50,513 nt of DNA from a virus (Duplodnaviria > Caudoviricetes). Below are positions 1 through 50,513 of this stretch, piece by piece (position 1 is the stretch's first letter; each line of letters starts with the position of its first letter). Below the pieces are notes generated by a model that had not been told where the DNA came from, searched no databases, and saw only the letters and a program-made list of their open reading frames with translations. The stretch lies in IMG/VR virus record IMGVR_UViG_3300027773_000160, positions 1-50,513 of that record. One strand, given 5' to 3'. The position numbers and the translations under genes are program-made.

Positions 1-300
1 GCCGGCAACAACGGCATCCTGCTTGCGAACGAGGATACCAACTCCGCGCCAGCCAACCGCTTCTCGATCGGCGCCAATCTCACGATCGCGGCCGGCCAGT
101 CGGTCATGCTGCTCTACGACGCCATCGCCGCGCGATGGCGCGCGCTCTCCGCCGGTGCCGCAGGCGGGGGCGCAGGCGAAGGTCCGCAGGTCGAGACCAA
201 GGCCGGTTGGAATATCGATGGCGTCGAGATCCGCGTCATCCTCGATTGCGGCGCCGGCTTCATCGATTGGCGCGGCTGGTACGTCAACGCGGGCGCGTGA
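1..300 (+). pseudogene. Chimeric remnant: tail-fibre repeat segment (1-172) fused in frame to a major-capsid C-terminus (173-300)
   Basis: 1-172 matches 40904-41075 of the tail fibre with 5 mismatches. The following QVETKAGWNIDGVEIRVILDCGAGFIDWRGWYVNAG resembles the end of the prophage capsid (IDQRAGFEVDGVEIKVRHDFAAKALDFRGLFYNAG). Confidence 0.75.
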
Positions 301-512
301 TGGCAAGCGTGCCCGAACTCGAAGCCATGCGCGAAGCGCTCTTGAAGGCGCGCTTCGCCGGCGGGCGGACGGTCGAATACGAGGGCCGCCGCGTCACCTA
401 TGCGAGCGACGCCGAGATGGCCGCAGCGCTCGCCGACCTCGACCGGCGCATCGCCGCGGCCTCCGCGCCGCGCGTCAACCAGGTTCGCATCAGCCCATCG
501 AAAGGAACATGA
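300..512 (+). CDS. Phage head-tail joining protein (gpW-like) of the left remnant element
   Basis: MASVPELEAMREALLKARFAGGRTVEYEGRRVTYASDAEM resembles 19618-19827; the ATG overlaps the upstream TGA. Confidence 0.75.
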   Translation: MASVPELEAMREALLKARFAGGRTVEYEGRRVTYASDAEMAAALADLDRRIAAASAPRVNQVRISPSKGT

Positions 513-515
513 CCA

Positions 516-859
516 TGAGGAACTACATCCAGGAAGGCCGCATGATCACTGTTGCCGCGCCGGCCGGCGGCGTCACATTCGGCGATTGCGTCGTGATCGG
601 CGCCCTGTTCGGCGTCGCGAGCAAGACCGCCGCGGCCGGGGAAACGGTGACGATCGCAACCGAAGGCGTCTTCGATCTGCCGAAGCTCGCGAGCGCCGTC
701 ATCGCCGTTGGCGACAAGGTCTCGTGGGACGACACCGCCAAGCAGGGCAACCTGCCCGGCCCCGGCCGCTATCCGATCGGGATTGCGATCAAGGCGGCCG
801 GCAACGGCGCGACGACCGTGCGGGCGCGGCTCGACGGGGTGGGGACGGCGGCGGCGTAA
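516..859 (+). CDS. DUF2190-like capsid cement/decoration protein
   Basis: MRNYIQEG...GVFDLPK...VRARL is a paralogue of 23498-23848. Confidence 0.8.
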
Positions 860-952
860 CTGGTTGTGGACGCCTCCAGCCAAATCGATGTAGACCGCGT
901 TAACCAATCCTAAACCATGACTGACCCCTGATGTCCGTCATGGGAGGGCGCC

Positions 953-1618
953 ATGCAGAATACCTCACATGCGGTGATGTCGCAGCGGAATGAGCCCGCT
1001 GATAGTCCGGATGATTTTCCGACACCACCGTGGGCAACGCGTGCGCTCTTCGAGCATGTCCTTACGCCATGGACGCGCGAGTTCGACCAGTTGACTTGTC
1101 TCGAGCCGGCTTGTGGGGCCGGTCACATGGCGAGAGTGCTCAAAGAGTACTTTCGCGAGGTACAGTCGTACGATGCCTTTGACTACAATTATGGCAAGAT
1201 CAGAGACTTCCTGACATATCCGTACGAAACAAACGCGGTTGATTGGGTAATTACCAATCCTCCATTTCGTTTGGCAGAAGATTTTGTCCTGCGAGCCTTG
1301 AACGTCGCCCGGACAGGCGTTGCCATTCTTGCACGGACGGTCTTTCTCGAAAGCGTCGGCCGGTATGAGAACATTTTCGCAAAGACCCCGCCCGCGATTT
1401 TCGCGCAGTTCGTTGAGCGCGTGCCAATGGTGAAGGGACGCCTCGATCAAAGGGCCACGACTGCCACCGGCTATGCATGGTTTGTCTGGAACAAGAAAGC
1501 AGGTAGTGATCCGCGTCTAGTTTGGATTCCGCCCTGTCGTCGCAGTTTGGAGCGGCGAACTGATTATCCCGGTTCGAGTAGCATGAGCAATGGACGTCAA
1601 GCTTCATTGGCGTCGTAG
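953..1618 (+). CDS. Orphan DNA amino (probably N6-adenine) methyltransferase
   Basis: DDFPTPPW, SAM-binding EPACGAG and catalytic TNPPF motifs; GGGAGG RBS. Confidence 0.8.
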   Translation: MQNTSHAVMSQRNEPADSPDDFPTPPWATRALFEHVLTPWTREFDQLTCLEPACGAGHMARVLKEYFREVQSYDAFDYNYGKIRDFLTYPYETNAVDWVITNPPFRLAEDFVLRALNVARTGVAILARTVFLESVGRYENIFAKTPPAIFAQFVERVPMVKGRLDQRATTATGYAWFVWNKKAGSDPRLVWIPPCRRSLERRTDYPGSSSMSNGRQASLAS

Positions 1619-1938
1619 CGTTCTAATCCCTGTTGCAAGACCTCGACGGCCTTGGCAGTCCCCTGACTGCCTTCGCTTGATAGTATTTCCAACGCTCGAC
1701 CGGCGGCGGCACGCAGTCGCTTTCCCTTCACGCCCGGTGGCCCCTTCGGGGGCAGTTCGTGAGCCGGCGCAGCGCTGATCGATCCAAATTTGCCGTCCTT
1801 AACCTCGGCGATGCGCCCTTGGTTGACCCCGAACCAAGCAGCAATGTCATGGTCGCGATCTCCGCGAGCGACCATGCCCAGGACGATAGAGGCGTCTCTG
1901 TTGGTCAAGCTGTATCCACTTGCTTTGCTTCGGCTCAT
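1597..1938 (-). CDS. Small HTH-like hypothetical protein
   Basis: HDIAAWFGVNQGRIAEVK has a helix-turn-helix pattern; convergent with the methyltransferase. Confidence 0.55.
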   Translation of the reverse strand: MSRSKASGYSLTNRDASIVLGMVARGDRDHDIAAWFGVNQGRIAEVKDGKFGSISAAPAHELPPKGPPGVKGKRLRAAAGRALEILSSEGSQGTAKAVEVLQQGLERYDANEA

Positions 1939-2257
1939 GAGCACCCCCACGTATCAAAATGGTCACTATTCAAATTTGAATGCTTTCGGTACGCGAATAC
2001 TCGACGGCAGAGCGGCGGCGGGCGCGAGTACGAAATAAATGTTGGACGCCCTTTCGCCATGACATGACCCCCGAGAGTAGTAGGCCGACATTTTGAGGTC
2101 TCCCCGCGCACATTTGAAGTCCGCCGTGCGCAACTTGCGGAGGCTTCACTCGCTCGGCGCGCGGGCAATGCACGTCGCGTCCCGCCATTCGCCGCCTTGG
2201 ATTTTGTTGACTCATTGTTGACTCGGTCGCGTCCGGCGCGAGGCGCCCAAACGCAAA

Positions 2258-2286
2258 CGCCCGCTAAGCCTTTGGCCTAGCGGGCG
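2258..2286 (-). terminator. Hairpin directly downstream of the duplicated tRNA 3' end
   Basis: Inverted repeat cgcccgcta...tagcgggcg next to the att repeat. Confidence 0.45.
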
Positions 2287-2287
2287 G

Positions 2288-2336
2288 ATTTGGTTGCGGG
2301 GGTAGGATTTGAACCTACGACCTTCAGGTTATGAGC
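2288..2336. repeat. att direct repeat (3' part of tRNA-Met), left prophage boundary
   Basis: atttggttgcgggggtaggatttgaacctacgaccttcaggttatgagc is identical to 50391-50439. Confidence 0.95.
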
Positions 2337-2605
2337 GGCGAACAAACAGAGAACGAGAGACCAGAGAATTCAACGACTTGCGGCACAAGCGATTGAAGTC
2401 GTTGGATTTCTTCGCCGCATTCAACGGCACTCAACCGCATTCGACAGCATCCGCCGGATGACGACTCCGTTACGGCGGCGGACGTATTGCGGAGTTGAAA
2501 TCGTTTGTCCGCCAGCGGTTTGCCAAGCCTGGGGCGCCGACAATATGTGTAAGAACCTGAAGGTCGTGATCTTCAAGTCGAACTCGTTGCCCGCCTCAGC
2601 TTCGA

Positions 2606-2983
2606 TCAGGCCACGCGCAATCGATCATTCTCGGAGAACGGGTCGATCTCGACGACAATCTTCTTGATCGCGGCGCTTGGCGCCTTCCGGCGGCCGACTG
2701 ACTTCATCTTGATGAACCCGGCCGCCTCCAGCTTTGCAAGCGTGCGCGTGAGGTTGGGCTGCGCGCGTCCCGTCATCTGCACCAGTTCGGCCACCGATCC
2801 GGGTTTGCGATCACGAATGAGCGCAAGCAGCTGACGGTTTTCGGGCGTCAACAACCGAACCAAAGCATCGACCGAATTGAAGCTTGGCTTGGCTGCATCG
2901 GCGGGAGCGGGTCGCTCGCGGCGCGCAACCGTCCGCATCTCCGCTTCAAGCGACGCTAGGTTTTGAATCTTGGACTTAACCAT
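2606..2983 (-). CDS. MarR-like HTH protein, putative antitoxin-type regulator
   Basis: RLLTPENRQLLALIRDRKPGSVAELVQMTGRAQPNLTRTLAKLEAAGFI winged-helix pattern; GAGG RBS. Confidence 0.7.
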   Translation of the reverse strand: MVKSKIQNLASLEAEMRTVARRERPAPADAAKPSFNSVDALVRLLTPENRQLLALIRDRKPGSVAELVQMTGRAQPNLTRTLAKLEAAGFIKMKSVGRRKAPSAAIKKIVVEIDPFSENDRLRVA

Positions 2984-3197
2984 GTTGTCGTCCTCGCTTC
3001 CGGAAGGGAGCGAGTCAGGAGGCGGCCCCCGCTACGCAGTGACCCGCCTATTTGTTGAACATTGATGGGCGACAAGAAAACGTCAATGGCTCGCTGGAGA
3101 TGGTTCACTTCAACACCCTGGTAATCGGAGGCTTCTCCCGGTTTCCGCCCCTCGCCGCCCCTTTCCGCCTCAGCGCCGCTGCTTCGAAAAGAGCATC

Positions 3198-4526
3198 TTG
3201 CCTGCCGCGAAGGCTCACCGCTCAGTGACAGGCATGAAGCAACATCTGACCGGGCGCACCATCAAGGCGATGGTACCGGAGCTCGATCGCGACGTCCTCG
3301 TCTACGACGACGAAGTGACGGGATTCGCGATTTGCGTCTATCGCTCGGGCAGGCGCGCGTTCGTCCTCCGATACCGGATCGCAGGCCGCGCGCGTCATTT
3401 CACCATCGGCTCGTGGCCGGACTGGTCGGTGACCGCTGCGCGCGAGGAAGCCAAACGGCTCAAACGGGAAGTGGACATCGGCAATGATCCGCTCGGCAGG
3501 CGCATCGAGCAACGCCATGCGCCGACCATGTCCGATCTGATCGATCGCTACCTCAAGGAGCACGCGGTCAATCTCGCGCCGCGGAGCTTCAGCGATCGGA
3601 CCTCGCTTCTGCGCAAGCTGGTCGAGCCGGAATGGGGCACCCGCAAGGTCGCCGATATTACCCCCGAAGATGTCGATCGGCTGCTCGCGAAGATTGCCAA
3701 AGGGCGACCGCGACCGCGCAAGCATCCGCCGAAGGTCAACTCGCGCCGGCCGGCGATGAAGGGGCCGTTCAAACCGACGCCGATCCGGGCGAACCGCGTC
3801 GGCGAAATCCTCCGCAAGATGTTCAACCTTGCGATCCGCTGGCAGATGCGGCCGGACGATCCCGTCGTCGGCTTCTCACGCTTTCCCGAAATCCCGCGCG
3901 ATCGGTTTCTTTCGGCCGACGAGATCAAGCGCCTTGCCGACGTGCTCGCCGAGCATCCGAATCGCCGCTGCGCGAACGTCATCCGGCTGATCCTGCTCAC
4001 CGGCGCGCGCCGTGGCGAGGCGATGAATGCGCGCTGGGAGCAGTTCGATCTTGAGAACGGCATCTGGACCAAGCCCGCTGCCACCACGAAGCAGCGCCGG
4101 CTTCATCGCGCGACGCTTTCGCGGGCCGCGGTTGAACTTCTGCGCGCGATCCGCGCAAGCGTGCCTGCGGATTGCCCGTGGGTCTTTCCCGGCGAGATCA
4201 AGGGCAACCCGTTGCGCGAAATGCAGACGTTCTGGGAAGGCGTGCGCGCGAAGGCGAAGCTTGGCGATGCCCGCATTCACGATCTGCGCCACACCTTTGC
4301 TTCGCTGCTTGTATCGGGCGGCATGACGCTGCCGATGGTCGGCTGGCTGCTCGGCCATACGCAGGCGCAGACAACGCTCCGCTACGCACATCTATATGAT
4401 GACCCGCTTCGTGCAGGCCTTGACCAAGTCGGAGAGGTGTTGCGTCCCAAGCTCAGGCTCGTTGACACGGCCGCGGCTGGGCCGAGCGGGCCACAAGCGG
4501 CCGGTTCCGTCGCCGCCGTGCGGTGA
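3198..4526 (+). CDS. int: Tyrosine integrase with N-terminal arm-binding domain (probable start 3234)
   Basis: LLTGARRGE, IHDLRHTFAS, LLGH and TLRYAH catalytic motifs; adjacent to att. Confidence 0.95.
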   Translation: MPAAKAHRSVTGMKQHLTGRTIKAMVPELDRDVLVYDDEVTGFAICVYRSGRRAFVLRYRIAGRARHFTIGSWPDWSVTAAREEAKRLKREVDIGNDPLGRRIEQRHAPTMSDLIDRYLKEHAVNLAPRSFSDRTSLLRKLVEPEWGTRKVADITPEDVDRLLAKIAKGRPRPRKHPPKVNSRRPAMKGPFKPTPIRANRVGEILRKMFNLAIRWQMRPDDPVVGFSRFPEIPRDRFLSADEIKRLADVLAEHPNRRCANVIRLILLTGARRGEAMNARWEQFDLENGIWTKPAATTKQRRLHRATLSRAAVELLRAIRASVPADCPWVFPGEIKGNPLREMQTFWEGVRAKAKLGDARIHDLRHTFASLLVSGGMTLPMVGWLLGHTQAQTTLRYAHLYDDPLRAGLDQVGEVLRPKLRLVDTAAAGPSGPQAAGSVAAVR

Positions 4527-4603
4527 TAAACGCATCCTTTCTCCGCAAAATATGCGGCGAATACCCTTGCACATGCGGCGAATAGCGGTCATATTCTCCG
4601 CAG

Positions 4604-5722
4604 ATGATGCGGAGAATGCCGACCTACATCCATGCGCTGCCCGATTGGCCCAAGTTCCGCTGGGATCGGAACCGCTTGGCCGATCGCCTGGCAGCGGTTC
4701 GCCATCGCCAAGGCCGGCTGATCGGTCGGATGGAGGCCTTGGGCTTTCCCCTGCGCAGCGAGGCGACCCTCGAGAACCTCACCCAGGAAGTTCTGAAGTC
4801 CAGCGAAATCGAGGGCGAAATCCTCGACCGCGAACAGGTGCGCTCCTCGATTGCGCGCCGTCTCGGCATGGACATCGGCGGGCTCACCGCCTCGGAGCGG
4901 CACGTCGAGGGCGTCGTGGAAATGATGCTCGACGCCACGGAAAAATACAGCGAACCGCTGACCGCGGAGCGGCTGTTCGGCTGGCACGCGGCCATGTTTC
5001 CGACCGGCCGCAGCGGCATGAAGCGGATCACGGTCGGCGGCTGGCGCGACGACGCGTCGGGTCCGATGCAGGTCGTCTCCGGGCCGATCGGACGCGAGCG
5101 CGTGCACTACGAGGCGCCGCCGGCGCCGCGCCTTGCTGCGGAAATGAAGGCGTTTCTTGATTGGTTCAACGGCGAGGCCGCCGTCGATCCGGTGCTCAAG
5201 GCCGCCGTGGCGCATCTGTGGTTCGTCACCATTCATCCCTTCGACGACGGCAACGGGCGCGTCGCACGCACAATCGCCGATATGGCGCTCGCGCGGTCCG
5301 AAGGCACCGCGCAGCGCTTTTACAGCATGTCGGCGCAGATCCGGCAGGAGCGGAATGCCTACTACGATATCCTCGAACGCACGCAGAAGGGCGATCTCGA
5401 TATCACGTCGTGGCTGGAATGGTTCCTCGGTTGCCTGGATCGAGCTTTCGACCGAGCCGAGCGCACGCTAGCCAATGTGTTCAGGAAGGCGCGCTTCTGG
5501 GAAAAGCACGCCGGCGCGGCCTTCAATGATCGGCAGCGCGACATGCTCAATCGCCTGCTGAACGGCTTTGAAGGCAAGCTCACGACATCCAAGTGGGCGC
5601 AGGTCGAAAAGTGCTCGCAGGATACGGCGCTGCGCGACATCGACGATCTCGTTGCCCGCGGCATCCTGCGCAAGGAGCCGGGCGGCGGGCGCAGCACGAG
5701 CTACTCGCTGGTGGAGCCGTAG
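4604..5722 (+). CDS. Fic family protein with C-terminal HTH
   Basis: Fic motif HPFDDGNGRVAR; C-terminal SQDTALRDIDDLV HTH. Confidence 0.92.
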   Translation: MMRRMPTYIHALPDWPKFRWDRNRLADRLAAVRHRQGRLIGRMEALGFPLRSEATLENLTQEVLKSSEIEGEILDREQVRSSIARRLGMDIGGLTASERHVEGVVEMMLDATEKYSEPLTAERLFGWHAAMFPTGRSGMKRITVGGWRDDASGPMQVVSGPIGRERVHYEAPPAPRLAAEMKAFLDWFNGEAAVDPVLKAAVAHLWFVTIHPFDDGNGRVARTIADMALARSEGTAQRFYSMSAQIRQERNAYYDILERTQKGDLDITSWLEWFLGCLDRAFDRAERTLANVFRKARFWEKHAGAAFNDRQRDMLNRLLNGFEGKLTTSKWAQVEKCSQDTALRDIDDLVARGILRKEPGGGRSTSYSLVEP

Positions 5723-5726
5723 AAGT

Positions 5727-6353
5727 TCAGGGACGGCTCAACTCTCGCCAAACCGGCGTGATCTTCTTTCTGATCGTGCTTTCGTCCGGCGCGTGCTCAA
5801 CGTCGCGGTCCTCGAACCAGGCCACCATTTCGCGGACGAGCTCGGCCTGCGTCGCCGGCACGCCGTGCTCATGAATGCGTCGCGCAAGCGCCGCATAGAA
5901 CGCATCCCAATCGTGCCGTGGCGGAACGCCCGGGCCGCCGCGGCGTCGCGCTGCCGTGGCGGCGTCGCTTTCCGGCACATGCAAGCCGTTGAAGAACCCG
6001 TATTGCCGCTCGAAGCGCTCGACCTCCGCCCGCCTGACCAGCACATCCGCGGCGGCGATCGCGACGCCCTCGGCCGGATCGACGATCCATCGGAAGTCGT
6101 CGCCGGCCTTCACCCGGCGGATCGCGAGCGTAGGGCTCGGCGCTCCGTCCCTTCGGAACAGCGGCAACAGATGTGCGGCCTCGACATCGGCGAGCCCCGA
6201 CAACGTCTCGGATGGCCCGGTCTTCACCGGCGGCAAAGCGATCGAAAGCGCGAGCAATCCGTCGGTCGACCAGCCGATCACGTCGAACGGCGTCACCGAC
6301 CAGCGGATCGCGATCTCGGTGAGGGAATGGAAGGATCGCGGCGGAAGCTGCAT
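5727..6353 (-). CDS. Phage hypothetical DNA-binding protein (possible excision factor)
   Basis: N-terminal FHSLTEIAIRW Xis-like pattern; position next to the integrase. Confidence 0.55.
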   Translation of the reverse strand: MQLPPRSFHSLTEIAIRWSVTPFDVIGWSTDGLLALSIALPPVKTGPSETLSGLADVEAAHLLPLFRRDGAPSPTLAIRRVKAGDDFRWIVDPAEGVAIAAADVLVRRAEVERFERQYGFFNGLHVPESDAATAARRRGGPGVPPRHDWDAFYAALARRIHEHGVPATQAELVREMVAWFEDRDVEHAPDESTIRKKITPVWRELSRP

Positions 6354-6374
6354 GTCCGGTGTGCCCCCGATTGC

Positions 6375-6656
6375 TCATTGACGGACCTGCTGGCGCAAGC
6401 GTCGATACGCTTGCACCACCTGCTTGAGGTCGCCCCGCATGTCGGGCGGCAGGCGCCCTGCCTCGACGAACAGATCGTCCATGCGCACGCCCAGGATCGC
6501 CGCGGCGCGCTCGACCAACTCGTCGCGCGGCGGCTTTTCCTGTTCGCGCTCAACGCGCGACCAATAAGCGGGCGAGACGCCAAGGCGCTCGGCGAAGTCG
6601 TTGAGGCCGATGCCCTGCTCGGTCCGTTTCGCCCTGACCGTCAAGCCGAATGCCAT
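6375..6656 (-). CDS. XRE-family HTH regulator
   Basis: MAFGLTVRAKR...LNDFAERLGVSPAYWSRVER; AAGGAGG RBS. Confidence 0.85.
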   Translation of the reverse strand: MAFGLTVRAKRTEQGIGLNDFAERLGVSPAYWSRVEREQEKPPRDELVERAAAILGVRMDDLFVEAGRLPPDMRGDLKQVVQAYRRLRQQVRQ

Positions 6657-6667
6657 GGCGGCCTCCT

Positions 6668-7057
6668 TCACCCAACGAGCCCGTACTTGCGGAGGCGCAC
6701 GCCGATGAAGGCGCTCGTCACGCCGAACTCTTCGGCCAGCGCGCCGGCGATCGCGTCGATCGCCGGCCAACCCGCAACGTTTGCCGCGACGTAGGGGGTC
6801 GGAATCTCGTCGATCACCTTCCATCGGATCGCCGCGCCGATCGCGGAAGCCTCGCGGGCGAACGATCGCACCAGCTGCCGCCGCGGCGCCAGAAACGCGC
6901 CCATGAACTCGTCGGCGCGCCATTCCCGCCAATCGATCGGCGCGGCGTCCCGCGCCGCAATCGCGCCGCTGCGGAAGGCGCGCGCCGCGCCCTTCGCCAC
7001 CGCGGCCGGCATGTCGAAGATCGCGTGGCCAAGCTCGTGCGCCGCCGTTGCGGGCAT
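6668..7057 (-). pseudogene. ImmA/IrrE-family metallopeptidase, N-terminally truncated
   Basis: AHELGH (HExxH) and EWRADEFMGAFLAP motifs. HExxH lies only ~6 codons from the junction with lower-GC DNA. Confidence 0.7.
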
Positions 7058-7177
7058 GCTGGTTACTTGAGTGGAGAACATGCGTTTAGTTAGCAACTTG
7101 TCGAAATATCTCACGGTGCCAGAGAATGCGAGTCGCGTGCGCGAAGCTAATGCCCCCTTCATGCATGGAGATTAGGC

Positions 7178-9472
7178 ATGGTCCAACGTTTCATTCTGCT
7201 TCGTAATGTTGGCAAATTCGATAATGTCGATGCTGGCGCGCAACTCCCCTTCAGGCGACTAACAGTTATCTACGCTGAGAATGCACGCGGTAAGACGACG
7301 CTAGCTGCAGTCCTGCGATCGCTTGCGTCGGGACGGACGGACCTTGTTGTGGAACGCGCCCGTCTCGGGACGCAGCAGCGCCCGCATGTCGTGATCGATG
7401 TTGGAGCTGAAGCACCTGCCGTTTTCCAGAACGAAGCATGGAATCGCACCGCCCCAGAAATCGTGGTGTTTGACGATACCTTCGTCGCCGAGAATGTGTG
7501 CTCCGGAATCGAAGTCGACACAACGCACCGACAGAACCTCCACGAACTCATTGTTGGCGCCCAAGGCATAGCGCTTGCACGGGTTTTGCAGAAGGAAGTG
7601 GATCGCATTGAGGACCACAATAGAAAACTTCGGGAGCTTGAAAACGCGATCCCAGCACAGGCCCGAGGAAATTTATCCGTTGATGCTTTTTGCGCTTTGG
7701 CCGAGGTGGCGGACCTGCCGCGGCGGATTGACGAGGCAGAGCGGCGCCTGGCGGCGGCGCGGGATGCCCAAAGAGTGGCGGCAATGCCCACGTTCCCGCC
7801 GATTTCCTTACCGAAAATCGACCTGGCGGCGCTCCGTGTTCTATTGGCGAAAGGCGTGGCGGACCTCGACGCCGAGGCCTTGGCACGCGTCCACACGCAT
7901 CTGCATCGTCTCGGCCAAGGGGGAGAGGATTGGGTCAGCAAGGGAATGAACCTCGCTGATCACTTGTCTGAGCAGGGCCTAAACGAATGCCCGTTCTGCG
8001 CCCAAGATTTAGGAAGCTCTCGCCTCTTTGGCCACTATCGAGCCTACTTCGCTGACGCCTACGACCAATTGAAACGGGAGATCACGGACGCTGGCCGCGC
8101 CTTTCGGACGATCCACGCCGGGGATATCCCCGCAGCGTTTGAGCGCAGCGTTCGTGAAACGGTGGAGCGGCATGCCTTCTGGAAAGCCCTAGCCGACGTT
8201 CCCGCTGTAGAAATCGACACGGCCGCGATTGCGCGCACTTGGAAGATGGCGAGAGAACACGTCGAGCGCTTAATTGAGGCGAAACGTGCTGCACCGCTCG
8301 ATGCAGTGACGGTGCCAGCGGATGCGGAACGTGCAATTTCCGACCACAACAATCAGTGTGACCGGATTCGCGAACTCTCGGATCAACTCGCGGCAGCCAA
8401 TCCACAGTTGGATACGGTGAAAGAACAAGCCCGCGAAGCCAACATTGCGACATTGACGAGCGACCTGGTCAACTTGAAAGCGGTGCAAGCGCGGCATGAT
8501 CCATCAATTGCCCCCCTTTGCGAAGCCTATCTCGCAGAGAAGGCGGCGAAAGCCGCCACAGAACAGCGTCGCACTAACGCGAGAGCAGCACTCGATCAGC
8601 ACCGCCAAGCTGCATTTCCTGCCTACGGCGTCGCCATCAACGAGTTCCTTCAGCGGTTCAATGCGAGCTTCCGTGTGCGACAAGTCGATCCAGCAAATAC
8701 GCGCGGCGGCTCCGTCGCCAATTATACGCTGCAGATTGATGGCCATTCTGTTCCCTTGACTGGCAACTCTGGCACTCCGTGCTTTCGCAACACGCTGAGC
8801 GCCGGTGACCGCAATACGCTGGCTCTGGCCTTTTTCTTCGCCAGCCTGCAAAACGACCCTAACCGCGCTCAAAAGATTGTCGTGATCGATGATCCCATCA
8901 CGAGCCTCGACGAGCACCGCACGCTGCATACGGTTCAGGAGATTGACCGCTTGGCTCGAGAGGTGGCGGCCATGATCGTGCTTTCGCACTCGAAACCGTT
9001 TCTTCTTGGCGTATGGGACAAGTGCCAACAGCTGCCTAAGACAGCGTTAGAGGTTCGGCGTTCGGGCGCTGGATCGACGCTAGCGTCCTGGGATGTAAAC
9101 GCCGCGATGGTGACAGAACACGATCGGCGGTACCGTGCTGCCGAGGCTTACCTTCAGCAAGCTGATCCGAGTGAGGCCCGGCAGGTCGCCGAATCGCTAA
9201 GGCCGATGCTGGAGGCATTCTGTCGTGTTGCCTATGCCCCACATTTCCCACCCGGAACCTTGCTTGGCCCATTTCAGCGGCAATGTGCAGATCGTGCCGC
9301 TACTCCTCAACAGATTATGAGCGCGGCCGATGCCGCGGAACTCCGCGCCCTGTTAGATTACGCGAATCGCTTTCATCACGACACCAACGCCGCATACGCG
9401 ACCGAGCTTATCAACGACGCAGAGCTCAGCGACTTCACTCGCAGAACGCTCGTCTTTATCCGGCGTCCCTAG
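7178..9472 (+). CDS. RloC-like (AAA_13) ABC ATPase with zinc hook and putative C-terminal HEPN nuclease
   Basis: Walker A AENARGKT, coiled coils around CPFC, signature LSAGD, Walker B VVIDDP, H-loop LSH, C-terminal RPMLE...NRFHH. Confidence 0.75.
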   Translation: MVQRFILLRNVGKFDNVDAGAQLPFRRLTVIYAENARGKTTLAAVLRSLASGRTDLVVERARLGTQQRPHVVIDVGAEAPAVFQNEAWNRTAPEIVVFDDTFVAENVCSGIEVDTTHRQNLHELIVGAQGIALARVLQKEVDRIEDHNRKLRELENAIPAQARGNLSVDAFCALAEVADLPRRIDEAERRLAAARDAQRVAAMPTFPPISLPKIDLAALRVLLAKGVADLDAEALARVHTHLHRLGQGGEDWVSKGMNLADHLSEQGLNECPFCAQDLGSSRLFGHYRAYFADAYDQLKREITDAGRAFRTIHAGDIPAAFERSVRETVERHAFWKALADVPAVEIDTAAIARTWKMAREHVERLIEAKRAAPLDAVTVPADAERAISDHNNQCDRIRELSDQLAAANPQLDTVKEQAREANIATLTSDLVNLKAVQARHDPSIAPLCEAYLAEKAAKAATEQRRTNARAALDQHRQAAFPAYGVAINEFLQRFNASFRVRQVDPANTRGGSVANYTLQIDGHSVPLTGNSGTPCFRNTLSAGDRNTLALAFFFASLQNDPNRAQKIVVIDDPITSLDEHRTLHTVQEIDRLAREVAAMIVLSHSKPFLLGVWDKCQQLPKTALEVRRSGAGSTLASWDVNAAMVTEHDRRYRAAEAYLQQADPSEARQVAESLRPMLEAFCRVAYAPHFPPGTLLGPFQRQCADRAATPQQIMSAADAAELRALLDYANRFHHDTNAAYATELINDAELSDFTRRTLVFIRRP

Positions 9473-10788
9473 GACTCTCTCGGCTCGGAGTAAAGGCTCG
9501 ACGCCGCCATGATCGCGTGCCGGCGATGGCTGCTCGACCGCTCGCTCCTGCGCGGGCACCTTACAGTCGAAGTGGCGCCGGCGGGCGCCGCAAGTGGGCC
9601 ATCCCGAACCCGGAACACGCGGTCGAAGATGAATCGGCGCTAGGCATCGATCTCCTGCGATGGACCGCCGAGCGCTACGCCGGCGAGGCAAAGCCGATCG
9701 CGTGGCTCTGCCGCGGCACCATCCCGCTCGGCGTCGCGGCCCTGCTCGCCGCCATGGGCGGCCTCGGCAAGAGCTATCTCGCGCTCGATCTTGCGCTTCA
9801 GATCGCGGCCGGCGTCGCCGGGCTCGAACAGCCGCGCAAGATTCTCGGCGGAAGGATCGCGATCGAAGGAACCGCGGTCGTCGTCACCGCCGAGGACAGC
9901 TTCGACGCCGTGCATCGGCGTCTCAACCGCATCGATCCGACCGCACGCCGGCTGCGCCATCCAAAGCGGCTGATCGTGCTGCCGCTGCCGGACGCCGGCG
10001 GCCCGCGCCCATTGATCGCGACCAACGGCAAGGCGCTCGCGCGCACGCCGTTCTTTGACGACCTCAAGCGCCAGCTGGTCCAATTGCCGGAGCTGCGGCT
10101 CGTCGTCGTCGATCCGTTGCAGGCGTTCGTTCTTGCCGACGTTAACGCCGATCCCGCTGCCGCACAGTTCTTGTGGTCTGCGATGGCAGACCTTGCGACC
10201 GCGACCGGCGCCACGGTCTTGCTCACCCATCACATGCGCAAGGATGGCATGCTCCGCATCGCCGACGGCGACGACGCGCGCGAGGCGATCCGCGGGACCA
10301 CCGCGCTCGTTGACGGCGCTCGCCTTGCCTACGCGCTCTGGAAGCTCGACGACGACGCTGCGCGCTCAATCTGCAACACGCTTCAGATCCCGTTCGAGCG
10401 CGGGCGCATCGTCCGCGGCGCCGTCGTGAAGGCAAACGACGAAGCCGACCACAACGCCCACACTTACACGCGTGAAGAGAGTGGGCTGCTGGTCCAGCTC
10501 GAAGCAGAGCCGGACGGCGGCACACCCGAGCAAACGTTTTCGATCGCGCAAGCCCGCGAAGTCCTGAAAGAGGTCGATCGGCGCTTCAACGAAGGTAAGT
10601 CGCCGTTCAGCCACGCCTCGCAAGGCGGCGCGCGCTACCTCGGTCACTACCTCCAGCGACAGTACGGAATGTCGAAGAAAGCCGCCGCCGATCTGATCAC
10701 GGACTGGATGAACAACGGGATCATCACGACCGAGGAATACGACCGAAAGAACAACAAGGTGGGGCTGAAGGTGCTGCGATCGCTGTGA
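9283..10788 (+). CDS. RepA/AAA_25-type replicative helicase, probably missing its N-terminal primase part (recognisable coding from ~9600)
   Basis: AMGGLGKS Walker A, VVVDP Walker B, HHMRK and IRGTTALVDGAR motifs. The ORF 5' part overlaps the RloC-like gene and has no convincing start. Confidence 0.75.
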   Translation: MCRSCRYSSTDYERGRCRGTPRPVRLRESLSSRHQRRIRDRAYQRRRAQRLHSQNARLYPASLGLSRLGVKARRRHDRVPAMAARPLAPARAPYSRSGAGGRRKWAIPNPEHAVEDESALGIDLLRWTAERYAGEAKPIAWLCRGTIPLGVAALLAAMGGLGKSYLALDLALQIAAGVAGLEQPRKILGGRIAIEGTAVVVTAEDSFDAVHRRLNRIDPTARRLRHPKRLIVLPLPDAGGPRPLIATNGKALARTPFFDDLKRQLVQLPELRLVVVDPLQAFVLADVNADPAAAQFLWSAMADLATATGATVLLTHHMRKDGMLRIADGDDAREAIRGTTALVDGARLAYALWKLDDDAARSICNTLQIPFERGRIVRGAVVKANDEADHNAHTYTREESGLLVQLEAEPDGGTPEQTFSIAQAREVLKEVDRRFNEGKSPFSHASQGGARYLGHYLQRQYGMSKKAAADLITDWMNNGIITTEEYDRKNNKVGLKVLRSL

Positions 10789-10841
10789 TCAACGACGGCA
10801 GGGCGGCGAAAAAGGCATGGCTAAGCCATTGATTTGACTGA

Positions 10842-10936
10842 GGCGAAGGTTGGCGAAGGAGACGGCGCAGATGCGAAACTGCATGTGCCAAGTGTTTGAT
10901 TTCGTTTGGCGGAGGTTGGCGAAGGTCGGCGAAGCG
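10842..10936. repeat. GGCGAAGGTT-like decamer repeats, putative replication-origin iterons
   Basis: Copies at about 10842, 10852, 10908, 10918 and 10928, directly after the helicase gene. Confidence 0.55.
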
Positions 10937-11565
10937 AAGAACCCCCATACCCCCTATGCGCGTCGCCGCCGTTGCGCGGCGGCGCGCGCATCGGGTTCCG
11001 GGGTCGCGCCATTAGACGCGCGGCACGGGCCTTAAGCCTGATCGCCGATGCGATGGCGCCGTCCGCCTATCGCATCCAGGCGATGGTCGATGGCCTCGAC
11101 CAGGTGGCGCTTGCGATGGAGCGCAAGTGGGGCGTCGGCCGCCTGCGCCTTCTCGTTTCGGATTTCCTCCGCGCGAAATTCGACGAGCAGAAGGATCGGC
11201 TCGATGCCGCGCTGCGCTCCGGCGAAGAGCGCTTCGTCACCGCCCAGGTCGAAGGCATGCGGCGCGCGTGGGCGGCGCTTGACCGCGCTGCCGACGAAGC
11301 CGGCGCGAAGCCGCTCGCGCCGGAAGTCTGGGAATGCGTGCTGCCTTCGACCGGCGAAATCATCTCGCTCGTTCGCTGCGAAGAGGAAGCCCACCACGTC
11401 GCGCGCGAAGGTCGCGTGTTCACCGTCGCTGAGGTCGCCATCCTGATCGAGGCGCTCGGCGAGGGCGTCCTCACGGTCAAACAGAAATTCCCCGGCGCGG
11501 CCGTCACGGGCATCCGGCGCAAAGCACCGATCGACTGGTCGCGCGGGGACGAGATCCCGTTCTGA
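10906..11565 (+). CDS. Phage hypothetical protein (start uncertain)
   Basis: Long ORF with WGVGRLRLLVS and a C-terminal DEIPF tail of the SSB-like kind common in phage proteins. Confidence 0.65.
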   Translation: MAEVGEGRRSEEPPYPLCASPPLRGGARIGFRGRAIRRAARALSLIADAMAPSAYRIQAMVDGLDQVALAMERKWGVGRLRLLVSDFLRAKFDEQKDRLDAALRSGEERFVTAQVEGMRRAWAALDRAADEAGAKPLAPEVWECVLPSTGEIISLVRCEEEAHHVAREGRVFTVAEVAILIEALGEGVLTVKQKFPGAAVTGIRRKAPIDWSRGDEIPF

Positions 11566-11581
11566 ACGATTTGGAGGAACT

Positions 11582-12112
11582 ATGCTTGCCATAGCCCTTG
11601 CCGAACCAATTCAGCCGCCGCCGACGGCACGCGTCGCGATGCTCCCGCCGCGCGCGATCCTCGCGCTTGATCTCGGCTCGCGGTGTGGATGGGCCGTGCT
11701 TCCTCGCTCGGGTCGTATCGCATCCGGCGTGAGCGAGTTCAGGCCCGGCCGCTTCGAAGGCGCCGGCATGGCATTCCTTCGCTTCGAGCGCTTCCTGGGC
11801 GACGCGTCCGAAGCATCGGGTCCATTCGGCGTCGTGGTGTTCGAAGAGGTCCGTGCGCATGCCGGCACGCTCGCGGCGCAGGTCTATGGCGGCTTTCTCG
11901 CCCACCTCACCGCGTGGTGCGAGCGCAACGCCGTGCCGTATCTCGGCGTGCCGGTCGCGACCATCAAGCGGCACGCGACCGGCAAGGGAAACGCCTCGAA
12001 GGAAGAGGTGGTCGCGGCTGTCCGCGCGCGCGGACATTCGCCCGCCGACGACAACGAGGCCGATGCGCTCGCCTTGCTCGACTGGGCGATCGTTAATCGT
12101 ATCGGAGCATGA
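11582..12112 (+). CDS. RuvC-like Holliday junction resolvase
   Basis: ILALDLG, VVFEEV, TGKGNASK and DDNEADALAL motifs; GGAGG RBS. Confidence 0.85.
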   Translation: MLAIALAEPIQPPPTARVAMLPPRAILALDLGSRCGWAVLPRSGRIASGVSEFRPGRFEGAGMAFLRFERFLGDASEASGPFGVVVFEEVRAHAGTLAAQVYGGFLAHLTAWCERNAVPYLGVPVATIKRHATGKGNASKEEVVAAVRARGHSPADDNEADALALLDWAIVNRIGA

Positions 12113-12387
12113 GCATGGAAAGGCAGGACTTCTTCGACGATCTTGCCCTCACTCTCGCCGATCGCGAGGATCAATACGGCGCTCCCGCCCGGCTGTTCGA
12201 CGAGATCGCCCGCATTTGGACCGTGATCTTGAGCTTCGAGGTCGACCCTGCGCAGGTCGCCCTGTGCATGGTGGGCGTGAAACTCGCACGGCTCAGCCAC
12301 AACTGGTCCCATGCCGACAGCATCAAGGACATTGCCGGCTATGCGGCCATTCTCTCCCAGCTGGTCAACGAGGCACACGCAAAATGA
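12109..12387 (+). CDS. Small phage protein (DUF6378-like)
   Basis: DREDQYG...VKLARL...DSIKDIAGYA pattern; ATGA-coupled to the upstream gene. Confidence 0.7.
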   Translation: MSMERQDFFDDLALTLADREDQYGAPARLFDEIARIWTVILSFEVDPAQVALCMVGVKLARLSHNWSHADSIKDIAGYAAILSQLVNEAHAK

Positions 12388-12834
12388 AATACACGCCCAA
12401 GGACATCGAGGACCGCCTCGAGGAAGCAGCCGCCACGTTGCGGCGTCTGCCCGACACGCGCGTGCCCGGTTATTTCAGCACGTGGCCGCCGATCATCCGA
12501 GCCGCAGTCGAGGCATACGGCTATGATCCCGCGCATGCCGCGGATCGCGCCGTCGCCCCAGGCCATCAGCCGCATGGAGGAGACGTTCACGTGGCTGACA
12601 TGGCTTGAGCCTGACGACGCACGGATCGTGTGGCTGCGGGCCGAAGGCGTGCGCTGGAAGCCGATCTGCTGGCGCGTCGGCCTATCTCGTGCCCTGGCAT
12701 GGCGCCGGTGGGTTGCGTCGCTGATCACGATTGCAAACCGGCTCAATTCCAGGCATATCGCGAGCAGCACGAAGGCTCGCAAGAAAGGCGTGACCGCAAT
12801 CATCGACGAAGCACGGCGTGAAGGTCTGCTTTAG
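12384..12834 (+). pseudogene. DUF6362-like regulator gene with a frameshift near 12530
   Basis: MKYTPKDIEDRLEEAAATLRRLP...YGYDP continues in another frame as RMPRIAPSPQAISRMEETFTWL...VRWKPIC. Confidence 0.7.
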
Positions 12835-13090
12835 TCGGTGCATGAACCGCAGAACACGTCGAACTTTTGGCTTCAACAATGAAACAGATTTCGGCATGAT
12901 TGCTGGCATGATCGCGGGACGCGCGCCCGCCCCATCCCCGCCGGCCATAGGTTCTTTTTGCCGCCGAGCGTATGCGGGCGGCAAAGGCGCGATGGAAATC
13001 TAGCGTCAGAGTGCAAATCCGATTGCGCACCTTTGGGTGCGCACCCTCGGGTGCGCGGGTGCGCATCGCCTTTTCAAATTCGAGAAGCGC

Positions 13091-13900
13091 TTAACCCTTC
13101 GCTATCGCCAGATTCGTGCTGACCTCGAAAGCGATCCCCGATGAGTCGCTGTAACGTTGCAGCACGGGAGCGCTTTCGGCAACGATAGCCTCTACCACGC
13201 GTTTGCGTTCCTGATCGTCCATTGACTTGCCGGCAGCGCTCATACCGATGAAGGCCATCGTATTCAGCCTCAAGAACACGGCGCCGTCGTCAAAACGTAT
13301 GGTGCGGGACAACGAGCTTGACTGAACGTTCTGGAACCCTGCGTTGCGGAGCAGCGCCTCAAGAGCCGTCGCGTCGCCGAAGCTGTACCGCTGATCCATT
13401 ATGGCGCCCAAATGGCGCTCGGCGACACTGCGTAGCTCCCGGAAGAATGGGATCTCCTCATCGGAGCGCCAGGTAGCCACGGCGATTCGACCGCCTGTCG
13501 CCAAGGCTCGGCGCATCTCACCCGCCGCTGCGGCCTTGTCGGGAAAGAACTGTAACCCTTGTTGGCAGACGACAACGTCGAACTGTTCACCGGCGCGCAG
13601 GGGTAGCGCGTTGGCGTTGCCTTCTCGCCAGTCAATGCTCGGGGCCGCCGAGCGCGCGACAGCCAACATATGGGGACTGACATCAACCCCAAGAACGTAT
13701 CCGGCATCGCCGAGCCGCTCTCTTGCAACACGTGCAACTATTCCCGTCCCGCAAGCAATGTCTAGAACCCGATCCCCTGGAGATAACGCGAGCCGGTCGA
13801 AAGTCATTTCGGCCCACGGCTTGAAGAGCGGTCCGACGAGCCAACGCTCGTACATTTCGGGGAAGCTTGCCTGATCCATCGCGTAGACGGGCAGAGCCAT
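13091..13900 (-). CDS. Class I SAM-dependent (small-molecule) methyltransferase, cargo gene
   Basis: VLDIACGTG and FDVVVCQQGLQFF motifs; GGAGG RBS; opposite strand to the flanking phage genes. Confidence 0.85.
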   Translation of the reverse strand: MALPVYAMDQASFPEMYERWLVGPLFKPWAEMTFDRLALSPGDRVLDIACGTGIVARVARERLGDAGYVLGVDVSPHMLAVARSAAPSIDWREGNANALPLRAGEQFDVVVCQQGLQFFPDKAAAAGEMRRALATGGRIAVATWRSDEEIPFFRELRSVAERHLGAIMDQRYSFGDATALEALLRNAGFQNVQSSSLSRTIRFDDGAVFLRLNTMAFIGMSAAGKSMDDQERKRVVEAIVAESAPVLQRYSDSSGIAFEVSTNLAIAKG

Positions 13901-13953
13901 GATTGCCTCCAATGATCCGAACTGAAACCTAGCTGAAACGGACGCTTTCATCC

Positions 13954-14703
13954 ATGGAGCAGAAGATCGAGAGCCGGGCGATCGAGCGGCTGATCCCTTA
14001 TGTTCGCAACGCGCGGACGCATTCGGAGGATCAGATCGCGCAGATCGCCGCGTCGATCGCCGAGTTCGGCTTCGTCAACCCGGTTCTCATCGGCGCGGAC
14101 GACATGATCGTGGCCGGCCACGGCCGCGTGCTCGCCGCGAAGCTGCTCGGCCTCGCCGAGGTCCCGGTGATCGTGCTCGATCATTTGAGCGAAGCGCAGC
14201 GACGGGCGCTCGTCATCGCCGACAACAAGATCGCAGAGAACGCCGGCTGGGACGAGGCAATGCTGCGGGCGGAGCTCGCGGCGCTGCGCGACGAGGAATT
14301 CGATCTCGACCTGCTCGGCTTCAGCGACGCCGATCTTCTCCGCATGCTCGATTCGATCGACGGCAGTTCTTTGCCGGGGGGCGAGGACGCCGGCGGCTCC
14401 GGTAATCCTCCCGCCGGATCGCCGGCGTCCGAGTCGTCCTCCACTCTGGCGGAGCGCTTCGGGATTCCACCATTCAGCGTGCTCGATGCGCGCAAGGGCT
14501 GGTGGCAGGAGCGCAAGCGGGCTTGGATTGATCTCGGCATTCGCTCGGAGCTCGGCCGCGGCGCCGCGCCCGGCGGAAGTCCGCGTCCGCTCGATCGGGC
14601 GCGTATGGCGAAAGCAGCGGCGCCGGGTGGATCGCCGCTGCCTGCGGCGAACTACTCGAAATCCAAGGCCCGAGGCGACGGCCGCGGCCGGCAGCTGGCA
14701 TGA
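13954..14703 (+). CDS. ParB/Srx N-terminal domain protein
   Basis: LIPYVRNARTHS, IVAGHGRVLAA and LVIADNK motifs. Confidence 0.85.
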   Translation: MEQKIESRAIERLIPYVRNARTHSEDQIAQIAASIAEFGFVNPVLIGADDMIVAGHGRVLAAKLLGLAEVPVIVLDHLSEAQRRALVIADNKIAENAGWDEAMLRAELAALRDEEFDLDLLGFSDADLLRMLDSIDGSSLPGGEDAGGSGNPPAGSPASESSSTLAERFGIPPFSVLDARKGWWQERKRAWIDLGIRSELGRGAAPGGSPRPLDRARMAKAAAPGGSPLPAANYSKSKARGDGRGRQLA

Positions 14704-15491
14704 GCAATCTGACCTTCGTCAAAGGCGACCGCGAGGCGGACGATCTTGATCCGGTCAGCCAAGCGATCCTCGAAGTGGGATCGGGCACATCGATCTTCGA
14801 TCCCGTCATTTGCGAGATCGCCTATCGCTGGTTCTGCCCGCCGGGCGGCACCGTGCTCGATCCCTTCGCCGGCGGTTCGGTTCGCGGCATCGTTGCGTCG
14901 AGGCTTGGGCGCCGCTACGTCGGCATTGAGCTTCGCCCTGAACAGGTGGCGGCGAATATCGCCCAATTGCATCTCGCCGACGGTCCTGAGCCTGAATGGC
15001 GTCAGGGCGATGCGCGCGAGATCGCACGGCTCGCCGCCGACATCGAAGCCGACCTGATCTTCTCGTGCCCGCCTTATTGGAACCTTGAGCGCTATTCGGA
15101 CGATCCGGCCGACTTGTCGAACATGGAGCGCGAAGATTTTTTCGCTGCCTACAGCACGATCATTCGCGACACCCTAGCGCGGCTCCGTGATGATCGGTTT
15201 GCGGTCTGGATTGTCGGCGACGTGCGCGACGATGACGGCTGCTACGTGAACCTGCCCGGCCGCACGGTTGAGGCCTTCGAAGCCGCCGGCGCGCGGCTCT
15301 ACAACGATGCCATCCTGGTTACGGCGGTCGGATCGCTGCCCGTGCGCGTGGGGCGGCAATTCGAAGTCTCGCGCAAGCTCGGCCGCACGCATCAGAACGT
15401 GATGGTCTTCGTCAAAGGCGATCCCCGCAAGGCGACGGAGGCGTGCGGCGCCGTGGAGTTCGGCGAGATCGCGCAAGGAGACGACGCTTGA
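14700..15491 (+). CDS. Phage DNA methyltransferase-like protein
   Basis: VLDPFAGGS SAM motif and FSCPPY catalytic-like motif; ATGA-coupled to ParB. Confidence 0.8.
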   Translation: MSNLTFVKGDREADDLDPVSQAILEVGSGTSIFDPVICEIAYRWFCPPGGTVLDPFAGGSVRGIVASRLGRRYVGIELRPEQVAANIAQLHLADGPEPEWRQGDAREIARLAADIEADLIFSCPPYWNLERYSDDPADLSNMEREDFFAAYSTIIRDTLARLRDDRFAVWIVGDVRDDDGCYVNLPGRTVEAFEAAGARLYNDAILVTAVGSLPVRVGRQFEVSRKLGRTHQNVMVFVKGDPRKATEACGAVEFGEIAQGDDA

Positions 15492-16264
15492 AGCAGGGTA
15501 GCGCATTGGCAGCGCGCGCGGCTCATATCCGCGAGGTAGCCGGTTCGATTCCGGCCCCTGCAACCATTCCAGTTTTGGCCGAGCACGACGGCGTTCTCGT
15601 GGTTCGGGACGATCTTTATCCCGGCGGGACGAAGGCACGATTCATCGGCACATTTTTCGCCGGCGTGGACGAGGCCGTCTACGCGAGCCCGGTGGAGGGC
15701 GGCGCGCAGACGGCGCTGGCAACGGTCGCGCGGCAGCTCGACAAGCGGGCGACGATTTTCGTGGCGCATCGGATTCGTCCGCATCCGCGAACACTTGAAG
15801 CAGCGCGCCTCGGCGCCAAGGTCATCACCGTCCAGCCGGGTTACCTGTCGGTCGTTCAGGCTCGTGCTCGCGAATATTGCGAGCGAACGCGAGCCGCCCT
15901 CGTGCCGTTTGGTGTCGATGCCGAGTTCGTGATCGAGGCAATAGCACATGCGGCGGGCTCGCTCGCCATCGAGCCGGATGAAGTCTGGTGTGCAGCCGGC
16001 TCGGGGGTTCTCGCGCGAGGCCTTGCCCGTGCCTGGCCGGCGGCGCGCCGGCACGTGGTCCGGATCGGACGCGCCTTGTCCCCGACCGACGTCGCCGGAG
16101 CCGTGATCCATGAATACCCGCTTCCGTTCGGGCGAGAGGCACGAAGCAGACCGCCGTTTCCGTCCGATCCGCACTACGACGCGAAGGCCTGGGAGCTATG
16201 CGCGGCCCGGAGGGGGCCGGGCCGCGTGTTGTTCTGGAACGTAGCTGGGCCGGCGCGGCCTTAG
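15488..16264 (+). CDS. PLP-dependent enzyme (ACC deaminase/D-cysteine desulfhydrase-like fold)
   Basis: VVRDDLYPGGTKAR lysine motif, VWCAAGSG, YDAKAW and LFWN. TTG 15488 overlaps the upstream stop and follows AAGGAG; start not certain. Confidence 0.7.
   Translation: MKQGSALAARAAHIREVAGSIPAPATIPVLAEHDGVLVVRDDLYPGGTKARFIGTFFAGVDEAVYASPVEGGAQTALATVARQLDKRATIFVAHRIRPHPRTLEAARLGAKVITVQPGYLSVVQARAREYCERTRAALVPFGVDAEFVIEAIAHAAGSLAIEPDEVWCAAGSGVLARGLARAWPAARRHVVRIGRALSPTDVAGAVIHEYPLPFGREARSRPPFPSDPHYDAKAWELCAARRGPGRVLFWNVAGPARP
15492..15566 (+). tRNA. Phage tRNA with CAT anticodon (Met/fMet-like)
   Basis: Cloverleaf: acceptor GCAGGG/CCCTGC, D stem GCGC/GCGC, anticodon stem CGCGG-CTCATAT-CCGCG, T arm GCCGG-TTCGATT-CCGGC, encoded ACCA. 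Confidence 0.85.
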
Positions 16265-16989
16265 CGCGCCGCCTGCGCCTCAAGCGCCATGATGCAGAGA
16301 TCGCGGTAACGCTTGATCGCCTTCGGGCTTGAACTGACCGGGTTGATCTCGAAGGTGCGCAGGCCGTTGAGGTCGCCGGCCTTCGCAAGCTCGATCACGT
16401 TCGCAAGCTTGTTGCGAAACCGCTTGTGCGTCTCCGCGCTGAAATCCGGCGGCGCGGGCAGCTTGCCGGCGCGGGCGTCGGCCTCGATTTGCGCGCGCTT
16501 GCCGAGCGGGCGCTTGGGCGCTGCGGAGTGCGGTTCGCCGTTTGCCCGCGGCTCCCGTGAAGGATCGGAGACGAGCCTCGCGTCGCGCGCTTCGCTTCGG
16601 CCGTTTGGCTGCTTCTTCAGGCGCCAGGCAAAGCCGTCCTTTGCTTTGACGACCTCGATTTCATCGAGGTTGTGGCCGGCGGCCTTCGCGGCCCGCTGTG
16701 CGTTGAACTTCTTGGCATAGGTCTTCATCGAACTCTCCTTGCTTTCGGTTGGAATGTCGTCGGTGACGAGCGCCGAGCGGCCATCGGCGTCGACGGCGTA
16801 AATCAGGGCGCGGCGCCCGTAGGGATGTTCGGCCTCGAGAGCGGGCGCGGCGTCGTTCCGCGCTTCGGCCAAGGTTCGCGCGGAAGCGTGCGCGTACTTG
16901 CCGCGACCAATGAAGAGCGCGATGTCGAACCGGACCGCATTCGCGATGATCGCGGCATCGCGTTCGCTTGGCGGATGAACTTTCGGCAT
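16261..16989 (-). CDS. Hypothetical protein(s); possible internal start at 16728 (MKTYAKK)
   Basis: Open ORF with GGAGG RBS; a second AAGGAG RBS precedes MKTY. Confidence 0.6.
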   Translation of the reverse strand: MPKVHPPSERDAAIIANAVRFDIALFIGRGKYAHASARTLAEARNDAAPALEAEHPYGRRALIYAVDADGRSALVTDDIPTESKESSMKTYAKKFNAQRAAKAAGHNLDEIEVVKAKDGFAWRLKKQPNGRSEARDARLVSDPSREPRANGEPHSAAPKRPLGKRAQIEADARAGKLPAPPDFSAETHKRFRNKLANVIELAKAGDLNGLRTFEINPVSSSPKAIKRYRDLCIMALEAQAAR

Positions 16990-17091
16990 GGATTGCCCTC
17001 CGTTTGACGGGGGTCACTCAGGCTCGACCCGCGCAGGAGAGCAACTGCCAAGTCACTGGAATTTCGAGCATATCGGGAGCGCTGGAGCAGC

Positions 17092-17670
17092 ATGGGTCTT
17101 TCCCGCAGGGCCTACGCGCGGCACCGCGGGGTGGCCGAGAACGCCGTTCGCAAGGCGATTGCCGCGGGCCGGATCACGCTCGAACCCGACGGCACGATCG
17201 ACCCCGAGAAGGCCGATCGCGACTGGGCCGCGCGCACCGATCCGGCGCAGCAGCGCGGCCGTCATGCGCCCATGGCGGAGAAGTCGGCGCGGGAGCCCGG
17301 TCAGGAAAAGGCGGTCCCGCGCACGGCGCTGGATACCGTTCAGAAGACACTCCGCGAATCCGGAGAAAGGTCGGAAGGCGACGTGACCTTCCTGCGCGCT
17401 CGCACCGCGAACGAGGTGATCAAGGCGCAGGAGCGCAGCGTCCGGCTCGCGAAGATCAAGGGTGAGCTTGTCGATCGGGCGCGCGCCGTCGCCACGGTCT
17501 TCGGCCTGGCGCGTCGCGAGCGCGACGCATGGGTGCAATGGCCCGCACGCGTCGCCGCCCTGATGGCGAACGAGCTCCGCGTCGATCCGCATCAGATGGA
17601 AACGGTTCTGGAAAAGCATGTCCGACGGCATCTCGCCGAGCTCTCGGACCTCCGGGTCGAACTCCGGTGA
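17092..17670 (+). CDS. Terminase small subunit
   Basis: SRRAYARHRGVAENAVRKAI HTH and GELVD motif; directly upstream of the large subunit. Confidence 0.8.
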   Translation: MGLSRRAYARHRGVAENAVRKAIAAGRITLEPDGTIDPEKADRDWAARTDPAQQRGRHAPMAEKSAREPGQEKAVPRTALDTVQKTLRESGERSEGDVTFLRARTANEVIKAQERSVRLAKIKGELVDRARAVATVFGLARRERDAWVQWPARVAALMANELRVDPHQMETVLEKHVRRHLAELSDLRVELR

Positions 17671-19621
17671 GGCCTATGAGGGGGAGGCGGACATCATTCG
17701 CGCCTGGGCGCGCGGTCTCGCGCCCGATCCGGCGCTGACCGTGTCCGAATGGGCGGATCGCCATCGCATCCTTTCCTCGCGCGCTTCCTCGGAGGCGGGC
17801 CGCTATCGGACCGATCGCACCCCATACATGCGCGCGATCATGGACGCGCTGTCGCCCTCGCATCCGGCGCGAAAGATCGTGTTCATGAAAGCGGCGCAGG
17901 TCGGCGCCACCGAATCCGGCAACAACTGGATCGGCTATTGCATTCATCAGGCCCCGGGACCGTTTCTCGCCGTTCAGCCGACCACCGATCTCGCGAAGCG
18001 GCTTTCGCAGCAACGCATCGAGCCGCTAATCGAGGAGAGCCCCGAGCTGCGTGGCATCGTTATGCCGGCGCGCATGCGCGATTCCGGAAACACCGTTCTC
18101 GCGAAGCGCTTTGCCGGCGGGCAGCTCGTCCTTACCGGCGCGAACAGCGCCGTCGGCCTCCGGTCGATGCCGGCGCGCTGGCTCTTCCTCGACGAGGTGG
18201 ACGCCTATCCGGGCGATGTCGAAGGCGAAGGCGATCCCGTGGCGCTAGCCGAAGCGCGCACGAGAACCTTCGGGCATCGCCGGAAGGTGTTCATGGTCTC
18301 GACGCCGACGATACGCGGCCTCTCCCGCATCGAGCGCGAATACGAGGCCTCGGATCGTCGCCGCTACTTCGTCCCCTGCCCGCATTGCCGGTTCATGCAG
18401 TGGCTCAAGTTCGAGCGGCTGCGCTGGGAGAAAGGCCGTCCGGAGACGGCTGAGTACATCTGCGAGAACTGCGAGCGGAGCATTGCCGAGCACCACAAGA
18501 CCGCGATGCTGGCGGGCGGCGAGTGGCGTGCGACCGCCGAATGCACCGATCCTCATGTGATCGGCTTCCACATCTCGGGGCTCTATTCTCCGGTGGGCTG
18601 GCTCTCATGGGCGCAGATCGGTCGCGAGTGGGAGGCGGCGCAGGGCAACGACGCCGCCTTGAAGGCGGCGAAGAACACGCTGCTCGGCGAGACTTGGCAG
18701 GAGCGCGGCGAAGCGCCCGACTGGCAACGCCTCTACGAGCGGACAAAGGATCATGCGCTCAAGACCGTGCCGCGCGGCGCGCTCGTGCTCACCGCCGGCG
18801 CGGACGTTCAGCACGAGCGGATCGAGGTTGATGTCTGGGCTTGGGGCCGCGGCCTCGAAAGCTGGCTTGTCGATCACGTCGTCCTCGAAGGCGACACATC
18901 CGGCAGCACCGTCTGGGACACCCTCACGAAGCTCCTCGGCGCGACCTGGGAGCACGAAAGCGGCGCGCTCATGCGGATCGCGCGCCTTGCCATCGATTCC
19001 GGCGACGGCCGATCGACATCGCAGGTCTATTCCTGGGTGCGGAGGTTCGGTGCGGGAGTCGCGGTTGCCGTCAAGGGCATCGACGGATTCGATCGTTCAA
19101 CACCGGTCGATGGTCCGAGCTATGTGGACGCCACGGAGGACGGCCGAAAAATCCGCCGCGGCGTGAAGTTGTGGAAGGTCTCGGTCGCGGTCTTCAAATC
19201 CGAGACCTATCGTTTCCTGCGGCTTGATCGCCCCACCGACGAAGAGCTTGCCGACGGGATCGCGTTTCCGGACGGCTTCGTGCACCTGCCGGCGGGCATC
19301 ACGGCCGAGTGGGTGAAGCAGCTTACGGCCGAGCAGCTCGTCACGGTCCGTGATCGGCGCGGCTTCTCGAAATTGGAATGGCGGCAGATGCGCGAGCGCA
19401 ACGAGGCCCTCGATTGCCGCGTCTATGCCCGCGCTGCCGCGTGGCTGCTCGGCATCGATCGCTGGACCGAAGCGAAGTGGCAATCGCTCGAGCGGCAGGT
19501 CGCGGACGATCGGCCGAAGGAGCAGCAGGCCGGACAGGTGCATCTGCCGGCAAAGGCCGGCGAGAAGCGGCGTTCGAACTGGTTTCCCGGCCGCGACGCC
19601 GGCAGAGGATGGCTGAGATGA
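17618..19621 (+). CDS. Terminase large subunit (lambda GpA family)
   Basis: KAAQVGATE, FLDEVD, STPT, CPHC/CENC, GADVQ and RNEALDC motifs. Confidence 0.95.
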   Translation: MSDGISPSSRTSGSNSGEAYEGEADIIRAWARGLAPDPALTVSEWADRHRILSSRASSEAGRYRTDRTPYMRAIMDALSPSHPARKIVFMKAAQVGATESGNNWIGYCIHQAPGPFLAVQPTTDLAKRLSQQRIEPLIEESPELRGIVMPARMRDSGNTVLAKRFAGGQLVLTGANSAVGLRSMPARWLFLDEVDAYPGDVEGEGDPVALAEARTRTFGHRRKVFMVSTPTIRGLSRIEREYEASDRRRYFVPCPHCRFMQWLKFERLRWEKGRPETAEYICENCERSIAEHHKTAMLAGGEWRATAECTDPHVIGFHISGLYSPVGWLSWAQIGREWEAAQGNDAALKAAKNTLLGETWQERGEAPDWQRLYERTKDHALKTVPRGALVLTAGADVQHERIEVDVWAWGRGLESWLVDHVVLEGDTSGSTVWDTLTKLLGATWEHESGALMRIARLAIDSGDGRSTSQVYSWVRRFGAGVAVAVKGIDGFDRSTPVDGPSYVDATEDGRKIRRGVKLWKVSVAVFKSETYRFLRLDRPTDEELADGIAFPDGFVHLPAGITAEWVKQLTAEQLVTVRDRRGFSKLEWRQMRERNEALDCRVYARAAAWLLGIDRWTEAKWQSLERQVADDRPKEQQAGQVHLPAKAGEKRRSNWFPGRDAGRGWLR

Positions 19622-19827
19622 GCTGGACGCAGGCAGAGCTTGATGCGCTGAAGGCGGCCTATGCGAGCGGCACGCTTCGCGTCAGCTATGACGGCAAGAC
19701 CGTCGAATATGCATCGGCCGATGATCTGAAGAAACGCATGCAGACCATCGAGAGCGCGATCAACGCCGCGAACGGCAATTCACGCCCGATCGCCGGCTTC
19801 GCCTCGTTCGGCCGTGGCGATCGATGA
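19618..19827 (+). CDS. Head-tail joining protein (gpW-like)
   Basis: WTQAELDALKAAYASGTLRVSYDGKTVEY; lies between terminase and portal. Confidence 0.85.
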   Translation: MSWTQAELDALKAAYASGTLRVSYDGKTVEYASADDLKKRMQTIESAINAANGNSRPIAGFASFGRGDR

Positions 19828-21359
19828 ACCGGGCGAGTTCCTTTACCACGCCGTCGCTCCTCGATCGCGCGGTGGCGGTCATCGCTCCGAGAGCCGCGGT
19901 CAAGCGCCTGGTCGCGCGGCAAGCGTTCGCCGGCCTCGCGAAGCGCGCCTATGACGGCGCCGCCGCCGGCCGGCGCACCGACGGCTGGCGCTCGAGCGGC
20001 GCCTCCGCCGACGCCGAGATCGCGTCGGCCGGCGCGGTTCTGCGCAACCGCATGCGCGATCTCGTGCGCAACAACCCCCACGCGGCGAAGGCCGTGAGCG
20101 CCTGGGTCAGCAACATCGTCGGCTCGGGCATCTGCCCGCGCGCGGCCAGCGGCGACGAGGCGCTCGACAAGAGGATCAACGATCTCTTCGCGGAATGGTC
20201 GAAGGTTTGCGACGCGGACGGCCGCAGCGACTTTCATGGGCTGACGACGCTTGCGGTGTCCGGAATGGTCGAGGCGGGCGACATCTTCGCCCGGCGCCGC
20301 ATCCGCCGGGCAAGCGACGGCCTGCCGGTCCCGCTGCAGATCCAGCTGAATGAGGCCGACCATCTCGACGAGTCGAAAATCGACGGACGGCCGGACGGCA
20401 GCCGCACGATCCGGGGCATCGAATACGATCCGCTCGGCCGGCGCGTTGCCTATTGGCTGTTCCCGGACCATCCGGGCGATATCGCGGTGCCGTTGTCGCG
20501 CAGCGTCGCGTCCGTTCGCGTTCCGGCGGACGGCGTGATCCATCTCTTCAAGCGCGATCGCGTGCAGCAACGCGGCGTCCCCTGGGGCGCGCCGGTCATG
20601 CGCGCGCTCCGCGACCTCGACGATTGGACCAACGCCGAGCTCGTCCGAAAGAAGACGGAAGCCTGCCTCGTCGGCATTGTCATGGGTGCCGACGACGCCG
20701 ACCAGGGCGTGGCGCCCTCGGTCGTGGACGCCGACGGCAAGACGATCGAGCAGTTCGAGCCGGGCCTGATCGCCTATGCGCGTGGCGGAAAGGACATCAA
20801 GTTCAATCAGCCGGCGGCGACCGCCGGCGTGAGCGAATGGCTGCGAGCGCAGCTTCATATCATCGCAGCCGGCTTCCGCATCCCTTACGAGTTGCTCACC
20901 GGCGACTTGAGCCAGGTGAACTACTCTTCGATCCGCGCCGGGATCGTGGAATTCCGCCGCATCGTCGAAGCGATCCAGTGGCAGGTCGTCATTCCGACCT
21001 TCTGCCAGCCGATCTGGAACTGGTTCACCGAGGCGGCATACATCGCAGGCCTTGTGCCCGCGCCGAGGATCGCGGTCACGTGGTCGCCGCCACGCTTCGA
21101 GTATCTGAACCCGCTCGATGACGCGCGCGCCGATCTCATGATGCTGCGCATGGGCGCCACATCGCTCCCGCGGGTCATCAGCCGGCAGGGCGAAGACCTG
21201 GACGACATCCTCGCCGAGATCGCCGCGACCAACGCCAAGCTCGACGCGCTAGGCATCATTCTCGACAGCGATCCGCGCAAGGTCACGCAACAAGGCCTCT
21301 ATCAAAAGGACCCGGCGAACGAGAACGCGCCCAAGGCGGGAACGAAGACGAACAACTGA
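19824..21359 (+). CDS. Portal protein, lambda family
   Basis: RDLVRNN, QQRGVPW and GDLSQVNYSSIRAG motifs. Confidence 0.93.
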   Translation: MNRASSFTTPSLLDRAVAVIAPRAAVKRLVARQAFAGLAKRAYDGAAAGRRTDGWRSSGASADAEIASAGAVLRNRMRDLVRNNPHAAKAVSAWVSNIVGSGICPRAASGDEALDKRINDLFAEWSKVCDADGRSDFHGLTTLAVSGMVEAGDIFARRRIRRASDGLPVPLQIQLNEADHLDESKIDGRPDGSRTIRGIEYDPLGRRVAYWLFPDHPGDIAVPLSRSVASVRVPADGVIHLFKRDRVQQRGVPWGAPVMRALRDLDDWTNAELVRKKTEACLVGIVMGADDADQGVAPSVVDADGKTIEQFEPGLIAYARGGKDIKFNQPAATAGVSEWLRAQLHIIAAGFRIPYELLTGDLSQVNYSSIRAGIVEFRRIVEAIQWQVVIPTFCQPIWNWFTEAAYIAGLVPAPRIAVTWSPPRFEYLNPLDDARADLMMLRMGATSLPRVISRQGEDLDDILAEIAATNAKLDALGIILDSDPRKVTQQGLYQKDPANENAPKAGTKTNN

Positions 21360-21373
21360 ACAGGAGGCAGTCG

Positions 21374-23419
21374 ATGCCCGAAGCAGCCCTTCGGGAGCGC
21401 CGACAGGCGCTCCCGATGCAGACCCGGTTTGCGCCGGTTTCCGCGATCGATATTGAGGCGCGCACGGTCGATCTCATCTGGACCACCGGCGCCGCGGTGC
21501 GCCGGCGGCGATACGATTGGGAGAGCGGACGGGTCCTCAACTACGACGAAATCCTCGTTGTATCGGAGAACGCGGTCGATCTTTCGCGACTGAACGCCGG
21601 CGCGGCCGTTCTCGACAGCCACGACACGTGGTCCACCCAATCGCAGGTGGCGGTGGTCGAGAGGGCCGCGATTGAGAGCGGCCAGGGCATCGCCACCGTG
21701 CGCTTCCCCAGGCCGGGCGTGGACGAGAATGCCGACCGCCTGTTCGCGCTCGTCGCGGACAAGATCGTCCGCAACGTCTCGGTCGGCTACTCGATCGACA
21801 GGGTGCGCATCGAGAAATCCGAGACGGCTGGCGAAGTCGAGAAGTGGTTCGTCGAACGCTGGACCCCTTACGAGATCAGCTTCGTGACCATCGGCGCCGA
21901 TCCCGGCGCGCAAGTCCGGTCGGTGCCGCCCGACCGCCTTTTCCCCTTCGAAGTTACGAACCGGGTGGAGCCCGGCCATCAGGAGAACCATGCCATGTCG
22001 AAGAAAGACGACGTGCCGGGCAACATGCCGGCCGACAATCACGAGCAAACTGCCGCCGACCAGAACCGTTCGGCGAATTCGCCCAGCAAGGCCACACCCA
22101 ACGCGGATCAAGTCCGGGCCGAGGAGCAGGAGCGCATCACGACCATCACGGGCCTGGTCGAGCAGTTCAAGCTCGAGCGCCCGCTCGCCGACGATCTGGT
22201 AAAGCGAAACGTCTCGATCGCCGATGCGCGCAAGGTGATCCTCGATAAGCTCGCGGAACGGGACGCGCGCGGCGCCGGCCACTCGCAGATCTCCATGCCG
22301 GCAGGCGGTCTCGACGCTACCGTCACGCGCCGCGAGGCGATTGCCGAAGCGATCCTTCATCGCGCGCAGCCGCAGGCCTTTCGGATGACCGACCGCGCGC
22401 GGGAATACCGCGGGATGCGGCTGATCGATGTGGCCCGTGATTGCCTTGAGACGGCAGGCGTCCGCACCCGCGGCATGACTTCGGGCGAGATCGCGTATCA
22501 GGCGACCCGCGCCGCCGGCATGCAGGGAACGTCCGATTTCCCGCTGATCCTGGCCGCGGTGGCGGGCAAGCGCTTTCGCCAGGCCTATGCGATGACGCCG
22601 CGCACGTTCCAGCAATGGGCGCGCGGGATCACGGCGACCGATTTCAAGCCGATGTATCCGACGCAGATCGGCAGCTTCCCCGCTCTCAAGGCCGTGATGG
22701 AAGGGGCCGAGTTCAGCTACGGCTCGATCGCGGAAGGCCGCGAGTCCTATCAGCTCGCGACCTACGGGCGCATCGTCCCGCTGACGCGGCAGGCGATCAT
22801 CAACGATGATCTTCGCGCCTTCGACCGCGCTCTCGGTTCCGCCGGACAGCGCGCGGCCGATCTGGAATCGGCCATCGTCTACAACGTGCTTCTTGCCAAC
22901 GCGAACCTCGCCGATGGGATCGCACTTTTCCACGCAAACCATGGCAATGTCGGCACGGCCGCCGTGATCGGCGAGACCGCGCTGTCGGAAGCCTGGGAGA
23001 AGATGACCCAGCAGAAGGACCTCGGCGACGGAACGGGCGCCGACAAGGAATACATCGACGCGCGCCCGCGGTTCATCCTCGTCCCGCCCGGCCAGCGGTC
23101 GATCGAGGCGCGCAAGATGATCGCCGCGACCACGCCGGCAAAGGCCTCCGACGTGAATGCCTTCACGGGATCGCTAACGATCGTCGAAGAGCCGCGGCTG
23201 TTCAGGACCGGTGGTCCGCAGCCCTGGTACCTCGCCGCCGATCCGAACCTCGTCGATACGGTCGAGTACGCCCATCTCGAAGGGCAGACCGAACCGTTCA
23301 TTGATCAGCGGGCGGGCTTCGAGGTCGATGGCGTCGAGATCAAGGTGCGGCACGACTTCGCCGCCAAGGCGCTCGACTTCCGCGGCCTCTTCTACAACGC
23401 CGGCGTCAACCCGGCGTAA
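21374..23419 (+). CDS. Prohead protease/major capsid fusion protein
   Basis: VLDSH, VSVGY and EISFVTIGAD protease motifs followed by the capsid domain (TSDFP, TRQAIINDDL). Confidence 0.92.
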   Translation: MPEAALRERRQALPMQTRFAPVSAIDIEARTVDLIWTTGAAVRRRRYDWESGRVLNYDEILVVSENAVDLSRLNAGAAVLDSHDTWSTQSQVAVVERAAIESGQGIATVRFPRPGVDENADRLFALVADKIVRNVSVGYSIDRVRIEKSETAGEVEKWFVERWTPYEISFVTIGADPGAQVRSVPPDRLFPFEVTNRVEPGHQENHAMSKKDDVPGNMPADNHEQTAADQNRSANSPSKATPNADQVRAEEQERITTITGLVEQFKLERPLADDLVKRNVSIADARKVILDKLAERDARGAGHSQISMPAGGLDATVTRREAIAEAILHRAQPQAFRMTDRAREYRGMRLIDVARDCLETAGVRTRGMTSGEIAYQATRAAGMQGTSDFPLILAAVAGKRFRQAYAMTPRTFQQWARGITATDFKPMYPTQIGSFPALKAVMEGAEFSYGSIAEGRESYQLATYGRIVPLTRQAIINDDLRAFDRALGSAGQRAADLESAIVYNVLLANANLADGIALFHANHGNVGTAAVIGETALSEAWEKMTQQKDLGDGTGADKEYIDARPRFILVPPGQRSIEARKMIAATTPAKASDVNAFTGSLTIVEEPRLFRTGGPQPWYLAADPNLVDTVEYAHLEGQTEPFIDQRAGFEVDGVEIKVRHDFAAKALDFRGLFYNAGVNPA

Positions 23420-23497
23420 CGGCGCAGTGATCGCAGCGCAAGAGCCAACCCGACCGGGCCGCCGCCGAGCGGCCTTTTCCGTTTCAGGAGACACCTC

Positions 23498-23848
23498 ATG
23501 AAAAACTACGTCCAGGCAGGCGACACGATCACGGTCGCCGCGCCATATGACCGAACCGCCGGCCAGGGCGCCCAAGTGGGCCAGCTTTTCGGCGTCTGCG
23601 TCGGCGACGCTTTGAGCGGCGCCGACGTGGCGCTGAAGACCACCGGCGTGTTCGATCTCACCAAGATCGGCTCGCAGGCCTGGACGGTCGGGCAGCTGAT
23701 CTATTGGGACAATACCAACAAGCGCTGCACCAACGTCGCCACCGGCAATCTGCTGATCGGTGCGGCTGTCGCTACGGTTGATAATGCCGCCGGCAGCACG
23801 ACCGGTCGCGTCCGGCTCAACGGCGCGGCGCGCGCCAACGAGGCCTGA
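23498..23848 (+). CDS. DUF2190-like capsid cement/decoration protein
   Basis: MKNYVQAG...GVFDLTK...VRLNG. Confidence 0.85.
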   Translation: MKNYVQAGDTITVAAPYDRTAGQGAQVGQLFGVCVGDALSGADVALKTTGVFDLTKIGSQAWTVGQLIYWDNTNKRCTNVATGNLLIGAAVATVDNAAGSTTGRVRLNGAARANEA

Positions 23849-23853
23849 TCCTG

Positions 23854-24174
23854 ATGCAGGCCGCCTTCGCTGCGGCAATCGACGCGATCTTCGCCGACCG
23901 CAACGTCGGCGAAGACGCATTGTGGCGGAGTGGCGGCGCCGGAGCAGGCGTTCCGGTGCGCGTAATCCGCAAGAGCCCGGATGCGGTGGTCAGCTTAGGC
24001 GACAGCCGCGCTGTGCTGCCCTCCGTGCTGATCGACGTGCGCCGTTCGGACATCGCCGAACTGGCCACCGGCGATACGTTCGAGATTGCCGGCGACCTCT
24101 ACGAGGTCATCGCCGCGCCATTATCGGATGGCCTCGGGCTAGTATGGACGTGCGAGGCGGCCAAACAGGCTTGA
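23854..24174 (+). CDS. Head-tail connector/closure protein
   Basis: Position, size and typical composition. Confidence 0.7.
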   Translation: MQAAFAAAIDAIFADRNVGEDALWRSGGAGAGVPVRVIRKSPDAVVSLGDSRAVLPSVLIDVRRSDIAELATGDTFEIAGDLYEVIAAPLSDGLGLVWTCEAAKQA

Positions 24175-24177
24175 GCG

Positions 24178-24834
24178 ATGCGTTTCGCGCTGCAAACGTC
24201 CGATCTTGCCAAGGGCCTCAATGGCGCCGAAGTCGATATCGCGCGGTCCGTGACCGCCGCGATGCGTCAGGTAACGGAGGGGCTCAAGGTTGATCTGCGC
24301 GCCGACGTGGTGGATGCCGGCCTCGGCCAACGCCTCGCCAATACCTGGCGCGGCAAGACCTATCCCGAGGGCGGCGTCAGCCTGGAAGCGGCGTCCTTCG
24401 TCTGGTCGAAAGCGCCGAACATCGTCGATGCCTTCGACCGCGGCGTGACCATCCGCTCGCGTCATGGGTTCTGGCTCGCCATCCCGACGCCGGCTGCCGG
24501 CGCAACGGGTCTTGCGGCGACCGGCGCGCGCAGGCGCATCACGCCCGGCGGCTGGGAGCGACGTACCGGCATGCGGCTGCGCTTCGTCTATCGGCGCGGG
24601 CGGCCGTCGCTGCTGATCGCTGATAACGCGCGGTTATCGAGGAGCGGTCTTGCCCGGCCGAATACCGGCAGAACGCGCGGCGGCGCTGTCTATACCCGCC
24701 TTGCCGGCCGCTCTACGGTCGTTGTCTTCATCCTCGTGCCGCAAGTCACGCTGAGGAAGCGGCTGGATATCGACGCGATCGCCATGCGATGGGCCGAACG
24801 GGTACCGGGCCTCATCGTCCAGCATTGGAAGTAG
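24178..24834 (+). CDS. Neck/tail completion protein (DUF6441-like)
   Basis: AGLGQRLANTWR, WLAIPT and FILVPQVTL motifs; gene order. Confidence 0.7.
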   Translation: MRFALQTSDLAKGLNGAEVDIARSVTAAMRQVTEGLKVDLRADVVDAGLGQRLANTWRGKTYPEGGVSLEAASFVWSKAPNIVDAFDRGVTIRSRHGFWLAIPTPAAGATGLAATGARRRITPGGWERRTGMRLRFVYRRGRPSLLIADNARLSRSGLARPNTGRTRGGAVYTRLAGRSTVVVFILVPQVTLRKRLDIDAIAMRWAERVPGLIVQHWK

Positions 24835-24950
24835 GCCATCGGTGCCCAGAGCGATGGCACTGTCGGCTGGGCGAAATAGTAAACTGTCGAGTAGGGTTTA
24901 CGGGGGCTGCTTTTTGGGGCTAGTATGTTCCTGATTTGTTCTGGTGGCTG

Positions 24951-25703
24951 ATGGCATTAAACACCGAAATCGAATGGACCGACGCGACGTGGAACCCTGT
25001 CACTGGTTGCACGAAGATCAGTGCGGGGTGTGACCACTGCTACGCCGAACGATTCGCTGAACGATTTCGCGGCGTTCCCGGGCATCCGTTCGAGTATGGC
25101 TTCGATCTTGTCCTTCGCCCTGAGAGGCTGACGCAGCCGCTTAGTTGGCGAAAGCCGAGGATGATTTTCGTGAATTCGATGTCGGACCTCTTTCACAAGG
25201 AAATACCGACAGAGTTTGTCGAGCGCGTCTTTGAAACCATGGAGCGAGCGGACTGGCACACTTTTCAAGTTCTGACTAAACGTTCGTCGTTGATGCGCAA
25301 CTTTCTGCGCCGCCGATATGGTGCAAATCGCGGCCCACAACACATATGGTGCGGCGTCTCGATCGAAGACGGCAGCAAGATATCGCGTGTGCGCCACCTT
25401 CGGGATACGCCAGCCGGGACCCGTTTCTTGTCGATCGAACCGCTCATCGGCCGCGTGGGGAAGATTGATCTGAGCGGAATCGATTGGGTTATCGTTGGCG
25501 GCGAAAGCGGTCCTCGCGCGCGCTACATGGACCCTGAATGGGTGCGTGAGATTCGTGACCAGTGCCAAGAAGCCAAAATACCCTTCTTCTTTAAGCAATG
25601 GGGCGGCCTACGCCCGAAATCAGGGGGGCGTGTACTCGACGGAGAGCAGTGGAACCAGTTCCCGCTGACGACTCCCGGCAGTTACCCAGTCGCGGCTGAA
25701 TGA
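24951..25703 (+). CDS. DUF5131 (Gp37Gp68) three-Cys radical-SAM-like protein
   Basis: IEWTDATWNPVTGCTKISAGCDHCYA (Cx6Cx2C), NSMSDLFH, GGESG and FFKQWGG motifs. Confidence 0.92.
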   Translation: MALNTEIEWTDATWNPVTGCTKISAGCDHCYAERFAERFRGVPGHPFEYGFDLVLRPERLTQPLSWRKPRMIFVNSMSDLFHKEIPTEFVERVFETMERADWHTFQVLTKRSSLMRNFLRRRYGANRGPQHIWCGVSIEDGSKISRVRHLRDTPAGTRFLSIEPLIGRVGKIDLSGIDWVIVGGESGPRARYMDPEWVREIRDQCQEAKIPFFFKQWGGLRPKSGGRVLDGEQWNQFPLTTPGSYPVAAE

Positions 25704-26611
25704 GCAAGAAACCGAGAGACCACAGCGTTGGTCCTTGGGCGGCTGAAAAGCTGGATGCACTCAGCCGCGCTCTTAACTACTATACGACCCGCCTCAAGAA
25801 TCAGTCGCAGTGGCAGAAAATCTACATCGATGCTTTCGCGGGGCCGGGTCTATCACAAGTGCGCACTAAGCCGCGCGAGGACAGCGATCAATCGCTTCAG
25901 TTGTTTGCGGACCTGTCCACCGATCCGGTTGAGCAGGAAGTCATTTTTCTCAAGGGATCACCGCGCGTCGCCCTCGATATCGCAAACCCGTTTGACCGCT
26001 ATATCTTCATAGACAAAGACCATGATCGAGTCGTGGAACTTGAGCGCATTCGGTCTGAATATCAAGGCAGACGGACGATCGAGATTCGCCAAGGGGATGC
26101 CAATTCCATTTTACAGGAGCTATTGAAAGGCATCTCGAAGGCAAAGCACCGCGGCTACATATTTCTCGATCCCTTCGGTCTTCAGGTGCCATGGGGGACG
26201 ATTGAAGTAATTGCGAAGACGGGCGCGATTGAGGTGATGGTCAACTTCCCACTTGGCATGGCGCTCAGAAGGATGATGCCTAACTCGGGTAATGTGCCCT
26301 CGGGATGGCAGATTTCGCTCGATACCTTTTTCGGATCACCCGATTGGCGCCAACACGCCTACGAAGAGGGTCTCGATCTCCTTGACGGAAAACGTACCAT
26401 CAAAATTGCTGACTCTGAGGACCGTCTACTTGCTTGGTACAGAGAGCGCCTCAAGGCCGTATTTGGCCATGTGTCGGATGCTCAGTTGGTGACGAATACG
26501 CGTGGCGGGCGACTATACTATCTCATCTGGGCCGGCCCACATAAAGCCGGGCTGAAGGGAGCCAACCACATCCTCACCAGGAAGACCCGGCTCCCGAAGA
26601 CCAAAAAATAA
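25700..26611 (+). CDS. tcmP: Three-Cys-motif partner protein (methyltransferase-like)
   Basis: YIDAFAGPG, GSP, GDAN and FLDPFG motifs; ATGA-coupled to DUF5131. Confidence 0.85.
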   Translation: MSKKPRDHSVGPWAAEKLDALSRALNYYTTRLKNQSQWQKIYIDAFAGPGLSQVRTKPREDSDQSLQLFADLSTDPVEQEVIFLKGSPRVALDIANPFDRYIFIDKDHDRVVELERIRSEYQGRRTIEIRQGDANSILQELLKGISKAKHRGYIFLDPFGLQVPWGTIEVIAKTGAIEVMVNFPLGMALRRMMPNSGNVPSGWQISLDTFFGSPDWRQHAYEEGLDLLDGKRTIKIADSEDRLLAWYRERLKAVFGHVSDAQLVTNTRGGRLYYLIWAGPHKAGLKGANHILTRKTRLPKTKK

Positions 26612-26660
26612 TCCAAGTCAACCACTGTTCGATCTATGCGGCGCCGGCTGTTGCTGAGTG

Positions 26661-26881
26661 CTCGGAGAAATACCGTTGTCTTCGAAACGCGAGGCAGTGC
26701 TTGCAGGCGTGCTTGCTCTCCTAAGAACCGCACTGCCCTCCGCCGAGGTTAAGCGCAAACTCGCCAAGCCCGAGCGCATCCCGCCGGGGCGGGCTCGTGA
26801 TCGTGCGAAACGGAAATCCCGGCGAGCCCGAGGTGCTGCGTTCTCCGCTCGCCCACCTCTATATCCACCGCATTGCGCTCG
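26661..26881 (+). pseudogene. Degenerate duplicate of the 5' half of the tail terminator gene
   Basis: Closely similar to 28200-28419, with an extra G near 26786 and a truncation. Confidence 0.85.
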
Positions 26882-27265
26882 CGCCACCGGCGGCGCACTC
26901 CCTGCATATCGACTTCGACAGCCGTGTCGCCGGTGCGCGAGCGCTGTCTGCCGGACGAGATGACGGTGATGGTCGCGCTCAAGGCCGTCTGCACGGGGGC
27001 ACCGACGTCAGCATCGTTCAGTAAGGCATCTCCGACCTCATTCGGGCGGAAGCCTGTTATCTCGGCTGGCAAGAGTCGCGGCCTAGTCTCGCGCGGTTCG
27101 CTGAGCTCGAGATCAACCAGTCGCGCCAATCCGCTCGGGGGAGCATGGCACGGCTCATCTTATCCTTGTGATGAGGAACCGGTTGTGGAAGTTCAAGAAA
27201 ATTGTAACCCATCCCACCCCTTCCGCCTTCGCTAGAACTTCGGCGGACAATCCACCCAGAAAGGG

Positions 27266-27721
27266 TTAGGTTACCTTCTTCCCCTCATTCAACTTCACCG
27301 CCGCGCGGACGAGCGCCTTGAACGCCACTTCGTCGATCGTTTCGCCCTCGCGGATGTCGATCGCCCGCCGCACGTTGCCATCGAGGCCGGAATTGAACAG
27401 GCCGGAGGGATCCGGCAGGGCGGCGCCTCTCGCGAAGGTCAGCTTCACCTTGTCTCTGTAGGTCTCGCCGGTGCAGATGATTCCGGCATGTTTCCAGACC
27501 GGAACGCCCGCTGGATTCGACGGCTTTCGCCATTTCACCTCCTCAACGACCTCCGGATCAGCTTGCCGGATGAGCGCGCGCAGCCGAGCCAGCATCCTGC
27601 CACGCCAGTCGCCGAGCGCCTTGAGCCTTGCGTCGACCAACTTGGCGGACGAACCGGCGGCTTTCACCGCAGCGGTTTTCTTCTTCGCGACCGTCTTCCT
27701 TGCCGCGCTTGCTTTCTTCAT
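27266..27721 (-). CDS. DUF1801/YdeI-like protein, cargo gene
   Basis: DWRGRMLARLRALI...VVEEVKW...GIICTGETY...FARGAAL...RAIDI pattern. Confidence 0.85.
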   Translation of the reverse strand: MKKASAARKTVAKKKTAAVKAAGSSAKLVDARLKALGDWRGRMLARLRALIRQADPEVVEEVKWRKPSNPAGVPVWKHAGIICTGETYRDKVKLTFARGAALPDPSGLFNSGLDGNVRRAIDIREGETIDEVAFKALVRAAVKLNEGKKVT

Positions 27722-28214
27722 CGTATGCCTCGCATCGAGTCGACAATCTGCTGTCCACATCCGCTCGTCCGGCTGCAGTAACGCGCCACGAACGAACGTC
27801 GCCTTAATGTATCGCGTGAAAAATGAACGCATCGATGGCCAGGTCAAGCCCGGCAATGACGCACCGGTGTTGCAGCCCGCTGGGGTGAAGCCGAATGCGG
27901 GGCCCCTCGCACGATCAGGCACCCGGGTCCTCCCCGCTTGCTCCGATCTTGATTGATACCGCGTTCGGTCGATGATCAAATTCCGACTATTTTATTCTCG
28001 CGCGAACAACGCCCGCGACCCGCTTCAATGGCGGGATGAAGCGCGGTGCCTGCGGTTGCGCTTCCCGAGCGCGATCGGGGGCAGTCCGTGGCGCGCCGAA
28101 TCGAATGGTACAGCGCGCAATTTCGAACGCCGTCACCTGAAGTCGGGCCGCTAAGCGGCCGCGGGGCGGCAGCCGGATGCAGGCGAAGCGCCGCTTTTAC
28201 TCGGAGAAATACCG

Positions 28215-28649
28215 TTGTCTTCGAAACGCGAAGCAGTGCTCGCAGGCGTGCTTGCTCTCCTTAGAACTGCTCTGCCCTTCGCCGAGGTTAAGCGCAATCT
28301 CGCCAAGCCCGAGCGCATCCCGCCGGGCGGGCTCGTGATCGTGCGCGACGGCGATCCCGGTGAGCCCGAAGTGCTGCTTTCCCCGCTCACCTATCTTTAT
28401 ACCCACCGCGTTGCGCTCGAGATCGCCGCGCGGGAGAGCGGATCGCAATCGCGCGAGCAGGCGCTCGATGCGATGCTCGCCGCCGTCGGCGCGGCGGTCG
28501 CCGCCGATCGCACGCTCGGCGGTCTCTGCGAATTCCTCGAAGCGGAGGCGCCGGCGACCGCCGATGTCGAGGCCTCGGGCGCGCAGGCCGTGCGCTGGGC
28601 CGACGCGGCGATCGTGGCGAGCTACGCCACGATCGATCCATTGAACTGA
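28215..28649 (+). CDS. Tail terminator protein
   Basis: RDGDPGEPEV...ADRTLGGL; directly upstream of the tail tube gene. Confidence 0.75.
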   Translation: MSSKREAVLAGVLALLRTALPFAEVKRNLAKPERIPPGGLVIVRDGDPGEPEVLLSPLTYLYTHRVALEIAARESGSQSREQALDAMLAAVGAAVAADRTLGGLCEFLEAEAPATADVEASGAQAVRWADAAIVASYATIDPLN

Positions 28650-28673
28650 ACGCCAACAATCCGGGAGAGTCCC

Positions 28674-29612
28674 ATGGCACGCGCGAGAGGCGCCAACGCC
28701 GTCATGGCCGCGGCGTACGAGACCACCTACGGCACGCCGCCGGCGGGCGGCTACAAGAAGCTTCCCTTCGTCTCCTCGGCGCTCGGGGAGGAGCAGAAGC
28801 TTGTCGAAAACGACCTCCTCGGGCTCGGCCGCGAGCCGCTGCCGCCGAGCAAGGACGTCGCCGCCAACGAGGGCGACGTGGTCGTGCCCGTCGACCTGCG
28901 CAATTTCGGCTGCTGGCTCAAGCTCCTGCTCGGCGCGCCCACGACGACCGGGTCGGGGCCCTATACGCACACCTTCGTCTCGGGCGCGATCGCCCTGCCC
29001 TCGATGGCGATCGAGATCGGGTTTCCCGACGTGCCGAGCTACGGCATGAATTTCGGGGTGCGCGCCAATTCCATGGCCATCCAGATGCAGCGCTCGGGAT
29101 TGCTCAACGCCACCATGGGCTTGATCGCGCAGGGCGAGACGCGGTCGATATCCTCCGGCGCGGGCACGCCGTCGGAGGCGGCGGTCGAGCGCTTCAGCCA
29201 GGGACTCGGCGAGATCAAGCGCAACGGCGTTGCGCTCGGCAACGTCGTCTCGGCGGAGCTTTCCTATTCCAACAACCTCGACAAGGTCGAGGTCATCCGC
29301 CCCGACGGCCGGATCGAGGATGCCGAACCGGCGATGGTCGCGGCGACCGGCAACGTCGTCGTGCGCTTTGCCGACACCACGCTGCTCGATCAGGCGATCA
29401 ACGGCGCGGCCTGCGAGCTCTCCTTCGGCTGGGAGATCGACGCAAACCGTTCGCTCCTCTTCACGCTGCACGAGGTCTATCTGCCGCGGCCGAAGCTTTC
29501 GGTCTCCGGCCCCGGCGGCATTCAGGCGACCTTCGCCTTCCAGGCGGCCAAGGACCCCTCGCTCAACAGGACCATGACCGCCGTGCTCGTCAACGACGTT
29601 GCGACCTATTGA
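28674..29612 (+). CDS. Tail tube protein
   Basis: MARARGAN...YETTYG...LPRPKLSVSGPGGIQATF; gene order. Confidence 0.85.
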   Translation: MARARGANAVMAAAYETTYGTPPAGGYKKLPFVSSALGEEQKLVENDLLGLGREPLPPSKDVAANEGDVVVPVDLRNFGCWLKLLLGAPTTTGSGPYTHTFVSGAIALPSMAIEIGFPDVPSYGMNFGVRANSMAIQMQRSGLLNATMGLIAQGETRSISSGAGTPSEAAVERFSQGLGEIKRNGVALGNVVSAELSYSNNLDKVEVIRPDGRIEDAEPAMVAATGNVVVRFADTTLLDQAINGAACELSFGWEIDANRSLLFTLHEVYLPRPKLSVSGPGGIQATFAFQAAKDPSLNRTMTAVLVNDVATY

Positions 29613-29619
29613 GGCAGGG

Positions 29620-29973
29620 ATGATCAGGCTTTCTTCCGATCGCGACCCGTTCTGGCTCGACGTGGCGCCGGGCGTGCGCATCAGGTTAAGACCGGCAACG
29701 GTCGCCGCGATCCTTGCCGCGCGCGCGGCCGCCGCCGAGGTGTTGCGCGCCGGCGGCGAGGATGCGCAAACGCGCGCGGGCTTTGCCTTCACGCGCGTGC
29801 TTGCGCGCTCCGGCATCGTCGAGTGGGAAGGCATCGGGGACAAGGACGGAAACCCGGTCGACCCCACGCCCGAGGCGATCGATGCGGCGCTCGAATGCTG
29901 GCCGGTGTTCGACGCGATCGATCGGCTCTACGTCGCGCCGGTCCTGCTGCAGGCCGAAGAAAAAAACGCCTGA
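29620..29973 (+). CDS. Tail assembly chaperone (gpG-like)
   Basis: IVEWEGIGD motif; ends EEKNA with slippery heptamer A AAA AAC. Confidence 0.8.
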   Translation: MIRLSSDRDPFWLDVAPGVRIRLRPATVAAILAARAAAAEVLRAGGEDAQTRAGFAFTRVLARSGIVEWEGIGDKDGNPVDPTPEAIDAALECWPVFDAIDRLYVAPVLLQAEEKNA

Positions 29974-30281
29974 TCGCCCTCGCCGAATGGCACTTCGGCG
30001 GGGGCGACGGCTACTGCGCCGCATGCGCCGAGATCTGTGTCGAATGCCCTTATGTCCTCAACGCGCCGCGCACGCCCGACGGGATTGCGGCCTGGGAGGT
30101 GATCCGGTGCGCCGCCGGCCAGGTCCGCGCCGCTTCGGGCGGCGTCTACGCGCTCGATTTCGGCGCGGTACTCATGCTGGCCTCCGCCATGGGCGCGCTC
30201 AATCCGCTGCTCGTCGAGGCGCTGCCGGAGATTGAATCGATCATCGTGCGGGCGTACGCGCGTTCCGTGGAGGCTCCCTAG
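29961..30281 (+). CDS. Tail assembly chaperone -1 frameshift extension (gpGT-like)
   Basis: The -1 frame stays open after the heptamer: RLIALAEWHFGGGDGYCAAC...CPY...ALDFGA. Confidence 0.75.
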   Translation, partial: KKRLIALAEWHFGGGDGYCAACAEICVECPYVLNAPRTPDGIAAWEVIRCAAGQVRAASGGVYALDFGAVLMLASAMGALNPLLVEALPEIESIIVRAYARSVEAP

Positions 30282-30569
30282 TCGCTGCTTGGCGGTTCAC
30301 CATTGGCTATGACTTCGTGACCATGACGATGGTGATTATGATGTTGATTGAGACTGCCATCATCGATGGATCCTCACCTGATTACGATGATAATGATGAC
30401 GATGATCGTCGCTGGATTCTCGCCGGCTTGAGAGATCACCTTCTCTGCCGCTCCCTGCGCTGACGCGCATCCGCAATCCACAGTGATGTTTCCGTTGATG
30501 CGACGCCATTTTGCGGTTTGGGGACATCCGCTATCATTTCGGATTTGAATTTAGTCGAGTGCAGCGGCG

Positions 30570-32015
30570 ATGTCATTGCACGGGCGGCAATTCCGGCGTC
30601 CTTTTCTTGGCAGGCGGTACGCGCTCCATGCGCTCCTATTCACCTTGACGCTCTTTGGCGGCATCGCCCCGACCCATGCGATGCAGATTTTCGTCAAAAC
30701 ACCTACTGGGGGTACGATCACCCTCGAGGTTGAGCCGAGCAATACGATTGCGAGCGTGAAACAGCAAATCCAGAATCTCGAAGGAATCCCGGTCGCGCAA
30801 CAGCGGTTGAGCTTCGCCGGCATCCAACTTCAGGACGGCAGGACGCTCGCGGACTACAATATCCAGAAGGAATCGACGCTGCAGCTTACATTAATCTTGG
30901 CAGGTCATGGCTCCGACGAGTTCTTGTCCGTAAGCCGCCTTGCGACCTTGTTCGTGCTCAACCATGTCGTGCCCGAAAACAGCCAGACGATCTCCGATGC
31001 CGTCAACGACCGTCTGCGAGGCACCGGCGGCGGCGTGTTTGGGGGAACGAGCGAGGCATTGCGCTTTCGCGTGGGACTTGAGGATTTCCAACGCATGTCG
31101 TCCCTCCTCGCAACGGCACCCCGCGCGATGGCCGCAGAGGGCGACAACGAGACGCGACTATGGTCTCCGGCAATGCAAAGCGCGAGCGCTGCATTGGCCC
31201 CCGTGCCTGCACCACGTGCCGAGGCTCGACGACTTTGGAACGTTTGGGTTTCGGGTAGCGTCTTTGCATTGGACGTGGAACAGGGCGGCTCCGGTTTCGG
31301 TGGTCATCTCTATACCGGACTTGCAGGCATCGATTACAGGGCGACCGACTATTGGCTCGTTGGGATCGCTGCCGGGCAAGAAAAGTACGACCTCGACACG
31401 TCGTTCAACAGCGGCAGCTTCAAGGGAAGCGGACATACGGTCGGTCCCTATTTCGGCGTCAAGCTCGGCCCCGCCCTCGTCTTCGATGGATGGGCGGGGT
31501 GGACCCGTGCATCATACACGCTGCTGAGCAATGCCGGCGGTACCGCGGAAACCGGCCGCTTTGAAGCTGATCGTTATTTCTTTTCGGCCAATCTGACCGG
31601 TTATTACGACTGGCAGCGATGGAGGGTCGCGCCGCGTGTCGGGATTCTTTACGCGCATGAACAGCAACCGTTCTATATCACCAGTCTTGGCAACAACGTC
31701 CCGGCATGCGTCACCGAATTTGGACGCGTCACGTTCGGCCCTGAAGTTCGATACCGCGCCGACCTGTCTTCACTGGGACTTAAGCTTGAGCCCTTCATCT
31801 TCGTACGGGGAGAATATGATTTCGTGCGCGGCGGCATCGCGCAGCTCGGGACGATCGTGATCGCACCGGAGCGCTGGGGCGCGCAGATCGGGGGCGGCTT
31901 GGCCCTGCTATCGCAGGCAGGGTTGTCGATGCGGGCGAGTGTTTCCTACGACGACATCGGTCGCAGCGGACAACAGACAATTCGCGGCAGGATCACGGCC
32001 GGTCTTCGGTTCTGA
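30570..32015 (+). CDS. Signal peptide + ubiquitin domain + autotransporter beta-barrel fusion
   Basis: Residues 38-113 align to ubiquitin (MQIFVKT...YNIQKESTL). The C-terminal region is barrel-like (WNVWVSG, GIDYR) and ends in terminal Phe (AGLRF). Confidence 0.9.
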
Positions 32016-32099
32016 CCCGTTCGCAACGAACAGACCCCCGGAAATTACCTGTTACCATCCATGTCTTGATTTTGCCGATCGCTTCGCGACCCGGGCCGC

Positions 32100-32277
32100 G
32101 ATCCGATGCTTGGCCGGCGAGGTCTGCATCGCCGCGGGCGGCGTCTACGCGCTCGACTTCGGCGCGGTGCTCATGCTGGCCTCCGCCATGGGCGCGCTCA
32201 ATCCGCTGCTCGTCGAGGCGCTGCCGCAGATCGAACCGATCGTCGTGCGGGCCTTTGCCCGCACGACGGAGTGTTGA
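32100..32277 (+). pseudogene. Duplicate of the 3' end of the gpGT-like gene
   Basis: 32100-32261 is similar to 30101-30262 (GGVYALDFGAVLMLASAMGALNPLLVEALP) and has its own stop codon. Confidence 0.85.
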
Positions 32278-32296
32278 GGATCTATTCGCCCCGCGT

Positions 32297-32527
32297 TCAG
32301 CAGGTTGAGGTGGAAGGCTTGCCCGGCATGGTGGGACCACACTTGTCGGGCACTTTTTGTTTGGATTTGGCCTTTTTGGCCTTGTCCTCGATCGGAGCCT
32401 CCTGGGAACGACTGCTTTTTTGCTTGATCACGAGCTGATCCGGGTTTGGGCCGCTCTGGGCAAGCGTCGGCTGAGCGGTTGCTGCAAAGACCGCAATGAT
32501 CGCGGCAATCGCTGCGAATGTGCGCAT
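32297..32527 (-). CDS. Small secreted hypothetical protein
   Basis: Signal-peptide-like MRTFAAIAAIIAVFAATAQPTLA, then a Lys-rich region and two Cys. Confidence 0.6.
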   Translation of the reverse strand: MRTFAAIAAIIAVFAATAQPTLAQSGPNPDQLVIKQKSSRSQEAPIEDKAKKAKSKQKVPDKCGPTMPGKPSTSTC

Positions 32528-32711
32528 CGTCTCGTCTTCGTTCATGGTGATGGATTTAAGGGCGATGCACGGCATTCTGTCCTATGCCGCGCATCATTCG
32601 TATGCACGCAATTTTCTCGTGGCGAAATTGTGGCAAGGACGCCGCCAAGGCGCGCAGGTAAGCGGACCTTCACGCGCCGGATGTGCCCGTCCCGAGCAAG
32701 GCTGACACCTC

Positions 32712-35462
32712 ATGGCGACGACGCAGGTCTCGATCCGCCTCAACGTCGAGGGCAAGGCGGAGGTCAAGCGTGCCTTCGACGAGGTCGCAACGAGCGGCAG
32801 TGCGGCCTTCCGCGGCATCGCCTCAGCGATGGACGCGGCTGGCGCCGCCGCGGACCGCGAGACGCAGCGTCTGCAGCGCCTTGCGCAGGCGGCAAGACAG
32901 GCCGCGGCCGCCGACCAGGCGCAGCGGGCCTTCAACCAGGTCCTCGGCGTCGGCATTGCGCCGCAGACGTCGGCGCGCGAGTCGGCGGCGGTCTTCGAGG
33001 AAGCCGCAAGGGCCTCGGAAGATCTCGAACGGCGCAGCGAGGCGCTGCGCGCGCAGATCGACCCGCTCGGCGCCGCGCAGAAACGGCTCAATGCGGAGAT
33101 TGCCGAAGCCGACGCGCTCTTCAAGGCGGGGGCGATCAGCGCAGGCGAGCAGGCCGCCGCGCATCAGCTTGCGCGGCAGCGCTTCGAGGCAAGCGCCCAG
33201 GCTCTCGGCGCCCTGGGCGGCCAGTCGCGGCTGACAGCCGCGCAGCTCACCAACCTCACCTATCAGCTCAACGACGTCGTGGTCGGGCTTGCCTCCGGGC
33301 AGCGTCCGTTGATGGTGCTGATCCAGCAGGGCTCGCAGATCGCGCAGGTCATGGGGCCCGCCGGCGTTGCCGGCGCGCTCAAGGGCGTGGGCGAGGCGCT
33401 CGCCTCGATCCTCACGCCCGCGCGGCTTTTCGGCGGCGCGATCGCGGCGGCCGCCATCGGCGCGGTTTCCGCTTGGAACGCCTGGTTCGAAAGCCAGCGC
33501 AACGTGATGACCGCGCTCGCCGGCGCGGGACGGATCGCCGGCGCGACGGTTTCCGACATCAACCGGATTGCGGAAGCGGGCGCGGCGGCCGGCACGGTGT
33601 CGGTTGCCGCCGCGCGCGACATGGCGGCCGAGTTCGCGCGGACCGGCAGGATCGGAAGCGATCTGTTCGTCGGCCTCATTGCGATCGCGAAGAACTATGC
33701 GGCAACCGTCAATGCCGACATCGGCGATGCCGTCAAGCAGCTTGCGCAGGCCTTTGCCGATCCGGCGCGCGGCGCCGAGACGCTCAATGCGCAGCTCGGC
33801 TTTCTCGACGACCGCACGCGGCAATATATCCGCCAGCTTTCCGAGCAGAACGACCGGACCGCCGCGCAGCGGGCGTTGCTCGAGGCCATGCGCGGAAGCC
33901 TCGTCAATGCCGAGCAGGCAACCTCCGCGCTCGGCCGCGCCTGGGATGCGGTCAAGCGCGCGGCCTCGAACGCCTTCGACGCGCTCGGCCGCGCCGTCGA
34001 CCGCGCCGCCGGCGGCGGCACGGCCGAACAGCAGCTCGCCGCGATCGAAAGCCGGATGGCGGCGCTTTCCCGCGGCGGCGGCGTGCCGACGCGGGTGCTT
34101 GCCGACCTGCAGCGTCAGGCGGACGAACTGCGCGCAAGGATCGCGGACGCGCGGCAGCAGGCCGATCTCGGCCGCATCGAGGCGGAGGCGCGGGAGCTGT
34201 CGCTCAAGGTGGGCGAGGCCGTCCGCGACATCGTGCCGGGGACCGAGACGATCCGGCAGCTTGAGGCGGTACGCGCTTCGCTCGGCCGCCTTCTCGAAGA
34301 CCCGCTCGCGGCAAGGAACGTCGGCAATCTGCGCGACGTCGAGAACGCCTATCGCCGCGTCACGCAGGCGCTCCAGAGCTATGGCGGCGAGAACGTGCGT
34401 TTTCTCGACCCCATGGAGCGCAAGCTCCGGCTCGAACAGATCGAGATCGCGCTCATCAATGCGACGACGCCGGCGCAGAAGGCGGCGCTCGAGGCCGAAC
34501 GCGCCCGCATCGAGCTCATCGGCCAGTCCATCACGCCCGAGCAGCAGGCGCTTGCCGTTGCCCAGGCGCGCGGCCGCGTGCTCGCGGAAGCATCCAGGTT
34601 CCTGCGCGATTATGCGCGCGACCAGCAGTTCGCGATCGAGCAGACGCAGGCCGAGATCGCCTTTATCGGCCGGAGCGTCGAGGAGAAGGACAAATATATC
34701 GCGCGCCTCAAGGCCGAGCAGGATCTGCGCCGGCAGGGGATTTCCGCGCAGAGCGCCGAAGGGCAACTGATCCTTGCCAATGCCGAGCGGCAGGCCGTCC
34801 TCAATGCAGAACTCGACCGCGCGCGCGATGCCGTGCAGGGCTGGCAGAACGTATTCGACGGCGCGATGAACCGCTTCGGCAATCTTGTCGCGCAGGGCAC
34901 GCTCGACTGGCGGTCCTGGCAGGACGCCGCGCAGGCCGCGATCCGCGACGTCGCCAACGAGCTCTTCCGGCTCGCCGTCACCAATCCGCTCCGGAACGCG
35001 TTGTTCGGCACGAATGCCGCAACGCTCGGTGCGGGGGGCGGGCTTATCGGTTCGCTGATCAACGCATTCCGCTTCCATGCCGGCGGCCTCGTGGGCGCGG
35101 CGGGCATGCCGGGGCTCGTCCCCGCGATCGCCTTTGCCGGCGCGCCGCGCCTGCATGCGGGCGCGTTCATCGGGCCTGACGAGGTCCCCGCGATCCTGCA
35201 GCGCGGCGAAATGGTTCTTTCGCGCCGCGACGTCATGCGCGAGAAGACGTCGCCCCCTTCGACCGTGATCAACCTTAACGTCCGCAGAAGCGACGGCGTC
35301 GATGTCTCGCTCTCCCCGCGCCGGCCCAACGACAGCGGCGGGTTCGATCTCGACATCCTCGTCGACGTCGTCGACCGCAGCCTCGCGCAGCGCCAGCGCG
35401 ACGGAACCGGTTATCTCGCGGGCGAGCTTCGCAGCAATTACGGCGTGACGAAACGGTATTGA
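32712..35462 (+). CDS. Tail tape measure protein
   Basis: 916-aa Ala-rich helical ORF with LASGQRPLMVLIQQGSQI and EVPAILQRGE motifs. Confidence 0.92.
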   Translation: MATTQVSIRLNVEGKAEVKRAFDEVATSGSAAFRGIASAMDAAGAAADRETQRLQRLAQAARQAAAADQAQRAFNQVLGVGIAPQTSARESAAVFEEAARASEDLERRSEALRAQIDPLGAAQKRLNAEIAEADALFKAGAISAGEQAAAHQLARQRFEASAQALGALGGQSRLTAAQLTNLTYQLNDVVVGLASGQRPLMVLIQQGSQIAQVMGPAGVAGALKGVGEALASILTPARLFGGAIAAAAIGAVSAWNAWFESQRNVMTALAGAGRIAGATVSDINRIAEAGAAAGTVSVAAARDMAAEFARTGRIGSDLFVGLIAIAKNYAATVNADIGDAVKQLAQAFADPARGAETLNAQLGFLDDRTRQYIRQLSEQNDRTAAQRALLEAMRGSLVNAEQATSALGRAWDAVKRAASNAFDALGRAVDRAAGGGTAEQQLAAIESRMAALSRGGGVPTRVLADLQRQADELRARIADARQQADLGRIEAEARELSLKVGEAVRDIVPGTETIRQLEAVRASLGRLLEDPLAARNVGNLRDVENAYRRVTQALQSYGGENVRFLDPMERKLRLEQIEIALINATTPAQKAALEAERARIELIGQSITPEQQALAVAQARGRVLAEASRFLRDYARDQQFAIEQTQAEIAFIGRSVEEKDKYIARLKAEQDLRRQGISAQSAEGQLILANAERQAVLNAELDRARDAVQGWQNVFDGAMNRFGNLVAQGTLDWRSWQDAAQAAIRDVANELFRLAVTNPLRNALFGTNAATLGAGGGLIGSLINAFRFHAGGLVGAAGMPGLVPAIAFAGAPRLHAGAFIGPDEVPAILQRGEMVLSRRDVMREKTSPPSTVINLNVRRSDGVDVSLSPRRPNDSGGFDLDILVDVVDRSLAQRQRDGTGYLAGELRSNYGVTKRY

Positions 35463-35463
35463 G

Positions 35464-35955
35464 ATGGTGGATTTTCCCGAGGCCATTCTCGGCCGCGCCG
35501 TGCTGCGCGAGGGGTTCGCCTACGAACGCAACTCGGCGATCGAACGGACGGAAATGGATTCCGGCCTTGCCCGCGGCCGCCTCATCAACGCCAATCCGAC
35601 CGCGCGCGTGTCCTGCGCCTTCGTATGGGACGAGACGCAGGTGCAGTTCTTCGAGGCCTGGCTGCAGACCTCGGCGCGTTACGGCGCGGCCTGGTTCAAT
35701 ATTTATCTCCCGCTCGAAGGCAACACCTATCGCAAGGTTCTCGCCCGCGTCGTCAGCGTGCAACAGCGCAAGCCGCGCGCGGTGGGGCTGATGACGGTTC
35801 CGCTCGAGCTCGAAATCCACGATGCCGTCATCCTGCCCGACGGCATCGTCGACCTCGTGCTCGAATTCGGCACGTCCGCCCTGCAGCAAGCGGTCGCCGA
35901 TATCGGAGCGCTGAGCCTCGAACCCTTCTTTCTTGCATGGCGCTTCGATGCCTGA
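35464..35955 (+). CDS. Distal tail protein
   Basis: RTEMDSG and GAAWF motifs; follows the tape measure gene. Confidence 0.7.
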   Translation: MVDFPEAILGRAVLREGFAYERNSAIERTEMDSGLARGRLINANPTARVSCAFVWDETQVQFFEAWLQTSARYGAAWFNIYLPLEGNTYRKVLARVVSVQQRKPRAVGLMTVPLELEIHDAVILPDGIVDLVLEFGTSALQQAVADIGALSLEPFFLAWRFDA

Positions 35956-36523
35956 TCCGTCCCTGAGCGATGTCATGCGCGAAGCCTATGCTTCGGCATC
36001 GAGCGATAAGATCCTGATCGATACCCTCTCGTTCTGGTTCGAGGGAATGGAGCCTTCGCCCGGGGCAAGCGAGCTTTATCTCTTCAACGGCGACAATCCG
36101 ACCGTCGTCGACGACAACGGCGTTCCGCTGCTCAATGCGAGGATCGAGGCCTCGTCCTTGCGCGATGCGGGCAGGATCGTCACCTTCATCGGCATACCGT
36201 TCTCGATCACGCTTCCGGCCATAAGCGTGGACACGGTCGTTTCCGCGCAGCTTACGGTCGACAGCGTCAACCGCGAAGGGCACGATCTTCTCGAGGCCGC
36301 GGCCAAAGGCGGAAAGCCGATCGAGGTCACGTTCCGCACCTATATCCTCCGTTCCGAACTGGACGGGCCGAGCAACGATCCGCCGCTTCGCTTTCGTTTT
36401 GCCGGCGCGAGCGCGGACAACAACAGCGTGACGGGACGGCTCGAGTTCCTCGCGATCGGCAACGTGCCGTTCCCGCGCGACATCTATCGCCCCGAGCGCT
36501 TCCCGACCTTGTCCTATGCGTGA
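35948..36523 (+). CDS. Minor tail protein (DUF1833-like)
   Basis: REAYASA...FPRDIYRPERFP; gene order. Confidence 0.7.
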   Translation: MPDPSLSDVMREAYASASSDKILIDTLSFWFEGMEPSPGASELYLFNGDNPTVVDDNGVPLLNARIEASSLRDAGRIVTFIGIPFSITLPAISVDTVVSAQLTVDSVNREGHDLLEAAAKGGKPIEVTFRTYILRSELDGPSNDPPLRFRFAGASADNNSVTGRLEFLAIGNVPFPRDIYRPERFPTLSYA

Positions 36524-36938
36524 TCATTTTGCCGGGCGCCTCATCGGCTTGCCATACGCGCAGGGCGCGCGCGGGCCCGACCGCTTCGACTGCTGGGGGC
36601 TGTTCCGCTTCGTGGCGCGGCAGGAGCTCGGCATCGATCTCCCCGACGTCTTCTGCGACGGGACGCTTGCCGCGCGCGTGCGCGCGTTCGCGTCCCTCGG
36701 CGGCGGCGCCGTTTCGGCCGTCCCCGTCGACTGCCCGCGCGAGCTCGACGCCGTCTACCTGTCCGCGCACCGCCTGCCGCACCACATCGGCGTCTGGATC
36801 GAACCCGACCGGCGCAAGGGCGTGCTGCATGCGATCGCGGGGGCGGGCGTCGTCTTCCAGCGCGTGCCCGATCTTGCGGCGCACGGCTTGCAGATCGTCG
36901 CCTTCCTGCGCCTGCGGAAGGACCCCTCATGCCCGTAG
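36516..36938 (+). CDS. NlpC/P60 tail-associated protein
   Basis: IGLPY...FDCWGL...HIGV...VLHA motifs. Confidence 0.85.
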   Translation: MRDHFAGRLIGLPYAQGARGPDRFDCWGLFRFVARQELGIDLPDVFCDGTLAARVRAFASLGGGAVSAVPVDCPRELDAVYLSAHRLPHHIGVWIEPDRRKGVLHAIAGAGVVFQRVPDLAAHGLQIVAFLRLRKDPSCP

Positions 36939-39298
36939 CCTATATTCACAGCAACATCGTCAGCGCGGCGCGTGCGCGAAAGGCCGTGTTCGTCAAGCGA
37001 TCGCTGCGCCTTTCGACGCTTGCCCGCCGCGCGGGGCTTGACCCCAGGCGCGAGGCGGTCATTGCCCAGCTCAACGGCCGCTGGGTGCTGCAGCGCGACT
37101 GGCATGGCAAAATCTGCGCCCGATGCGACGTCGTCCACTTCATCGTCCTGCCGCAGGGCAATGCGCTGCGTTCGATCGCCCAGATCGCCGTGCTCGTGAT
37201 CGCCGCGATCGCCGCGCCGTTCCTCGTCGCGCCCCTCGGGCTTACCGGCGCCGCGCTAAGCGCGGCGACGGCCGTTGCGACCGGCGCGCTGGCCATCGCC
37301 GGGTCCTATGCCGTCAATGCGCTCATCCCGCTGCCGCGGCAGGACGCGCCCGGCATTTCCACGTTCAAGATCGACTCGCCGACCTATGCGTTCTCGATCG
37401 CGGCGCAGAACAACCAGGCCCGCCTCGGCGGCGCGATCCCCGAATGGTTCGGCCGCCATCGCGTCGTGCCCGATCTTGCCGCGACCGCCTGGTGGGAATG
37501 GTCGGGCGGCGTGCAGACGCTCTATCAGACCTTCTGCCTGAGCAAGGGCGAGATCGCCGTCGAGGACGTGCAGCTCGGCCGCACGAGCGCCTCGACCTTC
37601 GAGGACGTCGCCTATCAGGTGTTTTCCCCGAACACGCCGCCGAGCCTGTTCGAGCCGAACGTCTATCAGTCGCCCGACGTCTCCTCGGTGACGCTCAATG
37701 CGCCGAACGACCTTCCCGGCGCCTATGACGACGGCGTCTACGGCCCCTTCGCCGCCGTCCCCGCGGGGCAGACGAGCGCGCGCATCGGCATCGACATCGC
37801 ATTCCCGCGCGGGCTTTTCGGGGTAAGCGGCTCCTCTCTCGTCGCGAAATCCGCGCAATGGCGCATCGAGGCAAGCGTAATCGACGACCTCGGCACGCAG
37901 ATCGGCCCATGGTTCGTCGTCGCCAACGAGACCTTCAACGCCGATCCCGGAGCGACGAACACGTCGAGCCCCGAAAGCGGCATCGTCGGGCAGTTCATGG
38001 GCGGCGGCTATGCGGCCACGACCAAGATGAATTCGCCGCTTACGGTCTCCTACCGCTATACGCTTCCGCAGGCCGCCCGCTACCAGGTGCGGCTGCGCCG
38101 CCTCGACAACAAGGACCTCTCGGTCAACGCCGGCCACGAGGTCGTCTGGAGCGGGCTGCGGTCGTTCCTCGGCTATGCCGACTTCGGCGACGTCACCATT
38201 CTTCAGGTGCGCATCCGCGCAACCGCATCCGTCAACGCGCGCTCCGCGCGGCAGGTTGCCGTCATCGGCACGCGGAAGCTTCCCATGTGGGACGGCGCCG
38301 CATGGAGCGCGCCCGCACCGACGAGGTCCATCGCCTGGGCCGCAGCTTATGTCATCCGCTCGGAAAACGGCGGAAGGCAGGCCGACGCGGCCATCGATCT
38401 CGACTGGCTCCGACAATACGATCAGGTCTTTGCGGCGCGCGGCGATACGTTCAACTATTATGCGTCGGAGCAGCGGCCGCTCTGGGAATTCCTGCAGACG
38501 GTCCTGCGTTGCGGCCGCTCGGTCCCCTATCGGCAGGCAAACCGCATCCGCTTCTTCCGCGACGAGCCGCAGAGCATCCCCGTCGTCGGCTTCTCGCGGG
38601 AGAACATCGTGGCGCGCTCGCTGCGCATCGACTATCGCCTGCCGCAGTCCGAGGACGAATACGACGGCTTCGAGATCAGGTTCCTCGACGAGCGGACGTG
38701 GAACTTCAACACGCTGCGGAAGGCATTCGCAGGCTCCGCGCCGCCGCTCAACCCGCAGAGCCTGCCGCTCGACGGCGCAACCGACGTCAACCACGTGCGG
38801 CGCGAGCTCGACTACATGGTCGCCGAGCACAACCTGCGGCCGGTCATCCTTTCCTTCGACACCGAGCTCGAGGGTCTCATTCCTTCGCGCGGCGATCTCG
38901 TGATCGTCCAGCACGACGCCCCGAGATACGGGATTTCCAACAGGGTCCTCTCCTGGGACGCGTCGACCCGCACGGTCGAACTGCTGCGCCCGCCGGTATG
39001 GACCTTCGGCGCCGGCTGGCAGGCGCGCATCCGCGACCGCATGGGCCGATATTCCGCGCCGGTTGCGGTCGTAGAAGCGCCGAGCTCGACCGCCATCGTG
39101 CTTGCCCAGGACCCCGTCTACGAGGACGGCTCCCCATTCGATCTTGCGCAGCCGCAATCCGAGTTTCTGCACATCGTTCTCGGGCAGGCCGAGGATGCGC
39201 CGCGCCGCGCGCTCGTCCTCGAAACGAGCCCCCGCCAGAACGGCCGCGTGATCTCGATCCGCGCGGTCATCGATGACCCCAACGTGCACGTGAACTGA
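36929..39298 (+). CDS. Tail tip/host-specificity protein (gpI/gpJ-like)
   Basis: NQARLGGAIPEWFG, TRSIAWA and GDLVIVQHD motifs; gene order. Confidence 0.8.
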   Translation: MPVAYIHSNIVSAARARKAVFVKRSLRLSTLARRAGLDPRREAVIAQLNGRWVLQRDWHGKICARCDVVHFIVLPQGNALRSIAQIAVLVIAAIAAPFLVAPLGLTGAALSAATAVATGALAIAGSYAVNALIPLPRQDAPGISTFKIDSPTYAFSIAAQNNQARLGGAIPEWFGRHRVVPDLAATAWWEWSGGVQTLYQTFCLSKGEIAVEDVQLGRTSASTFEDVAYQVFSPNTPPSLFEPNVYQSPDVSSVTLNAPNDLPGAYDDGVYGPFAAVPAGQTSARIGIDIAFPRGLFGVSGSSLVAKSAQWRIEASVIDDLGTQIGPWFVVANETFNADPGATNTSSPESGIVGQFMGGGYAATTKMNSPLTVSYRYTLPQAARYQVRLRRLDNKDLSVNAGHEVVWSGLRSFLGYADFGDVTILQVRIRATASVNARSARQVAVIGTRKLPMWDGAAWSAPAPTRSIAWAAAYVIRSENGGRQADAAIDLDWLRQYDQVFAARGDTFNYYASEQRPLWEFLQTVLRCGRSVPYRQANRIRFFRDEPQSIPVVGFSRENIVARSLRIDYRLPQSEDEYDGFEIRFLDERTWNFNTLRKAFAGSAPPLNPQSLPLDGATDVNHVRRELDYMVAEHNLRPVILSFDTELEGLIPSRGDLVIVQHDAPRYGISNRVLSWDASTRTVELLRPPVWTFGAGWQARIRDRMGRYSAPVAVVEAPSSTAIVLAQDPVYEDGSPFDLAQPQSEFLHIVLGQAEDAPRRALVLETSPRQNGRVISIRAVIDDPNVHVN

Positions 39299-39301
39299 CC
39301 C

Positions 39302-42118
39302 ATGTCGCTCCTTGAAGACGTCGTCCAGGCGGCAAACGACATCAAGAACATCCGCGATGTCATCACCGCCGATGCCGACAAGCTCGTCGATCTCATCACC
39401 GGGCCTGCTTCCGGCCCCGCCTCCGCCGTCGATCTCGGCGGTTCCGCCGGCATCGTCAAGACGCCGGCGCGCGTGCTTGCCGAAACCGAGGAGACGCTCG
39501 CCTCCGGCATTCCCGCCGGCATCGCCTTCATCAGCGATTTCGACGGCGCTACCGATGATTCCGATCCCGGTTCCGGCAGATTCCGCTTCGGCCCTGCGTC
39601 CGGGCAGTCGAGCGCAACCATCATCCGCATCGATCTCGCCGATGCCTATGGCGGGGATATCGGCAACCTGCTCGACGAGTTCTCCCAATCGACCTCGGTC
39701 ATCAAGGGCCATGTGCGCATCGCCAAGCTCGGCGACCGGACCAGATGGCTCGTGTTCCGCGTCCTTTCGGTCGCCGCGGCAGCCGGGTACGTCAACGTCA
39801 GCGTGACCAATGTCGGCGCGTCCGGCGCGAACCCGTTCGTTGCCGGCGACCGCTGCCTGATCGCCTTCCGCGCAACGGGCGACAAGGGCAATGACGGGGC
39901 GGGCTCCGGCGACGTCGTTTCCGACGATACCGTCACCACCGTCGGCCGCGTTCTTGCGTATTCCTCGACGAACAAGCACGTGACCGGCAGGATGATCTCC
40001 GAGCTCATCGCCGGGGCGGCCTTCGGCCCGTGGTCCAACATCCCGCTTGCCGCAACGACGGACATCGGCGCCGCCAACACGATCTATGTCGCGATCGCCG
40101 CCGGCACCGGCCCGGTCACGTCCTTCGGAACGAGCAGGGATCAATGGTTCCGCATCGTGCGCGCCGACGTCGCCTTTACCGTGGTGCGCGATGCGACGAA
40201 CCTCGAAACGCCCAATCAGAACAATATTTCGCTTGCGCCCGGCGACATGATGATCGTCGCGCGCGACGCCACGCTTTCTTCCGGCAGGACGCGCGTGATC
40301 GCGGTGTTCCGCTCGGACGGGCGCGCCTATCGCGGCCCGAACAACGTGCCGGAGGATCTGTCTTTTTCCGGCATCGTCACCCCGCCGCAGATTCTTTCTT
40401 CACAGAACGACTACGCGCCGGCAGGCCTCGACAAGGCCTATATCTTCTGCCTTTCTTCGGACGCGTCCCGCACCATTACCGGCCTTGCCGGCGGCGCTTC
40501 CGGGCGCGAGGTCGTGCTCGAGAACGTCGGCGGCAATCCGATCGTGCTTGCCGATCAGGATGCGGGCTCGGCCGCCGCCAATCGTTTCGCGCTCGGCGCA
40601 AGCCTCACGATCGCTCCCGGCAAGAGCGTCACGCTTCTTTACGATGCCGCGATCTCGCGCTGGCGCCCCAAGTCCGTCGTGCTGCCGTTCGGCGCGCTCG
40701 CAACGCTCGACCGCATCACCACCATCGACCAGAACATCGCGCTTTCCGGCGACATCACGCCGCCAACCATCACGGCCAATCAGAACGACTACAACCCGGC
40801 GGGCCTGCCCACCGCCTCCGTTCTGCGGCTTGCGACCGATGCAACGCGCACCCTGACGGGTCTTGCCGGCGGCGCCGACGGCCGGCTCCTCTGCATCGTG
40901 AACGCCGGCAACAACGGCATCCTGCTTGCGAACGAGGATACCAACTCCGCGCCAGCCAACCGTTTCTCGATCGGCGCCAATCTCACGATCGCGGCCGGCC
41001 AGTCGGTCATGCTGCTCTATGACGCCGTCGCCGCGCGATGGCGCGCGCTCTCCGCCGGCGCCGCCGGCGGGGGCGGCGGAGGCCCTACCGTCTGGGGCGT
41101 GTTCAACGCGCGGCTTACGCCTGCAACCGGCGTGCCGGTCGTCAGAACCGCGGTTGCCGGCGCAACGCAGCTTTTCCTTACCGCCTACAACGGCGGGCAG
41201 ATCGGGCTTTACGACGGCAGCAGCTGGAACGTCCGCGCGCTCGGCTCGGACAAGTCGGTCCGGCTTACCGATACGCAGCTCTGCACGACGACGAACGGCA
41301 ACGCGACCGTCACCGTGACGGATTCCTCGCAGCTCATCGTCGGCATGGAGATCAGCGGCACCGGCGCGCCGACGGGCGCGACGATCGCCTCGATCGTCAA
41401 TCAGACGACCATCACCATGAGCGCCGCCGCCAATGCGTCCGGCACCAACAATCTCACCTTCAAGGTCCCCGCGAACACCGGCTTCGACGTCTACGTCAAG
41501 GACGTTGCCGGCGCGCCTAAACTGTTCATCGAGAAGCGGCCGGCCGTGTTCACCGCGCCGACCTTCGCTCTGCAGGACGGCGTCGCGGTCAAGAACGGCG
41601 ATCCGACCATGCGGCATGCCGGCGCGTTCATGAGCGCGAACACGTCGGGGACCATCGATTACATGATGTCTGGGCGCTACCGCTTCCCGATCTGGAACCG
41701 GTACAACCCCGTCCACCATCAGCACGTCGAGGCCTTCTCCGCAAGCGGCACGTGGTATCTCTCGCTCGCAACCCTGCACGTTCACAGCGACGTGGCCGGC
41801 GGGAGCGGCAGAACTGTGATCGGCGCGGATGGTTTTGGCAATCCGATAGTTACCAACGGCGGCAACGGCGGCCGCTCCTTCAAGCGCCTCGACGCATCGG
41901 CGCTGAGCGCTTCCGTGACCGTGACCGTCGGCGGGGCAGGCGGATCGTCGTCGTTCGGCACGTACCACTCCGCCACGGGCGGCACCAACGGAGTGAACGG
42001 TCAAGACGGTTCACACGGTTCCGGCTCCGGCGGCGACGTGAATTTCACCGGGCAAGGCGCGTCGGCAGGGCTTGGCGCCTCCGGCTGGGTGGTGGTCACG
42101 GAAGCCGTCGAGAGGTAG
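39302..42118 (+). CDS. Tail fibre protein with internal tandem repeat and Gly-rich C-terminus
   Basis: 938-aa Gly/Thr/Ala-rich ORF containing two ~105-aa repeats. Confidence 0.8.
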   Translation: MSLLEDVVQAANDIKNIRDVITADADKLVDLITGPASGPASAVDLGGSAGIVKTPARVLAETEETLASGIPAGIAFISDFDGATDDSDPGSGRFRFGPASGQSSATIIRIDLADAYGGDIGNLLDEFSQSTSVIKGHVRIAKLGDRTRWLVFRVLSVAAAAGYVNVSVTNVGASGANPFVAGDRCLIAFRATGDKGNDGAGSGDVVSDDTVTTVGRVLAYSSTNKHVTGRMISELIAGAAFGPWSNIPLAATTDIGAANTIYVAIAAGTGPVTSFGTSRDQWFRIVRADVAFTVVRDATNLETPNQNNISLAPGDMMIVARDATLSSGRTRVIAVFRSDGRAYRGPNNVPEDLSFSGIVTPPQILSSQNDYAPAGLDKAYIFCLSSDASRTITGLAGGASGREVVLENVGGNPIVLADQDAGSAAANRFALGASLTIAPGKSVTLLYDAAISRWRPKSVVLPFGALATLDRITTIDQNIALSGDITPPTITANQNDYNPAGLPTASVLRLATDATRTLTGLAGGADGRLLCIVNAGNNGILLANEDTNSAPANRFSIGANLTIAAGQSVMLLYDAVAARWRALSAGAAGGGGGGPTVWGVFNARLTPATGVPVVRTAVAGATQLFLTAYNGGQIGLYDGSSWNVRALGSDKSVRLTDTQLCTTTNGNATVTVTDSSQLIVGMEISGTGAPTGATIASIVNQTTITMSAAANASGTNNLTFKVPANTGFDVYVKDVAGAPKLFIEKRPAVFTAPTFALQDGVAVKNGDPTMRHAGAFMSANTSGTIDYMMSGRYRFPIWNRYNPVHHQHVEAFSASGTWYLSLATLHVHSDVAGGSGRTVIGADGFGNPIVTNGGNGGRSFKRLDASALSASVTVTVGGAGGSSSFGTYHSATGGTNGVNGQDGSHGSGSGGDVNFTGQGASAGLGASGWVVVTEAVER

Positions 42119-42121
42119 GCC

Positions 42122-42553
42122 ATGGATTGCGTGCGACTGGACGACAACGGCATCGTCGCCGAAATCTTCCCCGGCAGAAGCAAGAGCGATCTCGTCTTCC
42201 ATCCCGATCTCATGGCGCGGATCGTCGAGGTCGAAAGCAGCAGCGTTGCCCTCGGCGACCGCTTCGACGGCGCGCGCTTCGTCAAGCCTCTAGCCCCCGC
42301 GCCCTCCCCGGAAATCCCCGCCGACGTCTTCCTCGCCCGCCTTTCCGACGCCGAATATCTCGCCGTTCTCAAGGCGGCCGAAACGCGCCTTGCCGCGGGC
42401 GACGCCACCCTGATGCGATGGCTCGACGGCATGCGCATCAAGGGCTCCCTCGACCTTTCGGGCCGCCTTGCCGTCGAGGCCAAGGCCGCCCTCGTCGCGC
42501 TCGACGTCCTTTCCGCCGGGCGCGCCGAGGCCGTCTTCGCCCCGGCGTCCTGA
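42122..42553 (+). CDS. Putative tail fibre assembly protein
   Basis: Follows the fibre gene; small protein with an N-terminal beta-strand pattern. Confidence 0.6.
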   Translation: MDCVRLDDNGIVAEIFPGRSKSDLVFHPDLMARIVEVESSSVALGDRFDGARFVKPLAPAPSPEIPADVFLARLSDAEYLAVLKAAETRLAAGDATLMRWLDGMRIKGSLDLSGRLAVEAKAALVALDVLSAGRAEAVFAPAS

Positions 42554-42585
42554 ACGCTCTTCTTCACATCGCACGGAGCAGGACC

Positions 42586-43170
42586 ATGGCGCGCAGGCTT
42601 GCGCTCGCGTTCGCGTTTCTTCTCGTCTCGGGCCCGGCATGGCCGAACGGCCCCGAAGGCGGTCCGGACTCGATCATGACCCGCTCGGGATATGTCGAGC
42701 CCGGCGCCGTGCATCGCGCAGGCCCGCGCGGGGGTCGCGCGGTTCCGCGCATCGCAAGGCGGGCCGTCGCCGGCGCCGCCCTCGCGGCCGACCGCGGCGC
42801 GCGCCTTGCCTTCGGCGCAGGCCTCCGCGCCGTCGAGGAGGCCCGCCGCCATCTCGGCAAGACCGCCCGCGAGATCGGGCTTTCGCGCGCAACCCTCTGG
42901 TGCGGCACCTTCCTCGGCGAGGCGACGAGCCTGCCGCATCCGCGCAACTATCAGCTCGCCGCGGCCTGGGCGGGCATAGGCCGGCGCATCCGGGGCCCGC
43001 AGCCCGGCGCCATCGCCCTCGTGCGGCGCGGCGGGCACATCGGCCATGTCGGCCTCGTGACCGGCACGGATGCCAACGGCAATCCCGTCATCATCAGCGG
43101 CAATCACCAAAACCGCGTCGCCGAGGTCGCCTATCCGCGGCGCGCCGTCGTTGTCTATATCCTGCCCTGA
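42586..43170 (+). CDS. Secreted CHAP/NlpC-like peptidase
   Basis: Signal peptide plus LWCGTF, GHVGLV and ISGN (Cys-His) motifs. Confidence 0.7.
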   Translation: MARRLALAFAFLLVSGPAWPNGPEGGPDSIMTRSGYVEPGAVHRAGPRGGRAVPRIARRAVAGAALAADRGARLAFGAGLRAVEEARRHLGKTAREIGLSRATLWCGTFLGEATSLPHPRNYQLAAAWAGIGRRIRGPQPGAIALVRRGGHIGHVGLVTGTDANGNPVIISGNHQNRVAEVAYPRRAVVVYILP

Positions 43171-43190
43171 CGGGCGAACGAGGCCAGGAC

Positions 43191-43454
43191 ATGGACCTGC
43201 AATGGTGGATCACCGTCATCGGCGTTCCGCTCGTGGGCGCGCTCTTCTGGCTGCGCTTCCATGACCGGGAGACCGTCGACAAGGCGCTGCGCGAAATCAA
43301 GGACGAGATGTCCAACTACAAGCTGCTGGTCGCCACGAGCTTCGTCTCGGTCTCGAGCATGAAGGATCTCGAGGAGCGGATCATGATGCACCTCGAGAAG
43401 ATCGAGAAGAAGATCGACCGCGTCATTGAAGGCCGGCAGCCGCGCGGCATTTAG
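43191..43454 (+). CDS. Small single-TM coiled-coil lysis-region protein
   Basis: MDLQWWITVIGVPLVGALFWL hydrophobic segment; HLEKIEKKIDR coiled coil. Confidence 0.65.
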   Translation: MDLQWWITVIGVPLVGALFWLRFHDRETVDKALREIKDEMSNYKLLVATSFVSVSSMKDLEERIMMHLEKIEKKIDRVIEGRQPRGI

Positions 43455-43504
43455 GCGCCTGCCATGGCCGCCGTTCGGCGGCCGTTCGATTCCGGACCAT
43501 CCCC

Positions 43505-44320
43505 ATGGCGAAATGGACCTACGACGAGGCGCTCGGGCGCCTGCTCGCGCACGAGGGCGGATACACCAACCATCCGTCCGATCCCGGCGGGCCGACCAAG
43601 TACGGGATTACGATTTCCGACTATCGCCGCTACGCGAAGCCGAACGCGACCGCCGCCGACGTGCGCGCGATGACGGCCGGCGAGGCGAAGGCGATCTACC
43701 GCGCGCGCTATTGGGACGCGCTTGGCTGCGACGACCTGCCCGCCGGTGTCGATTACGCCGTCTTCGACTATGGCGTGAACTCGGGCATCGGCCGTGCCGG
43801 CAAGGTGCTGCGCCGCGTGCTCGGGCTTGCCGACGACACGCATGCCGTCAACGCCACCGTGCTCGGCGCGCTCGTCCGGCGCGACCCGAAGGCGGTCGTC
43901 AACGCGATCTGCGACGAGCGGCTCGCCTTCCTCAGGCGCCTCAAGACCTGGCCGGTGTTCGGCCGCGGCTGGGAGCGGCGCGTGTCCGAGGTCCGCGCGG
44001 CGAGCCTGCGCATGGCGGCCGGGCGCGCGCCCGGGCCCGCGCCGCAGGTCGAGATCGCGCCCGCCGCCGGCAAGGGCGAGGTGCCGGCGCCCGAAACGGC
44101 AAAGAAGGTCGCGGCCGGCGCCGGCGTGACCGGCCTCCTTGCCGCCGGCGGCGCCTTCCGCGACTGGGTTGCCGCGCATCCTTGGGAGGCTGCCGCGATC
44201 GGCTGCGGCGCGGTCCTCCTCGTCGTCGGGCCGCTCGTGATCGTCGAGCGCCGGCGCCGCCGCCGCCAGGAGGCGGCGGTTCCCGAAACGCCATTCGTTC
44301 CCGAACTCTCCGCTGCATAG
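43505..44320 (+). CDS. Endolysin, glycoside hydrolase family 108
   Basis: HEGGYTNHPSDPGGPTKYGIT, FDYGVNSG and FGRGWERR motifs; C-terminal hydrophobic segments. Confidence 0.9.
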   Translation: MAKWTYDEALGRLLAHEGGYTNHPSDPGGPTKYGITISDYRRYAKPNATAADVRAMTAGEAKAIYRARYWDALGCDDLPAGVDYAVFDYGVNSGIGRAGKVLRRVLGLADDTHAVNATVLGALVRRDPKAVVNAICDERLAFLRRLKTWPVFGRGWERRVSEVRAASLRMAAGRAPGPAPQVEIAPAAGKGEVPAPETAKKVAAGAGVTGLLAAGGAFRDWVAAHPWEAAAIGCGAVLLVVGPLVIVERRRRRRQEAAVPETPFVPELSAA

Positions 44321-44329
44321 GAGGCGATC

Positions 44330-44689
44330 ATGATCGTCCTGCTTGCGTTCGCCGCGCTCGTCGGCGCGGCGCTGGCCCATGTCCTTTTTCTGCGGCCCGC
44401 GCTCGAGCGGCGCGGCCTCGTCCGTCCGCTTCCGCCCGAGGTCGCGACATGGCGTGACCGCATCGCCGCCGCCGTGTCCCATTCCGCGACCATCGCCTGG
44501 GGCTGGCTCTGCATTTTCTTTGGCTCGGCCTGGGGTCTCGTTCAGCAGGCGGCGGACGCGCTCGGCGATCCCGAGATTAAGACGCAGGTCATGGCGCTGA
44601 TCCCGCCCGAATGGGCCTGGCTCGCCGTTATCGGCTTCGGCATCGTTACCATCATCGCGCGGCTGCGGACCGCCGGACGCACGGGGTAA
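44330..44689 (+). CDS. Membrane protein (holin-like)
   Basis: Three hydrophobic segments; AGGAGG RBS. Confidence 0.6.
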   Translation: MIVLLAFAALVGAALAHVLFLRPALERRGLVRPLPPEVATWRDRIAAAVSHSATIAWGWLCIFFGSAWGLVQQAADALGDPEIKTQVMALIPPEWAWLAVIGFGIVTIIARLRTAGRTG

Positions 44690-44693
44690 CATC

Positions 44694-45089
44694 GTGTGGT
44701 CATGGCTTGCCGGCCTCGTCGGCGGCCCGATCCTGAATGGGCTGCTTGATGCCTATCGCGCGAAGCTCGACGCGGCGAACACGCGCGACCGGCTCGCGGC
44801 CGACCTCGCGGCGAAGGAGATCGAGGCCGAGATCGACGCGCGCCGGCAGGCGAACGCGCTGATCATTGCCGAGCAGGGGCGATGGTACACCGCCGTTATC
44901 CGGCCCCTGCTCGCGCTGCCGGTGATCATCTATCTCTGGAAGGTGATCGTCTGGGACAAGGTGCTCGGGCTCGGCACGACGGATCCGCTCACGGGGACGG
45001 TGGCGGAATGGGCGGGGCTCATCGTTACCACCTACGTCGGCGGGCGGACGGTCGAGAAGGTGGCGCGTATCTTTGCGAGGCGGGTCTGA
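44694..45089 (+). CDS. Putative holin
   Basis: IRPLLALP...YVGGRTVEK motif with two TM segments. Confidence 0.65.
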   Translation: MWSWLAGLVGGPILNGLLDAYRAKLDAANTRDRLAADLAAKEIEAEIDARRQANALIIAEQGRWYTAVIRPLLALPVIIYLWKVIVWDKVLGLGTTDPLTGTVAEWAGLIVTTYVGGRTVEKVARIFARRV

Positions 45090-45101
45090 CGCGGTTGCGC
45101 G

Positions 45102-45338
45102 ATGCGCGCCATGCTGCTGCCGACGCTGCTTCCGATCCTGCCCGGCTGCGCGACGACGACGGCTTCCGTCGGGACTGACGCCGTCGCCTGCCCGGCGTTC
45201 GAGCCGATCCGGTGGTCGAAGCGGGATACGGAGGAAACGATCCGGCAAGTGAAAGAGCACAATGCGGCCTGGAAGACCGTCTGCCTCCAGCGTTCCGTGC
45301 GCCGCGACTCCGCGGGACCATCCAATCATTCACCCTGA
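45102..45338 (+). CDS. Putative o-spanin lipoprotein
   Basis: Lipobox LPGC; CPAFEPIRWS...HNAAWKTVC. Confidence 0.6.
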   Translation: MRAMLLPTLLPILPGCATTTASVGTDAVACPAFEPIRWSKRDTEETIRQVKEHNAAWKTVCLQRSVRRDSAGPSNHSP

Positions 45339-45531
45339 AAAAAGCGCTCCCAGTTCGATTCGGACCATGCAATCAGTGACCCGTAGGTGATTCGGAGTGT
45401 CGAGGCCGAAATCGGCCCTTACCTGTGCGTTCTCGGAAATTCCACAACAAACAGCCGTTTACCGTCGGCGGAACTCTATATATTGTATGTTGAGCTGCGG
45501 AGTTGTGAGCTGCATGAGCGATTGGGGGACT

Positions 45532-46590
45532 ATGTACAACGTCGTGATCGAGCCGGGGCCCAAGGCACGCCGATGGGCTTCCAGATCGATTTATGAGACG
45601 GAGCTGGGCGCAGCGTTTTGTGGCGACTCTCTCAAAGTGCTGCGGAGCAAGCGCCTTCAGCAACACCAAAAGGAAGTTCAGCTCGTCTTCACCTCTCCGC
45701 CGTTTCCGCTCAACACCAAGAAGAAGTATGGGAACCTTCAAGGGGAGGAATACATCGAATGGTTCTCGCAGTTCGCGCCGCTGTTCCGGGATTTCGTCGC
45801 CCCTAATGGTTCCATCGTTGTGGAAATCGGCAACGCGTGGGAACCGGGTCGCCCGGTAATGTCCACGCTCGTACTTCGGGCGCTCCTTCGGTTCCTCGAA
45901 GCAGGTAGACTCAATTTGTGTCAGGAGTTCATTTGGTACAACCCCGCTCGGTTACCTTCACCTGTGCAATGGGTGAACGTTGAGCGGATCAGGGTCAAGG
46001 ATGCGTTTACACGCATTTGGTGGATGTCGCCGTCCGATCGTCCAAAAGCCGATAATCGGCGAGTCCTTCGTGAATATAGCGCGAGCATGAAGAAGCTGAT
46101 TGAGACCGGAAAATACAATGCGGGTCCGCGGCCTTCTGAACATCACATTGGCAAGAGCAGTTTCAAGACAAACAACAACGGTGCGATTCCGCCAAATGTC
46201 CTCGATGCAGACGATGCACCATCCCTAAGCACCTTGCTAAAGGGTACCAACACGCACTCCAACGATCAGTATCAGTTGTTTTGCCGAGATCGTGGCATTC
46301 CCTTGCACCCAGCGCGAATGCCTGCAGATCTCGTCGAATTCTTCATCCGATTCTTGTCGGACGAGGGAGACCTAGTACTTGACCCATTTGCCGGCAGCAA
46401 TACGACCGGTGCGGTCGCTGAAAAGCTTGGCCGGCGATGGATATCATGCGAGGCAAATTGGGAATATGCGTCTTCTTCGATCGCACGCTTCACGCCCGAG
46501 CAAATTACGGAAACCTGTGACGACCTGCGAATTGCCGCGATTCCCACACGGAGTAGAAAACGCCTCGGGGCTACTTCCTCGTTCTCTTGA
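45532..46590 (+). CDS. Beta-class N4-C/N6-A DNA methyltransferase (start uncertain)
   Basis: FTSPPF precedes HPARMP and VLDPFAGS, the beta-class motif order. Confidence 0.9.
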   Translation: MYNVVIEPGPKARRWASRSIYETELGAAFCGDSLKVLRSKRLQQHQKEVQLVFTSPPFPLNTKKKYGNLQGEEYIEWFSQFAPLFRDFVAPNGSIVVEIGNAWEPGRPVMSTLVLRALLRFLEAGRLNLCQEFIWYNPARLPSPVQWVNVERIRVKDAFTRIWWMSPSDRPKADNRRVLREYSASMKKLIETGKYNAGPRPSEHHIGKSSFKTNNNGAIPPNVLDADDAPSLSTLLKGTNTHSNDQYQLFCRDRGIPLHPARMPADLVEFFIRFLSDEGDLVLDPFAGSNTTGAVAEKLGRRWISCEANWEYASSSIARFTPEQITETCDDLRIAAIPTRSRKRLGATSSFS

Positions 46591-47269
46591 TCGCCTCAAA
46601 TTGATTCGAAAATCGTTTCTCGATCGCTTCTAAGAAGTCGCGAAGCTTGAGGAGACTTTCCCTTGAAATCGCTTCCGCGCCACCGGAGACGCCGCGTCTG
46701 AAGCTGTCTGATCCGGTCTCATTCAGCCATGCGAGAGCGTTCTCTATCGCGGTTCGAGTTGCCTTTCGCCTATCCTCGACGTGCTGGGCATCGTTACTTG
46801 TGAGGCCAAGAAATGAAGCTGCTCCAAGCCACATGCGTGGCTCGTTAGGATCACTGCAGTACTTCCTAAAAACGGCATGGCGATAAAGGGGCGCGACAGC
46901 ATCATAGATTGGCTGCGGCGATCGATGGGACTTCTCACCCTGGCCTTTCATGCCACGGAGACGATCAGCCTCGGAACGACCTATATCGGTTAGGCGATAA
47001 TGATTTGCACGCGTCTTTTCGATCCACCCTCGTCTCAGGGGATTATCCTTCTTGGTGGAGCCCATAATCTCCATCATGACCCGCTTGTGGTCGGGATAGA
47101 GATCTTCATATCCCCGGCAACCAAAACGGTTCGGGTTGCGCTTCCAAGTCGAAACTGTGAGATCCCATTCGGTGAACTCCTTCATTCCGGCCTGATCGAG
47201 GTCACGAGCACCGAACAAAATCTCCTGAGCGGCGGTTAGCCGTTCATGCGACATCTTGGACAACAGCAC
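46571..47269 (-). CDS. Hypothetical protein with N-terminal winged-helix-like domain (start probably 47251)
   Basis: GWIEKTRANHYRLTDIGR wing motif; coupled to the upstream ATPase gene. Confidence 0.65.
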   Translation of the reverse strand: MLLSKMSHERLTAAQEILFGARDLDQAGMKEFTEWDLTVSTWKRNPNRFGCRGYEDLYPDHKRVMMEIMGSTKKDNPLRRGWIEKTRANHYRLTDIGRSEADRLRGMKGQGEKSHRSPQPIYDAVAPLYRHAVFRKYCSDPNEPRMWLGAASFLGLTSNDAQHVEDRRKATRTAIENALAWLNETGSDSFRRGVSGGAEAISRESLLKLRDFLEAIEKRFSNQFEAIKRTRK

Positions 47270-49688
47270 TCTCCGCTCTGCTCAACAGTTGATCGCTCAG
47301 CTCCCAAGCTGCATCGATGAAATCGGCGCATTCGATTTCTGCAAATGCAGCAAGCTGAATGAACTCGAACTCAGTTACGGTTCGTCCCCTCAAAGCCTGC
47401 CGGACATGCAGACGCTTGAGCACGTCAAAGCACTTGAGCGCCACGAAATGCATAAAGTTCCTGGAAGCAATGCTTCCAACTCCGGACGGCCCGCCGCGAC
47501 TTCGACGAACCCTCATCGATTCCTTGCTCGTAGGATTAATCCAAACAACGTTTGGAAATAAGGGGTCCTCGATGATGGTCGGCAACTCTTCGCCACCGGG
47601 CAATGTCCGCTGTTCTTCGGGAAAATCCTCCATGCCGGGAGCTTGCTCGCCGCACAGAAGAATTTCCGGGATATCGCTTCCGCGGGCACCCTCGGTGTCC
47701 GGGGCGGGCACCCGTTCCGAGCCGATCTGGATCACGGTGGCGCGTTGTTGGTGTGGGCCTGCACCAAATCTGACTCGAACGGTTGCCTGGCCCTCCTTGA
47801 ATCCAGCCGTGAAACGGCCATGGCGCCCGATCAATCCCATGCCAGGTTCGTCTATCGCCCCGTCTATAAGAAGGTCATCTCTGGGACCATTCGGCGTCTG
47901 AAATGTGATCGCCAATTTGACTCGCTGCCCTTGCAGAAGCACTTCCGTCGGCACATCGATATTGACCTCGGTCGCAGCTACGATTTCGCAGTTAACCTTG
48001 TTTGAGAACACGCTGCCGTCGGCGGTCTCCAGCCAGATCTCACCGCGACCAGCAACATCTCCCGATATTCGGTCGCCTTCGACCAAGGACGCGATCGGTG
48101 CTGATGAACCAAGGCGAAGGTCGGTAGCTCTCACTGGCTTTGACGAACCGTCGGGTTGGTGCTCGATGCATTTGAAACGCAGCGGGACGGACGTGCCCTG
48201 CGCGAGTGACACGATCGTCCGGCCCGGTTCAAGAACAATCTCATCAATTCGCTCTCCGAACTCGGACCCTCGCCGTTTCCTTTTTTTGCCCTTGCCATCT
48301 TTTCCAGTTGGTCCCGAGCCCTGTTCTTCATCATCGGCACCCTCGCCCGATGTGTCCGGATCAAGGTATCGTCGCATGAGGTCGCGTATACTTTGGAGTG
48401 CCGCTTTGGCTTGCTCACGGTCCCGCGGTCTGTTCTCCGCCATCATCGCACGATGCAGGTCTTCCGCTAGCTCTTTGACCTTTTGGCGTGTCCATTCCAT
48501 TAGCGCTCGAACAAGCGGGGTATCGGACAAGTGGATTCGCTCCGCCCCGGAGAGATGCTCACTAACCAGTGAAGCGCAACGGAGCTCCCCATAGATGAAG
48601 CTTACCGACGTGACGAGGACACCCAGCGAGTGCAGTGGCCAATTCGCGACGTTGTTGCGACTATTCCAGACCCGAATGACATTCCTCGCCTTCGTCTCGT
48701 CCGACATTTGGAGCTGTCGGGAAGAGGTGTGAAGCCTAAGAAATCTTGGCCCATCGAGCCCTGCCACCATGTCAATCGGATCGCCCGTCTCAGGATCGGG
48801 GAGGATATCGGGGATCTGATGTTCAATCGGTTTTTCAAAGCCGGGATACGGCTCCAGCGCAATCGGCTTGATTGGGGAGGCAGTTACGAGTTCTCCGTCC
48901 ACTACGACCCATACTTCGCAAGTCTCAACACTCATCGCAGTCTGACCATGACTCGCGATGATCTCTGGGACGACCTCCTCAGCCAGCCTCTTCACCTTCC
49001 GCTTCTGGCGTCCCTCCCAATCAGCGACGCGGCTTAGCAGCACCCCTGTGAAGGCTTTTCGCTTCTGAAATGCAGCGAGGGCATTAGGAGGAAGGTTCTC
49101 TCTTGAAATGCCACACTGCGCTAAGAAGGCATCGAAGCACGCATCGGTATCAGGTGCGTCTATTGCCTTCACAATCACGCCGTTTTCTCGGGCGAACCCT
49201 GGTTTGTACCGATCCGTGGGGCGGTTGTTCTTGAAGCCCATCCGGGTGCGCTTGCCTTCAAAGCAGGACTCAAGGAATGAGAATTCGGAAGCCCCGCGGA
49301 CCATGAATGCCTTTCCGCCATTGCCATGGCCGGCTTCAATATCGTCAGAAAGCTCGCTTCGCCCCGCGGTTCGGCTCGACCACGTCGTCCAACCATCGAA
49401 ATCGGCCAAACGTGCGCCGGCGAAATCAATCACGGCGAGCCTGCGGTCGTCCGTATCGGCAACGACCACGATCTGCCGCAGGGTGTTATCTGTGATTCCG
49501 AGCCGAGAGTATTGGTCTTTCGCGTTCTTTATGAGCTCTGGAAGTCCATCCCTGACACCGCGAAAACGGCTGGTCAGCTGGTCCAGTGTGTGCGCTGCGT
49601 CCATTGGAATCTGGTCGGGAAAGAGAAAGTCTGTCGCCGCGCCAACAGGTTTAGAAGCTGGTCCAATCTTAGAGCTTGAAGCGTGCAT
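47244..49688 (-). CDS. Large GHKL (Hsp90/MORC-like) ATPase-domain protein
   Basis: ELIKNAKD N-box and GHGNGGK G-box, a charged linker, and a beta-rich C-terminal half. Confidence 0.65.
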   Translation of the reverse strand: MHASSSKIGPASKPVGAATDFLFPDQIPMDAAHTLDQLTSRFRGVRDGLPELIKNAKDQYSRLGITDNTLRQIVVVADTDDRRLAVIDFAGARLADFDGWTTWSSRTAGRSELSDDIEAGHGNGGKAFMVRGASEFSFLESCFEGKRTRMGFKNNRPTDRYKPGFARENGVIVKAIDAPDTDACFDAFLAQCGISRENLPPNALAAFQKRKAFTGVLLSRVADWEGRQKRKVKRLAEEVVPEIIASHGQTAMSVETCEVWVVVDGELVTASPIKPIALEPYPGFEKPIEHQIPDILPDPETGDPIDMVAGLDGPRFLRLHTSSRQLQMSDETKARNVIRVWNSRNNVANWPLHSLGVLVTSVSFIYGELRCASLVSEHLSGAERIHLSDTPLVRALMEWTRQKVKELAEDLHRAMMAENRPRDREQAKAALQSIRDLMRRYLDPDTSGEGADDEEQGSGPTGKDGKGKKRKRRGSEFGERIDEIVLEPGRTIVSLAQGTSVPLRFKCIEHQPDGSSKPVRATDLRLGSSAPIASLVEGDRISGDVAGRGEIWLETADGSVFSNKVNCEIVAATEVNIDVPTEVLLQGQRVKLAITFQTPNGPRDDLLIDGAIDEPGMGLIGRHGRFTAGFKEGQATVRVRFGAGPHQQRATVIQIGSERVPAPDTEGARGSDIPEILLCGEQAPGMEDFPEEQRTLPGGEELPTIIEDPLFPNVVWINPTSKESMRVRRSRGGPSGVGSIASRNFMHFVALKCFDVLKRLHVRQALRGRTVTEFEFIQLAAFAEIECADFIDAAWELSDQLLSRAESAVVQDVA

Positions 49689-49935
49689 CAGATTTTCCCT
49701 TGGGCGATGCGAAGCGGTTCTCGACTTCGTTGACGGCGTCTTTCAGCGCTCTGACGATTTTACGGACTTCAGCTTCCTCAAACTCATAAATCTGTCGGTT
49801 TGAGAGATTGCCGATCCGGCTGATCGCTTCGAGCGCCTTGTTGGTCCTGTTCTCGGCGAGCGTCCGAAATTTTTCGCGCTTGCTCGCCCCGGCCTTCGGC
49901 TGCGTCTTGGCTTCTGCGGTCACTATCTTCCTCAA
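49669..49935 (-). CDS. Small basic helical protein, first gene of the three-gene operon
   Basis: KREKFRTLAENRTNKALEAISRIGNLSNRQIYE; overlaps the ATPase ORF start. Confidence 0.7.
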   Translation of the reverse strand: MRKIVTAEAKTQPKAGASKREKFRTLAENRTNKALEAISRIGNLSNRQIYEFEEAEVRKIVRALKDAVNEVENRFASPKGKSDARFKL

Positions 49936-50390
49936 TATTCGACGAATTTTTTTAATGAACGCACGTGTCTTTTTTGAATATGTGGGACCGCAGCCCAGAT
50001 TGTCAATATTCGCTCAGATAGGCGATCTTATTCGCACATATATTTGGCGAATATGTCGATGCCCGCCGCTATGAGTGATCGGCTGCGCCTTCAGAAGCCT
50101 TTGGTTTCATTATCGTTTTTAGTGCGACACAGCTGCGCTCGATCCTCATCGGTTCCGGCTCGGGCGATTGCCTGTCCGGCCAGTGTGCATCCGCAAGGGC
50201 ACCAGTTGTTGGTTGGCCAGTGGTTTGCGGACGTATCGCGGAGTTGACATGCGAACGCCCCAGACGCGGGTCCGAGGCGTATGGCGTATGTCGCTGGATC
50301 AGCCGTTTTGGCGAGCCTATGGCGAGCCGAAACGCGAAAGCCCCGGTGGTATTCCGGGGCGCTCGCGTAAATCATTGGAAATGCTAGCGA

Positions 50391-50470
<80 letters not shown>

Positions 50471-50513
50471 GAAATTCGTCACGCCGGTGAACCGGTCCTG
50501 CCTCCCGTGAACC

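What the first reader, a model, noticed from the sequence alone, without database searches (positions are those of the whole stretch)
15488..15580. A complete tRNA(CAT) nested on the same strand in the probable 5' coding region of the PLP-enzyme gene
Seen: a full cloverleaf with encoded CCA at 15492-15566 starts one base after the methyltransferase stop. The best-supported start for the PLP gene is TTG 15488 (AAGGAG RBS, TTGA overlap), and this frame reads through the tRNA without a stop (LKQGSALAARAAHIREVAGSIPAPAT) into IPVLAEHDGVLVVRDDL. The alternative TTG 15575 has no evident RBS. The tRNA has mixed identity: an initiator-like 1:72 mismatch (A:A) but an elongator-like C11:G24 pair. Inference: tRNA excision and translation of the enzyme would be mutually exclusive, which could be a processing-based switch on a putative modification operon.
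Basis: partly seen in the sequence, partly recalled or inferred. Interest (0 to 1): 0.8.

Follow-up and report, generated by a model that had tools for sequence, protein, structure and literature searches.

The report
tRNA nested inside a prophage gene
A complete methionine-type tRNA gene lies inside the first 30 codons of a prophage enzyme gene, and related prophages suggest the same DNA is read both as tRNA and as protein, a double use reported only once before in bacteria.

Summary
A 75-nt tRNA(CAT) lies at 15492-15566 (ARAGORN; Rfam 57.6 bits). It starts one base after the methyltransferase stop, and the PLP-like ORF from TTG 15488 reads through it without a stop.

Most relatives lack the tRNA (141 of 172 distinct junctions). 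There the enzyme starts at an SD-led ATG/TTG that overlaps the methylase stop (NTGA).

In all 31 distinct tRNA-bearing junctions:
- that start and its SD are kept, and the frame stays open through the tRNA;
- length variants (87, 90, 93, 105 nt from start to the conserved Glu codon) are all multiples of 3;
- a Pro codon upstream of every later start candidate is always Pro, using all four synonymous codons.

14 of 31 have no start codon between tRNA and Glu. The enzyme body shows dN/dS of 0.07-0.25.

The tRNA itself evolves like an RNA: stems are conserved and it changes far more slowly than synonymous sites. Some lineages hold decayed copies with the frame still kept.

The proposed processing/translation switch is an inference and was not tested. 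The closest precedent is selC nested in selB (Mukai 2021). I rate this a new variant of a known kind.

The parts
13954..14703 (+). ParB-N-domain gene, first gene of the cluster
   Evidence: Pfam ParB_N at 28.5 bits; phrog_15396 ParB-like nuclease, E 3.4e-92.
14700..15491 (+). N6/N4 DNA methyltransferase gene; its stop TGA at 15489-15491 abuts the tRNA
   Evidence: Pfam N6_N4_Mtase at 47.3 bits; phrog_12517 and phrog_498.
15475..15480 (+). Shine-Dalgarno AAGGAG, 7 nt before TTG 15488
   Evidence: Read from the sequence. An SD-like motif precedes the upstream start in 31 of 31 distinct tRNA-bearing junctions.
15488..15490 (+). TTG, proposed start of the PLP-like ORF, overlapping the methylase stop (TTGA)
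   Evidence: Same position as the ATG/TTG start of tRNA-less relatives. An in-frame NTG at -4 or -1 from the tRNA is present in 31 of 31.
15492..15566 (+). tRNA(CAT), initiator-like, 75 nt with encoded CCA, nested in frame (codons 2-27 of the ORF)
   Evidence: Family covariation: 97.8% of cells paired, 11 of 20 pairs with double changes. Variable columns: 6 of 40 in stems against 18 of 35 unpaired.
15569..15571 (+). Conserved Pro codon (CCA), four codons before the conserved Glu; lies upstream of TTG 15575
   Evidence: Pro in 31 of 31 tRNA-bearing junctions, using CCC 10, CCG 8, CCT 8, CCA 5. Pro in 135 of 141 tRNA-less junctions.
15575..15577 (+). TTG, the alternative downstream start (rival reading)
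   Evidence: No SD before it. An in-frame start between the Pro and Glu codons exists in only 17 of 31 junctions.
15488..16264 (+). PLP-enzyme-like ORF (258 codons plus stop) including the tRNA-encoded N-terminal extension
   Evidence: Pfam PALP at 34.6 bits, cut-off 35. phrog_7093, E 3.3e-57. AF2 model with pLDDT 81, residues 1-21 below 50. Fold type II PLP enzymes by Foldseek, prob 1.0. dN/dS 0.07-0.25.
17092..19621 (+). Terminase small and large subunit genes (context: prophage packaging module)
   Evidence: phrog_57; Pfam GpA_ATPase and GpA_nuclease.

Best explanation
The window is a prophage. An initiator-type tRNA(CAU) gene was inserted exactly between the start codon and the second codon of a PLP-enzyme-like gene.

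In the ancestral arrangement that gene is translationally coupled to a DNA methyltransferase gene through an NTGA overlap. The inserted 75 nt are in frame and free of stops. The enzyme is therefore still translated from its original Shine-Dalgarno site and start (TTG 15488), straight through the tRNA sequence. This adds about 26 tRNA-encoded, probably disordered residues to its N-terminus.

The same DNA is still kept as a foldable tRNA in this lineage. On any one transcript the two products exclude each other. Cutting out the tRNA (RNase P at 15491/15492, then 3' trimming) removes the enzyme's start codon and SD. A translating ribosome, in turn, unfolds the tRNA.

Shown by comparison: the nested reading frame and selection on it; selection on the tRNA as an RNA.
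Inferred: that the tRNA is processed and charged; that competition between processing and translation sets the enzyme level.
For: 1. Ancestral state. 141 of 172 distinct junctions have no tRNA. In these the enzyme begins M-T-A-P-I/V-V/L: Met at codon -7 in 101 of 141 and Pro at -4 in 135 of 141. The start overlaps the methylase stop and follows an SD (sequences). L105, which has no tRNA, uses TTGA.

2. tRNA-bearing junctions. 42 of 210 usable loci have the tRNA, giving 31 distinct sequences.
- The frame is open through the tRNA in 31 of 31.
- The upstream NTG is present in 31 of 31, and an SD-like motif in 31 of 31.
- No start codon lies between the tRNA 3' end and the Pro codon in any of 31.
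- No start lies between the Pro and Glu codons in 14 of 31.
- 5 of 31 have no start inside the tRNA either.

3. Length. The distance from the -4 codon to the Glu codon is 93, 105, 90 or 87 nt. That is at least three separate length changes (-3, +12, -6), all multiples of 3.

4. The Pro codon uses all four synonymous codons and is always Pro. This is a coding signature upstream of TTG 15575.

5. The enzyme is under purifying selection in tRNA-bearing lineages: dN/dS 0.07-0.25, with dS up to 1.66.

6. The tRNA behaves as an RNA.
- Rfam 57.6 bits.
- Variable columns are 6 of 40 in stems against 18 of 35 unpaired, Fisher p 0.0011.
- There is no excess at third codon positions: 6, 9 and 9 at positions 1, 2 and 3.
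- Only 1-11 of 75 nt differ from the window where dS of the neighbouring gene is 0.19-1.2.
- Family covariation: 0 of 500 shuffles reach the observed value.

7. Decayed copies keep the frame. These are the 72-nt class (below the Rfam cut-off in 4 of 4 tested), L087 (CAT changed to CCT, 43.7 bits) and L083 (12-nt insert, 36.3 bits).

8. Ordinary intergenic copies of the same tRNA family (L242, L323) have their own SD and ATG after the tRNA. The PLP junction has none.

9. The AF2 model leaves residues 1-21 disordered, and its first strand spans residues 29-33, beginning one residue before TTG 15575 (residue 30).
Against: - There are no expression, RNA-end or peptide data. RNA-run contigs were uninformative.
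- The 31 junctions descend from one or a few insertions (5 changes on a FastTree tree, at least 2 forced), so they are not independent. The length argument rests on only about three events, roughly p 0.04 under neutrality.
- The tRNA sequence itself is stop-free in this frame, so part of the open frame is simply inherited.
- 17 of 31 junctions, the window included, do have a start codon between the Pro and Glu codons. NCBI's own annotation of a relative starts there (P0031, 230 aa).
- TTG is a weak start codon.
- The window tRNA has A1:A72 and C11:G24, no promoter of its own was found, and some relatives carry decaying copies. The tRNA may therefore no longer work as a tRNA.
- One tRNA-bearing locus (L080) has a stop in the enzyme body.
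Confidence: 0.65

Rival explanations
1. This is an ordinary tRNA gene between two genes. The enzyme starts at TTG 15575 (229 aa), and the open frame through the tRNA is a by-product of a stop-free tRNA sequence that happens to be in phase.
For: - The window has an in-frame TTG at 15575, and 17 of 31 junctions have a start between the Pro and Glu codons.
- 229-230-aa gene calls exist (P0010, P0015, P0031).
- For a single insertion, being in phase and stop-free has a chance of roughly 1 in 3 to 1 in 6. Only one frame of the tRNA is open.
- In other phage contexts, 12 of 79 copies of this tRNA family also lie in a long stop-free frame, several of them clearly spurious.
Against: - There is no SD before 15575.
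- 14 of 31 junctions have no such start.
- The Pro codon upstream of it is always Pro with all four synonymous codons.
- All length variants are multiples of 3.
- In 137 of 140 tRNA-less junctions an in-frame start lies upstream of that Pro.
- Decayed tRNA copies still keep the frame.
Confidence: 0.15
2. The tRNA is a relic. It no longer yields a working tRNA and survives only as the coding sequence of an N-terminal extension; the ORF reads through it, but there is no dual use and no switch.
For: - Decay in relatives: the 72-nt class is below the Rfam cut-off.
- L087 has anticodon CCT plus stem mismatches, and L083 has a 12-nt insert.
- L080, L085 and L088 have single stem mismatches.
- The window copy has A1:A72 and C11:G24.
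- No promoter-like site was found next to it.
- tRNA-like remnants lie inside other phage ORFs (L279, L281).
Against: - In the 75-nt class, changes avoid the stems (6 of 40 against 18 of 35).
- Four of the seven stem changes keep a G:U pair.
- Third codon positions are no freer than the others.
- The stretch changes 1-15% where synonymous sites of the next gene change 0.19-1.2 per site. A disordered peptide would not explain that.
- The window copy has all four stems intact and scores 57.6 bits.
Confidence: 0.17
3. The enzyme gene is dead in tRNA-bearing prophages, with the insertion having knocked it out, so the frame has no meaning.
For: One of the 31 (L080) has a stop in the enzyme body.
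Against: - dN/dS is 0.07-0.25 over 222-227 codons in 17 pairs, with dS up to 1.66.
- ORFs are intact in 30 of 31.
- 1692 homologues were found.
Confidence: 0.03

Closest known systems
selC (tRNA-Sec) nested inside the selB ORF of Alphaproteobacteria (Mukai 2021, PMC8124441; I read parts 1-2 of 3, covering all of the main text)
   Same: - An entire tRNA lies on the same strand inside a bacterial protein ORF and is translated as an extension.
- The frame is kept among relatives, and tRNA lengths are mostly multiples of 3.
- Remnant or degenerate tRNA copies are left inside ORFs in some lineages.
- The proposed model is the same: folding and processing of the tRNA and expression of the protein are alternatives.
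- The evidence is bioinformatic only.
- The host class is the same (Alphaproteobacteria).
   Different: - There the tRNA sits at the 3' end, giving a C-terminal extension after a complete protein, and the tRNA and protein are functional partners.
- Here it sits at the 5' end, one base after the start codon, so processing would remove the SD and start and abolish the whole protein.
- Here the tRNA is an initiator-like tRNA(CAU) with no known link to the enzyme.
- Here the element is a prophage.
- That paper calls itself the first report of a nested tRNA in a bacterial ORF. My searches found no later case at a 5' end or in a phage.
Mitochondrial tRNA-Lys inside cox1 of Armadillidium vulgare (Doublet et al. 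2015; seen only as cited in PMC8124441, not read)
   Same: A tRNA is fully integrated in direct orientation in a protein-coding region. Processing and translation are thought to be alternatives.
   Different: That is a compact animal mitochondrial genome with a reduced 60-nt tRNA. This is a 48-kb prophage with no evident pressure for compaction.
Bacterial initiator tRNA(fMet)
   Same: - CAU anticodon.
- No Watson-Crick 1:72 pair.
- G2:C71, C3:G70 and A73.
- G30:C40 and G31:C39, as in the host-type initiator at 50394-50470 of the same window.
   Different: - A1:A72 instead of C1:A72.
- C29:G41 instead of G29:C41.
- C11:G24 instead of A11:U24.
- U38 in the anticodon loop.
The identity rules are recalled textbook knowledge. 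No isotype-specific model was available.
tRNA-mRNA co-transcripts such as the tufB operon or phage tRNA clusters (recalled)
   Same: The tRNA has no promoter of its own and would be cut out of a longer transcript that also carries coding genes.
   Different: In those cases the tRNAs lie between genes, and the downstream gene has its own ribosome-binding site. Here the tRNA lies inside the ORF.

Membership tests
tRNA (Rfam RF00005) | Score at or above the curated gathering score | tested here: met
   57.6 bits against 29, E 1.6e-11.
tRNA (Rfam RF00005) | Cloverleaf with four stems, 7-nt anticodon loop with U33, T-loop, 3' CCA | tested here: met
   ARAGORN drawing and MFE fold. Anticodon loop CUCAUAU, T-loop UUCGAUU, CCA encoded. 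The only non-standard pair is 1:72.
tRNA (Rfam RF00005) | Structure kept by compensatory changes among relatives | tested here: met
   A3, 16 family members: 97.8% of cells paired, 11 of 20 pairs with changes on both sides, 0 of 500 shuffles as high, slid controls at most 44% paired.
Bacterial initiator tRNA(fMet) | Mismatch at 1:72 (canonically C1xA72) | tested here: inconclusive
   The window has A1:A72. Relatives have C:A, G:A, U:A, U:U or C:U. A mismatch is present, but not the canonical one.
Bacterial initiator tRNA(fMet) | Three consecutive G:C pairs 29:41, 30:40, 31:39 | tested here: not met
   C29:G41, G30:C40, G31:C39. The host-type initiator in the same window also departs from the rule (A29:U41). 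The 72-nt relatives have all three.
Bacterial initiator tRNA(fMet) | A11:U24 (purine 11 : pyrimidine 24) | tested here: not met
   C11:G24 in the window. A:U occurs in 4 of 16 family members and G:C in 2 of 16.
Bacterial initiator tRNA(fMet) | Formylation by MTF and use in the P site | not testable with these tools
   Needs biochemistry.
tRNA nested in a protein ORF (selC-in-selB type, PMC8124441) | Whole tRNA on the same strand inside an open frame that joins real coding sequence | tested here: met
   The enzyme body is under purifying selection.
tRNA nested in a protein ORF (selC-in-selB type, PMC8124441) | Frame kept across diverged relatives, including length variants | tested here: met
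   31 of 31 distinct junctions open; distances 87, 90, 93 and 105 nt.
tRNA nested in a protein ORF (selC-in-selB type, PMC8124441) | The tRNA stretch is actually translated, and the tRNA is actually processed | not testable with these tools
   RNA-run contigs were uninformative. Not shown in the precedent either.
Fold-type II PLP enzymes (Pfam PF00291 PALP) | Pfam score at or above the cut-off | tested here: inconclusive
   34.6 bits against 35 for the window protein. The Mae-JY30 homologue scores 46.3 bits and the Pam4 fusion 35.5 bits.
Fold-type II PLP enzymes (Pfam PF00291 PALP) | Fold like solved members | tested here: met
   Foldseek prob 1.0, TM 0.60-0.70 to threonine deaminase, D-cysteine desulfhydrase and an ACC-deaminase homologue, at about 17% identity. 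No match by sequence in the PDB.
Fold-type II PLP enzymes (Pfam PF00291 PALP) | Schiff-base lysine and PLP binding | not tested
   K49 in GGTKARF is invariant in 23 of 23 aligned sequences. Its equivalence to the PLP lysine is recalled, not aligned here. The protein is about 90 residues shorter than solved members.

The most novel reading that the evidence does not exclude
Phage-borne initiator-like tRNA genes repeatedly land in frame at gene starts, right after an NTGA stop/start overlap, or inside ORFs. They are first used doubly, as tRNA and as coding sequence, with RNase P and the ribosome competing for the same transcript. Later they decay into ordinary protein sequence. On this reading tRNA genes would be both a source of new protein N-termini and linkers and a processing-based throttle on phage late-operon enzymes.

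Hints beyond this locus:
- A good tRNA (59.5 bits) lies after a TTGA and in frame with a terminase small subunit in L302.
- Sub-threshold tRNA-like stretches lie mid-ORF in L279, L293, L322 and L281.
Probability: 0.3. Interest if true: 0.85.

Novelty: new variant of a known kind. Interest (0 to 1): 0.7.

Why it matters
If true, this is the second kind of tRNA nested in a bacterial ORF, and the first at a 5' end, the first in a phage, and the first with an initiator-type tRNA.

- **Consequence of position.** At the 5' end, maturation of the tRNA would behead the mRNA of a conserved enzyme. That makes a simple, testable system for competition between RNase P and the ribosome on one transcript.
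- **Evolution.** It shows how a non-coding gene can be absorbed into protein sequence. Intact, mutated and decayed stages can all be seen side by side in relatives.
- **Annotation.** Pipelines that mask tRNAs first shorten this gene to a start that lacks an SD and drops conserved residues. Pipelines that do not mask hide the tRNA inside a CDS.

Tried and rejected
- **RNA evidence.** One run search gave three RNA runs with 8% of the words. Laid together with one DNA run, they gave only low-depth contigs of relatives, no raw reads, no ends, and no contig bridging methylase, tRNA and enzyme at high identity. This gives no verdict on transcription or processing.
- **Host genome.** The genome held for this window is the 50.5-kb contig alone. 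The host's full set of CAT tRNAs (elongator Met, Ile2) could not be compared, and no isotype-specific tRNA model was on hand.
- **PDB by sequence.** No match.
- **Promoter and terminator scan of 13000-17800.** Nothing next to the tRNA beyond chance.
- **The tRNA as a phage attachment site.** Rejected. Its 3' half occurs once in the window. The att repeat is the host initiator tRNA's 3' part, at 2265-2336 and 50368-50439.
- **Hidden broken tRNA remnants among tRNA-less junctions.** blastn-short found 1 weak hit on the opposite strand in 140. My reading of the 55-nt insert in L171 as a remnant is therefore unsupported.
- **A second conserved case.** Relatives of the L302 terminase small subunit have a tRNA upstream in 0 of 80, so L302 is a single instance.
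- **Tree of the enzyme.** FastTree only, 168 rows, with 4 rows dropped for stops (L006, L045, L080, L180). The tRNA state needs 5 changes, of which 2 are forced by well-supported branches. One origin versus several could not be settled, and phage mosaicism is likely (L083).
- **Literature.** Searches found only PMC8124441 as a precedent. The library lacks most subscription journals, and supplements were closed.
Full report
**1. The observation**

ARAGORN calls a 75-nt tRNA-Met(cat) at 15492-15566 on the + strand. Rfam's tRNA model scores it 57.6 bits against a cut-off of 29 and marks only the 1:72 pair as non-standard. The minimum-energy fold is the cloverleaf, although the energy alone is not unusual for this composition: z -1.56.

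- AAGGAG at 15475-15480.
- TTG at 15488, overlapping the methylase stop TGA at 15489-15491.
- The tRNA starting at the next base, with an encoded CCA.
- A1:A72 and C11:G24.
- No SD-like motif before TTG 15575.

The frame from 15488 runs open to 16264. It is the only one of the tRNA's three frames without a stop.

**2. Surroundings**

The window is almost wholly a prophage.
- A 72-nt direct repeat (2265-2336 and 50368-50439) holds the 3' part of a host-type initiator tRNA, whose full copy lies at 50394-50470 on the - strand. The phage therefore sits in the host tRNA-fMet gene.
- The finding lies in a cluster made of a ParB-N gene (13954-14703), an N6/N4 DNA methyltransferase (14700-15491), the tRNA, and a PLP-enzyme-like gene (to 16264). 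Terminase small and large subunit genes follow.
- The enzyme has a fold type II PLP fold: AF2 pLDDT 81, Foldseek prob 1.0, TM 0.60-0.70 to threonine deaminase, D-cysteine desulfhydrase and an ACC-deaminase homologue.
- It is shorter than those enzymes. It sits just under Pfam's PALP cut-off (34.6 against 35) and has no PDB relative by sequence.
- In Pseudanabaena phage Pam4 the methylase and PALP parts are one 829-aa protein. In Microcystis phage Mae-JY30 they are adjacent genes. Neither has a tRNA. The two enzymes therefore belong together. What they do jointly is not known.

**3. What relatives without the tRNA show**

I fetched 228 related loci (68 genome, 80 metagenome, 80 viral). Of the 229 records with a tblastn hit (228 of the 231 loci fetched up, plus the window), 210 hold the gene's N-terminus and at least 160 nt upstream. 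These give 172 distinct junctions, and 141 of them have no tRNA.

In the tRNA-less junctions:
- The enzyme starts M-T-A-P-I/V-V/L-x-E/x-H. Met is at codon -7 from the conserved Glu position in 101 of 141, and Pro is at -4 in 135 of 141.
- The ATG (or TTG in L105) overlaps the methylase stop as NTGA and is preceded by GGAG-type SDs.
- An in-frame start lies upstream of the Pro codon in 137 of 140.

**4. What relatives with the tRNA show**

42 of the 210 loci have a + strand tRNA directly before the gene (41 CAT, 1 CCT). These give 31 distinct junction sequences. In genome contigs, only 2 of 68 loci have it.

| Feature | Count |
|---|---|
| Enzyme frame open through the whole tRNA | 31 of 31 |
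| In-frame TTG or ATG at -4 (or ATG at -1), the ancestral start position | 31 of 31 |
| SD-like motif before that start | 31 of 31 |
| Start codon between the tRNA 3' end and the Pro codon | 0 of 31 |
| No start between the Pro and Glu codons | 14 of 31 |
| No in-frame start inside the tRNA either | 5 of 31 |

The distance from the -4 codon to the Glu codon takes four values:
- 93 nt: the 75-nt class, plus L162.
- 105 nt: L083, which has a 12-nt insert. The same insert stands in an unrelated DNA run, X2.
- 90 nt: the 72-nt class.
- 87 nt: L088, L090, L114 and L175. Here the tRNA's 3' end runs directly into the Pro codon.

All four are multiples of 3. The Pro codon is Pro in 31 of 31 while using CCC, CCG, CCT and CCA. 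The first two positions are fixed and the third is free, so it is translated. It lies upstream of TTG 15575.

The enzyme body is under purifying selection in these lineages: dN/dS 0.07-0.25, with dS up to 1.66. A dead gene is therefore excluded. One locus, L080, has a stop in the body.

**5. The tRNA as an RNA**

Among 16 sequences of the 73-75-nt classes (all at or above the Rfam cut-off where tested):
- Variable columns are 6 of 40 in stems against 18 of 35 unpaired (Fisher p 0.0011).
- Variable columns fall 6, 9 and 9 on codon positions 1, 2 and 3. The stretch therefore does not evolve like ordinary coding sequence.
- It differs from the window at 1-11 of 75 nt in lineages where synonymous sites of the enzyme gene differ by 0.19-1.2 per site.

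Over 16 members of the wider family, including other phage contexts and the host initiator, 97.8% of cells pair, 11 of 20 pairs show changes on both sides, and no shuffle reaches this.

Some copies are decaying:
- The 72-nt class has a 3-bp D stem, A8 and C33. It falls below Rfam's cut-off in 4 of 4 loci tested; the best match is tRNA-Sec at 23.8 bits.
- L087 has anticodon CCT and stem mismatches (43.7 bits).
- L083 scores 36.3 bits.
- L080, L085 and L088 each have one broken pair.

All of these keep the frame. The reading-frame constraint therefore outlasts the tRNA constraint.

**6. Identity of the tRNA**

By recalled identity rules it is initiator-like: no Watson-Crick 1:72 pair, G2:C71, C3:G70, A73, G30:C40 and G31:C39. 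It departs at C29:G41, C11:G24 and U38. The host-type initiator in the same window also has a non-G:C 29:41 pair. Position 1 varies among relatives (A, C, G, U). No isotype model was available, so its membership among initiators stays open.

**7. Mechanism**

Shown:
- The ORF including the tRNA is the unit under selection.
- The tRNA fold is also under selection in this lineage.

Inferred:
- The cluster is one transcript, since no promoter or terminator pattern stands beside the tRNA.
- Ribosomes finishing the methylase at TGA restart at the overlapping TTG and read through the tRNA. This gives an enzyme with a disordered extension of about 26 residues (pLDDT below 50 for residues 1-21).
- Transcripts on which the tRNA folds first are cut by RNase P at 15491/15492 and trimmed at the 3' end. 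That yields a tRNA, a methylase mRNA ending at its stop codon, and an enzyme mRNA without SD or start.

Whether cells use this as a regulated switch is untested.

**8. Rivals**

- **An ordinary intergenic tRNA with a start at 15575 (0.15).** This fits the window alone. It does not fit the Pro codon, the 14 junctions without such a start, or the length pattern.
- **A relic tRNA that now only codes (0.17).** This fits the decayed copies. It does not fit the stem-sparing, slow change of the 75-nt class.
- **A dead enzyme gene (0.03).** This is excluded by dN/dS.

**9. Comparison with what is known**

Mukai 2021 (PMC8124441, main text read) predicted tRNA-Sec nested in the 3' end of selB in Alphaproteobacteria. 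That case has frame-keeping lengths, remnants, and the same either/or model. The paper called it the first nested tRNA in a bacterial ORF, and it cites a mitochondrial tRNA-Lys inside cox1.

The present case differs in several ways:
- Position: the 5' end, one base after the start codon, so processing abolishes the protein rather than trimming it.
- The kind of tRNA.
- The carrier, which is a prophage.
- The lack of any functional tie between tRNA and enzyme.

My searches found no such case in print, within the limits of the library. I file it as a new variant of a known kind.

**10. Beyond this locus**

ARAGORN confirmed a tRNA in 103. Of these, 16 are PLP junctions and 87 are other contexts (81 CAT).

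- 12 of 79 eligible other-context copies lie in a stop-free frame that runs on for at least 150 codons. Several are plainly spurious high-GC frames.
- L302 has a good tRNA (59.5 bits) right after a TTGA and in frame with a terminase small subunit. Its Pfam domain starts 6 residues after the tRNA-coded part, with no start codon between. None of 80 relatives of that terminase share it.
- Sub-threshold tRNA-like stretches lie mid-ORF in L279, L293 and L322, and in a 2033-codon frame in L281 right after a ParB C-terminal domain hit.

These suggest the phenomenon recurs, but I did not test them further.

**11. Limits**

- All evidence is comparative.
- The junctions are related by descent.
- The origin count is unsettled.
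- No transcript or peptide data exist.
- The host genome beyond this contig was not available.

Noticed in passing
window 2265-2336 and 50368-50439; tRNA at 50394-50470 (-): A 72-nt direct repeat (86%) holds the 3' 46 nt of a host-type initiator tRNA (C1:A72, A11:U24, A29:U41/G30:C40/G31:C39), whose full copy is at 50394-50470. The prophage (about 48 kb) is therefore integrated in the host tRNA-fMet gene, while carrying an initiator-like tRNA of its own.
   Followed up: partly
L302:10526-10600 (-), ORF L302:9933-10628 (-): A second architecture of the same kind. A good tRNA(CAT) (Rfam 59.5 bits) lies directly after a TTGA and in frame with a terminase small subunit. Pfam Terminase_2 begins 6 residues after the tRNA-coded part, with no start codon between. 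None of 80 relatives of that terminase has a tRNA there.
   Followed up: partly
L279:7423-7493 (+), L322:6994-7064 (-), L293; L281:7399-7470 (-): 71-72-nt tRNA-like stretches (called by ARAGORN, below the Rfam cut-off) lie in frame in the middle of long ORFs. One is an Ala/Pro-rich protein of unknown family, with an in-frame 6-nt indel between L279 and L322. The other is a 2033-codon frame, right after a ParB C-terminal domain hit. They may be tRNA genes turned into coding linkers.
   Followed up: partly
L002:1529-4018 (Pseudanabaena phage Pam4 gp70); L001:2880-4471 (Microcystis phage Mae-JY30): Pam4 encodes the methylase and PALP domains as one 829-aa protein. Mae-JY30 has them as overlapping neighbours, and the PALP gene is annotated there as 'DNA modification methylase'. 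Neither has a tRNA. This argues for a joint but unknown function of methylase and PLP-like enzyme.
   Followed up: partly
L083:2406-2492; DNA run X2 laid on window 15534-15540: A 12-nt in-frame insertion in the variable/T-stem region of the tRNA (Rfam falls to 36.3 bits) is found in two unrelated data sets, so it is a real variant.
   Followed up: yes
L087:315-389; L005:2918-2992; L165 class; L347, L279: Anticodon-loop oddities in the family: CAT changed to CCT in L087; C33 instead of U33 in L005, the 72-nt class, L347 and L279; position 38 is U or C and position 37 sometimes G, against A37 A38 in the host initiator. This could bear on escape from anticodon nucleases (idea from the abstract of PMC10264068; not tested).
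   Followed up: no
L003:3001-3075 (Mesorhizobium phage vB_MseS-P1): An 81%-identical tRNA(CAT) (Rfam 59.8 bits) lies inside the 3' part of a CDS annotated 'transcriptional repressor' (L003:2652-3152). The record lists no tRNA there. This is probably an over-extended gene call, but I did not check it.
   Followed up: no
L171 (about 55 nt between methylase stop and enzyme); L095, L127, L041: Some tRNA-less relatives have other short inserts or longer N-termini ending in ..APAP.. before the conserved Pro. I first read these as tRNA remnants, but BLAST gives no support for that.
   Followed up: partly
L004:5979-6055 (-): In the closest genome relative, the host-type initiator tRNA lies only 3 kb beyond the enzyme gene, against 35 kb in the window. 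That element may be a shortened prophage.
   Followed up: no
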